A stretch of 64,000 nucleotides of DNA from Bacteroidia bacterium (GTDB lineage Bacteria; Bacteroidota; Bacteroidia; 2-12-FULL-35-15), in assembly GCA_036170475.1 (NCBI GenBank), contig JAVHPE010000206.1, positions 91,080 to 155,079 of the forward strand, read 5' to 3'. The position numbers and the translations under genes were made by a program. Under the pieces are notes generated by a model that had not been told where the DNA came from, made no database searches, and saw nothing but the letters and a program-made list of their open reading frames with translations. This document shows, piece by piece, positions 1 through 64,000 of the stretch. Every line of letters begins with the position of its first letter. Within the stretch, counting starts at the first letter, position 1.

Positions 1-92
1 ATTTTGGAATAACCAATTTTAATAACAAGAATATTGCACAGAACAACCATTTACTTACCAAACATTTTTCGGGTTTATTTACTTTAAAAATA

Positions 93-1274
93 TTGCTTGC
101 CATTATTTATATTACGGCAGTTATAGTAACGGGATTAATAATTGGGTATGATAACCGGTTAATGAAATTGCTTCTGGTGCAGGCTTTTAATATGTTTCTA
201 TTGTTTTTTATTAATTACCTGCGTTCTAATTTAGCCGGACTTCATTTATTTAAAACAGATGCCATAGTATCTATATTGGATAGATCAATATTGATAATTT
301 TATGCATCATCATGCTAAATACGGGAATGTTAAAAGATCCGGATGGTATCATGTATTTTGTATATGCACAAACTATCGGGTATTTGATAAGTGTAATTAC
401 CGCTTTTATCATTATCCTGAATAAAACACATTCATTTAAATTAAAATGGAATTGGGTGTTTTCATTGATGATTTTAAAAAAGAGTTTACCCTTCGCGATC
501 CTTACTTTGCTCATGTCATTTTATAATCGTATAGATACCGTTATGATAGAGCGTATTCTGCCAATGGGCGTTGGGGATGTCCAATCAGGTATTTATGCTC
601 AGGCATTTCGTTTACTGGATGCAGTTAATATGATTGCATTTTTAACTGCCGGTCAATTGTTACCCATATTTTCCAGGATGTTAAAGCATAAAGATTCTGT
701 AGAGCCTTTGGTAAAATTGGTAAGCACTTTACTGCTTTCATCAGCTATTGTTATTGGGGTTGGTTGCGCCTTTTACAGTAAAGATCTGATGGGTATGCTT
801 TATCCCGTGCATGTTGATGAATCGGCAAAAATTTTCAGTTTACTGATGTTGAGTTTTATTGCTGTTGCCACTACCTATATTTTCGGAACCCTGCTCACAG
901 CAAACGGCAATATGAAACAACTGAATATAATGGCTGGTTTTGGAATGGTGTTGAATATCTCACTTAATCTTATTCTTATTAAGTTGCTTGAAGCGTATGG
1001 TTCGGCAATTTCAAGTATGATAACCCAATACTTAACGGCTATTATTCAGGTAATAATTGCACAGCGTATTTTTAAATTTAAGGTCAACTACAAATTAATA
1101 AATACGTTAATAATGTTCGCTATAGGTGTGGTAGCAATAAATTATGGATCTAAAATGCTCCATTTTAACTGGATGATAAGTTTTGTAATAATGGTTGCAT
1201 CATGCGGAATATGGTCATTTGTATCAGGCGTTTTAAGCATTAAATCTATTTTTCGATTACTTAAATATGAATAA
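93..1274 (+). CDS. Polysaccharide biosynthesis membrane protein, Wzx/MATE-like flippase (C-terminal ~390 aa; N-terminus apparently missing or start uncertain)
   Basis: Multi-TM protein resembling the C-terminal half of Wzx O-unit flippases; compare the full 458-aa flippase at 40764-42140. There is an in-frame stop at 21-23 and the first start is a TTG at 93, so it is about 80-90 aa shorter than typical Wzx proteins. Confidence 0.55.
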   Translation: MLAIIYITAVIVTGLIIGYDNRLMKLLLVQAFNMFLLFFINYLRSNLAGLHLFKTDAIVSILDRSILIILCIIMLNTGMLKDPDGIMYFVYAQTIGYLISVITAFIIILNKTHSFKLKWNWVFSLMILKKSLPFAILTLLMSFYNRIDTVMIERILPMGVGDVQSGIYAQAFRLLDAVNMIAFLTAGQLLPIFSRMLKHKDSVEPLVKLVSTLLLSSAIVIGVGCAFYSKDLMGMLYPVHVDESAKIFSLLMLSFIAVATTYIFGTLLTANGNMKQLNIMAGFGMVLNISLNLILIKLLEAYGSAISSMITQYLTAIIQVIIAQRIFKFKVNYKLINTLIMFAIGVVAINYGSKMLHFNWMISFVIMVASCGIWSFVSGVLSIKSIFRLLKYE

Positions 1275-1386
1275 TAATAATTATAGACTTTTAGATTTTT
1301 AGATTTAATTCAAAAAATCTAAAAGTCTACAAATCAAAAATTGTTTCTAATTTTGCCTCTCCTATTAAATTTTAGATTTTCTTAAA

Positions 1387-2409
1387 ATGGACAAGAAAGA
1401 ACAAACGACAGAAGATTTTAACTCATTAAATATATTTTATTTTATTTTCAAATGGCGAAAACCGCTTATGGTTATTGGTATAGCTGCATTTGTAATTTCC
1501 GGAATCATTGCATTAACCATTCAGGAAAAATATAAATCAACGGTAATTTTATTTCCGGCAACTACCAGTTCCATATCAAAAGCGCTCCTAAGCGACAATA
1601 ATTTTAAACAGGCTGACGTGCTTGAATTTGGTGCGGAAGAAGAAGCGGAACAAATGCTTCAGATTTTAAATTCTGACGAAATCAGAACGAGAATTTGTGA
1701 GAAATATAATTTAATGAAACATTACGATATTGATACCACCGACAAATTTAAGCGCACCAAATTATTTGATGAATTTCAAAGCAATATTACTTTTAAGCGG
1801 ACGGAATATATGTCAGTAAAGATTGAAGTGCTGGACATTAATCCAGATACTGCGGCTAGTATAGCTAATGATATTGCCGCTTTACACGATTCCACAAAAA
1901 TACGTATGCAGAGGGAGCGCGCTATTCAGGCATTGAGAATTGTAAAAAAAGAATATTTTGAAAAAGATGCCGATGTAAACCGGATGACGGACTCTATTAA
2001 AATTATTAACAGCTTCGGTCTTTATGATTACGAATCCCAATCAGAGGTTACTACTGAGCAATATGCAATAGCTATTTCAAAAGGAGATCAACGTGCAATA
2101 GCCGCTCTTGAAGTAAAATTAAAAGTAATCGCCAATTATGGCAGTGCGTATGTGTCATTGAGGGATAATTTGGAATTCCAACGGAAACAATTAAACTTAC
2201 TTAAAACAAAATATGAAGGGACAAAGGTAGATGTTGAACAAGTATTGCCACAGAAATTTGTGGTAAGCAATGCCTACCCTGCTGAAAAAAAATCATATCC
2301 TGTGCGTTGGCTCATTGTTGTAGTTTCCACAATGGCTTCATTGCTTATGGCTGTAATAGCTATTTTATTGCTTGAGAATATTAAACAAATCAATGTAAAA
2401 AATTTGTGA
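1387..2409 (+). CDS. Wzz-like polysaccharide chain-length determinant (N-terminal domain type, no kinase)
   Basis: Topology of TM near aa 26-45, a large middle domain and a C-terminal TM (RWLIVVVSTMASLLMAVIAILLL), matching Wzz/PCP architecture. It sits between the flippase and the O-antigen-ligase-family gene. Confidence 0.55.
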   Translation: MDKKEQTTEDFNSLNIFYFIFKWRKPLMVIGIAAFVISGIIALTIQEKYKSTVILFPATTSSISKALLSDNNFKQADVLEFGAEEEAEQMLQILNSDEIRTRICEKYNLMKHYDIDTTDKFKRTKLFDEFQSNITFKRTEYMSVKIEVLDINPDTAASIANDIAALHDSTKIRMQRERAIQALRIVKKEYFEKDADVNRMTDSIKIINSFGLYDYESQSEVTTEQYAIAISKGDQRAIAALEVKLKVIANYGSAYVSLRDNLEFQRKQLNLLKTKYEGTKVDVEQVLPQKFVVSNAYPAEKKSYPVRWLIVVVSTMASLLMAVIAILLLENIKQINVKNL

Positions 2410-2487
2410 ATATATAGTTTTTCATTTAAGAATGAATTTTTTAAATCAGCAATACAAAAAAGCTGTGGTAAGCATTTCGGCTGGACT

Positions 2488-3531
2488 TTGCGAAAGAGGT
2501 TCGGGGCAAACAAGGATAAACTCCGGCAAAACATCGAAAAAGCAGAAGGCATTTCAAAACCACTAATACAAAATATTATGAAAGATTATTTAGACAGCAA
2601 TTATTATTTTATCAAATTAATTATAAAATGGAAAAAGCATTTTATGATTATTACAGCCGCTTCAATTGTTATTTCTATAATTTTTTCCAGTTCGTTTTTT
2701 ATCAAACCTACCTACAAATCCTTCGCTTTGGTTTACCCTTCAAACATTATTCCTTACAGTGGTGAAAGCCCCTCCGAACAATTACTTCAATTATTTGATG
2801 CTTCCGATATTCGCAACGCGGTAATTAAAAAATTCAAATTAGCGGAGCATTATCATATTGATACTACTGAAAAATCAGGAATTTTTAAATTAATTGCTGC
2901 CTACCAATCAAATGTCGAAGTTCAGCAGACACAATTTAATTCAATTGAAATAAGGGTATTTGATACTGACCCACAAATTGCTTGCGATATGGTAACGGAA
3001 ATTATCGATCGATTAAATTTAAAGGCAAGAGGTCTGCAACGTGAAAAAACAAAAGAAGTACTTGTCATCGTTAGTAATCAATTGCTGGTAAAGAGAAAAC
3101 AAGTGGATTCCGTAAATTCTATTTTACAGGAGTTGCGTGTAAAATATCAACTGTTGGATTACGAAGTACAGGTTAAAGAAGTAACAAAAAGTTATTTAAA
3201 AGCCATTAGTGGTGGTGCACATAAAGAAAGTCTGAAAGACATTGACGCGTTAATGCGCAACCTGGAAGAAAAGGGAGGAGAGTATTATCAAATGCAACAA
3301 ACATTTGATATCGTACTAAATAGCTATAATGCTACAAAACTGGAATGCGATAAAGTTTCAAGCGATTTGAATAAAATACTTACGTATACTAATATTGTTA
3401 GTAAGCCTTTCCCTGCTGACAAAAAAACATATCCCATCCGCTGGTTGATAATTGTTGCTTCGGTGGTATCGGCTAACATGTTTTTCTTTCTCTTGTTGAT
3501 AATAACGGGTATCAAAAACAAATTGGATTAA
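2488..3531 (+). CDS. Wzz-like chain-length determinant, tandem paralog of 1387-2409
   Basis: Same TM-periplasmic-TM architecture. Shares motifs with the upstream ORF (HYDIDTTDK/HYHIDTTEK; KKSYPVRWLIVV/KKTYPIRWLIIV). Confidence 0.55.
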   Translation: MRKRFGANKDKLRQNIEKAEGISKPLIQNIMKDYLDSNYYFIKLIIKWKKHFMIITAASIVISIIFSSSFFIKPTYKSFALVYPSNIIPYSGESPSEQLLQLFDASDIRNAVIKKFKLAEHYHIDTTEKSGIFKLIAAYQSNVEVQQTQFNSIEIRVFDTDPQIACDMVTEIIDRLNLKARGLQREKTKEVLVIVSNQLLVKRKQVDSVNSILQELRVKYQLLDYEVQVKEVTKSYLKAISGGAHKESLKDIDALMRNLEEKGGEYYQMQQTFDIVLNSYNATKLECDKVSSDLNKILTYTNIVSKPFPADKKTYPIRWLIIVASVVSANMFFFLLLIITGIKNKLD

Positions 3532-3536
3532 AAAAA

Positions 3537-4973
3537 TTGTTAGAACACAAATACATAAAATGGGTGTATGCATTGAGTATTGCATTTATTGTAATAAATG
3601 CAGTCTGTACTTTTTTTGAATTTTATTATTTCAATTTAATTCCCGCAGTGCTTTTAATTATCGCACTTTCTCTGTTCTCATTAGATAAACTTATTTTACT
3701 GGTTGTTTTTCTTACCCCATTAGCTGTCAATTTTCAGCACATGGAAGGTGGTTTAGGGCTTAGTTTACCTACCGAGCCAATAATTTTTGGCATAATGGTG
3801 ATTTTTATTCTTAAACAACTACATAATAACACGATGGATGTTCAGGTAATGAAGCATCCCATTACCATTGCTATTATCATCAATTTAATTTGGATTTTTG
3901 TTACCAGTGTAACCAGCCAGCTTCCAATGGTATCTTTTAAATTTTTGATTTCGCGTTTATGGTTTGTAATTACTTTCTATTTTATATGCACCCAGTTGTT
4001 TAAGGAGTATTCGAATATTAAAAAATTTTACTGGTTATATATTATCCCATTTACCATTATTATTTTTTATACCTTATATAATCACTATTTAGTTGGATTT
4101 GCGGAAGAACCTGCTAACTATATGATGTCACCCTTTTATAATGACCACACTATCTATGGGGCAATGTTAGCGATGTTTTTACCCGCATTACTATTTTTTA
4201 TGAGGAATAAAACATACACGTCAAGTATAAAATTTAGCGCATTTTTATTTCTTGTTATTTTTCTTATCGCTTTAGTATTTTCTTATACTCGTGCTGCATG
4301 GCTCAGCCTTGCTGCGGCGTTTGTAGTATATTTATTGTTATTGTTAAAAATCAAGTTTCGCACTATTTTATTTGTATTTTTGGCGATTATAGGTTTTCTA
4401 TTAGCTTTTCGAACAGAGCTTGTGATGAAAATGGAAAAAAACAGGCAAGATGCTTCGCAGGATTTTGACAAGCATATTGAGTCCATGTCAAATATATCTA
4501 CTGATGCCTCTAATCTGGAGCGATTAAACCGCTGGAATGCCGCATTCCGTATGTTTGAAGAGCGACCTGTTTTTGGTTGGGGACCAGGAACTTATAGTTT
4601 TGAATATGCTCCCTTTCAACATTCTCAGGAAAGAACAATCATTAGTACCAATATGGGCGACAGAGGCAATGCTCATAGTGAATACATCGGACCCTTATGT
4701 GAGTCAGGTGTATTGGGCGTTCTCACATTTATAGCCATTGTGATTGCTACGCTATTTACCGGGTTCAGATTGTATTATTCGATAAATGATTATGAAACAA
4801 AAAAATTAGTGTTAGTAACCTTACTAGGCTTTATTACCTATATTGTACACGGCGCTTTAAATAACTTTTTAGATTCTGATAAAGCATCTGTCCCTTTTTG
4901 GGGATTTATTGCAATGCTGGTTGCTATAGATGTATATCATAAAAATAGAGGTAAAGAAATAAAGACGGTATAG
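3537..4973 (+). CDS. O-antigen ligase / Wzy-family polytopic membrane protein
   Basis: Has 10-12 TM helices and the Wzy_C-like segment YSYTRAAWLSLAAAFVVYLL. A periplasmic loop carries a GNAHSEY motif typical of the O-antigen ligase family. Confidence 0.7.
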   Translation: MLEHKYIKWVYALSIAFIVINAVCTFFEFYYFNLIPAVLLIIALSLFSLDKLILLVVFLTPLAVNFQHMEGGLGLSLPTEPIIFGIMVIFILKQLHNNTMDVQVMKHPITIAIIINLIWIFVTSVTSQLPMVSFKFLISRLWFVITFYFICTQLFKEYSNIKKFYWLYIIPFTIIIFYTLYNHYLVGFAEEPANYMMSPFYNDHTIYGAMLAMFLPALLFFMRNKTYTSSIKFSAFLFLVIFLIALVFSYTRAAWLSLAAAFVVYLLLLLKIKFRTILFVFLAIIGFLLAFRTELVMKMEKNRQDASQDFDKHIESMSNISTDASNLERLNRWNAAFRMFEERPVFGWGPGTYSFEYAPFQHSQERTIISTNMGDRGNAHSEYIGPLCESGVLGVLTFIAIVIATLFTGFRLYYSINDYETKKLVLVTLLGFITYIVHGALNNFLDSDKASVPFWGFIAMLVAIDVYHKNRGKEIKTV

Positions 4974-5059
4974 GGTAGTGGCTCCATCAAGTAATACTTC
5001 AATCCTGTAGATTAACACCAATAAAACAAAGAATAAATCAATTAGCACATTTTTAAAAA

Positions 5060-6424
5060 TTGAAACCAAGTATCCCTAAAGGCACCCGTGATTTTTCACC
5101 TCAGGAAATGGTGAAACGCAATTATATTTTTGACACCATCAAACAAGTGTTTCAATGCTTTGGCTATTTGCCAATTGAAACACCCGCTATGGAGAACCTT
5201 TCTACCCTCATGGGAAAGTACGGGGAAGAGGGAGATAAATTGATTTTTAAGATTTTGAATTCGGGAGATTTCAGGGCTGGGGTTGATATGAATTTAGATT
5301 CAAAGCAATTGGTAAATAAGATTTCCGAAAAAGCGCTCAAATATGATCTAACCGTTCCCTTCGCTCGATATGTTGTTCAACACCAGAGTGAAATTACTTT
5401 TCCATTTAAGCGTTACCAGATACAACCTGTTTGGCGAGCAGATCGCCCGCAAAAGGGACGTTACCGTGAATTTTATCAATGTGATGCTGATGTGATTGGA
5501 AGTAATTCATTGGTAAATGAAGTGGAGTTGGTACAGCTGATTGATGAGGTATTTACAAAATTAAGTGTTCCTGTTTTAATCAAAATTAATAATCGCAAAA
5601 TTTTGCAAGGCTTAGGGGAAGTCATTGGCGAACAAAATAGAATTATAGATATCACAGTTGCCTTAGACAAATATGATAAGATCGGAGAAGATATATACAC
5701 CGAGTTAGAGCAAAAAGGTTTTCAAAAAGATAAGATATCAAAATTGAAAAGTTTTATTGATGAATTCTCATCCTTAAAGGAAGGAAATGAAAGATTGAAC
5801 TTCTTGAAAAGAATTTTTTCCGATACTTCAATTGGGATGAAGGGCGTTGAAGAAGTTGAGTTCATTTTTAAAACATTGGGTATGTTATATGTTGATCAAA
5901 AGATGCCAGAATTGGAGATTGATTTAGCATTAGCACGAGGACTCAATTACTATACAGGAGCAATTTTTGAGGTAAAAGCGAATACAGGTACATTTACCAG
6001 CAGCATTTGTGGTGGAGGAAGATACGACGACTTAACAGGTATTTTCGGTTTGCCGAATATGTCAGGAGTTGGTATTTCATTCGGAGCAGACAGGATTTAT
6101 GATGTATTGAATGAATTAAATCTATTTCCTGAATCGGTTGCTGCCAGTACAAAATTATTATTTGTATCATTTGGTTTAACCGAACAAAATTATTGTTTGC
6201 CGTTATTGGCACAGGTTAGGAAAGCAGGTATTAATTCAGAGATTTATCCGGATGCAGGAGCAAAAATGAAAAAACAAATGGGTTATGCAGATGATAAAAA
6301 AATTGCATTTGTTGTAATTGTTGGAAGTGATGAAATTCAAAGTGGTCTTCTAACATTGAAGAACATGACATCCGGCGAGCAGGAGAAATTAAGTATAGAA
6401 AATATTATTCAAAAATTGAAATAA
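5060..6424 (+). CDS. hisS: Histidine--tRNA ligase
   Basis: N-terminus [13 protein letters not shown], class II aaRS motifs (GGGRYDDL) and a C-terminal anticodon-binding domain. Starts at a TTG. Confidence 0.92.
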
Positions 6425-6434
6425 AATTTACCAT

Positions 6435-6500
6435 GGAGACACGGAGAACACAAAGAAACACAGAGCCTCGGTGTACCTCCGTTAACTCTGTGTCTCCGTG
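6435..6500. promoter_or_regulatory. Structured intergenic element (two 7-bp helices with alternative pairings) between hisS and the ammonia-lyase gene
   Basis: cacggag (6440-6446) pairs with ctccgtg (6494-6500), and cacagag (6459-6465) pairs with ctctgtg (6486-6492). The apical loop contains ctccgt, which can pair alternatively with acggag. An A8 run follows. Confidence 0.3.
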
Positions 6501-6514
6501 TTAAAAAAAATATC

Positions 6515-7996
6515 ATGCATCACATTTCTACAACAAAATTAGATTTCGAAAAAATCTCAGAAATCATTTCTGGAAATAAAAAACTTGCCTTATCGGATGA
6601 AGTAAAAACAAATATTATACGTTGCCGTGAATATCTGGATAAAAAAATGGCTTCACAAAAAGAGCCTATTTATGGTATTAATACAGGATTTGGTTCTTTA
6701 TGCGATATAATTATTCCTCCTGAAGATTTAGAAAAATTACAACAGAATTTAGTGATGTCACATGCCTGTGGAACAGGTGATGAAGTACCACAAGATATTG
6801 TGAAATTACTGTTGCTGTTAAAAATTCAGGCTTTCTCTTATGGCAAATCAGGAGTTCAAATCCAAACCGTTGAACGTTTAATCTATTTTTTCAATAATGA
6901 TATTTTACCAATAGTTTATCAACAAGGCTCATTGGGCGCTTCCGGGGATTTATCTCCTCTGGCACATATGAGTTTACCATTGCTGGGATTAGGTAAAGTT
7001 TTTTATCGGGGTAAAAAACAAAATAGTGCTGATGTATTAAAACAATTGAATTTGCAACCTATTCAACTGAAATCAAAAGAAGGGCTGGCACTTTTAAATG
7101 GCACCCAATTTATGAGTGCTTATGGTGTATGGTGTTTATTGCGAACCAAAAAATTGAGTCTTGCTGCTGATTTAATCAGTGCCGTTTCATTAGATGCTTT
7201 TGATGGTCGTATGGAGCCTTTTAAATTGCACCTTCACACTATACGTCCGCATAAGGGGCAAATGCAGACTGCCAAAAATATGCTCAAGCTATTAGATGGC
7301 AGTGAATTGATCAAACGTAAAAAAGTTCATGTACAGGATCCTTATTCATTCAGATGTATCCCACAGGTACATGGTGCATCGAAGGATGTAATTGGGTATG
7401 CGGAGAATGTTTTCTTAACCGAAATAAATTCTGTGACAGACAACCCGACAATTTTCCCAGATGAAGATGAAGTAATTTCCGGTGGTAACTTTCACGGGCA
7501 GCCTCTTGCATTAGCATTGGATTTTTTAGCCATCGCATTAGCGGAGTTAGGTAATATCTCCGAAAGACGTACCTATCAATTGATTTCCGGGACACGTGGT
7601 TTGCCCTCCTTTTTGGTAGCAACCCCCGGATTAAATTCCGGATTTATGATTCCTCAATATACCGCTGCAAGTATTGTAAGTCAGAACAAACAATTATGCT
7701 CTCCCGCTTCTATTGATTCTATTGTTAGTTCAAACGGACAGGAAGACCATGTTTCAATGGGTGCCAATGCAGCCACAAAATGTTATAAAGTAGTTGAAAA
7801 TTTGCAACGTATACTTGCCATAGAATTGTTCAATGCCTCACAGGCAATGGAATTCAGAAGACCTTTAAAGTCATCACCAATAATTGAAAATTTAATTTCT
7901 GACTATCGTAAACAGGTTCCGTTTATAGATTCAGATAAAATAATGTACACCGAAATTGAAAAAAGTGTTCAGTTTTTGACAAATAAAAAATGGTAA
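6515..7996 (+). CDS. hutH: Histidine ammonia-lyase family (HAL/PAL/TAL, MIO-dependent) enzyme
   Basis: Has the ASG triad (GSLGASGDLSPLAHM) that forms the MIO cofactor, with HAL-like length and overall similarity. Substrate (His vs Tyr/Phe) cannot be decided from sequence alone. Confidence 0.8.
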   Translation: MHHISTTKLDFEKISEIISGNKKLALSDEVKTNIIRCREYLDKKMASQKEPIYGINTGFGSLCDIIIPPEDLEKLQQNLVMSHACGTGDEVPQDIVKLLLLLKIQAFSYGKSGVQIQTVERLIYFFNNDILPIVYQQGSLGASGDLSPLAHMSLPLLGLGKVFYRGKKQNSADVLKQLNLQPIQLKSKEGLALLNGTQFMSAYGVWCLLRTKKLSLAADLISAVSLDAFDGRMEPFKLHLHTIRPHKGQMQTAKNMLKLLDGSELIKRKKVHVQDPYSFRCIPQVHGASKDVIGYAENVFLTEINSVTDNPTIFPDEDEVISGGNFHGQPLALALDFLAIALAELGNISERRTYQLISGTRGLPSFLVATPGLNSGFMIPQYTAASIVSQNKQLCSPASIDSIVSSNGQEDHVSMGANAATKCYKVVENLQRILAIELFNASQAMEFRRPLKSSPIIENLISDYRKQVPFIDSDKIMYTEIEKSVQFLTNKKW

Positions 7997-8604
7997 ATAA
8001 ATTCAAAGCTCATCCATGGCATGGAATTAATATTGGTTCTAATGCACCAAAAATGGTCACAGCCTTTATTGAAATTGTCCCTACAGATACAGTTAAATAT
8101 GAAATTGATAAAGAAAGCGGTCATCTGAAAATTGACCGTCCTCAAAAATTTTCCAATGTTGTTCCTACTTTATATGGTTTTATTCCACAAACATATTGTG
8201 ATATAAAAGTAGCGGAATATGCCGCTTTGAAATCAGGCAGGGAAATAAAAAAAGGTGATGGAGACCCGCTTGACATCTGTGTTTTAAGTGAACGCCCCAT
8301 CACTCATGGTGATATAATGATGCAGGCATTTCCTATTGGTGGTATACGCATGATTGATAAAGGGGAAGCAGATGATAAAATTATAGCGGTAATGAAAGAT
8401 GATGAAGTTTATGAGGGCTGGAAAGATATAAGTGATTGTACCGAAGCTATTGTAAACCGATTGAAACATTACTTCTTAACCTATAAAAATATTCCGGGAT
8501 TGGAAAAACCTACTTGTGAAATCACCAATGTTTACGGTCGTGAAGAAGCGTATGAAGTGATAAGAAGAAGTATGGAAGATTATAAAAATAAATTTTTGTT
8601 GTAG
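7990..8604 (+). CDS. ppa: Inorganic pyrophosphatase (family I)
   Basis: HPWH N-terminus and a FIEIVPTDTVKYEIDKESGHLKIDR metal-binding core. Overlaps the upstream gene by 7 nt. Confidence 0.85.
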   Translation: MVNKFKAHPWHGINIGSNAPKMVTAFIEIVPTDTVKYEIDKESGHLKIDRPQKFSNVVPTLYGFIPQTYCDIKVAEYAALKSGREIKKGDGDPLDICVLSERPITHGDIMMQAFPIGGIRMIDKGEADDKIIAVMKDDEVYEGWKDISDCTEAIVNRLKHYFLTYKNIPGLEKPTCEITNVYGREEAYEVIRRSMEDYKNKFLL

Positions 8605-8740
8605 CGTCGGTTTATTGCAGCAACAAAATTATGGAAGTTTTTAGTCTCTCTTGGGTGTTGCTTGTATGGCTGGGAAGGGGGAGTGCGAAAACTCGAGTGT
8701 CGAAGAGGAATGCGTTTTTAAATAAATCAAATAAATAACT

Positions 8741-9400
8741 ATGCTAAATGTGTATTGTATATCCGGAATGGGCGTAGATGAACGAATGTTCAAGAACCTG
8801 GAATTGAATAATTGTAATATTGTTCATATTAAATGGCAGACACCAATTAAAAATGAAAGACTTCCTGAATATGCTTTGCGCCTGGCTGAGGTAATTGATA
8901 CCTCGAAACCCTTTGCTTTGATTGGTGTTTCATTTGGCGGAATGTGCTGTTTGGAAATCGCAAAAAAGTTAAATCCTGTAAAAACATTTTTGGTTTCTAG
9001 CAGTAAGACCAGAGCAGAAGTTCCTCATAAAATAAAAATATGGTCCAACATTCCATTGTATAAAAGACTGGATGATATTGTTTACAAAAAGGCCGCATTG
9101 CTGGTAAGAAGTCTGTTTGGTGTTGCAAGTAAAGAGCAAGGTGAACGATTTAAACAAATGTTAAATACTGCTCCAGAAAATTATTTTAAAGGCGCAATAC
9201 ATTGCGTTCTGACATGGAGGAATCAAGATATACCCCAAAATATTATCCATATTCATGGTACTGCAGACCAGGTTTTACCTTTTAAAAAAATTGTGAATTG
9301 TAATTATCCGATTAAAGGAGGAACCCATTTTATGATTGTGAACAGGGCGGAGGAGATTAATAAAATAATTAATGAGGAGCTGGCAGCCATTATTTGCTGA
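8741..9400 (+). CDS. Alpha/beta hydrolase fold protein
   Basis: GxSxG nucleophile elbow (GVSFGG) and C-terminal HG/His region; about 220 aa. Confidence 0.55.
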   Translation: MLNVYCISGMGVDERMFKNLELNNCNIVHIKWQTPIKNERLPEYALRLAEVIDTSKPFALIGVSFGGMCCLEIAKKLNPVKTFLVSSSKTRAEVPHKIKIWSNIPLYKRLDDIVYKKAALLVRSLFGVASKEQGERFKQMLNTAPENYFKGAIHCVLTWRNQDIPQNIIHIHGTADQVLPFKKIVNCNYPIKGGTHFMIVNRAEEINKIINEELAAIIC

Positions 9401-9469
9401 TACCAGCACAAAATTGAAGCTAAACCGAACAATTTTTTTGTATCTTTGGAGAAACAAAAATGAACAACA

Positions 9470-9697
9470 ATGCTAATTGAAAGAACAAGTAATGAAGTGA
9501 TAATTCGGTTGCCATCATACGTGGACACAGAAGGACTACAACGTCTTGTAGACTATTTGAGCTATAAAGAAGCGAATCCAAATCCAAAGCCCGGCAATCT
9601 GACGTGGACAAACTTGCGAAGGAAGTTAAGAAAGGTTGGTGGACAAAAAACCGTAGCCGATTTATCATTGAAAATAATCGTTGATACTCCCGCATAA
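9470..9697 (+). CDS. Small hypothetical protein (75 aa)
   Basis: ORF only; basic C-terminus. No recognisable family. Confidence 0.25.
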   Translation: MLIERTSNEVIIRLPSYVDTEGLQRLVDYLSYKEANPNPKPGNLTWTNLRRKLRKVGGQKTVADLSLKIIVDTPA

Positions 9698-9758
9698 TGC
9701 GGGATTAGCTCAAAATATTAGTATTTACTTTTTTTACCTTTACGACAAAAATTAAATC

Positions 9759-9950
9759 ATGCGCAGCACAAGTTTAACTAAAAACGAAATAGAATTGTTG
9801 ATCGAGCAAAAAGTTTTAGAACTGCTTGGCGATCCTGATAGTGGGTTACAAATAACGAAAGCTTTTCAAGAGAAACTTACTGAACGACTCAAAAATTTAT
9901 CCGAGACTATTTCTCATTCTGAAATTCTAAAAAAATATGCTAAAGGTTGA
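9759..9950 (+). CDS. Putative antitoxin partnered with the RelE/ParE toxin
   Basis: 63-aa ORF overlapping the downstream RelE/ParE gene by 14 nt, the classic type II TA arrangement. Confidence 0.5.
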   Translation: MRSTSLTKNEIELLIEQKVLELLGDPDSGLQITKAFQEKLTERLKNLSETISHSEILKKYAKG

Positions 9951-10191
9951 ATGGCAGAAACAGGCTACCAAAGATCTTGATAAAATTGACTTTAAAATTG
10001 CTCAACGGGTTGTAACCAAAGTTGACTGGTTTGCAAATAATTTTTCTTTAATTACACCTGAACCATTGCATGGTAAGTTTAAAGGAACTTACAAACTACG
10101 TGTAGGTGATTACAGGATAGTGTATATGTTGAAAGAAGATATAATTATTATTCTATCAGTGGCGCATCGAAATGAAGTTTATAAGGGATGA
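9937..10191 (+). CDS. Type II toxin-antitoxin system RelE/ParE family toxin
   Basis: KQATKDLDKID...KLRVGDYRIVYMLKEDIIIILSVAHRNEVYK matches the RelE/ParE consensus (RxGDYRIIY...HRKDVY). Confidence 0.8.
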   Translation: MLKVEWQKQATKDLDKIDFKIAQRVVTKVDWFANNFSLITPEPLHGKFKGTYKLRVGDYRIVYMLKEDIIIILSVAHRNEVYKG

Positions 10192-10343
10192 TTTTAAAAG
10201 AGTTCTCATTATTTTCATTCCAACCTTTACAAATTTAGAAGTTCCTCCAGATTACTAAAGGACAAAATAAACTCAGAACTTGTCTGCCACTATCATCAGA
10301 TAAACCCTTTCATAGATATTTCATAGCTGGCAAATACATAATT

Positions 10344-10568
10344 CTAAAAATCGAATAAATCTTTAACTTTCACATTTAAAGCCTCAGCAATAGCAATAAT
10401 AGTACTTATACTGGTATTTATTTCTCCCCTTTCAATTCTTCCTATTTGATTAATACGAACATTTGCTTCAAAAGACAATTGGCTTTGAGAAATATTTTGC
10501 TCTTTTCTCAAAAGCCTTACTTTCTTACCTAATTTTTTAATTGCCTTATCGTTTCTAATGTATTTCAC
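10344..10568 (-). CDS. XRE-family helix-turn-helix transcriptional regulator
   Basis: HTH_3 signature LRKEQNISQSQLSFEANVRINQIGRIERGEINTSISTIIAIAEALNV. Confidence 0.8.
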   Translation of the reverse strand: MKYIRNDKAIKKLGKKVRLLRKEQNISQSQLSFEANVRINQIGRIERGEINTSISTIIAIAEALNVKVKDLFDF

Positions 10569-10599
10569 ACATTAAAAATGTGATAAGTTGAAAAATATA

Positions 10600-10619
10600 T
10601 TAACCCATATTTGGGTTAA
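10600..10619. promoter_or_regulatory. Palindromic operator-like site TTAACCCA-N4-TGGGTTAA upstream of the XRE gene
   Basis: Perfect 8-bp arms separated by 4 bp, 32 bp upstream of the XRE start. A second palindrome, CACATT-AAA-AATGTG (10567-10581), spans the start codon. Confidence 0.4.
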
Positions 10620-10637
10620 CCTAAAAAATTAACTATT

Positions 10638-10847
10638 ATTGGTATTTAGGTATATACGTTTAGGTCGCATAAGTCAAATTAGGCTGAAATAATTGATTTT
10701 AAAGAGTTCACGTCAAAAAATAAATTTTATTTTTTTTTAATAATGGGACGAAAATCACATTACCCACTGTTTATTTTTGATTTTGCCTTGAACCACTCTA
10801 TTATCAATAAATTTATGTGCGACCTAAACGTATATACCTATTGGTAT
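10638..10847. repeat. Inverted-repeat element: about 35-bp arms with a 21-bp perfect core, flanking about 150 bp
   Basis: aggtatatacgtttaggtcgc at 10648-10668 is exactly reverse-complementary to gcgacctaaacgtatatacct at 10819-10839. Both arms end in attggtat. Confidence 0.6.
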
Positions 10848-10874
10848 TAATTTGAACAATGTGTGGTACATTTA

Positions 10875-10968
10875 TTTTTTGCGAATAATGCGTTAATTGA
10901 TTCTATTTGAAAAAATAATTTAATAAAAAAACAAGGCGTCACCGAAAAACCAAATGAGTAGGAAAATA
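10875..10968 (+). repeat. About 95-bp leader/promoter repeat, copy A (upstream of the BNR-repeat T9SS protein gene)
   Basis: About 85-90% identical to 12190-12278 (gaataatgcgttaattgattct...aataatttaataaaaaacaaggcgtcaccgaaaa[a/g]ccaaa[t/a]gagtagg). Confidence 0.7.
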
Positions 10969-10985
10969 AATTAATACTTAATCAA

Positions 10986-12161
10986 ATGAAAAAACTACTA
11001 CTAATACTAACTATGTCTTTATCGGCAAATATTTCAAATGCACAGTGGCAGCAAAACATTGGGTCTACTAGTAGTTCCATCAATTGCTTTGCTACGATGG
11101 GAACAATACTTTTTGCTGGTACTGATTCGGGCATATTTATCTCTAACAACAATGGAAGTACCTGGATTCAGAATAATACAGGTTTTTTTACAAACTTACC
11201 GGTATATTCACTTGCTATTACTGGAACAAATATTTTTGCAGGGACAGCAATCGGGGTATTTCTTTCCACCGATAATGGAGTTAGTTGGGCGAATTTAACT
11301 GGTAATGCAAATTGGGCTAGTAATGTAGTTGCTTTAGCAATAAGCGGATCGAACATTTTTGCTTCGTCTTATGGTGGTCTCTATTTATCAACCAACAATG
11401 GAGTTAATTGGATAAATTTAACTGGGACACATGCAACTTCTATCGCAATAAGTGGAACAAATATTTTTGTTGGCTGTAACATCGGTGTGTATGTATCAAC
11501 CGACAATGGAACTAATTGGACTGCCGTGAATACCGGTTTAATAAATCAAAATGTGCTCTCGTTAGCCATTAGCGGAACAAACATGTTTGCCGGGACTACT
11601 GATGGCGTATATATATCAGGCAACAACGGAACTAATTGGACAGTTGTAAATACCGGCTTAATAAGTAATTTTTCAGTTACTACTGTTCATGCATTCGCCT
11701 TTAGCGGAACAAACATTCTTGTCGGCACTTGTCGTGGCGTATATTCATCAACTGATAATGGAACTAATTGGACTGCAGAAAATACCGGTTTAACAAATTA
11801 CCATGTACTTTCGTTAGCCAATATCGGGTCAACCATTGTTGCTGGTACCGATGGCGCATACGGGGGAAGAGTATACACTCGCCCACTATCTGAGCTGGTT
11901 GGAATTGAAGAAATGTCAAAAGACATCCCTTTTAGTGTTGCACCAAATCCTTTCGGTGTCCAAACTTCCGTTAATTTTACCGAAGAACAAAAAAACACAA
12001 TCATAAAAATAATCGATGTGTTAGGTAAAGAAATAAAAACAATAAGCTTTACAGGTAAGCAATTAATAATTGAAAAAGAAGAAATGAAAGAAGGTATTTA
12101 TTTTGTTCAGATAACTGATGAGAATAAGAATGTCGTTAACAGCAAAATTGTGGTGCAGTGA
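10986..12161 (+). CDS. Secreted BNR/Asp-box repeat beta-propeller protein with T9SS C-terminal sorting domain
   Basis: Signal peptide. Seven repeats of about 40 aa containing a GTNIFAGT..GV(Y/F)xSTDNG(T/V)NW motif (Asp-box S-x-D-x-G-x-x-W). C-terminal approximately 80 aa resemble a Por/T9SS CTD (PNPF...IYFVQI...). Confidence 0.75.
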   Translation: MKKLLLILTMSLSANISNAQWQQNIGSTSSSINCFATMGTILFAGTDSGIFISNNNGSTWIQNNTGFFTNLPVYSLAITGTNIFAGTAIGVFLSTDNGVSWANLTGNANWASNVVALAISGSNIFASSYGGLYLSTNNGVNWINLTGTHATSIAISGTNIFVGCNIGVYVSTDNGTNWTAVNTGLINQNVLSLAISGTNMFAGTTDGVYISGNNGTNWTVVNTGLISNFSVTTVHAFAFSGTNILVGTCRGVYSSTDNGTNWTAENTGLTNYHVLSLANIGSTIVAGTDGAYGGRVYTRPLSELVGIEEMSKDIPFSVAPNPFGVQTSVNFTEEQKNTIIKIIDVLGKEIKTISFTGKQLIIEKEEMKEGIYFVQITDENKNVVNSKIVVQ

Positions 12162-12189
12162 TGATACTGAAAAATAAAAAGGAATATTT

Positions 12190-12278
12190 GTTTTTTTGAA
12201 TAATGCGTTAATTGATTCTGTGAAAAAATAATTTAATAAAAAACAAGGCGTCACCGAAAAGCCAAAAGAGTAGGGAAA
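12190..12278 (+). repeat. About 95-bp leader/promoter repeat, copy B (upstream of the lipoprotein gene)
   Basis: See copy A. Confidence 0.7.
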
Positions 12279-12296
12279 TTTTAAAATAAAAAACAC

Positions 12297-13250
12297 ATGA
12301 AAAAAACATTCCTCCTATTGTTATTGATAATAACATTAGTAAACTGCGGTATTAGTCAAAGGCTAGGTACCTACAAAGAAAGTGAAAGAAATACCGCTTG
12401 GAAGCACAGTAAATTATATGTGGTAAAAACACAAGATGCTGGAATTAATTCAGCTCTGGAAGCTGCCGTTAAAAACACTTTTAAAAACTATGCGGGCACA
12501 GTTTCACAAGAAGGAGCTGAAAAATTAATGAAAAATGAAAATAATTTTTTGTTAACTGTTTATTATAATAATTCATTGATTATTAAGCAAAATGCTTATG
12601 ATAAATATGTCTTTAATATTGGCATATTCCAGGCTAATGAAAAAAAATTTAAAAATATTAGTAGAGATGTTTTTGTGTGTCAAGAATATACACCAGCGGC
12701 ACCCAATCTGAACGTAACCTTTGTTGCAAAAGAAGTAAGCATATTATATTCAGAAAATGAGTTTGGCAAAACATTTGAACCAGAAGCTAATATGATTGCT
12801 ATGATACCGTCCACCATACTTAATTTTCAACAATTTATTGATGCAATGGACAAAACAGAAAACGTGCCACGCGGTCTTGGGGACATTAAAACCATGAAAG
12901 CTGTTTCAAAGATTCTATCCGTGGATGCTAAAATATTAAAAAACAAAACATTACTCGTTCTTAACAGCCCATTTACAGAAGAATTTTATAATAATTATGC
13001 TTTTAAGAAAGAGAAGGTTGAGAAGAACGATCTCTCAAAAATAATTTCAAAAGATAAAGGTTACTGTTTCCTTAAATATAGCTTTGATGTATTAAATACC
13101 CTTATGAAGCAACTCAACATAATTGATTGTGAAACAGGAGCTGTTATTTATTCTGCAAATGCTTACAACACTTCATTTATGACCCTTTTGACTAAAAAAC
13201 ATGCAGAAGAATTAAGCGACGCAGTTAATGGGAAGATAAAGAATAAATAA
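12297..13250 (+). CDS. Hypothetical lipoprotein
   Basis: Signal peptide with lipobox LVNC|G. No recognisable domain. Confidence 0.55.
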   Translation: MKKTFLLLLLIITLVNCGISQRLGTYKESERNTAWKHSKLYVVKTQDAGINSALEAAVKNTFKNYAGTVSQEGAEKLMKNENNFLLTVYYNNSLIIKQNAYDKYVFNIGIFQANEKKFKNISRDVFVCQEYTPAAPNLNVTFVAKEVSILYSENEFGKTFEPEANMIAMIPSTILNFQQFIDAMDKTENVPRGLGDIKTMKAVSKILSVDAKILKNKTLLVLNSPFTEEFYNNYAFKKEKVEKNDLSKIISKDKGYCFLKYSFDVLNTLMKQLNIIDCETGAVIYSANAYNTSFMTLLTKKHAEELSDAVNGKIKNK

Positions 13251-13358
13251 ATTTTACAAATATTATTCTCAGATGAATTTCTAGGCAGGGCTTTCTTAAG
13301 CTGCATCAACACAGAAGTGTGCGTTTTTAGAAGTTTCCTTTAATCAAATAAAAAAGCA

Positions 13359-13976
13359 ATGCGCCCTTTTTTAAAAATTACATTTTTTATTCTTTTTGGA
13401 AGCAACATTGCTTTAGGGCAAATTAGTGTAAGGCTTTTCAACTATCGTCCAACTGGTGACTTAGGATTTGTAATGAAGCCACTATTCTCAGCTGAAATTG
13501 GTTATCAGCAGTCTTTTGACGGAAGTCGTATCAGAGGTGGTTTTTCGCTTACCTATTTACACATGAAACCAAGGATGGATGTCTTTCCCGTTACCGGCCT
13601 TTTAACAGATGGTAATGGAACAAGGGTACTTCCTGGGGAACAGTCATTTCAAAAATATAATCTCGGTCAGCTATTTGCTGATATGGATTTTGCATTTGTG
13701 AAACAAAAAAATTTCAATGTTTTTATGGGAGGAGGCATAATAATTGGCGCTGCAAGTGTTGAATATAAAGCCAATGTTCCGCCTGTAATTGTTGAAACTT
13801 ACCAAGGAGGTGGAATTTTAGGAGGGCTTCGCTTTCGGTTAGGTACTGAATATTTAGTAAATGACAATATAGGAATATCATTTACCGCAAATAGAAATAT
13901 TTTTTTAGTCGCAGATCCGGCAGGTATATTTTGGGCTAATGATTATGGTATTGGAATGAGGTATTCGTTTGATTAA
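13359..13976 (+). CDS. Putative small outer-membrane beta-barrel protein
   Basis: Signal peptide, alternating hydrophobic beta-strand pattern and a C-terminal aromatic residue (…MRYSFD). Confidence 0.45.
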   Translation: MRPFLKITFFILFGSNIALGQISVRLFNYRPTGDLGFVMKPLFSAEIGYQQSFDGSRIRGGFSLTYLHMKPRMDVFPVTGLLTDGNGTRVLPGEQSFQKYNLGQLFADMDFAFVKQKNFNVFMGGGIIIGAASVEYKANVPPVIVETYQGGGILGGLRFRLGTEYLVNDNIGISFTANRNIFLVADPAGIFWANDYGIGMRYSFD

Positions 13977-13985
13977 ATATTATTT

Positions 13986-14768
13986 ATGAAAAAAAAATCT
14001 TATTGGATAATTTTTATTTCTGTTTTAACATTAACAAGTTCCTGCAGGAAAGCATTAAAGGATGTAAATGATTATTTTCCTAAAATAAAAACAGTTTCTG
14101 CAAGCATTCAAAATGATGGAACAGTGCTTGTGGAAGGAGAGATAGACTCAGAAGGAGCAGCTGCCATTGAACACATTGGCTTTTGTTGTTCCACCAGCCA
14201 AAACCCTCTTATGTTAGCCAGTCAGATTACTACTATTGTAAAGGGCACTAAATTTTCGGCAATATATTCCGGTTTCGATTATGATTCTGTTTATTATTTC
14301 AGGTCCTGGGCAACCAATCATTATGGTTATTCTTATGGTAACATTCTTTCACTCGATAGTATAGAAGCATACCATGTATATCCACCTTGTACAAATACGA
14401 TGAACACTGTTAGCGAAGGTGGAGGACAACCATTAGCAACTTATACTACTGTTGGAACACCTGTCAATAATATTGGTTACTGGGAATTCGCAGCAGCAAC
14501 ATATACCGGGCCATCATCCGTAAATTTTTCGTTTGGCTCCAACCTGACAACTGGAATTTATACAACCACAACCAATACATCACCGGGTTCGGGAGAGGCT
14601 CATATTTCTTTTAACGACGGATTTATTTCGGGAACACTTAATAGTGGCAGTAGTGTTTATGTGAATACTATTGGTTCAGGGATTTATGATATTAGCATTT
14701 GCAGCGCGCCTTGGCAATACAACTCAAGCACTTTTTATTTTAATACCCGCCTTACAGTTCATGGGTAA
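13986..14768 (+). CDS. Hypothetical lipoprotein
   Basis: Signal peptide with lipobox LTSSC. Ser/Thr/Gly-rich. Confidence 0.5.
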   Translation: MKKKSYWIIFISVLTLTSSCRKALKDVNDYFPKIKTVSASIQNDGTVLVEGEIDSEGAAAIEHIGFCCSTSQNPLMLASQITTIVKGTKFSAIYSGFDYDSVYYFRSWATNHYGYSYGNILSLDSIEAYHVYPPCTNTMNTVSEGGGQPLATYTTVGTPVNNIGYWEFAAATYTGPSSVNFSFGSNLTTGIYTTTTNTSPGSGEAHISFNDGFISGTLNSGSSVYVNTIGSGIYDISICSAPWQYNSSTFYFNTRLTVHG

Positions 14769-14828
14769 AAAGGAGAGTTGATAGTTCAACCAAACATATG
14801 AATGCCATTTGCTGATTGCAAATTAGAT

Positions 14829-14875
14829 TTGCCCTGAAAGGGCAACATATACTAACACAGGGCATCGCCCTGTGA
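14829..14875. repeat. REP/BIME-like paired hairpins downstream of RAYT-1 (inverted orientation relative to the upstream copies)
   Basis: Hairpins ttgccctGAAagggcaa and cacagggcATCgccctgtg, linked by catatactaa. They are reverse complements of the units at 15416-15528. Confidence 0.7.
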
Positions 14876-14917
14876 AAATTACCAAACTCCTCTATTACCC
14901 TGTAAGGGTAAAATATA

Positions 14918-15370
14918 TTAATCCCAAACATAACGTTCATCGTAATCCACTTTATACTTTTTTAAAAACGCACGGTATTCATCCTGAAATGAATCTTTCT
15001 TGTGGTGTTCTTCCTGATTTTCGATATACCTCACTACTATATCAATTTCACTGGGATTCACAGAAAATGCACCATATCCATCCTGCCAATGAAAACCTGC
15101 AAATTCTTCTCCTTTTGTTTTAATCCATTTTGAAGAATTTTTTTTTACCTCTTCAAGGAGCTTCATTACTGCTATTTTTTTAGATAGCAAACAAAGGATG
15201 TGAATATGATCGGTATACCCGCCTATTTTTATAGGGAAACATTCTAAATTTTTACATATTCCACCTAAATAACTATATAATTCAGGTTGCACCTCCTTAT
15301 GTAATACTGATTTCCTGTATTTCGTACTGAAAACCAAATGAGTATATATTTTTGTTAATGATTGAGACAT
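14918..15370 (-). CDS. REP-associated tyrosine transposase (RAYT; IS200/IS605-like HuH Y1 transposase)
   Basis: HuH motif GYTDHIHIL and a conserved Tyr region (…EYRAFL…); 150 aa. Flanked by REP hairpins on both sides. Confidence 0.85.
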   Translation of the reverse strand: MSQSLTKIYTHLVFSTKYRKSVLHKEVQPELYSYLGGICKNLECFPIKIGGYTDHIHILCLLSKKIAVMKLLEEVKKNSSKWIKTKGEEFAGFHWQDGYGAFSVNPSEIDIVVRYIENQEEHHKKDSFQDEYRAFLKKYKVDYDERYVWD

Positions 15371-15381
15371 GGTTTTATTAC

Positions 15382-15528
15382 GCCCTTTCAGGGCTTTTTT
15401 ATCTTTATTGTTTTCTACGTAGGGCGATGCCCTACGTTAGTATATATAGCCCTTTCAGGGCTAATTTATGTTTATTGCTTCCTGGGTAGGGCGATGCCCT
15501 ACGTTAGTATATATAGCCCTTTCAGGGC
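15382..15528. repeat. REP/BIME array upstream of RAYT-1: a single hairpin plus two tandem 46-bp units
   Basis: Hairpin gccctTTCagggc at 15382-15394. The unit tacgtagggcGATgccctacgtta-gtatatata-gccctTTCagggc occurs at 15416-15461 and again at 15486-15528. Confidence 0.75.
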
Positions 15529-15614
15529 ATATGAAATTTCATGCATTAATATCGATTTCAATTTTTCAATTTTTTAATATTACCTCATCAAAATTAAATT
15601 ACCCAATAAAACAA

Positions 15615-16295
15615 TCACTTTTTTACCACATTCTCTCCACCCATCATTACATATTGTATGATGTTTGCTCCCATTTTTAAGGCTTTCTGATGAGTTTCAG
15701 GAGAATCCTTATGTATTTCGAAACTTTCCCAGCCATCGCCTAAATCACATTCGTAATCATAAAAACAAACTAATCGTCCTTGATAAACTAATCCAAAACC
15801 TTGTGCTGCTTTGCCATCATGTTCATGTATCTTAGGTAATCCATTCGGGAAATCATATTTTTGATGGTAAATAGCATGAGAGAATGGAAGCTCGACAAAA
15901 TCCAATTCAGGAAACACCTTTTTCATCTGAGTGCGAATGAATTTATCTATTCCATAATTATCCGAAATATGTAAAAACCCACCGCCAATTAAATAGTTGC
16001 GCAGGTTCTCTGTTTCCTGAGCATTAAATACCACATTGCCATGTCCGGTAATGTGTACTAATGGATAATTAAAAATATCAGGACTCCCCACTTCAACAAT
16101 TGCCTGTTCAGGATTAATATTAGTTTTTAAATTACTGTTACAAAACTCAATTAAATTGGGGATTGATGTTTCCAGGTTAGCATACCAATCGCCTCCACCA
16201 CTATACTTAAGCAATGCTATCTGATAAGTAGGAATAGGGCTGAATGCAAAACAAGCAGTCAAAATTACAATTGAGAAAATTATTTTTTTTAACAT
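15615..16295 (-). CDS. Conserved secreted hypothetical protein (Bacteroidota family, possibly DUF4159-like)
   Basis: Signal peptide; GGGDW and HITGHGN motifs. Family assignment is from memory only. Confidence 0.45.
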   Translation of the reverse strand: MLKKIIFSIVILTACFAFSPIPTYQIALLKYSGGGDWYANLETSIPNLIEFCNSNLKTNINPEQAIVEVGSPDIFNYPLVHITGHGNVVFNAQETENLRNYLIGGGFLHISDNYGIDKFIRTQMKKVFPELDFVELPFSHAIYHQKYDFPNGLPKIHEHDGKAAQGFGLVYQGRLVCFYDYECDLGDGWESFEIHKDSPETHQKALKMGANIIQYVMMGGENVVKK

Positions 16296-16325
16296 TTTAT
16301 TACAGATTTATTTCAGCTATATCGT

Positions 16326-16745
16326 TTAACTGTCAATTTTATAGGGTCCACTACCAAAAAAATTACTTCCTTCATCCCCTTCTTTGCGAATTTTCTCTTG
16401 TATTTTTTGGGCTAATTCGGCGTAATGTTTTAAATTATTTTTAATTAAAAAAGCCGCGGCATTATCATCACCATTAATATAATTTGCCATGGCAGCCCAA
16501 TGAAATTCTTTTTTATCCATTAATATTTTAAAAGCATTTTGGTCCTCCCATATTGCATTAGCAAAAGCGGCAAGCGTAAAGTGTTTGTGTGTTAATAAAT
16601 ATTCAAGTGCCTTTGGATAACCGCTTACAGCATCTCTTAGCTGAACCAACTCTTCGTGTTTATTATGTTGTAACCATGCTTTGGCAGTATTATTACCTTC
16701 TATCCAAGCAGTGGTTTTTTCTATTACTTCTTTTGGGTATAACAT
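16326..16745 (-). CDS. Hypothetical protein (139 aa)
   Basis: ORF with good coding character; no recognisable domain. Confidence 0.4.
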   Translation of the reverse strand: MLYPKEVIEKTTAWIEGNNTAKAWLQHNKHEELVQLRDAVSGYPKALEYLLTHKHFTLAAFANAIWEDQNAFKILMDKKEFHWAAMANYINGDDNAAAFLIKNNLKHYAELAQKIQEKIRKEGDEGSNFFGSGPYKIDS

Positions 16746-16817
16746 TGGTTGATTTGAAATCCTTGAACAAAGTTACGAAATCTCTTATGTTCAAAATGAA
16801 GAATTAATAAAATGGCA

Positions 16818-17933
16818 TTAAAGGGCGATCACAATTTTCTGAATTTCGGTACAATTATTTGTTTGAAAACTAAGGAAATAAATTCCGGGGTTTAAATGTA
16901 AATCAGCTATGTTGATTGATTTTAAATGAGTTCCACCACTTAGTGTCCCTTCAGCAATATCGGCTACCGTTTTCCCGAGTAAATTGATAATACTTAATTT
17001 AACCGGGGTTGTAGCTGTTAAATTGTATTGTAACAATATTTCATTAACGCAAGGGTTTGGATAAACGCTAAGCTGCGAAAGATGAACTGCATTTTCAACG
17101 ATACCTACTTGGGGAACTCCTGTGCGGGTACTATCTATATAACGGACATTATTAACAGTAACAGTTCCGGCAACATCACTTGCATCGATTTTCAACACAG
17201 GAATCTTCATCCCTGTTGACAGCCATTTGAATTCATATTTTAAAGGTCGTGGAATTTTAATGCCAAAGCCGTACGTATCATAATAAATCGTATCAACAGC
17301 AGCTATGGTGGATTTTATCCTTAATGTTTGAAATGTTCCAAACGGCGTAGTTAATGTTCCCCAACCATCTACAAGATTCTCACGATGTCCTGATTGTCCG
17401 TAATACCCTGTTCCCGGAATGTTTAAACAATATTTATAATCACATGCATCAGCATTTAGATAGTTCATTGGAAATGTATAAATAACATCTGATGCTGAAT
17501 AGTAAAAAGGAATCGGCGCATTATTAATAGTGTACCCGGACCCAACCTGTTTAAATTGCGAGGTAGTTTCTTTAAAAAAATCATACGCAGCAGTAATTTG
17601 TGTTCCTCCTGGCAATGCAATAGAAGCAAATTCGTAATTATTTCTGCCATAGGAGGTATTTATCGGGTTAAACACTAAATTATAGGGCGAAGTAAAAGAT
17701 TGTGTTGAATCAAACTTCTCGTATTGTTGAGTATTTGGAACTAATGCGGAAAAATCCCAATTATGATTTGCACCTGTAAGTGAAGGATCAACAATCCCGA
17801 TAGTGTTGTTAACACTTACTTTTATAGAATCATTTTCATCCGGCATATCAGATGAAGAAATAGATATAGGCGTTTGTGAATTTAACGACAGAGAAATAAA
17901 TAGTCCGAAAAGTATAAAGATATTTTTTTTCAT
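16818..17933 (-). CDS. Secreted protein with T9SS C-terminal sorting domain
   Basis: Signal peptide. C-terminus is CTD-like (VYPNPCVNEILLQY...GIYFLSFQTNN...KIVI). Confidence 0.65.
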   Translation of the reverse strand: MKKNIFILFGLFISLSLNSQTPISISSSDMPDENDSIKVSVNNTIGIVDPSLTGANHNWDFSALVPNTQQYEKFDSTQSFTSPYNLVFNPINTSYGRNNYEFASIALPGGTQITAAYDFFKETTSQFKQVGSGYTINNAPIPFYYSASDVIYTFPMNYLNADACDYKYCLNIPGTGYYGQSGHRENLVDGWGTLTTPFGTFQTLRIKSTIAAVDTIYYDTYGFGIKIPRPLKYEFKWLSTGMKIPVLKIDASDVAGTVTVNNVRYIDSTRTGVPQVGIVENAVHLSQLSVYPNPCVNEILLQYNLTATTPVKLSIINLLGKTVADIAEGTLSGGTHLKSINIADLHLNPGIYFLSFQTNNCTEIQKIVIAL

Positions 17934-18173
17934 GACCTATTTTTTGTTCAAGCGAATGTAAGAAATTTTAGCGCAATAATTTTACTTTTTTAAAGTTATT
18001 AGTCGGCATGCTGTAAACACGGCAATAAATATGTATTTTTGAATTCAGTAATAAATTTAAAAAGATGCTAATTTGTAAATCCATCCCAACAAATGATTCC
18101 TTTCAATAGGGCAGGTGTGTTAATTTAGTTTTCAAATTACCGAATGAATTTATTTTAGATTAATCCATAAATT

Positions 18174-18836
18174 ATGAATAAAAAAACATACGTACTGCTG
18201 ATTCTAATAAGTCTGGCATCAGCATTAGTGAATGCCCAAAGTAAGGTAGCATGGCAGGATTCAGGAGGGAAAGAAAACAATTTAATCCAGTTTTCAGGAA
18301 TTATTGTGGAAGGGGAAAATTTACGTCCTGTACCCTATACCAGTATTATTGTCAGGAATACCCGCAGGGGAACTATCAGTGATTATTTTGGATATTTTTC
18401 TTTTGTTGCCAAAGAAAGTGATACCATACAATTTTCAGCAATTGGCTTTAGTTCCGCTCAATATATTATCCCGGATACATTAACTTCAAATACGTATTCA
18501 CTCATACAGGTATTAAGGAGAGATACTATTTATTTAAAAGTTACGGAAGTATATCCTTGGCCTTCAAAAGAACAATTTAAACAGGCTTTTTTAAATCTTA
18601 ATTTGCCCGATGATGATTTAGCAAGAGCCACAAAAAATATGGATCGTTCTGATCTTAAAGAGCAAATGGTGGGTATGGCAATGGATGCAAGTCTTAATTA
18701 TAAATACAGTTCGCAACAGTACCAAAGCAAACTCTATTATGCAGGTCAAATGCCTCCCAACAATTTGTTGAACCCGATAGCATGGGCAAAGTTTATTCAG
18801 GCATGGAAAAATGGTGATTTTAAAAAGAAAAATTAA
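18174..18836 (+). CDS. Carboxypeptidase-regulatory-like domain protein (secreted)
   Basis: Signal peptide and a CarbopepD_reg-like segment (GIIVEGENLRPVPYTSIIVRNTRRGTISDYFGYFSF). Confidence 0.5.
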   Translation: MNKKTYVLLILISLASALVNAQSKVAWQDSGGKENNLIQFSGIIVEGENLRPVPYTSIIVRNTRRGTISDYFGYFSFVAKESDTIQFSAIGFSSAQYIIPDTLTSNTYSLIQVLRRDTIYLKVTEVYPWPSKEQFKQAFLNLNLPDDDLARATKNMDRSDLKEQMVGMAMDASLNYKYSSQQYQSKLYYAGQMPPNNLLNPIAWAKFIQAWKNGDFKKKN

Positions 18837-18902
18837 TTTGGCGATTGGTCATTAGGCAATTGACAATACAATTAATAACAAATAACTAATGACCATTAAC
18901 GA

Positions 18903-21413
18903 ATGACAACTAAATTTTTAAAAATTTTTTTCCTGATTTTTATTTTTTTTACTTCCACGGTACTGTTTGCACAAAGTACTGCCACAATTTACGGCAGAAT
19001 AACCAATAGTGAAAATGAGCCCATTGAAGATATCAGTATTTCTATTTTTGGATCCTCACAGTCTCCTGTTTACACTGATAAAAAAGGTGAATTTAATTAT
19101 ACCATACCCGCCGATCAGGAAGTAACAATTGTTTTTTACAGCCTCACCTATAATCAGGAACAGCGCAAGGTAAAGCTTTCTCCTAATGAGAAACTTGATT
19201 TGAGTAAAGCCTTGACTTTTAAAAATTTGATTAAAGAAGTTGTAGTAAGCGATGGCAACCGTTTTTTGGAGGTTACCCGCCTCGATCCGCTTCATATAAC
19301 GCATATCCCTACCGCCAGTCAGGATTTTAATGCTATTTTATTTACACTACCGGGTGTATCAAATCGTAATGAATTAAGCTCGGCATATTCTGTACGTGGT
19401 GGAAATTTTGATGAAAATTTAGTGTATGTAAATGGCATTGAAGTGTATCGCCCCTTTCTTGTTCGCTCCGGCCAGCAAGAAGGATTGAGTTTCATTAATC
19501 CTGATTTGGTTTCTTCCGTATTATTTTCGGCGGGAGGTTTTGAAGCCAAGTATGGCGATAAAATGTCATCTGTATTGGATGTACAATATCGCAGACCACG
19601 CAAATTTGCAGGTACAGTTTCCGGAAGTTTGCTTGGTACCAATTTTCATTTGGAAGGCAGCACAAAAAATTACCGTCTCACCTGGCTAATTGGTGCACGT
19701 TATAAAACCAATAAATATTTATTAAGCGGATTAGATACCAAAGGAAATTACAAACCTTTTTTTGGTGATGTACAAACCTATATTACCTACGATTTAAGCC
19801 CTGACTGGGAACTTGATTTTTTAGGTAACTATGCCACTAACAAATACCAGATAATTCCTGAAAATCGGGAGACTGATTTTGGCACCCTGAATCAGGCATT
19901 GCGTTTAAAAATTTATTTTGACGGTCAGGAGGTAGATAAGTTTACCACAATGATGGGAGCTTTATCCACCATTTATCATGATCATAATGAAAAATGGAAT
20001 TTGAAATTTATTGGCTCTGCCTTTAGAAGCAAAGAAAGTGAAGCTTTTGATATACAAGGACAATATTATATTGATGAACTTGAAACCGATTTTGGCAAAC
20101 CTACATTTGGTGATGTTGTTGCAAACAGAGGTGTTGGAACATTTTTGAATCACTCAAGGACTAATCTTTCTGCATACGTATTTAGTGCTGAACACAAAGG
20201 GACTTATACTGTTGGTCCTAAACAATTATTATGGGGTGCAAAATATTCAAATGAAATCATCACCGATAAATTAAGTGAATGGAAATATGTTGATAGTGCC
20301 GGTTTTTCCATGCCAATAACTGATCCTCAACAAATTATTTTACAAGATGTTGTCAAACAAAAAATAAATATTTCCTCCAATCGTGTTTCAGGATTTGTTG
20401 AAGGAATATGGAAAAAAGAAATGAGAGATTCCTCCCTTGTATCGTTCATTGGCGGACTCCGTGCCAATTATTGGGATTTGAATCATCAGGCATTGGTTGG
20501 ACCACGTGCCACATTTGGTTTAAAGCCCTACTGGAAAAAAGATTTTTTATTTAAATTTTCCTCCGGCTATTATTATCAGCCACCATTTTATAGAGAGTTG
20601 CGTGATACCAAAGGAGTTGTTAATTATAATATCAAAGCACAAACATCCATTCACTTTGTGTTAACAAGCGATTATAATTTTAAATCGTGGAAACGTCCTT
20701 TTAAATTTATCGCAGAGGCCTATTATAAATATTTAGATAATCTGATACCGTACGAAGTGGATAATGTTCGTATCCGATATTCCGCAAAAAATAATGCGAG
20801 GGGGTACGCTACAGGTATTGATTTAAAAGTGAATGGTGAATTTGTAAAAGGGCTGGAATCATGGGCTTCTATGTCCGTAATGGAAACACGTGAAGATATA
20901 AAAGATGATTTTTATTATGAATATTATAACAGCGATGGTCAAAAAATTATACCCGGTTATACTTTTAATAACGTCCCAACAGATAGTGTCCGCTTTGAAC
21001 TGGGCTATATTCCACGTCCTACAGATCAACGTGTGAATTTTGGTTTATTTTTTCAGGATAAAATGCCCGGTCATCCAGACTTAAAAATGCACTTGAATTT
21101 ATTATTCGGAAGTGGTGTACCCTTTGGTCCGCCTAACTCACCGCGTTACAAACAGACCTTACACATGCCTCCTTACCGAAGAGTAGATATTGGTTTTTCG
21201 TATCAGGCATTACGGGAAGATAGAAAAACAAAACCTCAAAGTCCGGTACGTTATCTTAAATCGGTTTGGATAAGTTTAGAAGTTTTTAATCTATTGGGGA
21301 CCAATAATACTATTTCATATATTTGGGTGGAAGATGTTACCAATCGTCAGTATGCTGTACCTAATTATTTAACCCAACGACAACTGAATTTGCGCATGAT
21401 TGTGAAGTTTTAG
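18903..21413 (+). CDS. TonB-dependent receptor-like outer-membrane protein with N-terminal carboxypeptidase-regulatory-like domain
   Basis: Signal peptide and a CarbopepD_reg N-terminal domain (TIYGRITNSENEPIEDISISIFG...). Plug-like region, then a long beta-rich barrel ending in a C-terminal Phe (…MIVKF). Confidence 0.6.
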   Translation: MTTKFLKIFFLIFIFFTSTVLFAQSTATIYGRITNSENEPIEDISISIFGSSQSPVYTDKKGEFNYTIPADQEVTIVFYSLTYNQEQRKVKLSPNEKLDLSKALTFKNLIKEVVVSDGNRFLEVTRLDPLHITHIPTASQDFNAILFTLPGVSNRNELSSAYSVRGGNFDENLVYVNGIEVYRPFLVRSGQQEGLSFINPDLVSSVLFSAGGFEAKYGDKMSSVLDVQYRRPRKFAGTVSGSLLGTNFHLEGSTKNYRLTWLIGARYKTNKYLLSGLDTKGNYKPFFGDVQTYITYDLSPDWELDFLGNYATNKYQIIPENRETDFGTLNQALRLKIYFDGQEVDKFTTMMGALSTIYHDHNEKWNLKFIGSAFRSKESEAFDIQGQYYIDELETDFGKPTFGDVVANRGVGTFLNHSRTNLSAYVFSAEHKGTYTVGPKQLLWGAKYSNEIITDKLSEWKYVDSAGFSMPITDPQQIILQDVVKQKINISSNRVSGFVEGIWKKEMRDSSLVSFIGGLRANYWDLNHQALVGPRATFGLKPYWKKDFLFKFSSGYYYQPPFYRELRDTKGVVNYNIKAQTSIHFVLTSDYNFKSWKRPFKFIAEAYYKYLDNLIPYEVDNVRIRYSAKNNARGYATGIDLKVNGEFVKGLESWASMSVMETREDIKDDFYYEYYNSDGQKIIPGYTFNNVPTDSVRFELGYIPRPTDQRVNFGLFFQDKMPGHPDLKMHLNLLFGSGVPFGPPNSPRYKQTLHMPPYRRVDIGFSYQALREDRKTKPQSPVRYLKSVWISLEVFNLLGTNNTISYIWVEDVTNRQYAVPNYLTQRQLNLRMIVKF

Positions 21414-21456
21414 CAGGTTCACAATTTTCAAAAACAAATTAACAAATTAGCAGAAT

Positions 21457-22233
21457 ATGTCATTTATACTAACCGAAGTGGATGGAAGTGTATTAAAAAT
21501 TACACTTAACCGTCCCGATAAATTCAATAGCTTTAACCGTGAAATGGCTTTTCAGATGCAGTCCGCATTGGATAAAGCCGCTACTGACAGTACAATTCGT
21601 GCAGTTTATATTACCGGTAATGGAAAAGCATTTTGTGCAGGACAAGATCTCGTAGAAATAGTTGATCCCAAAGGGATAGGGCTTGAGAGAATAGTAACAG
21701 AACATTACAACCCCATCATCGAAAAAATCAGAAACCTTGAAAAACCTGTTGTTTGCGCTGTAAATGGCGTTGCTGCTGGGGCAGGTGCGAACATTGCATT
21801 ATCTTGTGATATTGTAATAGCAGCGAGTTCTGTTGTTTTTATTCAGGCCTTTAGTAAAATCGGGTTGATACCAGATAGTGGAGGAACATTTTTTCTGCCT
21901 CGTTTAATTGGTTTTGGAAAAGCATCGGCATTAATGATGTTAGGAGATAAAGTTTCTGCTGCAGATGCAGAAAAAATGGGCATGATTTACAAAGTAATTG
22001 AAGATGATAAATTGCGGGAAAATGCATTAAAAACAGCAAAAACACTGTCTGACATGCCAACCAAGGCAATTGGTTTTACAAAACGTTTATTAAATCAATC
22101 CATGAATAATACACTTGAACAGCAATTGAGTGCTGAAGGAACAGAACAAATAAATGCATCTAAAACGTTTGATTATAAAGAGGGCGTAAATGCTTTTATT
22201 GAAAAACGTAAAGCTGTGTTTAAGGGGGAATAG
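21457..22233 (+). CDS. Enoyl-CoA hydratase/isomerase (crotonase superfamily)
   Basis: Crotonase fold motifs AFCAGQDL, VNGVAAGAGANIAL.CD and the PDSGGTFFLPRL oxyanion-hole region. Confidence 0.85.
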   Translation: MSFILTEVDGSVLKITLNRPDKFNSFNREMAFQMQSALDKAATDSTIRAVYITGNGKAFCAGQDLVEIVDPKGIGLERIVTEHYNPIIEKIRNLEKPVVCAVNGVAAGAGANIALSCDIVIAASSVVFIQAFSKIGLIPDSGGTFFLPRLIGFGKASALMMLGDKVSAADAEKMGMIYKVIEDDKLRENALKTAKTLSDMPTKAIGFTKRLLNQSMNNTLEQQLSAEGTEQINASKTFDYKEGVNAFIEKRKAVFKGE

Positions 22234-22246
22234 ATATAAAAATTGC

Positions 22247-23215
22247 TTACTTCTTCTTTTTGTTTTTTTTCTTTATAATGAGCGTATTGCTTTCGTGAGT
22301 GTTTTTGGCATTACGGGGATCCGTATAAAGCTTGTCTGTAGGCTCCTTTTCATTGGTAGCGTTCACATCCGTTCCGTAATTCCATTTACCATGTTTAAAA
22401 CCAAAACCGTCATAACTCATATCAGTGCAATAATATTGATATTGGCCTTCTAACTGTGGTTGCTCAGGCGCTAAATGGTCAAACACGATGGAATCTTTTT
22501 TAGAACTGTATTTAAGCGACATAGAGCATGTTGCGGCGTATTCAAAAATTATCCTTTTGGGATTTTTTTTCGGCATATTAAAAATATCAGCACCAAAACG
22601 TGGGTTACCATTGTCATCAAATGTTAATACATCGATAATCTTTTTCATGCTTAATTTATCATTGCCATCCCATGCCAATAAGGTATAATAGGTTTTATTC
22701 TTCGTTTTTTTTGTAATGATTTTATAATACAACATACCAAACCATTTTTTATTGTCAGTAATCGAATTTTCGGGATTTTTTGTTTCCGCGGATTTATCAA
22801 TTAATGGATATAACTGAATTGTTTCAGTTTTTTCTTTTTTGAAAAAACCAATTTTTTTTATTTGAATATGTTTATACTGAATAAATCCAAAGTATTCCTG
22901 TGTTCCATCACTATATGGCACATTCCAATTTATGATTCTGAATGATTTATCGGAGGGAGTTAATCGAGCTACATCGTTTAAAGAGTCGAATGCATAATCG
23001 AAAGAATTTGGTTTATTTAAAGCCAATTCAAAAGTTTTAAGTAATTGATGGTTATATTTTTGTTTATCAATATCCGTATTTGAACTGTATAATTTTTTGC
23101 AAATAATCTTCAGTGTATCATTATACAAATCAAAGGCTTGCTTCTGTGCAGCCATCTCCTGTGCGGAAACATGAATTGAAATAAAGAATAAAATCTGAGA
23201 GATTACTTTTTTCAT
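22247..23215 (-). CDS. Secreted hypothetical protein with Lys-rich C-terminal tail
   Basis: Signal peptide; no known domain. C-terminus is …IIKKKNKKKK. Confidence 0.45.
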   Translation of the reverse strand: MKKVISQILFFISIHVSAQEMAAQKQAFDLYNDTLKIICKKLYSSNTDIDKQKYNHQLLKTFELALNKPNSFDYAFDSLNDVARLTPSDKSFRIINWNVPYSDGTQEYFGFIQYKHIQIKKIGFFKKEKTETIQLYPLIDKSAETKNPENSITDNKKWFGMLYYKIITKKTKNKTYYTLLAWDGNDKLSMKKIIDVLTFDDNGNPRFGADIFNMPKKNPKRIIFEYAATCSMSLKYSSKKDSIVFDHLAPEQPQLEGQYQYYCTDMSYDGFGFKHGKWNYGTDVNATNEKEPTDKLYTDPRNAKNTHESNTLIIKKKNKKKK

Positions 23216-23245
23216 TAATAAAAAAGAATAAAATTAAAATCGCAA

Positions 23246-23280
23246 ACCCTCTTAACATCCCATTCAGAGAGATTAAGAGG
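23246..23280 (-). terminator. Putative rho-independent terminator downstream of the ferredoxin gene
   Basis: 9-bp stem ccctcttaa/ttaagaggg with a 17-nt loop, followed on the minus strand by a T-rich tract. Confidence 0.4.
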
Positions 23281-23351
23281 GACCGCCGGATTTGGAGAAT
23301 AATTAGTGGCTAATGATTAATAACCCAAAACGTAATTTCCTACTGAAAATT

Positions 23352-23702
23352 TTATGAAATATGTAAAGTGCCTTTTTTTGCTAATAAGTCTTCATTGCTT
23401 TCAGGCCAGTTTTCATCATTCACACAGCAATCAACCGGACAAACAGAAGCACATTGCGGCTCATCGTGGAAACCCACACATTCAGTACATTTATCAGAAA
23501 CTATAAAATAATTATCCATTGCAACAGGGGGTTGTGCTGTGTCGGCATCAACAGTCAATCCGCTTTTCCCGGTAAATAACCCCTTTACATTTGTCCCATC
23601 AGAAAAACGCCATTCATTACCACCTTCATAAATTGCATTATTGGGACATTCCGGTTCACATGCGCCACAATTAATGCACTCCTCCGTAATTTTAATTGCC
23701 AT
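23352..23702 (-). CDS. 2x[4Fe-4S] ferredoxin
   Basis: Two CxxCxxCxxxCP-type clusters ([12 protein letters not shown]; CTECVGF...CASVCP). Confidence 0.85.
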
Positions 23703-23870
23703 ACGAGTCTTTTGTTTTTGTTAATTTTGTGAAAAATAATTTTACGAATATACAAATAATCCAGTAGGCAATTTTGTGGCAAGCAATTTTGCGGTAAGCA
23801 ATAAACAATTGATAAAAGGCTTCGGTTGTTATCAATTACGCAGATTTGTATTCAATAAAATTTGTAATTT

Positions 23871-24950
23871 TTGGAAGTAATGACAGTAGATAACCGAATA
23901 AAAGCCTTTGTTACACTGGGAAAATTCTTAAAACAGTTTTCGGAGCAAGGAAAGAAACAAACGGAAAATAAACTAAACAAAACTTTTTATGATGACTTTA
24001 ACGAGTTGATTCAATCATCGCATTTCAACAATGGTTGGTTTACGGAAGTTAATGTTCGTAATGCTATAGAAGCCATTGTTTTAACATTAAATGAAAATTC
24101 CCTTGTTGATTGGGTTTCAAACTATATAAAAATAATTTCGGTAAAGAAACAAGCAAAAAACGTTGCTGTTATAATGGCTGGAAATATCCCAATGGTAGGA
24201 TTTCATGATATGTTATGTGTTCTGCTTTCAGGAAATAAATTTACAGGAAAATTATCATCTGAGGATAAACTGCTGTTGCCGGCTATTGCAAAAGTTTTAG
24301 TCGCTATTGAACCTGGATTTATAAGTTATATTGAGTTTACAGAGGGTCAGTTAAAAAATATTGATGCTGTAATTGCCACAGGTAGTAATAATTCGGCTCG
24401 TTATTTTGAATATTATTTTGGGAAATATCCACATATTATTCGTAAAAACAGAAATTCGGTAGCTGTCCTGAAAGGTAATGAGAGCAGGGAAGACCTAAAA
24501 CTTTTAGGAAAAGATATTTTTCAATATTTTGGATTAGGCTGTCGTAATGTTTCTAAATTATTTGTGCCGAAAGGTTATAAATTTGACTTGTTTTATGAAT
24601 CTGTGTTTGATTTCCAATATGTTTTAAATAATAATAAATACGGTAATAATTATGACTATAACCGTACTGTGTATTTGATGAGTAAGCAGCCTTCATTATT
24701 GGATAATAATTTTTTATTATTAAAAGAAGATACTGGTTATACTTCACCGATTGGTGTTTTGTTTTATGAATTTTACAATGATACAGCAACTTTAAATCTC
24801 CGACTTCAAAAGGATGAAGAACAACTTCAATGTGTTGTTTCAAATGCTTCGGATATTAATAAGTCATGCCATTTTGGAGAAGCCCAATATCCAAAATTAT
24901 TTGAATACGCTGATGGTGTAGATACTATGAGGTTTTTGATTGTTTTGTAG
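23871..24950 (+). CDS. LuxC-like acyl-CoA reductase family protein (putative)
   Basis: About 350-aa protein with an IMAGNIPMVGFHDMLCVLLSGN segment, recalled as typical of Bacteroidota acyl-CoA reductase (LuxC) homologues. Assignment is from memory only. Confidence 0.45.
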   Translation: MEVMTVDNRIKAFVTLGKFLKQFSEQGKKQTENKLNKTFYDDFNELIQSSHFNNGWFTEVNVRNAIEAIVLTLNENSLVDWVSNYIKIISVKKQAKNVAVIMAGNIPMVGFHDMLCVLLSGNKFTGKLSSEDKLLLPAIAKVLVAIEPGFISYIEFTEGQLKNIDAVIATGSNNSARYFEYYFGKYPHIIRKNRNSVAVLKGNESREDLKLLGKDIFQYFGLGCRNVSKLFVPKGYKFDLFYESVFDFQYVLNNNKYGNNYDYNRTVYLMSKQPSLLDNNFLLLKEDTGYTSPIGVLFYEFYNDTATLNLRLQKDEEQLQCVVSNASDINKSCHFGEAQYPKLFEYADGVDTMRFLIVL

Positions 24951-25211
24951 TTTTTTTATTAATTTGAACAACCTGTTTTTTATCGTACCTTAGCTCCACT
25001 AAAAAAATATTTTTAACTTTAAAGATCAATATTGGATTTAGGACAAACTAAATTTTTCTTTTTGTCTCAGGTTCATATAATAGAGTTTATATAAGTTAAG
25101 GCTGATTCCAAACTCTCCCTCTCCTTTTTCAAGGAGAGGGAAGGGGAGAAGGGAAAAAAAATAGAATAGTTTCTTAACTTAGATAAACTCTAATATTTTT
25201 AAAATAGTAAG

Positions 25212-26585
25212 ATGAAAAATTCTATCATGGGATATTTAGTTCCCTTAAATTTGTTAGGAGAATTAGTAATAATAAATATCCTATTATTAACCTCATTTTT
25301 TATTGCTACTACCGCTGCCGTTGATGCAGATATTCTGATTTTTTCTTCTCTTGCCTGGTTTTTCAGCACTTTTTTTACTAAATATTATTACCAGAGTCGC
25401 TCCCCCGGAATTTTAAACAGCATTTTGAATTTATGCACCTTATATGGATTTTTTATTCTCGTGTTTTTTACCTTTATTGGTTTTTTTCATAAAAATCAAT
25501 TTTCTGATATCCTGATTTTGCACTATTTCTTAGGGCTGTTTATATCCCTTTTGATATGGCGAATTGCAGTTTTTTTTATTCTGTTAAAATGGTTAGTGCG
25601 AACAAATAAAAATAAAAAAAATATTGTAATCGTTGGATTAAGTACAAACAGTATATTTTTAAAAGAATTTATTGTAAAACATCCGGAATATGGTTATGTA
25701 GTATTGGGCTTTTTTTCAGATAATATTACCAACACTTCTAAAGAAAAAATTTTAGGAACATACGCTGAAGTTGAACATTTTGTTCTAAACAATGCGGTAA
25801 CTGAAATAATATGTTCATTAGAAAAGGTGGATAAAGACACGTTAAATTCGCTAATAAATTTTGCGGAAAATAACTTTATAACGATAAAATTTACACCTGA
25901 TTCTTCTGGTATTTTGGGATATAACTTTGTTTTAAGTTACTTCGAATTAATACCTCTTTTATTAATCCGTAAAAATCCATTTGATGAAATATCAAATCAA
26001 TATTTAAAACGCACTTTTGATTTGTGTTTTTCTTTTATAATTATTATTTGTGTTTTATCCTGGCTAATACCAATCATTGCTTGTTTTATATTGATAAATT
26101 CAAAAGGACCTGTGTTTTTTATTCAGAAGAGAAGTGGTTTAAATAATAAACCTTTTAATTGTTATAAGTTCAGAACGATGAGAGAAAATGAAATGGCTCA
26201 TACGCTTCAGGCAACAATAAATGATCCCCGGCTGACGAAGGTGGGTTCATTTTTGCGAAAAACGAGTTTAGATGAATTTCCGCAGTTTTTAAATGTTTTA
26301 TTTGGCACAATGTCTATTGTAGGACCAAGACCCCACATGTTAAAACATACGGAAGAATATTCAAAAAAAATTGACAGGTATATGGTTCGGCACTCCATAA
26401 AACCGGGAATAACAGGATTATCTCAAATCATGGGTTATCGTGGTGAAACGAAAGAACTTTACCAGATGAAAATGAGGGCAAGAGTGGATAGATTTTACAT
26501 TGAGAATTGGACTTTCTACTTGGATATAAAAGTTATTTTTTATACAATAATTTCATTATTTAAAAAGGATAATAACGTTTATTAA
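25212..26585 (+). CDS. Undecaprenyl-phosphate sugar phosphotransferase (polyprenyl glycosylphosphotransferase, WbaP/CpsE-like initiating transferase)
   Basis: N-terminal TM bundle plus a C-terminal bacterial sugar transferase domain (KRTFDLCFSF...PVFFIQKRSG...FRTM...DEFPQFLNVLFGTMSIVGPRP). Confidence 0.85.
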   Translation: MKNSIMGYLVPLNLLGELVIINILLLTSFFIATTAAVDADILIFSSLAWFFSTFFTKYYYQSRSPGILNSILNLCTLYGFFILVFFTFIGFFHKNQFSDILILHYFLGLFISLLIWRIAVFFILLKWLVRTNKNKKNIVIVGLSTNSIFLKEFIVKHPEYGYVVLGFFSDNITNTSKEKILGTYAEVEHFVLNNAVTEIICSLEKVDKDTLNSLINFAENNFITIKFTPDSSGILGYNFVLSYFELIPLLLIRKNPFDEISNQYLKRTFDLCFSFIIIICVLSWLIPIIACFILINSKGPVFFIQKRSGLNNKPFNCYKFRTMRENEMAHTLQATINDPRLTKVGSFLRKTSLDEFPQFLNVLFGTMSIVGPRPHMLKHTEEYSKKIDRYMVRHSIKPGITGLSQIMGYRGETKELYQMKMRARVDRFYIENWTFYLDIKVIFYTIISLFKKDNNVY

Positions 26586-26691
26586 CTGAATCTTCCCAGA
26601 GTAAATGGGTTTTATCCTTTACTTAGAAACAATACTTCGGTACTTTTAAAATCGTCAGTGCTAAAGCCCTTTATTAGTACTGTTTTGAATA

Positions 26692-26713
26692 ACCCCGCCT
26701 TTAAAGGCGGGGT
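26692..26713. terminator. Bidirectional terminator hairpin between convergent genes
   Basis: Stem accccgcc-tttaaa-ggcggggt (8 bp) lying between the sugar transferase gene (+) and the Wzz-like gene (-). Confidence 0.5.
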
Positions 26714-26800
26714 TACAACGAAAACCAATGAACACATAGACTTTAGTCCCTACTTGAAAAAAACTACCGAACTATTAAGAAACAAAATAAAATATTTATT

Positions 26801-27700
26801 TTATACTATTGTTTTCCTTTTCTCTTTATAAGCTGCGATGATCAAACCTAATAAAAATGTCATCGAAGTACATAGTGCGATATTTAGAAATAACCTCGGA
26901 CTATCCGGTTTTTTTCTTGGTGTAAAAGACTGTATTACCTGAATATTTTCACTAAGAATTAAATCAGAGTTAATGGTTAGGTTTTCCTGAAAAAGTGTAA
27001 TACCTTCTTTATAGATATTTACTGGGTCTATCGGTTGCCCAAAAACAAAGCCAGATGTGTTTCCTCTGGGTAGCAAATTAGATGCGACAATAAATTTTAA
27101 GCTGTCCAGTAAGTGAATTTCATTAACCAGTTTTTGCTGCATTAATTTCAGATTTTCTTTTTTGATCGCTTTTCTTTTTAAGGAATATTCATTGTTTTCA
27201 AAGTAATTTACAAGCGCTTTTTGAAGGGTGTCAAATATCGCAATGTTTGAAACAGAAGCCTTTATTTTAAATGGAAGACCAAGAACGACGGTATCCTTAT
27301 CTTCATATTTTTTTGCAAGTTTATCGTTATAATTAAGGAATTCAATTTTCTTAATCTCTTTGGCTAAACTAATATCTACTTTTAATTCTTTTGCAAGCAA
27401 TTCCGGAGCATCGTCCTTTACCATTTGATTCAGTTCATTTACCATATCATAACAAAATTGATTGTTAAGTGTAGTAGAAGATACCGTAAGGTAGGAGATA
27501 TAAATGGGTTTCATAATACAAGTCAATCCAACGCCTATTAATATTCCCAAGACAGAAAAAACGGTAAGGAAACCAATTTTTCTTTTAATGAAAAGAAAAA
27601 AGTTGATAAATGTCTGTCCTATTGCAGAAAATGTTTGTTTTATTTTATCAAAAATAATACTGAGATTTACTTCTTCTTCAGTTTTAGAATTATTATCCAT
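26801..27700 (-). CDS. Wzz-like chain-length determinant protein
   Basis: TM at about aa 43-65, periplasmic domain and a C-terminal TM (LFLNIALCTSMTFLLGLIIAAY). Last gene of the polysaccharide operon. Confidence 0.55.
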   Translation of the reverse strand: MDNNSKTEEEVNLSIIFDKIKQTFSAIGQTFINFFLFIKRKIGFLTVFSVLGILIGVGLTCIMKPIYISYLTVSSTTLNNQFCYDMVNELNQMVKDDAPELLAKELKVDISLAKEIKKIEFLNYNDKLAKKYEDKDTVVLGLPFKIKASVSNIAIFDTLQKALVNYFENNEYSLKRKAIKKENLKLMQQKLVNEIHLLDSLKFIVASNLLPRGNTSGFVFGQPIDPVNIYKEGITLFQENLTINSDLILSENIQVIQSFTPRKKPDSPRLFLNIALCTSMTFLLGLIIAAYKEKRKTIV

Positions 27701-27855
27701 CCGGTTATGTTATATAGTTTTTAAGAGATTAACAGCTACAAATGTAAGAAATAATTTGTACTTTAATTTTCATCATAAGTATTGGGTTGACAATTGTTTC
27801 CCCTGTTTGGTTATCGTTATTATTTATACTGTTTGTTTTATATGCTCCCAAAATC

Positions 27856-29130
27856 TTAATCAAAGGTTTCTTTTTTATTTTTGTTAAAATGAAAAAAAAG
27901 GAGAGCGTTAAAAAAGGCAAAAAACATCACACCGTGTTGTCTTTCGAGCAATGATTCAGTAAGGCAACAAAGTGAAAACAAAAAAATAAAACATAGATAA
28001 AGTTTATTGTCATCACGAAACCCTTGAATGAAAGGGAAGAGCAATGACAAAATAAAAACGATCGTTCCAATTAAACCAGTTCCTAGCAGGTATTGGAAAT
28101 ACTGGTTGTGTGGGTTCATCCCTTTTAAGGAACTGAATTTAAGTCCATCAGTACAGTTATCCAAATCATCTTGAACATCTCCCACTCCAGTGCCGATAAT
28201 GGGACTTTTTTTGAAACTTTCAATGGTGCATTTAAGCATACTTACTCTGCAACCGATACTATTCCATGAATTATTTCCAATCTCATAGTTGGTTGAATTA
28301 AACAAAGAAAAAAAACGCTTATAAGAATATGGAGAGCTGTTGATAGTAATAAAAAAAATACTTGCAGGTATAATAAGGAATAAAAGTCCTGTAATCCAGC
28401 GTTTTGTCCTGATAATAAAAGTAACACAAACAATTAATGTCAATAAAAATACCGAAATAATTGACATTTTTCCTCCCAACAGAAATAAAAAAAACAAGAG
28501 AAAGGCAATAAGTATTAAAACCAGAATTGAAATGTAATTATGTTTTTCTTTTACAATTAAAAAGTAAAATAAAATAATAATTGTAAATGATACATATAAG
28601 CTGAGATAGACATGCGATATATCAAGAAACTGAATGCTCATAGTTGTTCCAAATAATTCAGGCATGATAGTGGCTAAAGAGTTCGCGGCATAATTTCTAT
28701 AAATGGCATAAATGAAAGAACTTATGGCGGCAATTGAACAGCCAATAACAAAGGAGTGTATTATGAACAGGGTAGTTTTCTTTTCCAGTTTGATTGTAAA
28801 AAATAGCAGTGGAAATATTAAAAGAGAAAGTGTTTTTTGAATAGAAAAAATACCTTCTGCTTTATTTTGCGCATATAATAGGCTCAGCAACGGGATTAAA
28901 AATATTAAAATAAAAATAAAAACAAATTTATTTTTTAATGCATTAAAGATATTTCTGTAGCCACCCAATAATATCCATATTACTATTATTGCAATGGTTA
29001 TAATAGAACTTATAATAATGGGAAAGGGAAATGATGCCGGCAATAAAACCAGCAGAAGATAAAAAAAACGATTCAAAATATTTTCAAAATACTTTTTATT
29101 TAAAGCAATGGCAGACATTTCAAATGGCAT
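27856..29130 (-). CDS. O-antigen ligase / Wzy-family membrane protein
   Basis: Polytopic membrane protein. A periplasmic loop carries NPHNQYFQYLLGTGLIG (H-N-x-Y-L-type O-antigen-ligase motif). Confidence 0.65.
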   Translation of the reverse strand: MPFEMSAIALNKKYFENILNRFFYLLLVLLPASFPFPIIISSIITIAIIVIWILLGGYRNIFNALKNKFVFIFILIFLIPLLSLLYAQNKAEGIFSIQKTLSLLIFPLLFFTIKLEKKTTLFIIHSFVIGCSIAAISSFIYAIYRNYAANSLATIMPELFGTTMSIQFLDISHVYLSLYVSFTIIILFYFLIVKEKHNYISILVLILIAFLLFFLFLLGGKMSIISVFLLTLIVCVTFIIRTKRWITGLLFLIIPASIFFITINSSPYSYKRFFSLFNSTNYEIGNNSWNSIGCRVSMLKCTIESFKKSPIIGTGVGDVQDDLDNCTDGLKFSSLKGMNPHNQYFQYLLGTGLIGTIVFILSLLFPFIQGFRDDNKLYLCFIFLFSLCCLTESLLERQHGVMFFAFFNALLFFHFNKNKKETFD

Positions 29131-29356
29131 TAGTTAATGTTTTATATTCATTTTCATATTGTTGCGCTATTGATTTAACATTGAAATAGTTTGTAAAAAC
29201 AAATTTGAAATCTTCCCATATTCTTCCAACGTTTCCCTTTCTCTATTCATAGAATTTATTCGTTACATTAGTATTATAAATAAAACCGATTGTATAAATC
29301 GTCACAGCCGAGCCCCTATTTTCAAATATTGTCAATTTGTTGAATGTGCATTTTTG

Positions 29357-31159
29357 TTAGTTTGATATCCTCCCTGCATTTTTTATTATTTTTTTTGCAT
29401 CAGCAGGCCAGTTACTATCTGGAACGAACACATTGTTCTGAATCACGCAATTGCTACTATTTGTATATTGGGTTTGATTATCGAAATAGTTGTAATCAAC
29501 CGTATCCTTTTGTATTGTTGGAGTCCACATAAAAAGCCAATTGACATCCTTACTAAGTACATTATGATGCCAATGCATATTGCTGCTACCCTCATCGGGA
29601 TATAATGAGCCGCATTCATTGATTGTATGATTGATATAATTATCGTGCACATTTGCCCCTGGCTGCGAACTCAGGGTATAAATTCCGCCGCCATCACGCA
29701 ATATCATCATCACAGAATCAATGAGGTTGTAACTAATCTCATTATTTTTACCCGCAATGGTTGAATTGCTCCATCCCCATCCGGCAGAAATACCTGAATA
29801 TGGAAGACAACGGATTTCATTATGCGTTATTGTGGTATGCTCTGTGTAACCAACAAAAACTCCAACACATCCTTGGTACTCTATAGCCACATTTTTAATT
29901 AAATTATTATATACTATATTGTCCTTTACTATATCGTTATCAGAAGGACTAGAATCAGTTAACCCTCCAATAGATATAGCACTTCCAGAAATATCGTCAA
30001 AAGTGTTATTATAAATAATGTTATTTTTACATCCTGTAAAAAACTGCAAAGCAGTTGCACCAAAGTGCTCAAAGGTATTGTTCACAAATTGGATATTGTT
30101 GCAATGGTCAAATACAATATTACCTGATATTTGTGTAAATTGCCCATTTAGCCCTGTAATCATTGAATCGGCTTGGAGGCAAGCTAGTCCAGTTTTGGAC
30201 CCTGTAAGCCTAGCATCAGCCTGAAGGCATGCAAAACCGGCTAACGAATTTGGTAATGTCCATGAACTATATTCAAAAATGAAGCCTTTGAACAGAACAT
30301 TACTGACTCCCGAACCACGAATCAGTGTCTCTAACTTTGGGAGTACCACCTCTATATTAGCCATTTTTTCACCTGCTCTGGGTTTATAATAAATTGTTCC
30401 CTTTGGGCGATCCAAATACCATTCACCTTCGGAATCAAGCAATTCATAGGCATTTTCAACCCATACCGGAGGGGCATCGTCTTGAATGTGCAGGTTGGTC
30501 CAATATGGTTGAGCCATTAGGGCATGTGTACCTCTAATAGAAAAAATCGGCCCACGGTGGCATTTCCAATTTTTATAAGATACTACTTCAACATTTGCTA
30601 AATTCTTCCATGTCGCGGCTTCTGCCGGACAATCGTACCCTTCCCCGTTTTCTTTCCAACCTAATGCATCAATGCTTCTTGCACGGACAGCACGTGCACC
30701 ATTGACGTATAGTTGGCGTGTGTCGATAGATTTGTCAATAGCCGCCATATAAATATTATTAATAGAATCATGCATGGCCCATCCCGTTATTCTCATACCA
30801 CCGCTTATTATAGGTATTTCATTATTATAGGCCTGATAAATTATATTATAGTCGTTAGTGCCTGAATCATCCGATGAGAATATTAAAGTAGATGCGAGTT
30901 CATAAATACCCCCGCGAAGATATATTATAATATCACCTTTCATACTACGATTAACACCTTGGGCGACATCATGTGCTTTCTGAATGGTAGCAAAAGGCAG
31001 GGCTTTTGTGCCAGGGTTATTATCATTGCCAACGAGAGAAACAAAATAGGTTGCTTGTGCCTTAGCAAAACCACTTAGATTAAAAAGGGTGCTGACAACC
31101 AACAAAAAAAGCCGAATGCCACAGATGTTAATAATTGAACTGAAATTACGAATCGGCAT
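29357..31159 (-). CDS. Secreted right-handed parallel beta-helix repeat protein (pectate-lyase fold; putative polysaccharide lyase/hydrolase)
   Basis: Signal peptide and an N-terminal YFVSLVGNDNNPGTKALPFATIQKA cap. Repeated N-x-(I/V)-x-N/H-N beta-helix coils (NNIQFVNNTF, NNIIYNNTFD, NNLIKNV…). Confidence 0.7.
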   Translation of the reverse strand: MPIRNFSSIINICGIRLFLLVVSTLFNLSGFAKAQATYFVSLVGNDNNPGTKALPFATIQKAHDVAQGVNRSMKGDIIIYLRGGIYELASTLIFSSDDSGTNDYNIIYQAYNNEIPIISGGMRITGWAMHDSINNIYMAAIDKSIDTRQLYVNGARAVRARSIDALGWKENGEGYDCPAEAATWKNLANVEVVSYKNWKCHRGPIFSIRGTHALMAQPYWTNLHIQDDAPPVWVENAYELLDSEGEWYLDRPKGTIYYKPRAGEKMANIEVVLPKLETLIRGSGVSNVLFKGFIFEYSSWTLPNSLAGFACLQADARLTGSKTGLACLQADSMITGLNGQFTQISGNIVFDHCNNIQFVNNTFEHFGATALQFFTGCKNNIIYNNTFDDISGSAISIGGLTDSSPSDNDIVKDNIVYNNLIKNVAIEYQGCVGVFVGYTEHTTITHNEIRCLPYSGISAGWGWSNSTIAGKNNEISYNLIDSVMMILRDGGGIYTLSSQPGANVHDNYINHTINECGSLYPDEGSSNMHWHHNVLSKDVNWLFMWTPTIQKDTVDYNYFDNQTQYTNSSNCVIQNNVFVPDSNWPADAKKIIKNAGRISN

Positions 31160-31392
31160 AATCTGTTTTAATTTCTGAATATATTGCTTATTTATAATTT
31201 CTGGTAAAGCTTAAAACAATCAAAAACTTTGAATAGCGATTATTTATTGATTATGCCCAATCGTTACAACACAGTTTTGAAAACTCAACAGTCGAAAGTG
31301 CAGCCTATAAAAACATTAACAATAAATTCGAAAATTTTATATTTAATTGACCACGCTACGCACTCTGATCCTCTTACGCGCATTGCGTAACA

Positions 31393-32463
31393 TCAGTTAA
31401 TTATTTTTTTATATTCATTCTCATATTGTTGTGCCATCAATTCAACATTGAAATCTTTAACTACTAACTCATGTGAGTTCTTCCCATATTTTTCTATCAC
31501 TTCCCTTTTAGTATTTATAAATATTATCCTTTCAATAGCTTCTTTACTGTTTTTGTAGATAAAACCGTTGTAATCCTTTATAACCAAATCATTATTCCCT
31601 ACAGAATTACTTAGCAACAGCGGTAAATATAAATTCATTGCTTCCAATACTGCAAAAGGCAATCCCTCCCAAGAAGCTGTTGAAATGTAAAGATCCGCTT
31701 TTGCCAATGTATCTGTTACTAAGGATTTATCAATCCAACCGGTTATTTTAATGTTTTTTGATGTCAATTCATGTTCAAGCTCTCCTCCACCAATCCACAA
31801 AAACTGGTATCTTGAATCTGACTCAAAATATTTTGCTATTTCATTAAATAATGCCGGATTTTTTTGAATAGTAACCCGGCCAGTAGTAGCAATAATAAAT
31901 TTGTTATTTTCATTCACACAATCTTTTTTTAAATAATCAAATATTTCTGTGCCATTATTGATGTATACGCAATTTATCCCTTTCATTATTAGCTCAGCTG
32001 CTTCAGATCTTGAGCAACAAATTATTTTTCCACAAAGCCAATTAGCTGCTCTTTCCAAGAACAAATAAATTTTTTCTTTTATAAAAGAAATATCTTTACG
32101 AATGAAAGGAAGTCCATTTGGAGTATAAATTACATTTTTTCTGCCGAGAAAATAACAAACTAACCTACCCAAAAAACCAGCTTTTGAAGAATGTACGTGA
32201 ATTACATCGCTTTCAACATTTTTTATTAATCGGTATAAATAAAACGTTGCATTAATATCTTTTAACAAACTAATTTCTCTTTGAACATGTTCCCATTGAT
32301 AAAACGTAGCATTAGTGTATTTTTGTTTCACTTCATTAATTCGATCGCCAAAAGTTCGATCGCCATAAATAATAACGTGGCGATGTTGTGGTAAATATTT
32401 TACAAGGTAGAGTACAAAATCTGCACTACCACCACCGGATTCTATTATATGAGTAATAATCAT
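31393..32463 (-). CDS. Glycosyltransferase family 4 (GT-B, group 1)
   Basis: C-terminal E-x7-E region (SWEGLPFAVLEAMNLYLPLL). Confidence 0.8.
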   Translation of the reverse strand: MIITHIIESGGGSADFVLYLVKYLPQHRHVIIYGDRTFGDRINEVKQKYTNATFYQWEHVQREISLLKDINATFYLYRLIKNVESDVIHVHSSKAGFLGRLVCYFLGRKNVIYTPNGLPFIRKDISFIKEKIYLFLERAANWLCGKIICCSRSEAAELIMKGINCVYINNGTEIFDYLKKDCVNENNKFIIATTGRVTIQKNPALFNEIAKYFESDSRYQFLWIGGGELEHELTSKNIKITGWIDKSLVTDTLAKADLYISTASWEGLPFAVLEAMNLYLPLLLSNSVGNNDLVIKDYNGFIYKNSKEAIERIIFINTKREVIEKYGKNSHELVVKDFNVELMAQQYENEYKKIIN

Positions 32464-33542
32464 TCGAGGTATAATGCTTCTATTTGTTTTGCGTAAGAAT
32501 TGATATCGTATTTGTTTTTGTATGAGCTATATCCATTTTCACCTAGTTGTTTCCTGAGTTTGGCAGATTCATATAATCTTAAGATTTGCTCTGCAAGGTC
32601 ATGATAATTTTTTGATTCAAATAATAGTCCATTTACTTCGTTTTCAATTAACTCATTTGTTCCATCAATATTACTCGCTATAACGGGCAAGGAAGCCCTA
32701 AAAGCTTCAAGAACTACTGTGGGAAGCCCTTCAAAGACAGAGGGAAGAATAAACAAATCAGCTGCTGAATAATATTTTTCCGGCGTTTTAGTACCTCCCC
32801 TAAACTCAACAATTGAATTAATATTTAATTTAAGGGATAATTCTTTTAAATAGTGCTCTTGCTCTCCTTCACCTACTATTAATACTCTTAATCCTTTTAT
32901 TTTATCTTTTAGTAGCGGAATTGCCTGAAGCAATGTCTCGGTTGACTTTTGGACTCTAAGCCTTCCGATAGTTAATAAACAAAAATCGTCTGAAATTAAT
33001 GAAAGATCTTTTCTGGCTAGTTCTTTTGTCTCTTTCAGAGGAATATCCGGAATGGAATTATAATTAATTCTTACATTCTCCTTTGACACGCCAAGTTTTG
33101 ACTGTGTGTGGGCTGCAACTGCTTTTGAAATGCAGGATACTTTACATTTCTTTCCATGAGTTTTAAAGGTAATATAATAAAGTAAAAAAAAGATGTTATC
33201 CATCCAATTCCATTTGAAATAAACGTTATGCATTGTGCAATATAATTTTACCGGCAATTTTCGACAGGCATACATTCCAATTAGATCGGCATGGCCAAGA
33301 TGCGTATGCACTATATCGGGTTGTATTCTTTTTACCAATAGACGTATGTTTTTTGCGCAGTTCCAGCCTAAGGGTATATGGTAGATTTTTATCCCTGAAA
33401 CAAAGGACAATTTCAACTTAGGTTCGCCTTTCAGGTAAATGATATGCAATTCATGTTTCTCTGCAAGAACATTTGAAAAGTTAACGAGTAAGCGCTCAGC
33501 GCCTCCATAAACTAAAGAGGTTATTATTTGACAAATAATCAT
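32460..33542 (-). CDS. Glycosyltransferase family 4
   Basis: N-terminal GGAERLL and a C-terminal FEGLPTVVLEAFRASLPVIASN…NGLL segment. Confidence 0.8.
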   Translation of the reverse strand: MIICQIITSLVYGGAERLLVNFSNVLAEKHELHIIYLKGEPKLKLSFVSGIKIYHIPLGWNCAKNIRLLVKRIQPDIVHTHLGHADLIGMYACRKLPVKLYCTMHNVYFKWNWMDNIFFLLYYITFKTHGKKCKVSCISKAVAAHTQSKLGVSKENVRINYNSIPDIPLKETKELARKDLSLISDDFCLLTIGRLRVQKSTETLLQAIPLLKDKIKGLRVLIVGEGEQEHYLKELSLKLNINSIVEFRGGTKTPEKYYSAADLFILPSVFEGLPTVVLEAFRASLPVIASNIDGTNELIENEVNGLLFESKNYHDLAEQILRLYESAKLRKQLGENGYSSYKNKYDINSYAKQIEALYLE

Positions 33543-34510
33543 TTTTTTGAAGTGAAATAATAATTAATTAATTCTTTATCTGGCAGTTGTCCTGTTGATT
33601 TTGTTCCAATGAAATAAAATCCGGAAGAACCATCATTGTCTCTTATATTATATCGAGTTAGGTAATCAAAGTATTTTATCCAAAAACCAGTGAGTCTGGC
33701 AAAAGATTTTATTAGCAATCTTAATGTTTGATTGTACCCGAATAAGGATAATAAAAAATATTGATACGACCAAGCCAATGCTGTCCCACTACCTGCCGTT
33801 GTTCCGCTTTTTATCTCTTTGAAGTGCTGAAACAATTTACGATGACCAGATCGGGTATAGCGAGTGAAATCATAGGGACCTCCATGAACTTGTTGCATAA
33901 AAGGAGTTTCTGCATACACAATTCCACTCGGTTTTAGTGCTCTGTGGATTTCTTGAACACATTTTGCGGGATTAATAACGTGTTCCAATATTGCCTGTGC
34001 AATTATGCAATCAAAAGTTTCATCTTTGTAAGGAATGGAATGAGCATCGAAAATAATTTTTGTTCGTGAACCAAAAGAAACATCACCTTCTATAATATCT
34101 AAGAAGTTGGAATTGATAAAATCATACATGCCATTACCAACAATGCTGCCTCCTATTATTAATACTTTGGGTTTGTTTTTTGGATTATTATTTATTAATA
34201 AAGATTCAAGAAATTTAAAATTTATTTTTCCTAAATTATTTCCTCCAATGCTGGGTATTATCCTGCTAATATAGCCAAGTGCTTTTCCTCTTTTTGAAAT
34301 ATCAAAAAAAAGATTCTTCTGTTTTGTAAAATCCGAAAATGAAAAAATACTTTCAGCTTCATCAATAATAACGGGAATATTGTTTACTATGGGATAAACC
34401 ATTTGACAATTGTTGCATTTTATACTGCCATTATCACTAATAACTTCTGCCATACTGCTTTTGCATGAAACGCAGATCAAATCTTTTTTAATTATTTCAG
34501 GAAATTCCAT
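33539..34510 (-). CDS. Class I SAM-dependent methyltransferase with N-terminal Trm112-like Cys4 zinc ribbon
   Basis: CVSC…CNNC ribbon followed by a methyltransferase fold (VLIIGGSIVGNG…DCIIAQAILEHV…LKPSGIVY). Confidence 0.75.
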   Translation of the reverse strand: MEFPEIIKKDLICVSCKSSMAEVISDNGSIKCNNCQMVYPIVNNIPVIIDEAESIFSFSDFTKQKNLFFDISKRGKALGYISRIIPSIGGNNLGKINFKFLESLLINNNPKNKPKVLIIGGSIVGNGMYDFINSNFLDIIEGDVSFGSRTKIIFDAHSIPYKDETFDCIIAQAILEHVINPAKCVQEIHRALKPSGIVYAETPFMQQVHGGPYDFTRYTRSGHRKLFQHFKEIKSGTTAGSGTALAWSYQYFLLSLFGYNQTLRLLIKSFARLTGFWIKYFDYLTRYNIRDNDGSSGFYFIGTKSTGQLPDKELINYYFTSKK

Positions 34511-35277
34511 TATGATTTATTGAGCCATTTTTGTTTTACGATAGTTGAAGCTTTAGCTCTATACTGAAAGAGTTCAAAAAAGAATAAATCAATAATGCTA
34601 AAGTTAAAATTTGCAACTAACACTTTTCTATATTCTTCATAAACCTTCTTTTCATTATTCTTATTTTGAGTTTTGCTGTCAAAGTGAATTCTAAATTTTC
34701 CGATCATTTTAGGCATTCTTTTAATCTGAAATCCTTTATTAAATGCTCTTGAATAAAAGTCAACATCCATGCAGTAATGAAGCTGTTCATTCAATGGTCC
34801 TACTGTTTCAAAAACTTTTTTTCTCCAAAAAAAACATGGCTGAGGCGGGCAAAACCGCCCATGAGCGAACAACCATCGATTCCATTTTATCGGGTAAACA
34901 TCGCAAATCCATTTGCTATCCGAATCAATTAATTGGTAATATCCATAAACTATATCGGCATCAGGGTTTTCTTTGAAGAAATTAACAACCGTTTCAAAAG
35001 TATCAGGGAAATACGTGTCATCAGCATTCTGCCAAGCCAAAATATCGCCCGTAGCCATATCAAACCCTTTATTAATTGCATCAGATTGTCCTTTATCCTT
35101 TTCCGACAAATATTTTATAGGCTTGTATTCTTTTATTATTTCTAAGGTGTTATCAGTTGAGAGCGCGTCAATAATAATATGCTCAAAGTTTCTATAACTT
35201 TGACCGGCAATGGATTCGATAGTTTCCCGAATATATTTTTCGCCATTAAAAACTGGCGTTACAATGGATATTTTCAT
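34510..35277 (-). CDS. Glycosyltransferase family 2
   Basis: ISIVTPVFNGEKYI…IIIDALSTDNT…DAINKG…QNADD (GT-A fold with DxD). Confidence 0.8.
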   Translation of the reverse strand: MKISIVTPVFNGEKYIRETIESIAGQSYRNFEHIIIDALSTDNTLEIIKEYKPIKYLSEKDKGQSDAINKGFDMATGDILAWQNADDTYFPDTFETVVNFFKENPDADIVYGYYQLIDSDSKWICDVYPIKWNRWLFAHGRFCPPQPCFFWRKKVFETVGPLNEQLHYCMDVDFYSRAFNKGFQIKRMPKMIGKFRIHFDSKTQNKNNEKKVYEEYRKVLVANFNFSIIDLFFFELFQYRAKASTIVKQKWLNKS

Positions 35278-35332
35278 AAATTGAATTGTACTTGCACTTG
35301 TTATTCAGGAATAAAAATACTGATTATTGTTT

Positions 35333-36319
35333 TTATTTCAGTTTCCCCAGATCTTTCAACCAAGCCTTTAATGTTATCATTTCAGAGTCGCAAACAATAC
35401 CTTCTTTCAACAATGATTTATAAGCATTGAATAAATTTGTTTCAATATTGTCTGATTTTGAAATAGAATTTGACACTACACTCATTACTTTCTCACAGTT
35501 TTCATACATAGGAATTTCAGATAAAAAATCTTTCATATAATCATGCGGGTTTCTTTTTTGAACGACTGTAGCATTTATAAATCCGAGCTTGTAATTATAT
35601 AACCACATAATTGGTTGAGCTATCAAACCACGTAAAATATCAGTAAACCGAAATGTTACATAGGTTGGTAGGTACATTAAAGCAAATAATTCTTTTCGAA
35701 TCATGGTGTTTTGGGTATTAAAAGGACTAATGGTTCCCTTGTCTAAAGCAACTGGGGCACGCTCATAAAAAAAACAAGGAATGTCGCTTGTTAAACGATA
35801 GATAGCATCCACATCAGGATCTTCATCTGCTAATCCCTGCCAAATGCCAATTTTACAATCTTTGGAGGTTATATGTTTTTCAAGTTCAAATTGTGTTGCA
35901 ATAAGATTTAGTGGTAATCCGCGTGCCCAGATTTTTTGCTTTGTGTAAAGCTGATAAATATTAATAAAGTCTTTATCCTTGGAAATACAATCGAATTTTT
36001 GGTCAAAAGCGGGAAATTCCCAATTTTCTTTGGGTATATTATCATCATCTGTATCTACAATATAATCAGCCCCGTTTTGAATAGCTTTCAAATATCCCAG
36101 CATTTTCCTGCAATAATGATTAAATGGCAAAACTTTTGACAACTCGAATGTCATATTTTCTTGCTGAATTATTGAGATATAATCAACATTTTCGCAATGC
36201 CAATCACTTGGTGTTTTTTTATCGCCCACAACAATTAGTTTATAATCTTTCATTTTAGAAAATGAAAGAACCGCTTCCGTTGGATTAAAAATTGATGTTA
36301 TTACAATCGCTTTTTTCAT
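35333..36319 (-). CDS. Putative glycosyltransferase (DxD-containing, STELLO/DUF288-like?)
   Basis: YIVDTDDDNIP motif within an operon of glycosyltransferases. Family uncertain. Confidence 0.35.
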   Translation of the reverse strand: MKKAIVITSIFNPTEAVLSFSKMKDYKLIVVGDKKTPSDWHCENVDYISIIQQENMTFELSKVLPFNHYCRKMLGYLKAIQNGADYIVDTDDDNIPKENWEFPAFDQKFDCISKDKDFINIYQLYTKQKIWARGLPLNLIATQFELEKHITSKDCKIGIWQGLADEDPDVDAIYRLTSDIPCFFYERAPVALDKGTISPFNTQNTMIRKELFALMYLPTYVTFRFTDILRGLIAQPIMWLYNYKLGFINATVVQKRNPHDYMKDFLSEIPMYENCEKVMSVVSNSISKSDNIETNLFNAYKSLLKEGIVCDSEMITLKAWLKDLGKLK

Positions 36320-37241
36320 AATTTGTTTTCCATTTTGATAGTTTAATAGCGTGTATATACAGATGATTTAGAGGGAAATCGTTCAATAAATTTTCTAATT
36401 GATTTTCGTGTTTTTTTAATATACTATAATCTTCTTTTGTCCAAAGTGCTTTCCCTTGTAATTTCAACTCTTTTTCAAGAACAATTTTTTCTGCTGATAA
36501 TACCAGCGCAGTAGGTATTCCAAATTCAACAAATAATTTGGTAGTAGCAAACACACCACAATAATGGCAAAATTGCTTTATGGCATCCGAACTGACAACA
36601 AAGATATCGGAATATCCACCTACAATGGGATATGAAAGGTTATATTTTTTTTTACCTGTTTTGCTTAGTAAATAACGAAATAGATACACCTTATCTCGAA
36701 TAATTATTTTCGATATATCTTTTATTGAGCTTGGTGTTTTCCAGAGTTGACTGAAAACAAGCGGCTTTATTTCCAATTCAAATTTCTTAAATGAAGCTAA
36801 TGCAACATCGTAATTTGGAAGTTGATTTTTGGCTTCCACTCCGGCTATATTAATAGTATAACGAAAAGCCTCCACAACACGAGGCCAGAAATTTACAATT
36901 TTATTTAAGGATATGAATTCTGGCAAAAAGCATGAATTTTCGGTTAGATTCAAGTGGGTTTTATAATTTTTTTCATTTATAATTGGATTTAAAATTAAAT
37001 CGTCAGCTATAAAAAAATAATGATTATAATCTTTTTTAAAGAAACTTTTTAATCCTTGAGCTATATAACCTTGGAAATAATAAGAATTTTCATAAACAGG
37101 AATAACATTATCCTTTACGCCATTATAAAATGGAACTAAATGATAAATAGAGCTAAATCGTTCTTTATATATATATTCTAAAATTTCAATATTTTTATTG
37201 TATTGATGGTTATAGATAATAACTAATGCCACTTTATTCAT
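36285..37241 (-). CDS. Hypothetical protein in polysaccharide operon
   Basis: ORF only; operon context. Confidence 0.4.
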   Translation of the reverse strand: MNKVALVIIYNHQYNKNIEILEYIYKERFSSIYHLVPFYNGVKDNVIPVYENSYYFQGYIAQGLKSFFKKDYNHYFFIADDLILNPIINEKNYKTHLNLTENSCFLPEFISLNKIVNFWPRVVEAFRYTINIAGVEAKNQLPNYDVALASFKKFELEIKPLVFSQLWKTPSSIKDISKIIIRDKVYLFRYLLSKTGKKKYNLSYPIVGGYSDIFVVSSDAIKQFCHYCGVFATTKLFVEFGIPTALVLSAEKIVLEKELKLQGKALWTKEDYSILKKHENQLENLLNDFPLNHLYIHAIKLSKWKTNYEKSDCNNINF

Positions 37242-38517
37242 ATCGTTCTTTATTTATTAATGCTACCGAGGTGGGTTTGTTTAAGCTAATTAATTTCATG
37301 TTGCTTGTATCTGTTAAAATCAGGAAAAATACAATTACATCATTATAGCTAGGCTGAGAAAATGTTAATGTTAACAAACAAGGCATGTAGATGCAAAGAG
37401 TTTGCATATTACCTAGCCTGAATAGTCCGTAATACCATAATAGAGAATACAGAATAATACCAAAAATACCTATTTCGCAGGCAACTGCTGGGATTCCAAC
37501 AAATAGTTTGGAAACTACTACATCATTTTTGTTTTTCCGAAAATCATTATAATACCCATTTCCGAAAATTGGTGCTTCTGACAATAATTTGAATGCATTA
37601 CTAAAACTTTTCGAACGTTCTTTTCCCGATTCAGAAGATATTTTATTAAAGAAACCAAGTTGAGGAATAGTGGCAAAAATAAAAATTATAATTACTAATG
37701 AAATTACGGTGGTAGTAACCACAGCAATACTTGGTAATTTCCCTTTCCCGAATAATTTTAACATTAAAAAACCAGCTAAAAAACTTAACAGACCTCCTGT
37801 CGAAAAAGTAAAAATAGTGCCAATCAAAATAACAAACCTTTTAAATTTAACTCTTTTTATTTCCACAAAATAAGTTAAAAAATAAGCGGTAAGAAAAAAC
37901 AATTGTGACATTCCGGGTTCCCTGAATATACCTATAAAACGTGGAATTGAAATACCCCTAATATTCAAAGCTGACCAAACTAATGTAAATGGGAAAAATA
38001 AAAGATGACTTCCTAAATTCGATCCTTTATCTGCTCCATATCCGGGAACCAAATAACTCAAATTCGCAACTACCGGTATTTTAGTGTAATCGAAACTACA
38101 AAATAAAAAAATAATAAAAGTAATAATTGCGGATAAACTTAACCAAAAGAAAATATTTATGAATGATTTAAAAATTTCAGGAACATTATCTTTTCTTGAA
38201 ACATAGGCAATGCAAATTGAAATACCAAAGATGACAACAAAGGAATTGATAACTGTTTTTTTTGCGCTACTCAATAGCAAACCTTGAAGCAGGAAATAAA
38301 TAACAGTAACTAAAATCAGCATTAAAGTAAGGACAACTTTTTTGTTCATATATCTCTTACTGATTTCTGGGTCAATTAAAAAAATCAAAACAGAAATAAC
38401 AACAAATAAACAGAAAATGATCGGATTAAATCGTTCCCCAATAATTGATGGTCTGAAGAGAAGCAACAAAATAGTCCAAGCGAATAATAATCTTTTCTTT
38501 TGTTTAGAAATATTCAT
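37234..38517 (-). CDS. Polytopic membrane protein, putative Wzy-like polysaccharide polymerase
   Basis: About 11 predicted TM helices with a large loop near the C-terminus; operon context. Confidence 0.5.
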   Translation of the reverse strand: MNISKQKKRLLFAWTILLLLFRPSIIGERFNPIIFCLFVVISVLIFLIDPEISKRYMNKKVVLTLMLILVTVIYFLLQGLLLSSAKKTVINSFVVIFGISICIAYVSRKDNVPEIFKSFINIFFWLSLSAIITFIIFLFCSFDYTKIPVVANLSYLVPGYGADKGSNLGSHLLFFPFTLVWSALNIRGISIPRFIGIFREPGMSQLFFLTAYFLTYFVEIKRVKFKRFVILIGTIFTFSTGGLLSFLAGFLMLKLFGKGKLPSIAVVTTTVISLVIIIFIFATIPQLGFFNKISSESGKERSKSFSNAFKLLSEAPIFGNGYYNDFRKNKNDVVVSKLFVGIPAVACEIGIFGIILYSLLWYYGLFRLGNMQTLCIYMPCLLTLTFSQPSYNDVIVFFLILTDTSNMKLISLNKPTSVALINKERYE

Positions 38518-38645
38518 TGAATTTAGGTAATAAATAGAAAAACAAGTTCTGAGCTTTATTTCCTACAATTACAATATTTTTTTTGAAAACAATATTTGAT
38601 TACGGAAATTATTTTTAATTGCCAATGATTATTAACTCATAAAGC

Positions 38646-39893
38646 TTAGTTAACGTTAATAATGCTTTTATAAAGATTAATATATTTCATGACAACTATT
38701 TTGCTATCAAACTCTGATAATACTTTATTCCTTGCAGATTTGCTTAATTCATCATAATTCGCATTTAAAACCCAATCAATGCCCTGAGCTAAATCATCAG
38801 AATCAAAAGGTCGTGCTAAATAACCATTTTTCTGATGGTCTATCATATCCCTGTTTCCTCCAATATCAAATGCAACGACAGGTGTTGCACACGCCAAACT
38901 TTCCATAATAGTATTAGACAGATTTTCTTGTAATGAAGGGACAATCATAACATCAGCTGCATTATAAATAACTTTTAAAGAAATATCATCATTCAATTTC
39001 CCCAAAAAGTGCGTTTTATATTTTAACTCCTGAAAATCTTTCGGCTTATTACTTCCAAAAATAATAAATTCAACATCTGCATTTTTAATTTTATTAATTG
39101 CTTTGCTAAATTCCTCAAAACCTTTCCTTGGATCTGATGTACTATTTAGTGCGCCAAAAAGAACTATTTTTTTATTTTGAGGTACGTTTAAAATTTCTCT
39201 TGCCACTTTTTTATTCATTGGACTAAAATCATTGGTGTTAATGGGATTAGGAATATTTGTTATTTTTTTATTTTTTAATAAACCGCTTTCTTTCGCACTG
39301 CTTTCAATCCATTTACTAAGTCCAATAAAAGTGATATTCTCAATACTTGAAAATGTTTTTTTTTTTCTTTTATAAAGTTTTTTACTATAATCGTTGTTCT
39401 TTGAGGAATTCAATACTTCACAATTAAAACACCCGTTTTTATATTTATCACAACTTCCGCTATAATGGCAACCTCCGGTAAATGGCCACATATCATGGAA
39501 TGACCATACAATCGGAGCATTTATTTTAAGTAAATCTTCAACCCTGATCATTCCCATACCAATCCAATGAAGATGCACAACATCCGGCTCTAATTTGTTT
39601 ATATTATTTGAAAAATTCGAAAAGGGAAGCCAGGCCGGGGAGAAGAGAGATTTAGTTTTATATCGTAATATTCTTAATTCATCAAAAAAAGCACGAACTC
39701 TTGCAATCTCCTTTTGTATTTTTGTGTTTGGGCCTAAAACAGTATAGTCATCACAATTTTTTTTTTGCCCTAGAAACTGAGAATCAATACTTTCATTTAG
39801 AAGTGCTTTATGAAGCCTATACGCAGCCCTTCCGGCACCATCACTAATTCCTTTAGAATTTACAATAAGAATTTTCATAAATACAAATTTCAA
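38646..39893 (-). CDS. Glycosyltransferase family 4
   Basis: C-terminal segment SLQENLSNTIMESLACATPVVAFDIGGNRDMI…NGYL. Confidence 0.8.
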   Translation of the reverse strand: MKFVFMKILIVNSKGISDGAGRAAYRLHKALLNESIDSQFLGQKKNCDDYTVLGPNTKIQKEIARVRAFFDELRILRYKTKSLFSPAWLPFSNFSNNINKLEPDVVHLHWIGMGMIRVEDLLKINAPIVWSFHDMWPFTGGCHYSGSCDKYKNGCFNCEVLNSSKNNDYSKKLYKRKKKTFSSIENITFIGLSKWIESSAKESGLLKNKKITNIPNPINTNDFSPMNKKVAREILNVPQNKKIVLFGALNSTSDPRKGFEEFSKAINKIKNADVEFIIFGSNKPKDFQELKYKTHFLGKLNDDISLKVIYNAADVMIVPSLQENLSNTIMESLACATPVVAFDIGGNRDMIDHQKNGYLARPFDSDDLAQGIDWVLNANYDELSKSARNKVLSEFDSKIVVMKYINLYKSIINVN

Positions 39894-39916
39894 ATAGAAT
39901 ATAAAACCTATAATTT

Positions 39917-40729
39917 TTATCTATATGCGTAGATACTGAGCAAGTTATCAAAATTATTGATGGTATCCAGTTTAATAAAGGGGGATTTATTTTTTACTGT
40001 GACGGATTCAATAAAATATCTGAAATTATTTTTAGTTAAAATACTTAAAATTGAATTCAAGCGCTGCGGAGTATTTACTACTGAGTGATACTCAATAAAT
40101 ATCCTTTGCACATTTTGTAGTAAGTCCTCACAATCATCCATTACGATTGATTCCGCCCCTTCAATATCAATTTTCAAAAAATCAACTTTTTTATTCAGAT
40201 ACGGTCTTAAACTCGTAATGTCAATTTCCACCATCTTCCCCGAAAATTTATTTTCATCATTTAATATACTACCACCATCAGCTCCTTCATCAATAAAATT
40301 CATTTTCCCTTCTTTATTCCAAAGTCCTTTATTTATTAAAGCGACATTTTTATAATTTCTAATCTTAACATTTCGTTCTAGAATTGAAAATATATTTTTA
40401 TCCGGTTCAAAAGCGATTATTTGTGCATCAGGATATAGTTTTTCAAAATACAAAATACTTACTCCAACATTTGCTCCACAATCGATAATAAATGGTTGAT
40501 TACTTTCAGATTTAAAATTATATATTTCCTTTTTAAAAATTTCTAAATATTGACTAATAAAAGAAGCTGAATCACTGATTTCGAAATTCAATCCAAATAA
40601 ATTTGACGCAGCTCTGTTGTACCTCTTAATTTTTTGAAGTCTGAGTATTTCTCGCCCTTCTTTGGAGAAAATATATATTAAATTTATTATTAATATTTTT
40701 AATCTGTCTATTTTTCTATTTTTTATCAT
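39917..40729 (-). CDS. FkbM-family methyltransferase
   Basis: IDCGANVGVS…FEPD…DFLKIDIEGAE (Methyltransf_21). Confidence 0.8.
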   Translation of the reverse strand: MIKNRKIDRLKILIINLIYIFSKEGREILRLQKIKRYNRAASNLFGLNFEISDSASFISQYLEIFKKEIYNFKSESNQPFIIDCGANVGVSILYFEKLYPDAQIIAFEPDKNIFSILERNVKIRNYKNVALINKGLWNKEGKMNFIDEGADGGSILNDENKFSGKMVEIDITSLRPYLNKKVDFLKIDIEGAESIVMDDCEDLLQNVQRIFIEYHSVVNTPQRLNSILSILTKNNFRYFIESVTVKNKSPFIKLDTINNFDNLLSIYAYR

Positions 40730-40763
40730 TTTTATAATTTATTCAAGTAAAAAAAGAATTCAA

Positions 40764-42140
40764 TTACTTTGCCCATATTCCTTTTGCTTTGTTATTTATT
40801 ATTTTATTATATTGAATAACAATCCAAATCATATTTATTGCACCTAATATTACACTTGATAAAATTACTCCAGATATTCCAATTTTTTTACCAAAATAAA
40901 TTGCCATAGGAACATTTAAAATCATACCCCAAATGCCCGAATAAAGTTGCAATCTTATTTTCCCAATCCCATTAATAAATTGACTGTATATCCCGTTCCA
41001 GGCATTTATTATTACATAAGCAGCCATGACAATAGAAACATTTAGTGGAATCTGTATTTCTTTGCCTATCCACATCTTGTAAATATAGTTTGAAAAAGTA
41101 AGCATAATAATTGTTACGGCACTCAGCAATACCCAAAACATTTTAAGTTTTTTTATTGAATTTTTTATCCATTGAATGTCTTTCTTTACCCATGCCTCCG
41201 TAAAGGCACTCCAAAAGGGTATCATTATAGTACCCATAACCATTGGAATAACACCGAAATATTTATATGCGATATTATAGGATGTTACCTGCGCGGGACC
41301 AAAAAGCTGAGCAATTATTATGTTACTTGATTGATACAAAACGATTACAGCAATTTGTATAATAAAAAATTTAAGGCCCAAACCCATAAGATCACGCGCA
41401 TAACCAAACTGTATAAATTTAATTGCAGGTGCATATCTTCGATATTCATGGGTATATAACCAAATGCTGGATATAGCCAATACTATAACCGGCATAAAAC
41501 CTAAAATCAATCCTAAATAGATTAAATTTCCTGAAGTAGTTTTTATGCAAATGTAAATTACTATTAATGAAAAAAGGCTTCCCAAAAAATTAAAAAGAGA
41601 AGCTATTGCAGGCTGTTGGTAAGCAGTAGTAACTGTTGTTACTAATTGCAAGACAAACTGTATGCAAAAAAAAACAAAAACAATCATGGCCAATAAACTT
41701 AACTCGCCAGCCATATCGTTAGGAGTGTTTAATATTTTTGACCAATTTAGGAAGGGGTTAATACAAAAAAACAATATTAAAAAGATAACAATGATAATGC
41801 TCAATATGGCATAAGTTGTACTCACGTAAACACGGGCTAATTCATGTTCTCCTTTTGCGACTGCTTCAGCAAATTTATTTCTCAATCCACTACCAAATCC
41901 AATATCAAAAAAAGACAACCATCCGATGATGGAACTTAATGTGAGCCATATTCCATACCTTGTTGGATTTATATAATGTATAGTAAGAGGTACTAAAACA
42001 AGACTTATCGCAATACTTAGACCTTTTATTAAAAAAGAAAATGTTATGTTTTGTTTGGCTTTAATGCTCCGCACGTTCCCCTGTGTGAAATAATTAATAA
42101 TAAATATTGGTAATAGATATTTGAGATAGCCCTTTATCAT
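40764..42140 (-). CDS. Wzx-type oligosaccharide flippase (polysaccharide biosynthesis protein)
   Basis: 458-aa protein with 12-14 TM helices and PST-family character. First gene of the minus-strand polysaccharide operon. Confidence 0.8.
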   Translation of the reverse strand: MIKGYLKYLLPIFIINYFTQGNVRSIKAKQNITFSFLIKGLSIAISLVLVPLTIHYINPTRYGIWLTLSSIIGWLSFFDIGFGSGLRNKFAEAVAKGEHELARVYVSTTYAILSIIIVIFLILFFCINPFLNWSKILNTPNDMAGELSLLAMIVFVFFCIQFVLQLVTTVTTAYQQPAIASLFNFLGSLFSLIVIYICIKTTSGNLIYLGLILGFMPVIVLAISSIWLYTHEYRRYAPAIKFIQFGYARDLMGLGLKFFIIQIAVIVLYQSSNIIIAQLFGPAQVTSYNIAYKYFGVIPMVMGTIMIPFWSAFTEAWVKKDIQWIKNSIKKLKMFWVLLSAVTIIMLTFSNYIYKMWIGKEIQIPLNVSIVMAAYVIINAWNGIYSQFINGIGKIRLQLYSGIWGMILNVPMAIYFGKKIGISGVILSSVILGAINMIWIVIQYNKIINNKAKGIWAK

Positions 42141-42206
42141 TTAACCATTTAAAATAATTCTACAAATAGTTTATTTAGTAGTACCCAAAGTTGCATCTAA
42201 AAAAAA

Positions 42207-42241
42207 GACTCTAAAGGTGTTGAAAACAGTTCTTTAGAGTT
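42207..42241. promoter_or_regulatory. Hairpin in the 5' leader/promoter region of the polysaccharide operon
   Basis: gactctaaag…ctttagagt (9/10-bp stem, 15-nt loop), flanked by an A8 run and a T-rich tract. Confidence 0.3.
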
Positions 42242-42431
42242 CCTCTTTTATTACCCCAAAGGTAAACATCAGGGTTCTAGGTTTTCAGCAAGGAAACCTG
42301 TGGACAAAGATACACAATCCGATAAAAATAGTACACCTTTCGAGGGATTAAATTTTATCCATCAATCGTTGAGTTTTAAGGGGCTGTGTAAGTTAATGGA
42401 GTAGGGGAGCTTAAAAAAGTGTCAACTTAAA

Positions 42432-42479
42432 GCAATACATAACAATTCTTCTTCCGAAAGAAAAACAGTTATGTATTGC
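42432..42479 (-). terminator. Putative terminator of eno
   Basis: 12-bp perfect stem gcaatacataac/gttatgtattgc, 12 nt downstream of the eno stop codon. Confidence 0.45.
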
Positions 42480-42490
42480 AGGTTTGAGAA

Positions 42491-43810
<1,320 letters not shown>

Positions 43811-43923
43811 TTACTATTAATTATCGGGTTCAAAAGTAGAAATAAAAGCTAAAAGCAGAATTGTTTTTATTAACAATAAACCTATTTTTAGTTGATATAT
43901 TTAGCAGTTATTTGTCTCTTTGA

Positions 43924-45198
43924 ATGTACACATTTTGTATATTGCCCGAAATAATAAATACTATGATTCTAAACTATATCTGGATTGCTTTTTTTGTGAT
44001 TGCCTTTGTAGTAGCTCTTTTAAAGCTGATAGTTACAGGCGATACCGAAATTTTTAAAACACTGGTTGACGCGACATTTAGTTCATCCAAAATGGCAGTG
44101 ATGGATATTTCCTTGCCTTTGGCTGGAGTAATGACCTTATGGCTGGGGATTATGAACATTGGTGAAAAGGCAGGAGCCATTAATTTTTTATCTCGTATTG
44201 TGGGACCATTTTTTAATCAACTTTTTCCCGGTATTCCGAAAAATCATCCGGCTAACGGACAAATAATGATGAACTTTTCCGCCAATATGTTAGGTTTGGG
44301 AAATGCCGCGACGCCACTTGGGTTAAAGGCAATGGACAGTATGCAGGCATTAAACACAAATAAAGAAACAGCTTCCAATGCGCAAATAATGTTTCTGGTA
44401 TTAAATACCGGAGGGTTTACAATTATTCCTGTTTCTATTCTTGCGCTTCGTGCTATCAATCACGCAGCCAGCCCTTCGGATGTATTTATTCCTATTTTAA
44501 TTGCAACGTATTGTTCCACATTAATAGGACTTTTAATAGTCGCTTTTTGGCAAAGAATAAATTTGTTTAATCGTATTGTGATGTCTTGGTTATTGGGGAT
44601 TACCACTTTAGTAGTCGGAATTGTTTGGTATTTCAGCACCTTAGAACATGAGCAAATTGCATCCATTTCAAAAATTGCGGCTAACCTGATTTTATTTTCC
44701 ATCATCATTGCTTTTATTCTGGGAGCTTTACGTAAAAGAGTAAACGTGTATAACGCCTTTATTGAAGGGGCAAAAGGTGGTTTTGAAACATCAATAAAAA
44801 TTATTCCATACCTGGTCGCAATGCTGGTAGGTATCGCGGTATTCAGGGCTTCGGGAGCGATGGATTATCTGGTGTCCGGCATCGGCTATATCATTAGTGT
44901 CTTGGGGCTTAACACAGATTTTGTACCGGCATTACCCGTTGCATTTATGAAACCATTGAGCGGTAGCGGATCACAGGCGATGATGATTAATATGATGACT
45001 GTGCATGGTCCTGATTCTTTTGTAGGACGGCTATCCTGTGTATTTCAGGGAGCGGCGGATACTACTTTTTATATTGTAGCCTTGTACTTTGGATCGGTGG
45101 GAATAAAGAACACTCGTTACGCTGTAACTGCTGGTTTATTAGCTGATTTAGCAGGAATGATTGCGGCAATTTTTATTTCGTATTTGTTTTTTCATTGA
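43924..45198 (+). CDS. Nucleoside-recognition (Gate) domain membrane protein, SpmA/SpmB-like fusion
   Basis: Two Gate-domain halves (…LGLGNAATPLGLKAM…, …MKPLSGSGSQAMM…). The true start may be the internal Met at 43963. Confidence 0.65.
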   Translation: MYTFCILPEIINTMILNYIWIAFFVIAFVVALLKLIVTGDTEIFKTLVDATFSSSKMAVMDISLPLAGVMTLWLGIMNIGEKAGAINFLSRIVGPFFNQLFPGIPKNHPANGQIMMNFSANMLGLGNAATPLGLKAMDSMQALNTNKETASNAQIMFLVLNTGGFTIIPVSILALRAINHAASPSDVFIPILIATYCSTLIGLLIVAFWQRINLFNRIVMSWLLGITTLVVGIVWYFSTLEHEQIASISKIAANLILFSIIIAFILGALRKRVNVYNAFIEGAKGGFETSIKIIPYLVAMLVGIAVFRASGAMDYLVSGIGYIISVLGLNTDFVPALPVAFMKPLSGSGSQAMMINMMTVHGPDSFVGRLSCVFQGAADTTFYIVALYFGSVGIKNTRYAVTAGLLADLAGMIAAIFISYLFFH

Positions 45199-45213
45199 TA
45201 TTTCAGGCTGTGT

Positions 45214-46242
45214 TTATTTTTTTCTGTGACGCATATAAAGTTGTTGTCCGGCAACAGGTTCCTCCCATTTTCTCATATTATTTTTTCGGTAAAGTAATTT
45301 CAATTTTATTCCATAGCGTTGCGAAATAGATTTCATGGTTTCTCCTTTTTTTACAATGTGAAAAGGCTCTTTTGCTTTTCTTAGTTTCGATTGAAGGTAT
45401 AATTTTTGTCCGGGAACTAATATATCTTCCGCCGACAAATCATTGAATTTATAAAGTTGCCAAAGGTCTTTATCTGTTTCATTGGCAATTTTAGAAAACG
45501 TATCGTTTGGTTTAATAATAATATATTTAAGTATCCCTAAGCGTAGAATTTCCCTTGGTTCAGTTTTTTCAATTACTGCTTCAGTTTTTTTTTCGATTAA
45601 CTGTACCTGTTGACCGGAAGATTCTTTTGAGTGAGATTCTTTCTTTAACCCCTCTCTTTTAGAGCGTTTTGATTGTTTTTTTGTTACTTCATATTTTACT
45701 TTTTCGGGTTGTTGATCCGAAAGGTCATACTTAAATAATTCGTAGCCTTCAATTAATTCAAGCAAACGTTGTACATATTTTGGATCTGTCGCGTAACCAG
45801 CTTCTTTCAAGCCCTTTGCCCATCCCTTATAATCGGTGTGATTAAGTTCGAACAATGCAGCATAACGGGCACGGGACTTCAAAAATAAAGAGTGATCAGT
45901 ATAGGAGTCCAACACCGTAGGATATTTTCTAAAACATTCATCTTTAGCGTCATCGGTTTTTATAAAGGTAGGACCTTCCCATTCTTCATGGCACTTAATC
46001 CCAAAATGATTATTGGCATATATCGCTAAATCACTTGTCCCGTATGCACTTTCAAGCATTCCTTGAGCCAGGGTAATACTCGCCGGAATATTATACTGCA
46101 ACATTTCTTTAATGGCATCGTTTTTGAAATTCTGAATATATAGTTTCCCCGCCCCAAGCAATTTGGTATTCCCTGCAAAGGTCGGGTGCTGAACTATTAG
46201 ACACAATAAACCTATTTTAAGATAGTTACGCATTTCATCCAA
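45214..46242 (-). CDS. Peptidoglycan hydrolase: mannosyl-glycoprotein endo-beta-N-acetylglucosaminidase domain + 2 LysM domains
   Basis: FlgJ-like glucosaminidase core (ITLAQGMLESAYGTS…NNHFGIK). C-terminal LysM repeats (YIIKPNDTFSKIA…; HIVKKGETMKSISQRYG…). Confidence 0.8.
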   Translation of the reverse strand: MDEMRNYLKIGLLCLIVQHPTFAGNTKLLGAGKLYIQNFKNDAIKEMLQYNIPASITLAQGMLESAYGTSDLAIYANNHFGIKCHEEWEGPTFIKTDDAKDECFRKYPTVLDSYTDHSLFLKSRARYAALFELNHTDYKGWAKGLKEAGYATDPKYVQRLLELIEGYELFKYDLSDQQPEKVKYEVTKKQSKRSKREGLKKESHSKESSGQQVQLIEKKTEAVIEKTEPREILRLGILKYIIIKPNDTFSKIANETDKDLWQLYKFNDLSAEDILVPGQKLYLQSKLRKAKEPFHIVKKGETMKSISQRYGIKLKLLYRKNNMRKWEEPVAGQQLYMRHRKK

Positions 46243-46526
46243 AAGTAATTATAAAAAAATCAGACTTTTAAACTCAAAAAAGTTTTTTCTAACAAATCAT
46301 TGTTAATTCAAGTCGATGACAAGGTTGTGCTGTCTAAAATAAATTATCAAGAATTAAGGATATGACAAAATCAGACAAATCACAATAATAAACAACGATA
46401 AGCAGCCTGCACAAAATATAATCAACAATAAAATATTTTTTTGTCGGTGCGGGAAAAAGAATTTTCCTTAAATTTCGAGTGGTTAAAAAGTGTAGATTTA
46501 ACTGTTTCCATTTAACGTATTTCCAA

Positions 46527-48914
46527 ATGAAAAAACTAAAAAAAATTCTTTTTGTTATTTTATCATTGATAATGATTCTTGCAATCGTATGGATTGGGTA
46601 TTGTTTTTACCTAAAACCCACTTATGAAGGAGAGCAGGATCTAAAAAACATTCAAAAAGAAACTGTCGTTTATTTTGATGATTATGGGATTCCGCATATT
46701 TATGCCAATTCTCAGAAAGATGCTATGACCGTTTTGGGATATGTTCAGGCACAGGACCGTTTATGGCAAATGGAATTGTTGAGGCACATTGCTCCTGGTA
46801 GATTATCGGAAATGTTTGGTTCGAAATTATTAAAAACCGACAAGTTTTTTGCAGGTTTGGGAATAAATGAAAATTCTGAAAAAGCAATCCTCAAATTAGA
46901 TAAAACTTCAGATACTTATCAACTTACAATGGCTTATATTGATGGAATAAATCAATATATGGAAGAAGGGAAAACGCCGATTGAATTTACACTATTAGGA
47001 ATTAAAAAAGATAAATTTACTTTAAAAGATGTCTACAATATTTTTGGTTATATGTCCTTTAGTTTTGCTATGGCTCCAAAGAATGATCCCTTAATGTCTG
47101 ATATTCGGGATAAATTAGGCAAGGATTATTTAAAGGACTTTGGGCTGGATGGTTCATTGGGTACTACGCAAATCAAAAATTTTAATGGCAGAGCTATTGA
47201 GTATGCCGAAATATCCAAGTCTTTAGCCAGTTTACTTGATAATTCACCTGTTCCTCCATTTATTGGAAGTAACAGTTGGGTAATTGCATCGAAAAAAACT
47301 AAAAAGGGCAAAGTTATTTTTGCCAATGATCCACATATTGGTTTTTCTCAACCCTGCATCTGGTACGAAGCCCACATAGTGGTGCCTGATTTTGAAATTT
47401 ATGGTTATTATCTGGCTGGAGCTCCATTTCCGCTGCTGGCACATAACCATGAGTATGCTTATGGATTAACTATGTTCGAAAATGATGATGTTGATTTGTT
47501 TCAGGAAAAAGAAAATCCAAACAATAAAGGCCAGTACAAAACTTTAAATGGATTTCAGGATTATAAAATCCGCAAAGAAACCATCAAAGTGAAAGACAGT
47601 TCAGACGTGGTTTTAGAAGTAAGAGAAACCCAACATGGACCTGTGATGAATGACTTATTGGATGGCATTAAAAGCGACAAACCCATTGCTATGTATTGGA
47701 CATATACTCAACAAAACAATCAGATACTGGAAGCCCTTTATTCGCTTTCACATGCTAAAAACCTGACTGATTTCCGAAAAGGAGTTTCCCTGATTGCCGC
47801 CCCCGGATTAAACATAATGTATGGCGATGCCAAAGGAAATATCGCCTGGAATACATCCGGGAAATTATATAAATTGGACACCTTGGTTAATCCAAATTTT
47901 ATTTTAAGCGGAACCAATGGCAGCGATGACCATAAAGAGTTTCTGGCTTTTTCCAAAAATCCTCATTCCATCAATCCAAACTGGAATTATATTTACTCAG
48001 CTAATAATCAACCCGAAGCTGTTGATGATTATTTATATCCCGGATATTATCTTCCGGAAGATCGTGCAAAAAGAATTTCGGGTTTATTGGAACCCAAAAA
48101 TGATTGGACAAAGGATGGGGTGGCTCAAATGATAAATGACAATACTTCATCGGTTGCGTCAACTGTTGTAAACAATTTAGTTGGCATGATTGAATTGGAC
48201 TCCCTTTCAACCAATGAAAATCAAGCCCTTTCTATTCTCGAAAAATGGAATGGTTCCAATGATTTAAAAGATATTGCACCAACAATTTATAATAAGTTAA
48301 TTTATAATTATTTAAAAAATACTTTTGAAGACGAGTTGGGAGAAGCAAATTTTAAAATGCTTTTAAGCACCCACATCATCAAGCAAGTGATTAATGCACA
48401 AAGCAAAAACAAAAACTCGGTTTGGTGGGATGACATTAAAACCGAAAATAAAAAAGAAACCAGAACTGAAATTATTAATAAATCATTTCATGCAGCAATT
48501 TCAGAGCTTGAAAAACAATTGGGGGCTGATGTAAATTCCTGGACTTGGAAAAGAGTGCACTCTCTTGAACACCAACATCCTTTAGGAAAAGTAGCTGCTT
48601 TGAGGAAAATTTTTAATGTTGGACCTTATGACATTGCGGGTTCAAATGAGGTCATCAATAATCAAATGTTTGATTTTGCAGATAACGGGAAGTATATTGT
48701 AAAAGCAGGACCTTCAACAAGGAGGGTAATCGATTTTTCGGATATAGAAAACAGTATAAGTATATTGCCTACAGGACAATCAGGAAACCCATTTAGTAAA
48801 TATTATAACGATCAGGCTGTAATGTATAATGCAGGGAAGTTTAGAAAAATGAAACTGAATAAAGAAGAAATTATCAAGACATCAACACAATTGATTTTCA
48901 AGCCGGTTAATTAG
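46527..48914 (+). CDS. Penicillin acylase-family Ntn hydrolase (penicillin amidase / acyl-homoserine-lactone acylase-like)
   Basis: Signal anchor and alpha/beta subunit architecture. The GSNSWV motif supplies the catalytic N-terminal Ser of the beta subunit. The ORF track begins at a GTG at 46479; the ATG at 46527 precedes the signal peptide. Confidence 0.85.
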   Translation: MKKLKKILFVILSLIMILAIVWIGYCFYLKPTYEGEQDLKNIQKETVVYFDDYGIPHIYANSQKDAMTVLGYVQAQDRLWQMELLRHIAPGRLSEMFGSKLLKTDKFFAGLGINENSEKAILKLDKTSDTYQLTMAYIDGINQYMEEGKTPIEFTLLGIKKDKFTLKDVYNIFGYMSFSFAMAPKNDPLMSDIRDKLGKDYLKDFGLDGSLGTTQIKNFNGRAIEYAEISKSLASLLDNSPVPPFIGSNSWVIASKKTKKGKVIFANDPHIGFSQPCIWYEAHIVVPDFEIYGYYLAGAPFPLLAHNHEYAYGLTMFENDDVDLFQEKENPNNKGQYKTLNGFQDYKIRKETIKVKDSSDVVLEVRETQHGPVMNDLLDGIKSDKPIAMYWTYTQQNNQILEALYSLSHAKNLTDFRKGVSLIAAPGLNIMYGDAKGNIAWNTSGKLYKLDTLVNPNFILSGTNGSDDHKEFLAFSKNPHSINPNWNYIYSANNQPEAVDDYLYPGYYLPEDRAKRISGLLEPKNDWTKDGVAQMINDNTSSVASTVVNNLVGMIELDSLSTNENQALSILEKWNGSNDLKDIAPTIYNKLIYNYLKNTFEDELGEANFKMLLSTHIIKQVINAQSKNKNSVWWDDIKTENKKETRTEIINKSFHAAISELEKQLGADVNSWTWKRVHSLEHQHPLGKVAALRKIFNVGPYDIAGSNEVINNQMFDFADNGKYIVKAGPSTRRVIDFSDIENSISILPTGQSGNPFSKYYNDQAVMYNAGKFRKMKLNKEEIIKTSTQLIFKPVN

Positions 48915-48988
48915 ATATTTATTAATCTTTCAGGATTTCAAACAATGAAAATTTAGGTTTTATTTTTCCTGATACACTATTCTTCTGT

Positions 48989-49609
48989 TTACAAAAGCAT
49001 AGTATATTGCCCATTTTCATCTTTTTTAAATCCCAGTTTCTTAAAATATTTATCATTTCTCAAATTATTTCTGTCCGCTCTGACTGTAGTATATCCGGCA
49101 GCAATAAAATTTTCTCGTAGGCTATAATAAACATACCTTCCGTTTTTAAAGTCACAATACTCTGGAATAACGTAATCCAGTCCAACTGTAAGGACATTAT
49201 CAGCTTCCCTGTGGGCAAGGAATAATCCGGCAACCGACATATTTCTCAAAATAAAAAAACTAACCGAATTCATATCGGGATTATAAGAAAAGCCCGGACA
49301 AATTTTCTGAATCTCATCATTATGAAATTCTACAAATCTTAAAAGATATTCACTTCCCGCTTTTATTTCCAGCGTCTCAAATACTTCCTTTTTTGAATAG
49401 ATGGTAAATAAGTAATAAATATCGATCATTACAATCGTCCCATTAAGAATGCAAACCGGAATGGCATGAATCAAAAACCCGTAAGTAGAAAATGAGATTG
49501 CACCTACCAGGTTAATCCACCTGAACTTGACAATGGAACTCATTGTCATAGATGTTAAAATAATTAATGAAGCAACATAACCAACATATTGCAAATGACC
49601 TAAATTCAT
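48989..49609 (-). CDS. Hypothetical membrane protein (3 N-terminal TM helices + soluble C-terminal domain)
   Basis: ORF with an N-terminal YgjV-like TM bundle. No firm family. Confidence 0.4.
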   Translation of the reverse strand: MNLGHLQYVGYVASLIILTSMTMSSIVKFRWINLVGAISFSTYGFLIHAIPVCILNGTIVMIDIYYLFTIYSKKEVFETLEIKAGSEYLLRFVEFHNDEIQKICPGFSYNPDMNSVSFFILRNMSVAGLFLAHREADNVLTVGLDYVIPEYCDFKNGRYVYYSLRENFIAAGYTTVRADRNNLRNDKYFKKLGFKKDENGQYTMLL

Positions 49610-49639
49610 AAATTTTTTTTGTTATAAGCAAGATACTTC

Positions 49640-51310
49640 TTAATCAATAATTATTTTCCGCGAAAGTATTTTCTCCTTCAAAATAAATCGAACAAAATAA
49701 ACACCCTTTGCCTGAGCAGAAAGATCAATGGTATTATTAATATTAGAATTTGAAACTATTTTTTCTCCCATCACATTATAGATCTCAATTTCTGCATTTG
49801 CTAATTCATCATTGATAGAAAAAATTCCATTAGATGATGGATTAGGAAATAAATTTAATGTTATATCGGAAGTGGATGATGCATCTTGCATCCCTGTGGT
49901 CATATCCAATTTTGCATAAAACACATCCTCCCCACAGCCTTTATAAATAGTGTTGGTTCCAAAGCTAACCAAGCCGCTATTGAACACTCCTCCAAGATAA
50001 ATAGCGCTAGATGTAGTAGAACTTGCAATGCCATTGCCAATTTCATCGGCAGAGTTTCCAACTTCCAATGACCAGAGCGAATTGCCGGTGTTACTATAAC
50101 TTGCAACGAAAAGATCTTTAGTGCCGGATGCAAAATTGGTAAGCGTACCGGTTCCGAAAGAAATGTTAGTGCTGATGAAAGAACCGGAGATATATACATT
50201 GCCCGAAGCATCTGCACATATACACTTTCCCTGATCAGCATCTATCCCGCCAGCTCTTTCTGACCAATTCGCTGTTCCGGTGGATGAATAACCAGCAAGA
50301 AAAATATCGCTTGTTCCTGCGCTTGCGTTGGTCAATGCTGCTGTACTCCCAAATGTTACGGTGGGACTGCTGAAGGCACCGGTGAGATAAACATTATTTC
50401 CGGAGAGAGCTATTCCATTTCCCATTTCATCATTAATTCCACCCACACAAGCAGACCATAATGAAACACCTAATGGATCATATTTTGTGATGTACAGATC
50501 ATTCGTACCTGTACCAGCATTGTTAAGAGCGCCTGTACCAAAATTTATGGAGGCGCTTACAAAATTTCCAGTAACATAAGTATTTCCTGATGCATCGGTA
50601 GTACAAGCATTACCTGCATCGTTATTAGTACCACCAATTGTTTTTGACCAAAGAGCAGTTCCATTTGAATCGTATTTAACAAGAAAAATATCGTTGGTCG
50701 CGGAACCCGCATTGGTAAGAACTCCAGTCTCGAAATTAATTGTCGGACTGCTATACCATCCGGTAACAAAAATATTTGAGTTGGTATCAGTACTGACACC
50801 ATAGCCACGATCGTTGATTGTTCCTCCCGCACTTTTTGCCCAAATCAGATTTCCGGATGAATCGAATTTAGCAATAAAAAGATCGCTGCTTGTTGTTCCC
50901 GCATTATTCAAAACGGTTGAATCGAAGGAAATGCTTGCACTTGCAAACCAACCGGTTAAAATAATATTTCCTAAAGCATCTACTGCAACACTGTTTCCCT
51001 GATCACCATCAACACCGCCAAAGGTCTTTGCCCAAAGCACAGTACCTGATGGATCTATTTTAACTAGGAATATATCGGAGGTTCCCGAAAAACTATTGAG
51101 CAATGAAAATGTACCGAAGTTGATGAAAGCAGACGTATATGGACCGGTAATGTATGCGTTTCCGTTCGCATCAACAGCAACTGAAGTTGCCGATTCATAA
51201 CCGTGATCGCCTGCATGATAAGCCCATTGCCAGGTTTGCGTTTGCGCGAAAAGTGCGGAAGAACCAAATAAAAGAAAAAGAGTCAAAAACTTAAAGTAGG
51301 ATTTCTTCAT
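49640..51310 (-). CDS. Secreted SBBP-repeat beta-propeller protein with T9SS C-terminal sorting domain
   Basis: Signal peptide and about 9 repeats of D(A/T)xGN(x)Y(I/V)TG…S…I(N/S)FG (SBBP/beta-propeller repeat). C-terminus is CTD-like (LFPNPSSNGIFSI…GVYFVRF…KIII). Confidence 0.7.
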   Translation of the reverse strand: MKKSYFKFLTLFLLFGSSALFAQTQTWQWAYHAGDHGYESATSVAVDANGNAYITGPYTSAFINFGTFSLLNSFSGTSDIFLVKIDPSGTVLWAKTFGGVDGDQGNSVAVDALGNIILTGWFASASISFDSTVLNNAGTTSSDLFIAKFDSSGNLIWAKSAGGTINDRGYGVSTDTNSNIFVTGWYSSPTINFETGVLTNAGSATNDIFLVKYDSNGTALWSKTIGGTNNDAGNACTTDASGNTYVTGNFVSASINFGTGALNNAGTGTNDLYITKYDPLGVSLWSACVGGINDEMGNGIALSGNNVYLTGAFSSPTVTFGSTAALTNASAGTSDIFLAGYSSTGTANWSERAGGIDADQGKCICADASGNVYISGSFISTNISFGTGTLTNFASGTKDLFVASYSNTGNSLWSLEVGNSADEIGNGIASSTTSSAIYLGGVFNSGLVSFGTNTIYKGCGEDVFYAKLDMTTGMQDASSTSDITLNLFPNPSSNGIFSINDELANAEIEIYNVMGEKIVSNSNINNTIDLSAQAKGVYFVRFILKEKILSRKIIID

Positions 51311-51347
51311 GCGTTTGTTTTTTTATTGTGGAATTAAAGGTACTAAT

Positions 51348-51728
51348 TTATTGGAGTTTTATATCCATCTTGAGTTTCTCCTTTTTATTCTTTATGTTTA
51401 CACTATATCCTTCAGTTACATATTTTAATCCATGCTCATCGGTAAATTCGGCAGAGATAAAATAATCTCCTTTTCTTAATCCGTCAAAGTGATAGGTACC
51501 ATCCACATTGGCAACTATGGATTGATCATAATCCGAATTATGGGTAGTTGTTCCATATACAATATGTACCGTTGCGGCATTTGCTATTTCAAAAACACCT
51601 GTTACACCATTCTTATAAGTTACCGTTCCGGTAATTGTTTTTTTGCCACCTAAGCCTGCTTCCTTTTTACAAGCAGGAAATAACAGCATTAGAAAGAGGA
51701 AGGCGATAGAAATATTTTTTATGTTCAT
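51348..51728 (-). CDS. Small lipoprotein
   Basis: Lipobox LLFPAC, followed by a beta-sandwich-like sequence. Confidence 0.5.
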   Translation of the reverse strand: MNIKNISIAFLFLMLLFPACKKEAGLGGKKTITGTVTYKNGVTGVFEIANAATVHIVYGTTTHNSDYDQSIVANVDGTYHFDGLRKGDYFISAEFTDEHGLKYVTEGYSVNIKNKKEKLKMDIKLQ

Positions 51729-51730
51729 GA

Positions 51731-52534
51731 TTAGTGATTTTTATAGAATTGAAGATTCACGGTAAAATTCATTAGATCGGCAATGTTTGTGGTCCATTCA
51801 CCGTATGTTTTATTGTTTACCGCGATAGTATTGCCTGCCAGATCAATATGCGCAGGAAGGGGTACATATTGAATCGTTGAATTCACATCCATGTGTTCTG
51901 AACGTAAAAAAGAAAAATGACCGGTAAAGGATGCACGGTATTTATCGTTTATGAAATCACCATCAGTATCGAAATCAGATGTTCCGTTATAATTAAAATA
52001 GAGATTAACAGGTGTGGAAATGATTGTTCCATCAGCTAAACCACTTGGTAAGCGATAACGGTTGAATGAAAAAGTTCCTAAGGCCACATAACCTGTTCCA
52101 GATCTTACAATGTTTGTACTACGGAACCAGGCAGTATCACTGACAGGATCTACAATTGTTTTGAGTGTATCCAAATAGGTTTCGCCCATGTAACAGCGAA
52201 TACATTTTCCTAATCCATCACGCAAGGGTTCGCCTGAATCGATTGAAGACAAGGTAACCCATGCATTAATGTTGCAGTTAGAAAGGTTTGCCTCATCAAA
52301 AGTAAATTTTGGCCAGAATCCGAAATTATTGAAACGTCCGGTGAGTTTACCAACGGAGTAATCGAGGTAATTGGATTCCCAACTCACATTACCATGTGGT
52401 TTATCGTGGGTCCATAATACATCCACTAAGGCATTGCCAGTGATTGGAGTTCCGGTAAGTTCAGAGATGGAATCTTTCTTTTTGCAAGTTGTAAGCGAAA
52501 AGGCCAGAACCGAAAGAAATAAGATCTTCTTCAT
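51731..52534 (-). CDS. Hypothetical lipoprotein
   Basis: Lipobox SLTTC; 3 bp from the downstream lipoprotein gene, suggesting an operon. Confidence 0.5.
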   Translation of the reverse strand: MKKILFLSVLAFSLTTCKKKDSISELTGTPITGNALVDVLWTHDKPHGNVSWESNYLDYSVGKLTGRFNNFGFWPKFTFDEANLSNCNINAWVTLSSIDSGEPLRDGLGKCIRCYMGETYLDTLKTIVDPVSDTAWFRSTNIVRSGTGYVALGTFSFNRYRLPSGLADGTIISTPVNLYFNYNGTSDFDTDGDFINDKYRASFTGHFSFLRSEHMDVNSTIQYVPLPAHIDLAGNTIAVNNKTYGEWTTNIADLMNFTVNLQFYKNH

Positions 52535-52796
52535 ACTTTAAAATTTTGTAAAGTAAATATATTAAAATTATAGGCAGGAAATGTATGTATTTACATTTAA
52601 TATTTTTGACATGTGTGCTTTAATTACTTACTATCCAAAGAATAGCTTAGGGTATCTGGAATCGGTTGTATTATAGTTAATGAAGTGGAGGCAGTCATTT
52701 AGAACCTTAGGAGCTAATACTCCAAATTCAATAAAATCTGTTACTGTTTAGAAGGGTGCTTGTATGTCAACTGTATGCAAATAATAGAAAACAAAA

Positions 52797-52818
52797 AAGC
52801 CTTTCTCTCGAAAGGCTT
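52797..52818 (-). terminator. Rho-independent terminator (bidirectional form)
   Basis: aagcctttc-tctc-gaaaggctt (9-bp stem) with an A-run on the 5' side and a T-run on the 3' side. Downstream of the minus-strand gene ending at 52940. Confidence 0.5.
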
Positions 52819-52939
52819 GATTTTGTGGTGGAAGCAACCATGCCCGAATCGAACGAAATTATTAAGGATTTGGCTAAAATTCAGCATGTTAAGTTTTTGT
52901 AATTTTCTTCCGGTTAAAGTAATCATTTTTTGATTTGTT

Positions 52940-53452
52940 TTATTCTGCTTCGATAAAATTATAATAGTATTCACTTAGTTCATCGTGAAATCCCCAGCCT
53001 ATATTTTTTGTATCGTCCATTATTTTTTTACAACGGAGTTTAAAACGCTCTTGCATCCCGTTTGTTTTAATATACTTACCGACATCGTGAAACATCCCGG
53101 CAATACTATTGTAAAAAGGTTCGTCAATATCACCAAAAGCATTTGTGTAGTTTACACCACATTCCACATAAAACAACATTACATCTGCAATATCATTTTC
53201 TGTTGGAGATAATTTTTTGAAGCCGGTAATAGCTTTGCGGGCTTCCCGTAATTTTAAATCGTAATTGAAATTAGTGCTGATACATTTACTGATTATTTTC
53301 TTTGCATCCTCTTTAGCTTTATCACTATTGGGATTGATAGAAAACTCATAGTATGTTTTTACATCTTTATATTTAGCATTCAGCTCAATTATTTGAGCAA
53401 CCAACTGTTCTTTACTAAATTGTTGCAAATATTTTTTTAACGACATAACCAT
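52940..53452 (-). CDS. Hypothetical protein (170 aa)
   Basis: ORF only; good coding character. Confidence 0.45.
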   Translation of the reverse strand: MVMSLKKYLQQFSKEQLVAQIIELNAKYKDVKTYYEFSINPNSDKAKEDAKKIISKCISTNFNYDLKLREARKAITGFKKLSPTENDIADVMLFYVECGVNYTNAFGDIDEPFYNSIAGMFHDVGKYIKTNGMQERFKLRCKKIMDDTKNIGWGFHDELSEYYYNFIEAE

Positions 53453-53478
53453 TTTACTATTAGCTGAAACGTAAAAAA

Positions 53479-54297
53479 TTATAATGGAACTCCGGGAATA
53501 CTTATTTTATTGATGCACCAATAATCATATTCATATTTTAACATAAAATCTCCAGTTCCTGAAAAAACTTTTTTCTCATCACTACCTTCTATAATGCCTG
53601 TATAGTTTATATCAAAACACACATCCGCTGTATTTTCATCTATTTTCAATACTGTTATTTTAAACTGTTTTAATTTGAAGGAATCGAAGGCTTTCCGAAA
53701 TACTTCCATTTGCTTTACTGCATCTTCTTGTTTTATAATGCCGTCCTTAGAATAAATCTCGCTGGAAATAGGCATAAAGGAAGGATTCAGATTTATTTTT
53801 TTATTTAAAAGACCTTCTACTAATTCTTTACAATTGTTTTTAATGTCATCTTCATGATTGGGATGAAATTCTTCATAAATAAAATTATGTGTCACCCCTT
53901 CAATCATCATATCGTCTGTTTCTTCAAGGAATAATTCTTCTGTAATAAAACGGTACAATTCCCTGTCATCAACTTTGCAAATGGTATCTATACCAATTCC
54001 TTTTAGACCAAGCAGATTTAAAATTCTTTTTAGTTCAAATTTTATTTCAGTTGCGGAAATTTCATTCACAGGTTTGTATGCAGGCTTCTCAACAAAATCA
54101 TAAATACTAATTCTTTTACTTTTTGCGTAAGAATCTTCAAATTTTTGTACCTGATTTAGCCACTGACCTTCCTGTTCGGGAGATAATTTTTTTTCGGATG
54201 GAGAGAAAAAACTTGTTCCCTGCTCTAAAGACATTTTCATTTTTTTTATTTCGTTCTCTATCCTGAGCTTGTTAAGTTCGTCTTCTTCGTTTTCCAT
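53479..54297 (-). CDS. Hypothetical protein (272 aa)
   Basis: ORF only; acidic, coiled-coil N-terminus. Confidence 0.45.
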   Translation of the reverse strand: MENEEDELNKLRIENEIKKMKMSLEQGTSFFSPSEKKLSPEQEGQWLNQVQKFEDSYAKSKRISIYDFVEKPAYKPVNEISATEIKFELKRILNLLGLKGIGIDTICKVDDRELYRFITEELFLEETDDMMIEGVTHNFIYEEFHPNHEDDIKNNCKELVEGLLNKKINLNPSFMPISSEIYSKDGIIKQEDAVKQMEVFRKAFDSFKLKQFKITVLKIDENTADVCFDINYTGIIEGSDEKKVFSGTGDFMLKYEYDYWCINKISIPGVPL

Positions 54298-54510
54298 GCA
54301 ATTAGTTTTTATAAAACATCAATCGTTTACTTTCTAATAACCACTTGTTCCTCTAATTCGCGCAATTTTAGCTTCTTTTAACGTTTATCTAAATATTTCT
54401 GCTAATCCTTTCTGCCCAATGCCGGCTTTTTTCTCAGCAAGCGTATTGTTTTTTTTCGACTGGTTTTCGCTAGTTATTTAGGCGGTGTCTTCTTTAGTCT
54501 TTCTTTCATT

Positions 54511-54583
54511 TGCCCAATCACTACCCAATTAGCCCAATTATTGCCCAATCAATGTGCAATTTGTGCAATTAATGTGCAATTCA
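54511..54583. repeat. Phased short tandem repeats: 4x (T/G)(G/C)CCCAAT then 3x GTGCAAT, about 10-bp period
   Basis: CCCAAT at 54513, 54524, 54533 and 54544. GTGCAAT at 54554, 54563 and 54574. The last copy abuts the stop codon of the AlbA_2 gene. Confidence 0.65.
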
Positions 54584-55897
54584 TTTTAGCTGATAAAATG
54601 CCCCGGCCCCTTTAACATCACTCGGAACAAGAATTTTTTTCTGAACTAAGTCAGCAAGGTCATTACTGGCAGTATTTCGAGAACAATCATTTAATAACTG
54701 ATAGTCTTTATTTGTAATTTTTCCTTTATCTTGAATAAAAACCACCGCTTTCAATTGTCGCTCGTTAAGCCCAATTTTAATTAGTTGTTCTTTGGTTAGG
54801 TTGTCTTTAAAAAGAGTTACCAAAAAACCTCCTTGAAATTCCTTGATTTCCGGTTCGGGCAATTCAGCATCCCTGCAAGCATCGTAAATTTTTAAAGTTC
54901 CACGACCCCATGAATCAATAAACCCTCCCTTAAAACATACATCGGCAAGTAATACATTTCGAGGTTCTGAGGCGTGAAATCCTTTTAGGGCTTCAAAAGT
55001 TAATCCTTGTGGAAGTGTGCCTGTATTCCAAAAATTAATCTTGTTATCATAAACACGTATTTGAATAGGGGCGCCCAAATAGTTGCGGTGTACAAGAGCA
55101 TTTAAAATAATTTCACGCAGAGCAGGTGTTGGATATTCACTTTTTTCAATCCGGTGCATACCTTCAAATTCAACTTTCCTGATAAGGAATTTATGATTCA
55201 ATTGATTTAAAACCGCTTGAAGTAATGAAAACAAGTTTCCTTCCTCTGTTTCCTGAAAAACAAGGTCTGCATCGTCTTTCCCGAAACGACCTATTTTTAC
55301 AAATGTATTTGGATAAAACTTTCCCGGGTCTTTGCCGAACAATATTATGGCAGCACGTTTTAATTGACCATTTTTTGAAAGACGCAATTTTTCCAATAAA
55401 TCTTTTGTGGAAAGCCCTTCATGTTCCGGCAAGCGACCTGATTTTACAGAGGCATTCAGGTATAATTTAATACTTGGCTCGTCAATGTCATTTAATGTTG
55501 CCTCAGGCTCAATCACATCGTCCCATGTTTTGCCCGATTTCTTCAACAGAAAATCATTCAGAGATGCCCCTGTTAATTCATGTTTGGTACTTCCACTCCG
55601 GTAATAATATCTTCCCCTTAATGAAATAGGAACAGTATATGGATGTGTAACTATTTCAATAAAACGTTTTCCTTTTTCTTCGTGTAAATTTACTTCAACA
55701 GAAATACCCATAGCGTTTCTAACCTTATTTGGTATGTCTTCCATCAATTTTTTATAATCATCAACGCCAACAGCTTTTCCGTTATCGTCTTTGCCGATGA
55801 AGATTATACCTCCTTGGGCGTTGGCAAAACCACATACCCATTTTAGATAGTCTTCGTGCCAACTTTGTTTGTATTCTATATTTTGTTGTTCCGGCAT
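54581..55897 (-). CDS. Schlafen-like AlbA_2 (divergent AAA) domain protein with HATPase_c_4 and C-terminal wHTH
   Basis: N-terminal IEYKQSW…FANAQGGIIFIGKDDNGKAVGV (AlbA_2 signature). Middle REIILNALVHRNY…IQIRVYDNKINFWNTG…RN.LLAD…GRG segment (HATPase_c_4). C-terminal LNERQLKAV…GKITNKDYQLL (wHTH). Confidence 0.7.
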   Translation of the reverse strand: MPEQQNIEYKQSWHEDYLKWVCGFANAQGGIIFIGKDDNGKAVGVDDYKKLMEDIPNKVRNAMGISVEVNLHEEKGKRFIEIVTHPYTVPISLRGRYYYRSGSTKHELTGASLNDFLLKKSGKTWDDVIEPEATLNDIDEPSIKLYLNASVKSGRLPEHEGLSTKDLLEKLRLSKNGQLKRAAIILFGKDPGKFYPNTFVKIGRFGKDDADLVFQETEEGNLFSLLQAVLNQLNHKFLIRKVEFEGMHRIEKSEYPTPALREIILNALVHRNYLGAPIQIRVYDNKINFWNTGTLPQGLTFEALKGFHASEPRNVLLADVCFKGGFIDSWGRGTLKIYDACRDAELPEPEIKEFQGGFLVTLFKDNLTKEQLIKIGLNERQLKAVVFIQDKGKITNKDYQLLNDCSRNTASNDLADLVQKKILVPSDVKGAGAFYQLK

Positions 55898-55918
55898 TGG
55901 TTGTTTTCCATTATTTAG

Positions 55919-57859
55919 TTAAAGGATGCTTTCTTTTGAAAAATCTACTTTTAATTGCTTCGCTTGTTGTCTGAAAAGTTCCATGCCTGGAATGTCATCA
56001 TATCTTTCACTAAGTTTATTCCTTAGTCCAAACAATCTCTTTTCTGCTGTGTCAACAAGTTGGTCGAAAATGCAAACATTTACCTTTCCTCTGTCCCCAA
56101 CTTTTACAATTAATTCAACCTTTTCTGAAAATTCTTTTCCGATTACATAACAATCTATACTTGGGTTTCCAATAAGATTCCCACAATTAATAAAATTTTC
56201 AACATAACTCATTGCTTGATTTCTTTCCTTTCGTGAAAGCTTTGAGCCACCTTTTTTCAATTCAATTAAAAGTATTTTGCTGACATTTGAAAGCGAGGAA
56301 TCGATTTCAAATGTTTCTGTTCCGGTTACTGAGAGTGTTGAGTTTGATAAAACAACAATATCGGGCCTCTTTCTGTGATTATTAAATACATTTTTTTGAA
56401 TTTCTGTTTTGAATACAATCTCAACAGCATTTTGTAATTGTCTATTTGAAGCATATTCTGCCGATTCGTATTCAGGACTAAATAACCACCTTGCACTTGT
56501 TACCAATGGATGCAGTACATGAAGTTCATCTACATCTTTATCACCTGCTAATTTTCTTATCGCCTCAATAACAGAGATTCTATTATCAATTTCATCTAGC
56601 ACAGTTAAAGCATCCCTTACCGACCAATTTTCAAGTAACATGTTTAGACCAGAAATATCATCTTCGGTGAGCTTTGAAAGCTTTACTAATAAATCTTTTC
56701 CACTTCTTGTTTTTTCAAGATTGATGATTGCTTCAACTGCTATCGAAATTGCTTCTTGTTTTGCAGTAGGATGAGCAACGGTGATAGTTTCAATGGCTTC
56801 ATTCAATTCGTATCTTGCAAGAGGCGATAAAACAGCATAGTCTTGAGCAAATTCACTTTTTATTTGTTCTTTGGTTTCTTCAATATTTTCTTTTGCAACC
56901 ACACTAAACATTTCATTTACATATTCTCCGACAGCTCTGTAAACTTCATTCATGAGTTCTCCTTGTTTAAAGCCTGTCCAATCTTCAAAAATGTAATCTG
57001 CCAAGTCATTAGTTTTTACAACAACAGTATATCGCCTTGCATATTTGGTTCTTCCGTCAAGAATAAATTCGTTTCCTAAAATCCAAGAAGGTTCGCCAAC
57101 TAAGCGCCCACCTTGCCAGAAGGCAATACCCTGATATATTGTGGAACGCGCTGTTTTTTGTGAGTCAATGAAATGAACTTGAAGATTGATGTTTTTTACC
57201 GAAATTGTTTTAGTGTTCATTAAACCGGAAAGTTGTTCAAGAGCGACTGTCTTTTTGTTTATTGAAACTATAAACTTTGGGTCGTGAAGAAATCTTGCTG
57301 AAATAATTTCTAAAATTTTTTGTGCCTTTGGTAAATTTTTGGCTACAATAACTTCCAATCTTGTTCCTGATGTTTTTGATTCTGCAAATTCATTTTTTTT
57401 AATTACAAATGGTTGTGTTTCACTTATTGTTGTAATTACAAAAGTTGATTTTACCCCTTCTGCATTTGTGATTACCGTATATTCATTATTGAAACATAAT
57501 AATCCATGTCGTCCAATTCCGTTTCTTCCGTAAGCAAAACGTTTTGCATCAATACCCTTTGGAAATATTACATTTTTGCCTTGGTGTTTCAACCTGTTAT
57601 ATCCAAGTTTCATCCATCTGCTATAAAACTGCTCTTTTGTTAAACCTGTTCCATTATCTTCAATAACTAATTTGCTTCCGTAATCTTCTGGGATGCTAAT
57701 GTTTACAATTGTTGCGCCTGCATCCCAAGCATTAGCGACTAATTCAGTTAAAGCAATCTCAGGATAATTGACGATTGCCCCAAGCGTTCTAATTAGGTAA
57801 TCTTCTTCAAATAAAGAACCTTGTGTAACTGGTGTTTTTTGTTGTGATGGTTTTGCCAT
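55919..57859 (-). CDS. GHKL-family (MORC/HATPase_c_3-like) ATPase fused to a C-terminal PD-(D/E)xK (NucS/Mrr-like) nuclease-type domain
   Basis: Bergerat-fold motifs are present: N-box ELVANAWDAGA, G1 IEDNGTGL and G2 GRNGIGRHG. The C-terminus carries RPDIVVL…(27 aa)…ILLIELKKGG…QAMSY, matching the D…(E/Q)xK restriction-endonuclease signature (compare NucS VVIELKRG). Confidence 0.65.
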   Translation of the reverse strand: MAKPSQQKTPVTQGSLFEEDYLIRTLGAIVNYPEIALTELVANAWDAGATIVNISIPEDYGSKLVIEDNGTGLTKEQFYSRWMKLGYNRLKHQGKNVIFPKGIDAKRFAYGRNGIGRHGLLCFNNEYTVITNAEGVKSTFVITTISETQPFVIKKNEFAESKTSGTRLEVIVAKNLPKAQKILEIISARFLHDPKFIVSINKKTVALEQLSGLMNTKTISVKNINLQVHFIDSQKTARSTIYQGIAFWQGGRLVGEPSWILGNEFILDGRTKYARRYTVVVKTNDLADYIFEDWTGFKQGELMNEVYRAVGEYVNEMFSVVAKENIEETKEQIKSEFAQDYAVLSPLARYELNEAIETITVAHPTAKQEAISIAVEAIINLEKTRSGKDLLVKLSKLTEDDISGLNMLLENWSVRDALTVLDEIDNRISVIEAIRKLAGDKDVDELHVLHPLVTSARWLFSPEYESAEYASNRQLQNAVEIVFKTEIQKNVFNNHRKRPDIVVLSNSTLSVTGTETFEIDSSLSNVSKILLIELKKGGSKLSRKERNQAMSYVENFINCGNLIGNPSIDCYVIGKEFSEKVELIVKVGDRGKVNVCIFDQLVDTAEKRLFGLRNKLSERYDDIPGMELFRQQAKQLKVDFSKESIL

Positions 57860-57919
57860 TTGTAAATTAAATTTTTTATCAAGTATTATGTTTCGACATC
57901 CTCATTCCTCCCTCCAAGC

Positions 57920-58447
57920 TCAATCCTGCGTTCCATCAATATCAAGCTTTTTCTTTAATTCATCTAAACTAATAGTGTTCTTTTTCTTTTCTTCATCGCT
58001 CATGTTTTTATATTCGTCAACAACATTTTTTATTCTATCAAAATCATTCTGAATTTCTTCTTCTTCAAATCCGGCATAAGTCATTTCGTTTAAACAATGC
58101 GCAATTATTTCGAGTTCAGTAAATTCTTTCAGTGTGAGTTTATCTATTCCCATTCCTAACCATTGGTTCCAAGGAGTATATTCAATAGCAAGGCCATCAT
58201 TAAAATCATCTTTATCGGGTTTAAGATTTATTCCGGCAACATCTACAATAGAGGGTTCAAATGTTTCATCATCATAATGTTGGTTTATTATAATGTTAAT
58301 AGCAACTTCCACAGGCTCCATCAGTTTTAACTTTTCAAAAACTTCTTTGTACTCGCTTATGTTATTTTCCTGTTCGGGATATAGAGCAAGCAATGTAGCT
58401 TCTACACTTAGCCAATTGGTTGTTTTTATTAGCGAATTGAATTTCAT
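57920..58447 (-). CDS. Acidic hypothetical protein (175 aa)
   Basis: ORF only; Glu/Asp-rich C-terminus. Lies 60 bp upstream of the GHKL-nuclease gene on the same strand. Confidence 0.45.
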   Translation of the reverse strand: MKFNSLIKTTNWLSVEATLLALYPEQENNISEYKEVFEKLKLMEPVEVAINIIINQHYDDETFEPSIVDVAGINLKPDKDDFNDGLAIEYTPWNQWLGMGIDKLTLKEFTELEIIAHCLNEMTYAGFEEEEIQNDFDRIKNVVDEYKNMSDEEKKKNTISLDELKKKLDIDGTQD

Positions 58448-58544
58448 TTTATAATTATTCTTGACAATAGTATTTTATATTTTTCTATTTATTGCTCAAC
58501 TCCTCCTTAATACCTCAAACTTTCGCTGTTTTTTGCTGAAAAAC

Positions 58545-59006
58545 CTATTCTATCCACTCAAAAAGATATTCAGGCTTGTGTTCAATTTCAAATTTGTTTA
58601 AAAAATCAATGTATTCTTCTTTGAATGTTTGCTTTTTATGATGTTGCTCTTGATTTAAAATATAATTGTAAACTTGTCCCATTTGTGAATGCGAATAGGA
58701 AAACGCTCCATAGCCTTCTTGCCATTGAAATTTTCCTTTAATAAATTTTTTTTCATTAATAAATTTTGAAGAGTTGTTTTTTATATCTCTTACCAAATCA
58801 GAAATTGCCATAGATGGTTTTAAACCAATAAAACAATGAATGTGGTCAGCAGCACCATTTACAATAATTGATTTTTGTTCCTTCCCTCTGATAATTCCGG
58901 AAATATATTTATGCAATTCATTTTTCCATTGTTTTCCAATAAGATTTTCTCTGCCTTTAACAGCAAATACAACTTGAATATAAATTTGTGAAAATGTGCC
59001 TGCCAT
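58545..59006 (-). CDS. REP-associated tyrosine transposase (RAYT; IS200-like HuH), second copy
   Basis: HuH motif ADHIHCFIGL and a Tyr region (…EEYIDFL). About 35-40% identical to RAYT-1, with conserved QEGYGAFS and EQHHKK segments. Confidence 0.85.
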   Translation of the reverse strand: MAGTFSQIYIQVVFAVKGRENLIGKQWKNELHKYISGIIRGKEQKSIIVNGAADHIHCFIGLKPSMAISDLVRDIKNNSSKFINEKKFIKGKFQWQEGYGAFSYSHSQMGQVYNYILNQEQHHKKQTFKEEYIDFLNKFEIEHKPEYLFEWIE

Positions 59007-59023
59007 AGCTTGTATTATTTAAA

Positions 59024-59169
59024 ATCCCGAAGGGATGTAATTATTATAAAAATTAAAAATCCATTTTGTGAAACCCTGAAGGGGTGATATTATTTTTATC
59101 AATTTCACCCCTTCGGGGTTCATATCATGTTTTACATTCTATTCTATAATCATATCAGCCCTTCGGGCT
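59024..59169. repeat. REP-like GC-rich hairpin array upstream of RAYT-2 (4 hairpins, alternating orientation)
   Basis: atcccGAAgggat (59024-36), accctGAAggggt (59073-85), caccccTTCggggt (59106-19) and agcccTTCgggct (59157-69). A different sequence family from the REP-1 units. Confidence 0.65.
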
Positions 59170-59172
59170 TGT

Positions 59173-61641
59173 TTATGCCACTTCCTCTTTTACACCCCAA
59201 ACTTGAGCAATTTTGTTTTTTATTTTTGCCTCAAAAAGTTGAATTAGTTTTTTGTTTGATTCTACTATTTGTATTTCTTCATCAATAGCTGTTACAATTT
59301 CCTTTTGTTCTTCGGTTGGAGGAATGGGTATTTGAATTTCATTTAAATGAGCTTGATTCAATTTTGGTTGTGCCGCACCAGTAACGTGTTTACTAATATC
59401 AATTTGGTTAATATAGGTTTCAACGTATTTGTGTAAAATACTACTCTCAAATTTTAAAACGTGAGCATGATTATTAACCCAATATTTTCCAGTTGCGGTA
59501 AATGCTATTGGATAAACTCTTGAAACTAAATTTGCTCCATCTTCTGAAATTAGTAAAAGTGTATCATCAAAAATAAAATCTTCTACGTAGTCCACTATTC
59601 CCGATGCACCGTAATATGGATATTTCCCCTCTGTTCTGTCTCCTTTTGTAACTGGCTTTCTTTTACCGTCTAAATTTTTTGCTAATTGTCCCAGTTCCAC
59701 CATTTCCCAATTAGGATTAAAGCTAATTGTAGGTTTGTAGTTGTTTACTATTTGTTTTGCTCCATCAATTATTTTTTGGTAACCTTCAATTTCGTTTACT
59801 ATTTGTTGTTGTATTTCGAGTGGTGGTAATGGAATTTCTAAACTTTTTATAAATGATAACGAAGCCATTCTAAAACCACCATCACCTAAAGCGTAAAATT
59901 GGTCGTATAAGGTTTGACTTATTAAATAAAGAAATTTCTTGTCAAGTTGATTCTCATCCTTAACCTGTAATCCAGCGATATTTTGATTGGTAGTTGTTTC
60001 AAATTCTAAATAGGCGGTTTTTCCAATTGTTGCGCCAACTAAAGCAATTAGTGTTGTGCCTTTGGGGAACAATTTTACATTTGATTTTTTAAAACCTAAT
60101 TCGGTAATAAATGTGTCAGCATTATAAATCATTTGATTTTTACAAACAGTAGAACCGACCCAAGGTATAGTACCATTTTCCCAATACGAATTTTCAGTTT
60201 TACTAGGCGTTCCACCCGATTGAATTAAACAAACTTCTTCTAGTTTTACAATATTAAAGACTGTTTGGGAGGCTTCTGTGATAAAATACCTCTCTGCACT
60301 TAAAACAGCATCTTTATTTTCTAAAACGGTTTTCTTCTCTACCAATGTAGCTAAACTTGGTAATACACTACTGAAACCTAACAGGTTTTGAAAACCTGTC
60401 AGGTTTAGTGCTTCCTTATACTTTTCGAATGTTTGCAGTGCAATAGGCAAATCATTTTTAGCGTGCTCCCTACGTTGTGCGCCTAAATCAAAACCATCGT
60501 TTTCTATTTTCAAAAATAAAATGTGTTCACTTTTTTTTGATAATTTTTTATCTAAAATTAATATGGATGTTTTTACACCGCTATAGGGGTTGAAACATCC
60601 GGCAGGCAGAGAGACAACCGCTATTAAACTATCATTCACTAAATGCTTGCGTAATTCTTTATATGCGGTTTGGCTTGTTGCAACAATACCGTTTGGTACA
60701 ACAATTCCGGCTCTTCCATTACTGTTTAAATGTTCTGCGATGTAATCGGTAAATAATACTTCGGCTTTATTTGCTAGTACTCCAAATTTTTTGTGTGGTC
60801 GTATTCCCCCCTTTGGTGTCATAAATGGAGGGTTTGCCAATATTACATCAAAGGTTTCCTGCCAACGGTCTTCGCTGCTTAATGTATCGTACTCATAAAT
60901 TTGAGGAGTAGCAAAACCATGTAAATACATATTAGCTAAACTCAAGCGTACCATATCAGGGCTTATGTCATAACCTGCAAAGTTTGTTGCTAATTTTTTT
61001 CGGTCGTCAGGTTTTAGTTTATCGCCTTGTCGTTTATCGGTATTCTGATTTAAAATATGTTTGTATGCGCTCAATAAGAAACCTGCTGTACCGCAGGCAG
61101 GGTCTAAAACGGTTTCATTCTTTTGAGGATTAACACAAGCTGTCACAAAATCAATGATGTGGCGTGGTGTTCTGAATTGTCCGGCATCACCTTGGCTTCC
61201 CATCACACTCAACAAATATTCAAATGCATCACCTAACTTTTCGCTATGGCTATATTCAAATTCGTTAATGTATTTTAAAAATAATTTTAATGTACTTGGG
61301 TCACGGTAGGGCAGGTAAGCATTTTTGAAAATATTTCGGAACAGTTCAGGAATATTGGGATTAGTATTTAATTTTTCTAAAGCATCGCTGTATAATGCCA
61401 GCATATCAGAACCACTTAGCGAAGGGTCAAATAATTTTCTCCATCCATATTTTGCATATTCTCCGGTAAAGAATTTTGCTTTGCCTTTAAATTTCTCTAC
61501 GGCTTCCTTGTCCATATCATCCATGAACTTATAAATAAGCGCCAATGTAATTTGCTCAATCTGACTTTTAGGGTCGGGAACCTTGCCTACCAATACATCA
61601 CGGCAATCATCAATATTTTTCTTTGTTATGTTATCGAGCAT
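59173..61641 (-). CDS. hsdM: Type I restriction-modification N6-adenine DNA methyltransferase fused to a specificity (HsdS, two TRDs) moiety
   Basis: HsdM N-terminal domain and a SAM-binding LDPACGTAGFL segment. Catalytic motif IV is NPPF. The C-terminal about 370 aa contain two target-recognition domains separated by a conserved spacer (LPPLEIQQQIV…; …IPIPPTEEQKEIV), i.e. a complete HsdS in the same ORF. Confidence 0.85.
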   Translation of the reverse strand: MLDNITKKNIDDCRDVLVGKVPDPKSQIEQITLALIYKFMDDMDKEAVEKFKGKAKFFTGEYAKYGWRKLFDPSLSGSDMLALYSDALEKLNTNPNIPELFRNIFKNAYLPYRDPSTLKLFLKYINEFEYSHSEKLGDAFEYLLSVMGSQGDAGQFRTPRHIIDFVTACVNPQKNETVLDPACGTAGFLLSAYKHILNQNTDKRQGDKLKPDDRKKLATNFAGYDISPDMVRLSLANMYLHGFATPQIYEYDTLSSEDRWQETFDVILANPPFMTPKGGIRPHKKFGVLANKAEVLFTDYIAEHLNSNGRAGIVVPNGIVATSQTAYKELRKHLVNDSLIAVVSLPAGCFNPYSGVKTSILILDKKLSKKSEHILFLKIENDGFDLGAQRREHAKNDLPIALQTFEKYKEALNLTGFQNLLGFSSVLPSLATLVEKKTVLENKDAVLSAERYFITEASQTVFNIVKLEEVCLIQSGGTPSKTENSYWENGTIPWVGSTVCKNQMIYNADTFITELGFKKSNVKLFPKGTTLIALVGATIGKTAYLEFETTTNQNIAGLQVKDENQLDKKFLYLISQTLYDQFYALGDGGFRMASLSFIKSLEIPLPPLEIQQQIVNEIEGYQKIIDGAKQIVNNYKPTISFNPNWEMVELGQLAKNLDGKRKPVTKGDRTEGKYPYYGASGIVDYVEDFIFDDTLLLISEDGANLVSRVYPIAFTATGKYWVNNHAHVLKFESSILHKYVETYINQIDISKHVTGAAQPKLNQAHLNEIQIPIPPTEEQKEIVTAIDEEIQIVESNKKLIQLFEAKIKNKIAQVWGVKEEVA

Positions 61642-62459
61642 TATTTCAGTTTTTTAAGTGCTTTGCTATTTAAAAGCGATTTCATTTGTGTAATTGCCAT
61701 CTCATTTAATTGAAACAATCTTTCGGGCTGAGCTAATTTTTGTTTGATTAGCATTGCATTTATGCTTTCCAAATTGGTTAATACAACCAACTGTTCAAGG
61801 TTTGCCTCATCTCTAATATTACCTTTTGCTTTTGGGTTTTCGACTCTCCATTCCTTGGCGGTTTTGCCAAACAGAGCCATATTCAATAAGTCGGCTTCGT
61901 TGGCATACACAAAAGAAATTTGTTGTTTGCTTAGTTTAGCAGGAATAAGATTTTCCTTAATAGCATCAGTATGAATTTGATAATTTACTTTTGATAAAGT
62001 TCTTTGTAAATTCCAATCTAATTTTAAACGGTCGTTTTCATCTGCTTTTAAGCGTTGGAATTCTTTTATAATGTATAATTTGAATTCAATTGAAATCCAA
62101 GATGCGAATTCAAAAGCAATGTCTTTGTGTGCAAAAGTTCCACCATATCTTCCCGACTTTGAAATAAGTCCAATAGCACTGGTGTTTTCTATCCATCGTT
62201 TAGGAGTCATTACAAAACTGTTAAGTCCAGCCTGTTTTCTAAACCCCTCGAATTCGAGGGGTTTAAAATTTGGATTATATAATATCTCCCAAAAACCTAA
62301 AAGTTCAATGGTATTTCTATTTCGTAACCAATTTTGAATAATTGCATCCATATTGCTCGAATCTTTATGTCGTGCAATATCTGTAAGAGAGATAAAATCT
62401 TCGTTACTTTCTTGATAGATAGCAATTTCAATTCCCTTTATATTTATTTTTTTACTCAT
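61641..62459 (-). CDS. KilA-N domain protein embedded in the type I R-M operon
   Basis: N-terminal INIKGIEIAIYQESNEDFISLTDIAR…GRYGGTFAHKDIAFEFASWIS (KilA-N/APSES-like DNA-binding domain) plus a C-terminal helical region. Its stop shares a base with the hsdMS start. Confidence 0.65.
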   Translation of the reverse strand: MSKKINIKGIEIAIYQESNEDFISLTDIARHKDSSNMDAIIQNWLRNRNTIELLGFWEILYNPNFKPLEFEGFRKQAGLNSFVMTPKRWIENTSAIGLISKSGRYGGTFAHKDIAFEFASWISIEFKLYIIKEFQRLKADENDRLKLDWNLQRTLSKVNYQIHTDAIKENLIPAKLSKQQISFVYANEADLLNMALFGKTAKEWRVENPKAKGNIRDEANLEQLVVLTNLESINAMLIKQKLAQPERLFQLNEMAITQMKSLLNSKALKKLK

Positions 62460-62509
62460 ATTTCAATTTTAATTGTGGCGAATTTGCCATTTTTAAAAAT
62501 TATAACCAC

Positions 62510-64000
62510 TTAAGAACTTATAAATTTATTTAACGGCACATATGTTTTAATGTAATAAGGCAATTTACTTTTCATATCATCATCTACACGGTTAAAATCT
62601 TCTACATTAAAAGTTGGGTTGTGATACAATTCTGTAAACTCTTGTTGGTCGATTATATCTCTTACTGTTGGGTCGGTAATGTAAGCGTAAAAGAAATAGC
62701 GCAAAGACTGCAAATCACTGACATTAGAAATATTATTGGTGCTAATAAATTTATCAAATTCATCACTCAATAAATCATCTTTACCTTTTATTTTGTTGCC
62801 GAAATAAATTAGTTCTAATAATTCTCTCCAACCAATTTTACGGTCTATTTTTAGTGATTTACGTAATTTTTCTAAATCAAAATATTCTTCAGGTTTGTTA
62901 TCGTATTTTTCTTTTGCCCTCGCAGATGCTATTTCAACATCGCCAGCCTCCATCAATAATTTTATTTCATCATCTGTTTTTACTTTTTCTTCAAACTGCT
63001 GAAAAAACATCCGGTCAACTTTCATACCCTGAAAATCAACTTGTTTTTCTTGAAAGGAAGTTATTTTATCGTTTTCTTTATACTCAAAACCTTCCCGCTT
63101 TGCTTTTAAAGTGTCCTCAAATACCAGCACTTCATCACCTTTGTCAATATTGATAGGCAATTTCAATACTTGGTCGTACTGATATTTTTCTTCAAAATAT
63201 TCGCAGGTAGCGAAGAAATCAAAAAGTTTAAATGCTTTTTTGTCAATAGAAATTGTTTCTACTTCGCCCAAATCATTTTTGAATTTGTGTTCAAATTTAT
63301 GAATACGGGTTCCTCTTCCTTTTATCTGAATAAATTCTGTTGGTGAAAAAATCGGTCGCATTAATCCAAGGTTCAAAATATTGGGGCAATCCCAACCTGT
63401 GGTCATCATTCCAACGGTTACACAAATTCTCGCTATGCTTGTTTTATATGATTCTAAAATTTCATTGTCTTTTGCAAAATTGCTAAAACCCAATAATTTG
63501 TCGTTGCTATAATCAATAGACATTTGCTGACTGTTGGCTACATTAGAGGTTACCTGAACAGCAAAATCGCTTTGATATTTATTCGGGAATAATTGATGTG
63601 CATATTCATTAAGCAATTGTGCCAATTTTGCAGCATGATTTTGTGAAACCGCAAAAACGAGGCTCTTTCCAAACTCTCCGCTAATTGGGTCTTTTAAGCC
63701 ATTTTCAATAAATGTTTTACAGAAAACACGGTTTGTTTCTTCCGAGAAAAATTTTCGTTCAAAATGATTTTGCTTGTAATTAACTTCTTCTAAAATGTCC
63801 TCTTGCTCAGTACTGGCAATGGTTACCATAATTCCGTAACCTTGCTCGGATAAAAGTTTTGTAGTTACATCAGTTCTTGCATCCACAACAATTGGTTGAC
63901 GTAAAAATCCGTCTTTAGCACCATCTGTAAGTGTATAACGGTATGTAGGTTGACCACTTTCACAACCAAAAGTGATGTAAGTATCTAACAACATTCTGCG
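62510..64000 (-). CDS. hsdR: Type I restriction enzyme R subunit (HsdR), C-terminal portion; gene continues beyond the window end
   Basis: Helicase C-terminal motifs (TGWDCPNILNL, motif VI QIKGRGTR) followed by the long helical C-terminal domain typical of HsdR. The ORF is open to the window edge. Confidence 0.85.
   Translation of the reverse strand, partial: RRMLLDTYITFGCESGQPTYRYTLTDGAKDGFLRQPIVVDARTDVTTKLLSEQGYGIMVTIASTEQEDILEEVNYKQNHFERKFFSEETNRVFCKTFIENGLKDPISGEFGKSLVFAVSQNHAAKLAQLLNEYAHQLFPNKYQSDFAVQVTSNVANSQQMSIDYSNDKLLGFSNFAKDNEILESYKTSIARICVTVGMMTTGWDCPNILNLGLMRPIFSPTEFIQIKGRGTRIHKFEHKFKNDLGEVETISIDKKAFKLFDFFATCEYFEEKYQYDQVLKLPINIDKGDEVLVFEDTLKAKREGFEYKENDKITSFQEKQVDFQGMKVDRMFFQQFEEKVKTDDEIKLLMEAGDVEIASARAKEKYDNKPEEYFDLEKLRKSLKIDRKIGWRELLELIYFGNKIKGKDDLLSDEFDKFISTNNISNVSDLQSLRYFFYAYITDPTVRDIIDQQEFTELYHNPTFNVEDFNRVDDDMKSKLPYYIKTYVPLNKFISS

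Follow-up and report, generated by a model that had tools for sequence, protein, structure and literature searches.

A bacterial defence island with a type I restriction–modification system, a paraMORC3-type ATPase-nuclease gene and an AlbA_2 gene followed by a repeat array

The last part of the window (the whole 64,000-nucleotide stretch of DNA analysed here) carries a co-directional run of genes that a first-pass annotation had called defence-island-like. All nine features named there between positions 54581 and 64000 were recovered in place on the minus strand (Table 1), and the open reading frames (ORFs) and domain matches confirm both their common direction and the short gaps between them: from hsdR to the AlbA_2 gene, successive genes are 50, -1, 166, 97, 60 and 21 nt apart. 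The domain assignments were correct as well, those of the Bergerat and D/E-K motifs among them, and Pfam and PADLOC profile searches with the three downstream proteins matched DUF6557, HATPase_c_3 with HSDR_N_2, and SLFN_AlbA_2 with HATPase_c_4. With its type I restriction–modification (R-M) system, the candidate PDC-S22, a paraMORC-type GHKL-nuclease and an AlbA_2 protein, the region is a genuine bacterial anti-phage defence island. The co-directional run extends past position 54581 by two extra ORFs and then reaches a terminator-like hairpin.

Table 1. Features of the co-directional run and their positions in the window
Feature	Position	Strand	Basis or remark
HsdR, C-terminal part	62510-64000 (ORF 62510-63994, runs off window)	-	N-terminus outside window
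KilA-N protein, between hsdR and hsdMS	61641-62459	-	Pfam KilA-N 4e-21
Fused HsdM-HsdS, 822 aa, two target-recognition domains	59173-61641	-	Pfam and PADLOC
Small G+C-rich REP-like hairpins, CCC-GAAGGG type	59023-59169		Directly upstream of Y1 gene
Y1 tyrosine transposase, IS200/RAYT-like, 153 aa	58545-59006	-	Pfam Y1_Tnp 6.3e-25
DUF6557 protein, 175 aa	57920-58447	-	Pfam DUF6557 1.9e-46
paraMORC3-type ATPase-nuclease, single chain, 646 aa	55919-57859	-	HATPase_c_3 7e-17
AlbA_2 (Schlafen-like) + HATPase_c_4 + C-terminal winged-helix protein, 438 aa	54581-55897	-	Pfam
Phased tandem repeats, starting within the AlbA_2 stop codon	54508-54583	-	TRF
ORF, 272 aa	53479-54297	-	Pfam: no match
DUF6155 ORF	52940-53452	-	Pfam
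Terminator-like hairpin closing the co-directional run	52797-52818	-	Hairpin prediction

The HsdR fragment matches positions 498-737 of the 1107-position PADLOC profile REase_I (4.5e-25), the NCBIfam EcoAI-family R subunit (5e-21) and Helicase_C. The fused HsdM-HsdS matches N6_Mtase (4.6e-48) and, across two stretches, Methylase_S (8.6e-50), as well as the PADLOC profiles MTase_I (2e-90) and Specificity_I (1e-64). The stop codon of the KilA-N gene shares 1 nt with the start of hsdMS, and residues 2-271 of its product align with positions 2-273 of the 281-position PADLOC profile PDC-S22 (1.1e-135). On this full-length match, the KilA-N protein is the phage-defence candidate PDC-S22; a functional test of PDC-S22 was not found in the literature searched, and its status is that of a candidate only. 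HsdR, the KilA-N protein and HsdM/S make up one co-directional, partly overlapping block, as in type I R-M systems with an embedded PDC-S22, from which the window locus differs in the fusion of HsdM with HsdS.

The Y1 transposase also exceeds the cut-off of the NCBIfam model transpos_IS200 (3.5e-18). The REP-like cluster upstream of it contains inverted repeats (59023-59055/59088-59120 and 59072-59091/59101-59120) and hairpins at 59024-59036, 59073-59085 and 59157-59169; Rfam matches resembling miRNA precursors at 59022-59130 were rejected as spurious reflections of the REP-like hairpin. A distant Y1_Tnp protein (37% identity) likewise lies within another type I R-M operon (locus L156), whose last gene is a homologue of the DUF6557 gene. 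The contexts sampled for this acidic protein (pI 4.3; D+E 39 vs K+R 18) are few, five in all: besides L156, its homologues adjoin RhuM and toxin-antitoxin genes (L150), stand in housekeeping surroundings (L153, L158) or lie 3′ of an integrase and 5′ of AbiE (L159).

In the GHKL-nuclease, a GHKL ATPase (approximately residues 20-190) is followed by an Hsp90/MORC-like middle domain (190-300), and a long helical linker (300-440) leads to a PD-(D/E)xK nuclease (440-620), in which HSDR_N_2 matches weakly at residues 492-563. The ATPase and nuclease motifs are intact and conserved, the nuclease motif being E-D-ExK. The N-terminal and middle fold is Hsp90/MORC-like and the nuclease fold FokI/BspD6I/Shedu-like; by both sequence and fold, MutL, PMS2 and MLH1 are some of the closest matches to the ATPase. 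Iyer, Abhiman & Aravind (2008, PMC2292703) described paraMORC3 as a combination of GHKL, S5 and E-D-ExK nuclease domains that Proteobacteria and Bacteroidetes carry either linked to R-M genes or on its own. Because the window features match this description one by one (an N-terminal GHKL domain with intact motifs, an S5-type middle domain, a C-terminal E-D-ExK domain of the restriction-endonuclease fold, and a family common in Bacteroidetes and Proteobacteria that is sporadic, laterally mobile and found in R-M operons and standalone), the protein is assigned to the paraMORC3 architecture, a family that is computationally defined only and was compared with it by description. The N-terminus is weakly related to the BbrUII/HgiDII type II enzymes (NCBIfam NF050001, 8e-27), which share the GHKL-type N-terminal ATPase, a similar length (659-position profile) and the restriction context. 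However, the match, at 94 bits, lies below the cut-off of 550 and covers only residues 37-209 of the window protein, and the cognate cytosine methyltransferase and Vsr gene are absent from the window.

The view that ATPase-nucleases of this kind had only been predicted computationally is outdated. VcSduA of Vibrio cholerae, which has the same GHKL and PD-(D/E)xK architecture, was shown in 2025 to block T1-like phages as a single gene, and its E27A (ATPase) and K557A (nuclease) mutants are dead (PMC12137116). VcSduA is a GHKL-type Shedu protein of type 1D (PMC10441436; Gu et al. 2025), and Shedu homologues with HATPase_c_3 and a middle domain are catalogued among the variants (PMC10441436). Both VcSduA and the window protein are single chains of about 600-650 aa with a GHKL ATPase, a middle/clamp domain and a PD-(D/E)xK nuclease, possess the motif I catalytic Glu and the ExK Lys, and adjoin other defence genes; experiments show VcSduA to be sufficient for anti-phage protection. 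The VcSduA nuclease is recognised as DUF4263 (SduA_C), whereas the window GHKL-nuclease gives no match to this Pfam signature domain of Shedu; among 38 of its relatives only four have sub-threshold SduA_C matches, and HSDR_N_2 matches more of them. Because the window protein lacks an SduA_C match, its demonstrated tie to VcSduA is one of architecture rather than of orthology or Shedu (DUF4263) membership.

We compared 79 GHKL loci, i.e., the window and 78 others, with ORFs clustered by BLAST; the ORF calling was naive and the R-M counts are lower bounds. R-M genes (types I, III and IIG) lie at most three genes from the GHKL gene in at least 19 of the 78 other loci, which supports the earlier suggestion that GHKL-nucleases recur beside R-M systems. 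At least 10 loci, again of these three types, have the GHKL gene no more than 11 nt behind the last R-M gene or overlapping it, and in L003-L007 it comes directly after type III Mod. About three-quarters of the sampled loci are without a clustered R-M neighbour, and many have housekeeping flanks; integrases, transposases, toxin-antitoxin genes and defence systems are often found in the flanks. A Pfam census of the genes adjoining GHKL (75 upstream and 73 downstream proteins) revealed no family with more than four members. The family itself is patchy and cross-phylum (Bacteroidota, Desulfobacterota, Planctomycetota, Paenibacillus, Betaproteobacteria, and plasmids too), and identity across the retrieved genome loci is 46-75%.

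DUF6557 adjoins the GHKL gene in none of the 78 other loci, and the window DUF6557 clusters solely with its own duplicate (L001) among the 79. The window AlbA_2 protein clusters with three other GHKL loci, of which L056 alone has a close homologue, 67% identical and encoded three genes downstream of GHKL; L045 and L062 have a different protein, AlbA_2 with Fic-like_C, in an R-M-like operon ending with the GHKL gene. The trio of 175-aa protein, GHKL-nuclease and AlbA_2 protein thus fails as a unit: one partner adjoins GHKL in 0/78 loci and a close homologue of the other is nearby in 1/78, no partner dominates, and DUF6557 and AlbA_2 have unrelated contexts. In the window, the GHKL and AlbA_2 genes are probably co-transcribed, since no terminator was predicted in the 21-nt gap between them, and a local functional interaction is therefore possible.

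The 438-aa AlbA_2 protein matches SLFN_AlbA_2 (1.1e-14), HATPase_c_4 (4.7e-20) and, weakly, the PADLOC pAgo and Aga fusion proteins. It has more than 7000 homologues, which databases name “transcriptional regulator”, and a small alignment shows invariance in the first motif at E8 and K10 only. The neighbourhood sample, small at seven contexts, places homologues behind Gabija (L087) and DISARM (L161), in a toxin-antitoxin/IS island (L163) and in housekeeping or metabolic surroundings (L090, L092). A genetic precedent for the architecture is TrlG of Photorhabdus laumondii, the intact form of which limits growth under stress while its loss lifts the growth block (PMC7554251). TrlG has the same Pfam architecture, with AlbA_2 N-terminal and HATPase_c_4 near residue 300, and is also misannotated as RecG and patchily distributed. 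Unlike the window protein, it is gammaproteobacterial, belongs to a trlR-trlF-trlG operon, both partners being missing at the window locus, and has no 3′ repeat array reported. AlbA_2 domains are statistically defence-associated (PMC12680541). The AlbA_2 nucleases of Schlafen, SAMD9 and Avs9 share the N-terminal AlbA_2 fold and the defence-island association of bacterial AlbA_2 (PMC12680541), but they are fused to STAND or helicase modules and have an established acidic RNase site, whereas the partners in the window are HATPase_c_4 and a winged helix.

Read on the minus strand, the array behind this gene is TGA-ATTGCACATT-AATTGCACAA-ATTGCACATT and then four units of the ATTGGGC type, repeating every 9-11 nt, its composition being 3 x AATTGCACA and then 4 x ATTGGGC(A/T). 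Such an array is highly unlikely to arise by chance. L087, L090 and L092 keep it at the same position; over 38 nt the identity is 89-100%, vs 49-62% at the third codon positions of the AlbA_2 gene. An exact 29-mer of the array occurs in 57 metagenome contigs, 38 of which place it after an AlbA_2 homologue (42-86% identity), and in most of the remainder it sits behind a remnant of the C-terminus of the gene. Other lineages have different repeat units at the matching place. The offset from the stop codon varies (3, 6 or 21-28 nt), which puts the array in differing reading frames and points to selection acting on the nucleic acid. On these comparisons, the array is a conserved 3′ appendage, the AlbA_2 gene and its 3′ repeats travelling together amid unrelated neighbours, which is a new observation of this follow-up.

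According to the first-pass annotation, DUF6557, the GHKL-nuclease and AlbA_2 might constitute one accessory restriction or abortive-infection module that the type I R-M system carries and that works with it. The co-directional genes with short gaps, the 21 nt without a terminator-like site, the AlbA_2 homologue of L056, the AlbA_2 and Fic-like_C operons of L045 and L062, and the DUF6557 gene closing the L156 operon are in keeping with this. Nevertheless, the counts of 0/78 and 1/78 oppose it, each gene is also found alone amid housekeeping genes or behind Gabija, DISARM or an integrase with AbiE, the IS200/RAYT-like gene and REP hairpins stand between the R-M genes and the downstream trio, and a same-architecture protein acts alone (PMC12137116). 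With its genes unlinked and its ATPase-nuclease class already anti-phage, such a novel module is highly improbable. We also consider it unlikely that the GHKL-nuclease is a non-autonomous R-M helper (the Iyer–Aravind model), requiring R-M activity or a methylation mark and either looping or clamping DNA with the use of ATP while giving the R-M complex a second nuclease, or degrading restricted DNA. This published prediction (PMC2292703) agrees with the loci having R-M genes within three genes, with the abutting or overlapping positions, and with the N-terminal kinship to BbrUII/HgiDII; it conflicts with the three-quarters of loci without a clustered R-M neighbour, with the autonomy of VcSduA in a heterologous host (PMC12137116), and with the 1.3 kb and two unrelated genes between the window GHKL gene and hsdMS.

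Least probable of all is a non-defence role, with the GHKL-nuclease as a MutL-like repair or recombination enzyme, the AlbA_2/winged-helix protein as an ordinary transcription regulator and the repeats as its operator. The patchy cross-phylum spread, the plasmid copies, the mobile and defence genes in the flanks, the absence of a MutS partner, the statistical defence linkage of AlbA_2 domains (PMC12680541) and the relief of a growth block by TrlG loss (PMC7554251) speak against it, in spite of the MutL, PMS2 and MLH1 matches, the housekeeping neighbours at many loci, the “transcriptional regulator” label and the suggestion of Iyer et al. that standalone paraMORC3 may have a non-R-M role (PMC2292703).

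We favour, with a probability of about 0.68, a defence island of separately mobile units that are co-directional by chance and do not form one operon-level system. The first unit would be the type I R-M system with HsdR, the KilA-N candidate PDC-S22 and the fused HsdM-HsdS, followed by the Y1 transposase and the REP-like hairpins; DUF6557 may belong to its tail. The paraMORC3-type GHKL-nuclease would be the second unit, a single-protein nuclease defence that R-M operons often have at their 3′ end. We suppose that the GHKL heads dimerise on binding ATP, that the middle domain and long helices thereby close round DNA as a clamp, and that this closure would unite two PD-(D/E)xK domains and lead to cutting of the invading DNA; behind an R-M system, restriction-made DNA ends may be the favoured substrate. 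The third, cassette-like unit would comprise the AlbA_2/HATPase_c_4/winged-helix gene and its own 3′ array of phased 9-nt repeats, a putative nucleic-acid element bound by a protein, most simply by the winged helix of the AlbA_2 protein itself. Behind other defence systems, this unit frequently comes last.

Between 54.5 and 64 kb on the minus strand, ORF calling together with Pfam, PADLOC and NCBIfam recovered all nine features listed by the first-pass annotation, and the co-directional run proved to extend two ORFs further, to a strong terminator-like hairpin (see the table). The locus is a defence island whose members belong to already known kinds. HsdR, HsdM and HsdS are all present in its type I R-M block, while the N-terminus of HsdR with the nuclease motif falls beyond the window. 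The KilA-N gene is placed between hsdR and hsdMS, and the overlap of its stop codon with the hsdMS start suggests translational coupling inside the R-M operon. Its product matches the PADLOC profile PDC-S22 near-perfectly (E 1.1e-135, residues 2-271 against positions 2-273 of 281); no functional work on PDC-S22, or on KilA-N proteins with type I restriction, was identified from literature titles and abstracts. The Y1_Tnp domain is present in the transposase, and hairpins were seen on the upstream side of its gene in the window. Of the two ORFs located 3' of the repeats, the one of 272 aa had no match in Pfam, PADLOC or NCBIfam, and the second encodes a DUF6155 protein. A sigma-70 promoter scan returned 52 sites against 47.5 expected, with a model that is ill-suited to Bacteroidota.

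Features of the defence island and of the sequence 3' of it (window positions)
Feature	Position	Strand	Evidence
HsdR, C-terminal part, type I	62510-window end	minus	Pfam, PADLOC, NCBIfam
KilA-N protein, PADLOC candidate PDC-S22	61641-62459	minus	Pfam, PADLOC, NCBIfam
HsdM-HsdS fusion, 822 aa	59173-61641	minus	Pfam, PADLOC, NCBIfam
Small G+C-rich hairpins, directly upstream of Y1 gene	59023-59169		inverted-repeat/hairpin scan
IS200/RAYT-like Y1 transposase	58545-59006	minus	Pfam, NCBIfam
DUF6557 protein, acidic, pI 4.3	57920-58447	minus	Pfam
GHKL-nuclease, 646 aa, HATPase_c_3 and weak PD-(D/E)xK match	55919-57859	minus	Pfam
AlbA_2 and HATPase_c_4 protein, 438 aa	54581-55897	minus	Pfam
Phased tandem repeats, from within AlbA_2 stop codon	54508-54583	minus	repeat scan
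Two more co-directional ORFs, 3' of repeats	52940-54297	minus	ORF calling
Terminator-like hairpin, strong, ending the co-directional run	52797-52818		hairpin scan

Judged by its sequence, the GHKL-nuclease matches the published description of paraMORC3 feature for feature, and we file it under this class, which Iyer, Abhiman and Aravind defined by computation as GHKL, S5 and E-D-ExK nuclease domains and found prevalent in Bacteroidetes and Proteobacteria, R-M-linked as well as standalone (PMC2292703). Its GHKL domain (HATPase_c_3 at 7e-17 in Pfam, with MutL/PMS2 as the top PDB sequence matches) is followed by an S5-type/transducer middle domain and by a C-terminal domain of the restriction-endonuclease fold with E-D-ExK; the family is spread sporadically and includes both R-M neighbourhoods and standalone copies. 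An alignment of 75 diverse relatives, 26-55% identical, shows no variation in the Bergerat residues E39, N43 and D46 (motif I), D68-x-G70-x-G72 (motif II) and G114/G116 (lid) or in D500, E533, K535 and Y552 of the nuclease, and E445 and Q548 are conserved in at least 90%. The window supplies a clear-cut case, from Bacteroidota, of an ATPase-nuclease that is very widespread. The family has more than 3000 database matches, the best 120 of which are 69-100% identical, with the closest homologues at up to 85%, and 296 representatives with E<1e-30 at 50% clustering, almost all of 630-660 aa; it is labelled in the databases just as “ATP-binding protein”, and PADLOC makes no call on it. The 79 loci fetched around GHKL relatives span at least eight phyla, and full-length relatives of 46-75% identity occur in Bacteroidota, Desulfobacterota, Planctomycetota, Verrucomicrobiota, Acidobacteriota, Paenibacillus, Clostridia and Betaproteobacteria, while Rhizobium and Agrobacterium plasmids carry relatives of about 30% identity. 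This cross-phylum spread, together with the plasmid copies, argues for extensive horizontal transfer of the gene.

The architecture was previously taken to be one that had only been predicted computationally, which is contradicted by VcSduA, the GHKL-type Shedu of pandemic Vibrio cholerae. This GHKL ATPase with a PD-(D/E)xK (DUF4263) nuclease protects E. coli from T1-like phages as a single gene, is inactivated by the mutations E27A (ATPase) and K557A (nuclease), and has an architecture that its authors equate with paraMORC3 (PMC12137116). Shedu homologues with HATPase_c_3 and an Hsp90/MORC-like middle domain were catalogued by Gu et al. (PMC10441436). The GHKL-nuclease of the window shares the VcSduA architecture, a likeness of architecture rather than of directly compared sequences, and by this analogy it most likely works like VcSduA. 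The link to a validated architecture supports annotating such proteins as probable single-gene nuclease defences.

We also asked whether the GHKL-nuclease is itself a member of Shedu. DUF4263/SduA_C (PF14082) did not match the window protein either over its full length (E<=0.1) or over residues 396-625 (E<=1), and among the relatives it gave sub-threshold matches in 2 of 75 full-length sequences and 4 of 38 C-terminal fragments (best 0.0025), fewer than HSDR_N_2 did. The PADLOC SduA profile PDLC00401 matches 14/75 relatives at E<0.01; where the match was placed, in one relative (P0150), it covers just the helix of about 44 residues that opens the nuclease domain, and C-terminal fragments cut at residue 436 lose the signal, the match spanning the cut. 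AlphaFold modelling from a 75-sequence alignment reached pLDDT 86 (a model from 19 close homologues, pLDDT 58, was discarded). Foldseek searches of PDB and BFVD returned GHKL matches only (Hsp90, TRAP1, MORC and phage RIIA) and none for the nuclease domain, and HMM searches of PDB with profiles of residues 436-646 and of residues 396-625 yielded no nuclease either, the only matches being chance ones to LSm3 and PER2. Solved SduA is among the structural matches of the nuclease core but is not the best of them, and the domain resembles the cleavage domains of FokI and BspD6I. We flag this lineage as having a nuclease domain too divergent for the Shedu profile. Identity with BbrUII/HgiDII was rejected, the score being 94 bits against an NCBIfam equivalog cut-off of 550 and the alignment being confined to residues 37-209.

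A likely mode of action may be proposed. ATP binding would cause the GHKL heads to dimerise, as in MutL, MORC and Hsp90, and would thereby draw the middle domains, together with the long linker of helices (residues ~300-440), into a closed clamp. The FokI and BspD6I cleavage domains cut only when paired; because the nuclease resembles them, ATP-gated dimerisation on DNA would license double-strand cleavage. Shedu senses DNA ends, according to the work cited on this point in PMC12137116. Behind an R-M system, the ends made by restriction would be natural substrates of the GHKL-nuclease, which would explain its recurrent position 3' of R-M.

The same island had been read as carrying a candidate composite GHKL/Schlafen accessory module, made up of the DUF6557, GHKL-nuclease and AlbA_2 genes downstream of type I R-M. 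The analysis supports the island and the R-M-associated paraMORC-type nuclease, and does not support the composite module. After ORF calling and clustering in the 79 GHKL loci, including that of the window, not one of the 78 others had DUF6557 beside its GHKL gene, and a close AlbA_2/HATPase_c_4 homologue (67% identity) lay near that gene in a single one, L056; two other loci contain a different, AlbA_2 + Fic-like_C protein within the upstream R-M-like operon. In a Pfam census of 75 upstream and 73 downstream neighbours, which range from R-M subunits through DNA polymerase I and glycosyl hydrolases to peptidyl-tRNA hydrolase, no family exceeded four members. Clustered type I, III or IIG R-M genes occur up to three genes from the GHKL gene in at least 19/78 loci, such counts being lower bounds, and the gene often begins no more than 11 nt past the last R-M gene or overlaps it, as after the type III Res-Mod pairs of L003-L007. 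The GHKL gene therefore shows a preference for the position 3' of an R-M operon; the census and the clustering indicate that it is an independently mobile unit and not part of a fixed trio, with neither DUF6557 nor AlbA_2 tied to it. Sharing a defence island is no evidence for a composite system.

A gene for an NA37 protein (the 37-kD nucleoid-associated family) was also encountered 10-24 nt after the GHKL gene in two fetched loci (L053, 3951-9788; L008, 10001-13030), the former having two convergent GHKL genes, each with an NA37 partner.

For DUF6557, five contexts of homologues 50-59% identical were sampled. In L156 (1181-5531) the gene is the last in an unrelated type I R-M operon, 4 nt after hsdM, and hsdS is separated from hsdM by a Y1_Tnp gene; compared with window 57920-61641, HsdM is only 27% and Y1 37% identical. 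Another homologue lies beside RhuM and toxin-antitoxin genes, another right after an integrase and before AbiE, and two among housekeeping genes. Type I R-M operons may carry DUF6557, and perhaps Y1 transposases as well, as recurrent passengers. A literature search on DUF6557 found nothing.

The AlbA_2 gene likewise keeps varied company. Its sampled homologues, 73-84% identical, include one 23 nt after the GajB stop codon of Gabija (L087, 7001-8317) and one 25 nt after the DrmB/MZB stop codon of DISARM (L161, 6001-7317), while in the window the gene follows the paraMORC3 nuclease; in all three defence loci it is the last co-directional gene, 21-25 nt past the preceding stop. Other homologues are found in a toxin-antitoxin/IS island (L163) and amid housekeeping or metabolic genes (L090, L092), and none was found in the viral contigs searched. 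The sequence upstream of the start codon is not conserved among loci. A genetic precedent is TrlG of Photorhabdus, the loss of which relieves a temperature-dependent growth block (PMC7554251), and bacterial AlbA_2 domains are statistically associated with defence (PMC12680541). The window protein (AlbA_2 at residues 3-108, HATPase_c_4 at 275-362 in Pfam) has the same domain order as TrlG (14-128 and 298-365), but differs from it in lacking the trlR-trlF-trlG operon context: no small HTH or PHP/histidinol-phosphatase gene stands beside AlbA_2 in the window or in seven homologue contexts.

The one unexpected result of the analysis is the repeat array at the 3' end of this gene. The tandem repeats noticed earlier at the end of the last gene begin within the AlbA_2 stop codon itself, the array reading TGA-ATTGCACATT-AATTGCACAA-ATTGCACA on the minus strand; in the window it comprises three copies of AATTGCACA, to which four ATTGGGC units are added. 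The same array occupies the same place in the AlbA_2 loci L087 (8315-8370), L090 (8315-8355) and L092 (8315-8375), the flanks of which are otherwise unrelated. Its first 38 nt are 89-100% identical, compared with 49-62% at third codon positions of the AlbA_2 gene; selection acts more strongly on the repeats than on its synonymous sites. The exact repeat 29-mer was found in 57 metagenome contigs; in 38 of these it follows an AlbA_2 homologue of 42-86% identity, and in most of the others it comes after a remnant of the conserved AlbA_2 C-terminus, ...GAGAFYxLK. The unit differs between AlbA_2 protein lineages at an unchanged position, the forms being AATTGCACA, ATTGCGTCA (in L106 and L132), ATGGCGGATA and ATACCGCCA (in L161); the units of L056 and L163 are of the ATGGCGG type. 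Neither the array nor the remainder of 52.4-64 kb had a credible match in Rfam, and a literature search on the repeat sequence found no description.

Whether a peptide or the nucleic acid is preserved can be judged from the spacing. An 11-codon ORF with an ATGA overlap (window 54548-54583, minus strand) would encode MNCTLIAQIAH; this candidate was rejected, as elsewhere the 29-mer lies 6 or 21-28 nt past the stop and in other frames, and the ORF is probably incidental. The offset of the 29-mer from the AlbA_2 stop varies (3, 6 or 21-28 nt), and these different frames indicate selection on the nucleic acid and not on a peptide. We suppose that the repeats are phased putative protein-binding sites belonging to the AlbA_2 gene, the simplest candidate for binding them being the C-terminal winged helix of the gene's own product; if they are the gene's own binding sites, the gene and its repeats would form a cassette-like unit. 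A stronger version, to which we give about one chance in four, is that the AlbA_2/HATPase_c_4/winged-helix gene makes up, together with the phased array 3' of it, an undescribed self-contained cassette that repeatedly docks last behind unrelated defence systems, the repeats being the protein's own binding or recombination site. If true, the cassette would be either a mobile defence unit of a new kind or a sensor or regulator that acts in cis and plugs into resident defence operons. The attachment of the array to an abundant Schlafen-like family is the most useful new lead, giving a handle on the function of bacterial AlbA_2/HATPase_c_4 proteins.

A further conserved module of about 100 nt lies 10-120 nt 3' of the repeats in many loci (L094, L100, L111, L126, L131, L134, L135, L140, L114, L123, L163, L102, L120, L124 and L148) and is absent from the window; it had no match in Rfam. 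The module has the form ATTTG-[arm]-CAC ... AAAGAG-[arm'], with arms that are complementary within each group (GTGGC/GCCAC, CAAGC/GCTTG, CAAGGCA/TGCCTTG). RNAalifold found compensatory changes in 6/12 pairs, but at a weak energy of -4.2 kcal/mol; the module is perhaps a structured RNA, or a DNA hairpin, not described before.

Follow-up and report, generated by a model that had tools for sequence, protein, structure and literature searches.

In this study, which was based on a 64,000-nucleotide stretch of DNA from a Bacteroidia bacterium (the window), we propose that a stand-alone gene on its minus strand codes for a single-polypeptide defence nuclease of the paraMORC3 or GHKL-Shedu (type I-D) kind, and we give this reading a probability of about 0.75. 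The protein joins an N-terminal GHKL ATPase to a predicted C-terminal PD-(D/E)xK nuclease and represents an under-annotated clade within this known kind. Both the domain fusion and the phage-defence role are already in the literature, and the gene is no new system. The initial interpretation of the locus, which was made from the sequence alone, was partly supported. Novelty of the architecture is not upheld, as paraMORC3 was defined in 2008 and the defence by VcSduA was shown in 2025.

The open reading frame is complete and starts with an ATG, while the plus-strand frame of the same interval has no open frame and contains stops throughout. The single 646-aa frame that had been proposed here was thus confirmed, with its strand being the minus strand (Table 1). 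A protein in public data, P0001, is 100% identical to its product. All of the peptides that had been quoted in the sequence-only reading were located in the translation, namely ELVANAWDAGA (39-49), IEDNGTGL (66-73), GRNGIGRHG (111-119), RPDIVVL (498-504), ILLIELKKGG (529-538) and Q..SY (548-552), and the motif matches exceed chance.

Table 1. Features of the gene under study and of its neighbourhood (positions in the window; residues are those of the 646-aa protein)
Feature	Position	Strand	Basis or remark
GHKL ATPase-PD-(D/E)xK nuclease (paraMORC3-type)	55919..57859	minus	complete ORF, 646 aa + stop
GHKL (Bergerat-fold) ATPase domain, residues ~20-195	57275..57802	minus	Pfam, profile matches, model pLDDT mostly >85
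GHKL motif I ELVANAWD: E39 presumed catalytic base, N43 Mg ligand, D46	57722..57745	minus	invariant in 72 sequences
GHKL motif II DNGTG (D68, G70, G72)	57644..57658	minus	invariant
GHKL motif III / ATP-lid glycines GRNGIGR (G111-R117)	57509..57529	minus	conservation
GHKL motif IV G165-T166	57362..57367	minus	>=90% conserved
Beta-rich middle (transducer-like) domain, residues ~196-300	56960..57274	minus	model secondary structure, Foldseek, conservation
All-helical linker/arm, residues ~301-438	56546..56959	minus	model secondary structure, pLDDT 58-88
Predicted C-terminal PD-(D/E)xK (restriction-endonuclease-fold) domain, residues ~439-620	56000..56545	minus	
E445, first acid of E-D-ExK, N-terminus of helix alpha1	56525..56527	minus	conservation, model
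R498-P499-D500 'PD' motif, start of beta2 strand	56360..56368	minus	R498, D500 invariant; P499 >=90%
E533-L534-K535 '(D/E)xK' motif, end of beta3 strand	56255..56263	minus	E533, K535 invariant
Q548-xxx-Y552 in helix alpha2 (NucS/Mrr-type accessory motif)	56204..56218	minus	conservation
HsdR fragment	62510-63994	minus	reaches window end
KilA-N / PDC-S22 gene	61641-62459	minus	
Fused HsdM-HsdS	59173-61641	minus	
IS200 transposase	58545-59006	minus	
DUF6557	57920-58447	minus	
Schlafen AlbA_2 + HATPase_c_4 protein	54581-55897	minus	21 nt after the gene under study

The N-terminal Bergerat ATP-binding fold was borne out by Pfam, in which HATPase_c_3 matched residues 34-150 (E 7.2e-17, 62 bits vs. 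a cutoff of 25). In an alignment of 72 sequences with identities down to 27%, the GHKL residues E39, N43, D46, D68, G70, G72, G114, G116 and R117 were invariant, and G111 and N113 were conserved in at least 90%. The best 50 Foldseek matches of the full-length AlphaFold2 model (mean pLDDT 83) in the PDB all belonged to the Hsp90 family (HtpG, TRAP1, Hsp90, GRP94), which therefore comprises the closest structures; the alignments to the Hsp90 N and M domains extended over 380-440 columns, i.e., the ATPase and the region that follows it, at a TM score of only ~0.25. The family profile matched the Hsp90/GRP94 N-domains (E 5e-10, ~200 residues), MutL (E 2.5e-9, ~50 residues) and, after these, MORC4 weakly (E 2.4e-6). 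Because Hsp90/GRP94 and MutL rank ahead of MORC4, the initial label ‘MORC-like’ is only loosely right: the GHKL part of the assignment stands, but its MORC part is imprecise, and the ATPase module looks closer to Hsp90 or MutL than to MORC. The protein shares with MutL, MORC and Hsp90 a Bergerat fold that has a catalytic Glu, an Mg-binding Asn, DxGxG and a glycine-rich lid, which is followed by a middle domain. However, it has neither the MORC-specific motif nor the CW or coiled-coil regions of MORC, and it also differs from MutL, whose C-terminal endonuclease/dimerisation domain is missing and whose nuclease has another fold; the MutL models matched residues 27-78 only, with 17-31 bits against cutoffs of 180-840. 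By analogy, this protein may resemble MutL in coupling a dimeric clamp, driven by ATP, to a nuclease. The middle domain, which is beta-rich in the model and in which W259, D268, R270, D293 and W294 are conserved, may have the S5/transducer fold. The model places the long helices of the arm at 301-336, 346-362, 368-385 and 414-438.

The C-terminal region had been interpreted as a restriction-endonuclease D...ExK active site. This is supported by the conservation in the homologues, as D500, E533 and K535 were invariant in the 72 sequences; neither a fold of another type nor a loss of these residues, both of which were examined, was found. E445 was conserved in at least 90% of alignment A1 and was invariant in A2. 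Moreover, Y552 was invariant and Q548 was present in 71 of the 72 sequences, and in the alignments the QxxxY motif fell opposite Q..KY in the ParaMORC3/BbrUII clade. The conservation picture was unchanged in an alignment of the C-terminus only. The alignments thus show both predicted catalytic centres to be intact and under strong purifying selection. In the model, the elements are ordered as in the canonical alpha-beta-beta-beta-alpha-beta core: a long strand starts at D500, its antiparallel partner strand ends at E533-x-K535, and the helix that follows carries Q548 and Y552. Because of this strand topology, the PD and ExK motifs should be neighbours in a hairpin.

At the level of the single sequence, the evidence for the C-terminal domain was weak and consisted of a sub-threshold match to HSDR_N_2, a PD-(D/E)xK family (E 0.004 to 0.0013). 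Profile scans of the protein gave no match to DUF4263, NucS or Mrr. Among PDB sequences, the protein had no match outside the GHKL region, and the HMM of the C-terminal domain found no solved nuclease there, a solved Shedu included, but only chance matches to LSm3. A Foldseek search with the nuclease domain revealed no significant structural neighbour. The NucS/EndoMS and FokI cleavage domains were structural neighbours at 12-13% identity, and Cap4, VC1899, Hna, MspJI, Upx, Can1/Can2, McrC, NgoMIV, NucC, HamA and DdmD were found further down the list of structural matches. NucS/EndoMS and FokI differ from the window protein in that there is no kinship at the sequence level, in their N-terminal partner and in their roles in mismatch repair and type IIS restriction, respectively.

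A word-indexed search revealed more than 3000 relatives of the protein. The best 120 of these were all full length, at least 70% identical and from different Bacteroidota orders, and were labelled only ‘ATP-binding protein’ or ‘hypothetical protein’. WP_185218056.1 and WP_124636667.1 are examples of clade members, and a cluster look-up of ten divergent representatives yielded no informative names. When residues 423-646 alone were used in an exhaustive HMMER search (E<=1e-3), 403 cluster representatives were obtained, in which the domain was nearly always at ~420-630 of proteins of 620-690 aa; the shorter matches look like fragments. The fusion of ATPase and nuclease in one protein, which had been predicted initially, is therefore an established architecture rather than an accident of this locus. 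When a single genome of each species was scanned, at least 545 relatives were detected in Bacteroidota, Proteobacteria, Firmicutes, Planctomycetota, Verrucomicrobiota and Acidobacteriota as well as in one archaeal MAG. The clade is centred on Bacteroidota, whose members share 70-85% identity across orders, but is present in many phyla.

These features align well with paraMORC3 as described by Iyer, Abhiman and Aravind (2008, Biol Direct 3:8; PMC2292703), who defined it by a GHKL domain, an S5 middle domain and a C-terminal globular domain with E-D-ExK, which they predicted to be a restriction-endonuclease-fold endonuclease. The authors found paraMORC3 to be prevalent in Proteobacteria and Bacteroidetes and sporadic elsewhere; its nuclease-bearing subset occurred as stand-alone genes whose neighbourhoods were not conserved, and the paraMORCs were without the MORC motif (PMC2292703). 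The window protein likewise has a GHKL domain with the ATP motifs I-IV invariant or nearly so and a predicted C-terminal restriction-endonuclease-fold domain with E-D-ExK, and its clade is stand-alone, found in Bacteroidota and Proteobacteria and sporadically spread by lateral transfer. By this definition, the clade presumably belongs to the 2008 family. A related observation was made by Orlowski and Bujnicki (2008; PMC2441816), who described REBASE subfamilies that begin with a GHKL domain, among them R.VeiORF1182P with a C-terminal PD-(D/E)xK domain, and who also treated R.HgiDII.

A tblastn search of phage genomes revealed a 652-aa CDS in the P2-like phage PhiR44_1 that adjoins a Dcm methylase and is annotated ‘ParaMORC3’, a name given by the depositor and not curated. 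Its relatives occur in E. coli, Serratia, Vibrio (including V. cholerae), Proteus, Aeromonas and Pasteurellaceae, and several of those that are named in their source are labelled ‘BbrUII/HgiDII family restriction enzyme’. Between the two clades, the identity is only ~20-29% and the similarity that is detectable pairwise is confined to the GHKL domain (29% identity between the window protein and the PhiR44_1 protein in BLAST). The alignment of the family profile with the PhiR44_1 protein in hhalign was significant over 532 columns (Prob 99.3, E 1.3e-20) and placed R-I-D, E-M-K and Q-xxx-Y of the phage protein opposite RPD, ELK and QxxxY. With the C-terminus only, the match to this single sequence was not significant (Prob 1.9, E 0.026). 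When the profiles of the two clades were compared, the result was Prob 99.9 and E 5e-31 at full length and Prob 91.8 and E 7.5e-7 for the C-terminal domains alone. On these profile comparisons, the window clade is apparently the sister clade of the annotated ParaMORC3/BbrUII clade.

The curated models also separate the two. The best NCBIfam match of the window protein was NF050001, the BbrUII/HgiDII family restriction enzyme, at E 8e-27, with a score of 94 bits (cutoff 550) that came from residues 37-209 only; together with its close relatives, it scored 77-101 bits, which were confined to the GHKL part, whereas three phage-clade members that were scanned reached 733-749 bits. The C-termini of the phage clade lay near the limit of Pfam SduA_C (cutoff 27 bits), two members reaching 28.1 and 28.6 bits and two more 25.3 and 16.8 bits, while this model (PF14082) matched neither the window protein nor any of the 72 family members and, with the isolated C-terminal domain, gave no match even at E<=10. 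Length and domain order are the same as in BbrUII/HgiDII, and ExK and QxxxY are in register; the differences are a score below the equivalog cutoff and the lack of a cognate methylase. Because of the GHKL-only scores on NF050001 and the lack of an SduA_C match, the protein is a homologue that shares this architecture but belongs to a clade of its own and, as judged from the models, is outside both the curated BbrUII/HgiDII equivalog and Pfam SduA_C.

A defence role for this architecture was demonstrated for VcSduA of the V. cholerae WASA lineage, in which a GHKL ATPase precedes a C-terminal PD-(D/E)xK domain (DUF4263) and which protects E. coli from T1-like phages at every MOI that was tried (Nat Microbiol 2025, PMC12137116). 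The defence was direct rather than abortive and was abolished by E27A and by K557A, and the authors stated that proteins of the VcSduA type ‘were previously annotated as paraMORC3’ (PMC12137116). Gu et al. (2023 preprint, published 2025) classified the Shedu homologues with HATPase_c_3 and an ‘N24’ middle domain as type 1D. Similarly to VcSduA and Shedu type I-D, the window protein would be a single protein of ~650 aa with GHKL motifs I-IV, a clamp-like middle and a C-terminal PD-(D/E)xK domain, and its gene lies within a defence island. Both the Glu of motif I (E27, corresponding to E39) and the ExK Lys (K557, corresponding to K535) are conserved. However, the spacing from Glu to Lys in VcSduA is 530, just beyond that of both of the retrieved clades (479-511 and 515-524), the E27/K557 fingerprint was found in none of the 400 retrieved proteins, and the PADLOC Shedu models did not match the window protein. 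A V. cholerae protein, P0327, was considered as VcSduA but rejected, as it has E45/K563; it is a relative. The homology to VcSduA is indirect, via the authors’ equation with paraMORC3 and the depositor-annotated phage ParaMORC3.

Analysis of the genomic neighbourhood showed no terminator-like site between the gene and the Schlafen-like gene that follows it. The island of a homologue with 98% identity is the same except that the IS200 is missing and an additional gene precedes the Schlafen-like gene, and a homologue with 83% identity has quite different neighbours. DUF6557 and the Schlafen-like gene were considered as obligate partners and rejected, since they accompany only relatives that are 98-100% identical and are replaced in the 83% homologue. 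Homologues elsewhere follow a type III res/mod pair, adjoin an OLD/UvrD (Gabija-like) pair within a conjugative element, stand next to a relaxase or are carried by plasmids of Agrobacterium and Rhizobium. When all of the ORFs within 3.5 kb were clustered, no ORF family occurred in more than six of 80 loci, and no methylase was recurrent in these loci of the window clade. Among the 135 nearest neighbours, Pfam identified an Eco57I-type methylase in six cases, ResIII in five, N6_Mtase in four and N6_N4_Mtase in two; the methylases of these three families all belonged to other R-M systems that were themselves complete, and the 25 most frequent Pfam families included no m5C methylase. Based on this survey and on the varied loci, the gene is autonomous, mobile, associated with defence islands and without a cognate methylase. 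The HsdMS near the gene is part of a type I system with its own HsdR. The GC content was uniformly ~30-37% across the window, and the island borders are not marked by composition; no tRNA was found in the window. A scan for sigma-70-type promoters was set aside as uninformative, as the genome is probably from Bacteroidota.

BbrUII and HgiDII, which are SalI isoschizomers, are sequence-specific type II enzymes that are paired with m5C methylases. It is improbable that the window protein is a classical enzyme of this type, i.e., one that cuts a specific unmethylated site and is held in check by a cognate methyltransferase, even though NF050001 was its best NCBIfam match, the PADLOC REase_II models matched its N-terminus, the sister clade carries the BbrUII/HgiDII name with the PhiR44_1 member adjoining a Dcm methylase, and the homologue P0040 overlaps the end of a type III mod gene. 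The NF050001 score was far below the cutoff and limited to the GHKL part, none of the neighbouring methylases is its own, and the HsdMS of the window is served by another nuclease. As no cognate methyltransferase was found, classical restriction with protection by methylation is not indicated. A one-protein analogue of MutL plus NucS/MutH that acts at mismatches in housekeeping or accessory DNA repair is more improbable still: the distribution is patchy and resembles horizontal transfer, with plasmids and conjugative elements among the settings and defence genes and transposases as neighbours, no MutS-like partner was found, and the window protein was found neither to belong to the NucS/EndoMS family nor to have the NucS N-terminal DNA-binding domain. 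The NucS PCNA/clamp-binding motif is presumably also absent from it. Because of the absent methylase and the mobile, patchy distribution, the restriction-modification and repair readings are those most strongly opposed.

Inactive restriction-endonuclease-fold domains are common in defence proteins. Accordingly, the C-terminal module might be catalytically dead and serve in DNA binding or oligomerisation, which would make the protein an ATP-dependent DNA clamp or regulator, and neither Foldseek nor the sequence models place the domain; we consider this scarcely credible, as E, D, ExK and QxxxY are invariant or at least 90% conserved at such low identities and the equivalent Lys is essential in VcSduA (PMC12137116). 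A modification-dependent (type IV-like) nuclease or one that senses DNA ends or structures, with modified phage bases or free DNA ends as the trigger in place of ATP-gated clamping alone, would also be a defence protein. We regard it as unlikely, since no modified-base reader (SRA, EVE/PUA, DUF262) was recognised in the protein and T1-like phages, on which the related protein acted, are not known for hypermodified DNA. That activity is the one reported for VcSduA (PMC12137116).

As a stand-alone defence nuclease of the paraMORC3 or GHKL-Shedu kind, the protein would act as a homodimer by analogy with VcSduA, for which the authors favoured a dimer and found a tetramer model to be poorly supported (PMC12137116), and with other GHKL proteins. 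The GHKL domains would dimerise upon ATP binding as in Hsp90, MutL and GyrB, and the middle and helical regions may form a clamp that is closed or reset by ATP binding and hydrolysis. The nucleotide state could then license the paired PD-(D/E)xK domains to cut DNA, and incoming DNA of a phage or plasmid would be broken down directly while the host survives. In the literature that was consulted, we found no biochemical mechanism for a GHKL ATPase that licenses a PD-(D/E)xK nuclease.

Members of the clade are labelled ‘ATP-binding protein’ and fall below every curated defence or restriction model that was tested, and surveys of defence islands therefore under-count them; a dedicated HMM that is built from alignment A1 or A2 would mend this. 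In structure, the nuclease appears to be closer to FokI and NucS than to the Shedu core, and it may therefore work differently from canonical Shedu. More specifically, a clade that the Shedu, BbrUII/HgiDII and PADLOC models do not detect could comprise ATP-gated dimeric clamp-nucleases with a trigger of their own, unlike the tetrameric or octameric, end-sensing Shedu, which we put forward as a tentative and rather doubtful suggestion. The scientific gain is modest, but a highly conserved member from Bacteroidota could suit structural and biochemical work on how ATP controls a restriction-endonuclease-fold nuclease in the paraMORC3/GHKL-Shedu group.

Around the target, a 646-aa GHKL ATPase-PD-(D/E)xK nuclease, the window carries several genes of a defence island, and these are listed in the table together with the strongly conserved stretch of the target's own middle domain. 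Within this domain, W259 was found to be invariant, while D268, R270, D293, W294 and F297 are at least 90% conserved, all within the consensus LDGRTxxAKRYT...DW.GF. In MutL, GyrB and Hsp90, a Lys/Arg of the transducer domain touches the ATP gamma-phosphate and, by analogy with this residue, R270 is a candidate for the corresponding contact.

Features of the target and its neighbourhood in the window
Feature	Window position (nt)	Strand	Position relative to other features
Schlafen AlbA_2 + HATPase_c_4 protein, 438 aa	54581-55897	-	directly downstream of target
Strongly conserved middle-domain stretch, target residues 259-297	~56969-57085	-	
DUF6557 protein, 175 aa, E 2e-46	57920-58447	-	60 nt upstream of target
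IS200-type Y1 transposase, 153 aa	58545-59006	-	between hsdMS and DUF6557 gene
Type I R-M system, unusual gene layout	59173-63994	-	

The Schlafen-like gene is separated from the target by a 21-nt gap on the shared strand, and no terminator-like site was found between the two. Its product matched AlbA_2 (E 1e-14) and HATPase_c_4 (E 5e-20) as well as, weakly, pAgo-associated proteins among the PADLOC defence-gene models. The gene is also present at the locus of the 98% homologue, where one additional ORF precedes it. Prokaryotic Schlafen-domain proteins (PF04326) were reported as phage-defence effectors in 2026 (PMC13056530). Within the island, this gene possibly acts in defence independently.

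On the other side of the target, the DUF6557 gene is likewise found upstream of the 98% homologue, an ORF of ~180 aa occupies this position on the contig with the 100%-identical homologue, and the more distant homologues are without a DUF6557 gene. The IS200-type transposase is missing at the equivalent place of the 98%-identical locus, which marks it as a recent insertion into the window's defence island. In the type I R-M system, HsdM and HsdS are fused into a single 822-aa ORF with N6_Mtase and two Methylase_S repeats. Between hsdMS and hsdR sits a KilA-N domain gene with a very strong match (449 bits) to the PADLOC candidate PDC-S22; it has a one-base overlap with hsdMS. The hsdR ORF is truncated where the window stops.

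Among the retrieved homologues, P0119 and P0120 (645 and 654 aa) are distinct full-length family members, each ~72% identical to the target. Because their records give an identical length for the longest contig (285,020 bp; compare Paludibacter sp. contig NZ_WASO01000002.1, 285 kb), they suggest two paralogous copies within one Paludibacter genome. A full NF050001-type (BbrUII/HgiDII family) GHKL-nuclease, annotated as ParaMORC3, is carried by the P2-like E. coli phage PhiR44_1 (PV340563.1, region 3935-6983). A Dcm methylase gene adjoins it in convergent orientation. In contrast to the window clade, this phage-borne copy may have a methylase as its partner. The region lies between gpQ, which encodes the portal, and the replication gene gpA, and looks like a P2 defence hotspot.
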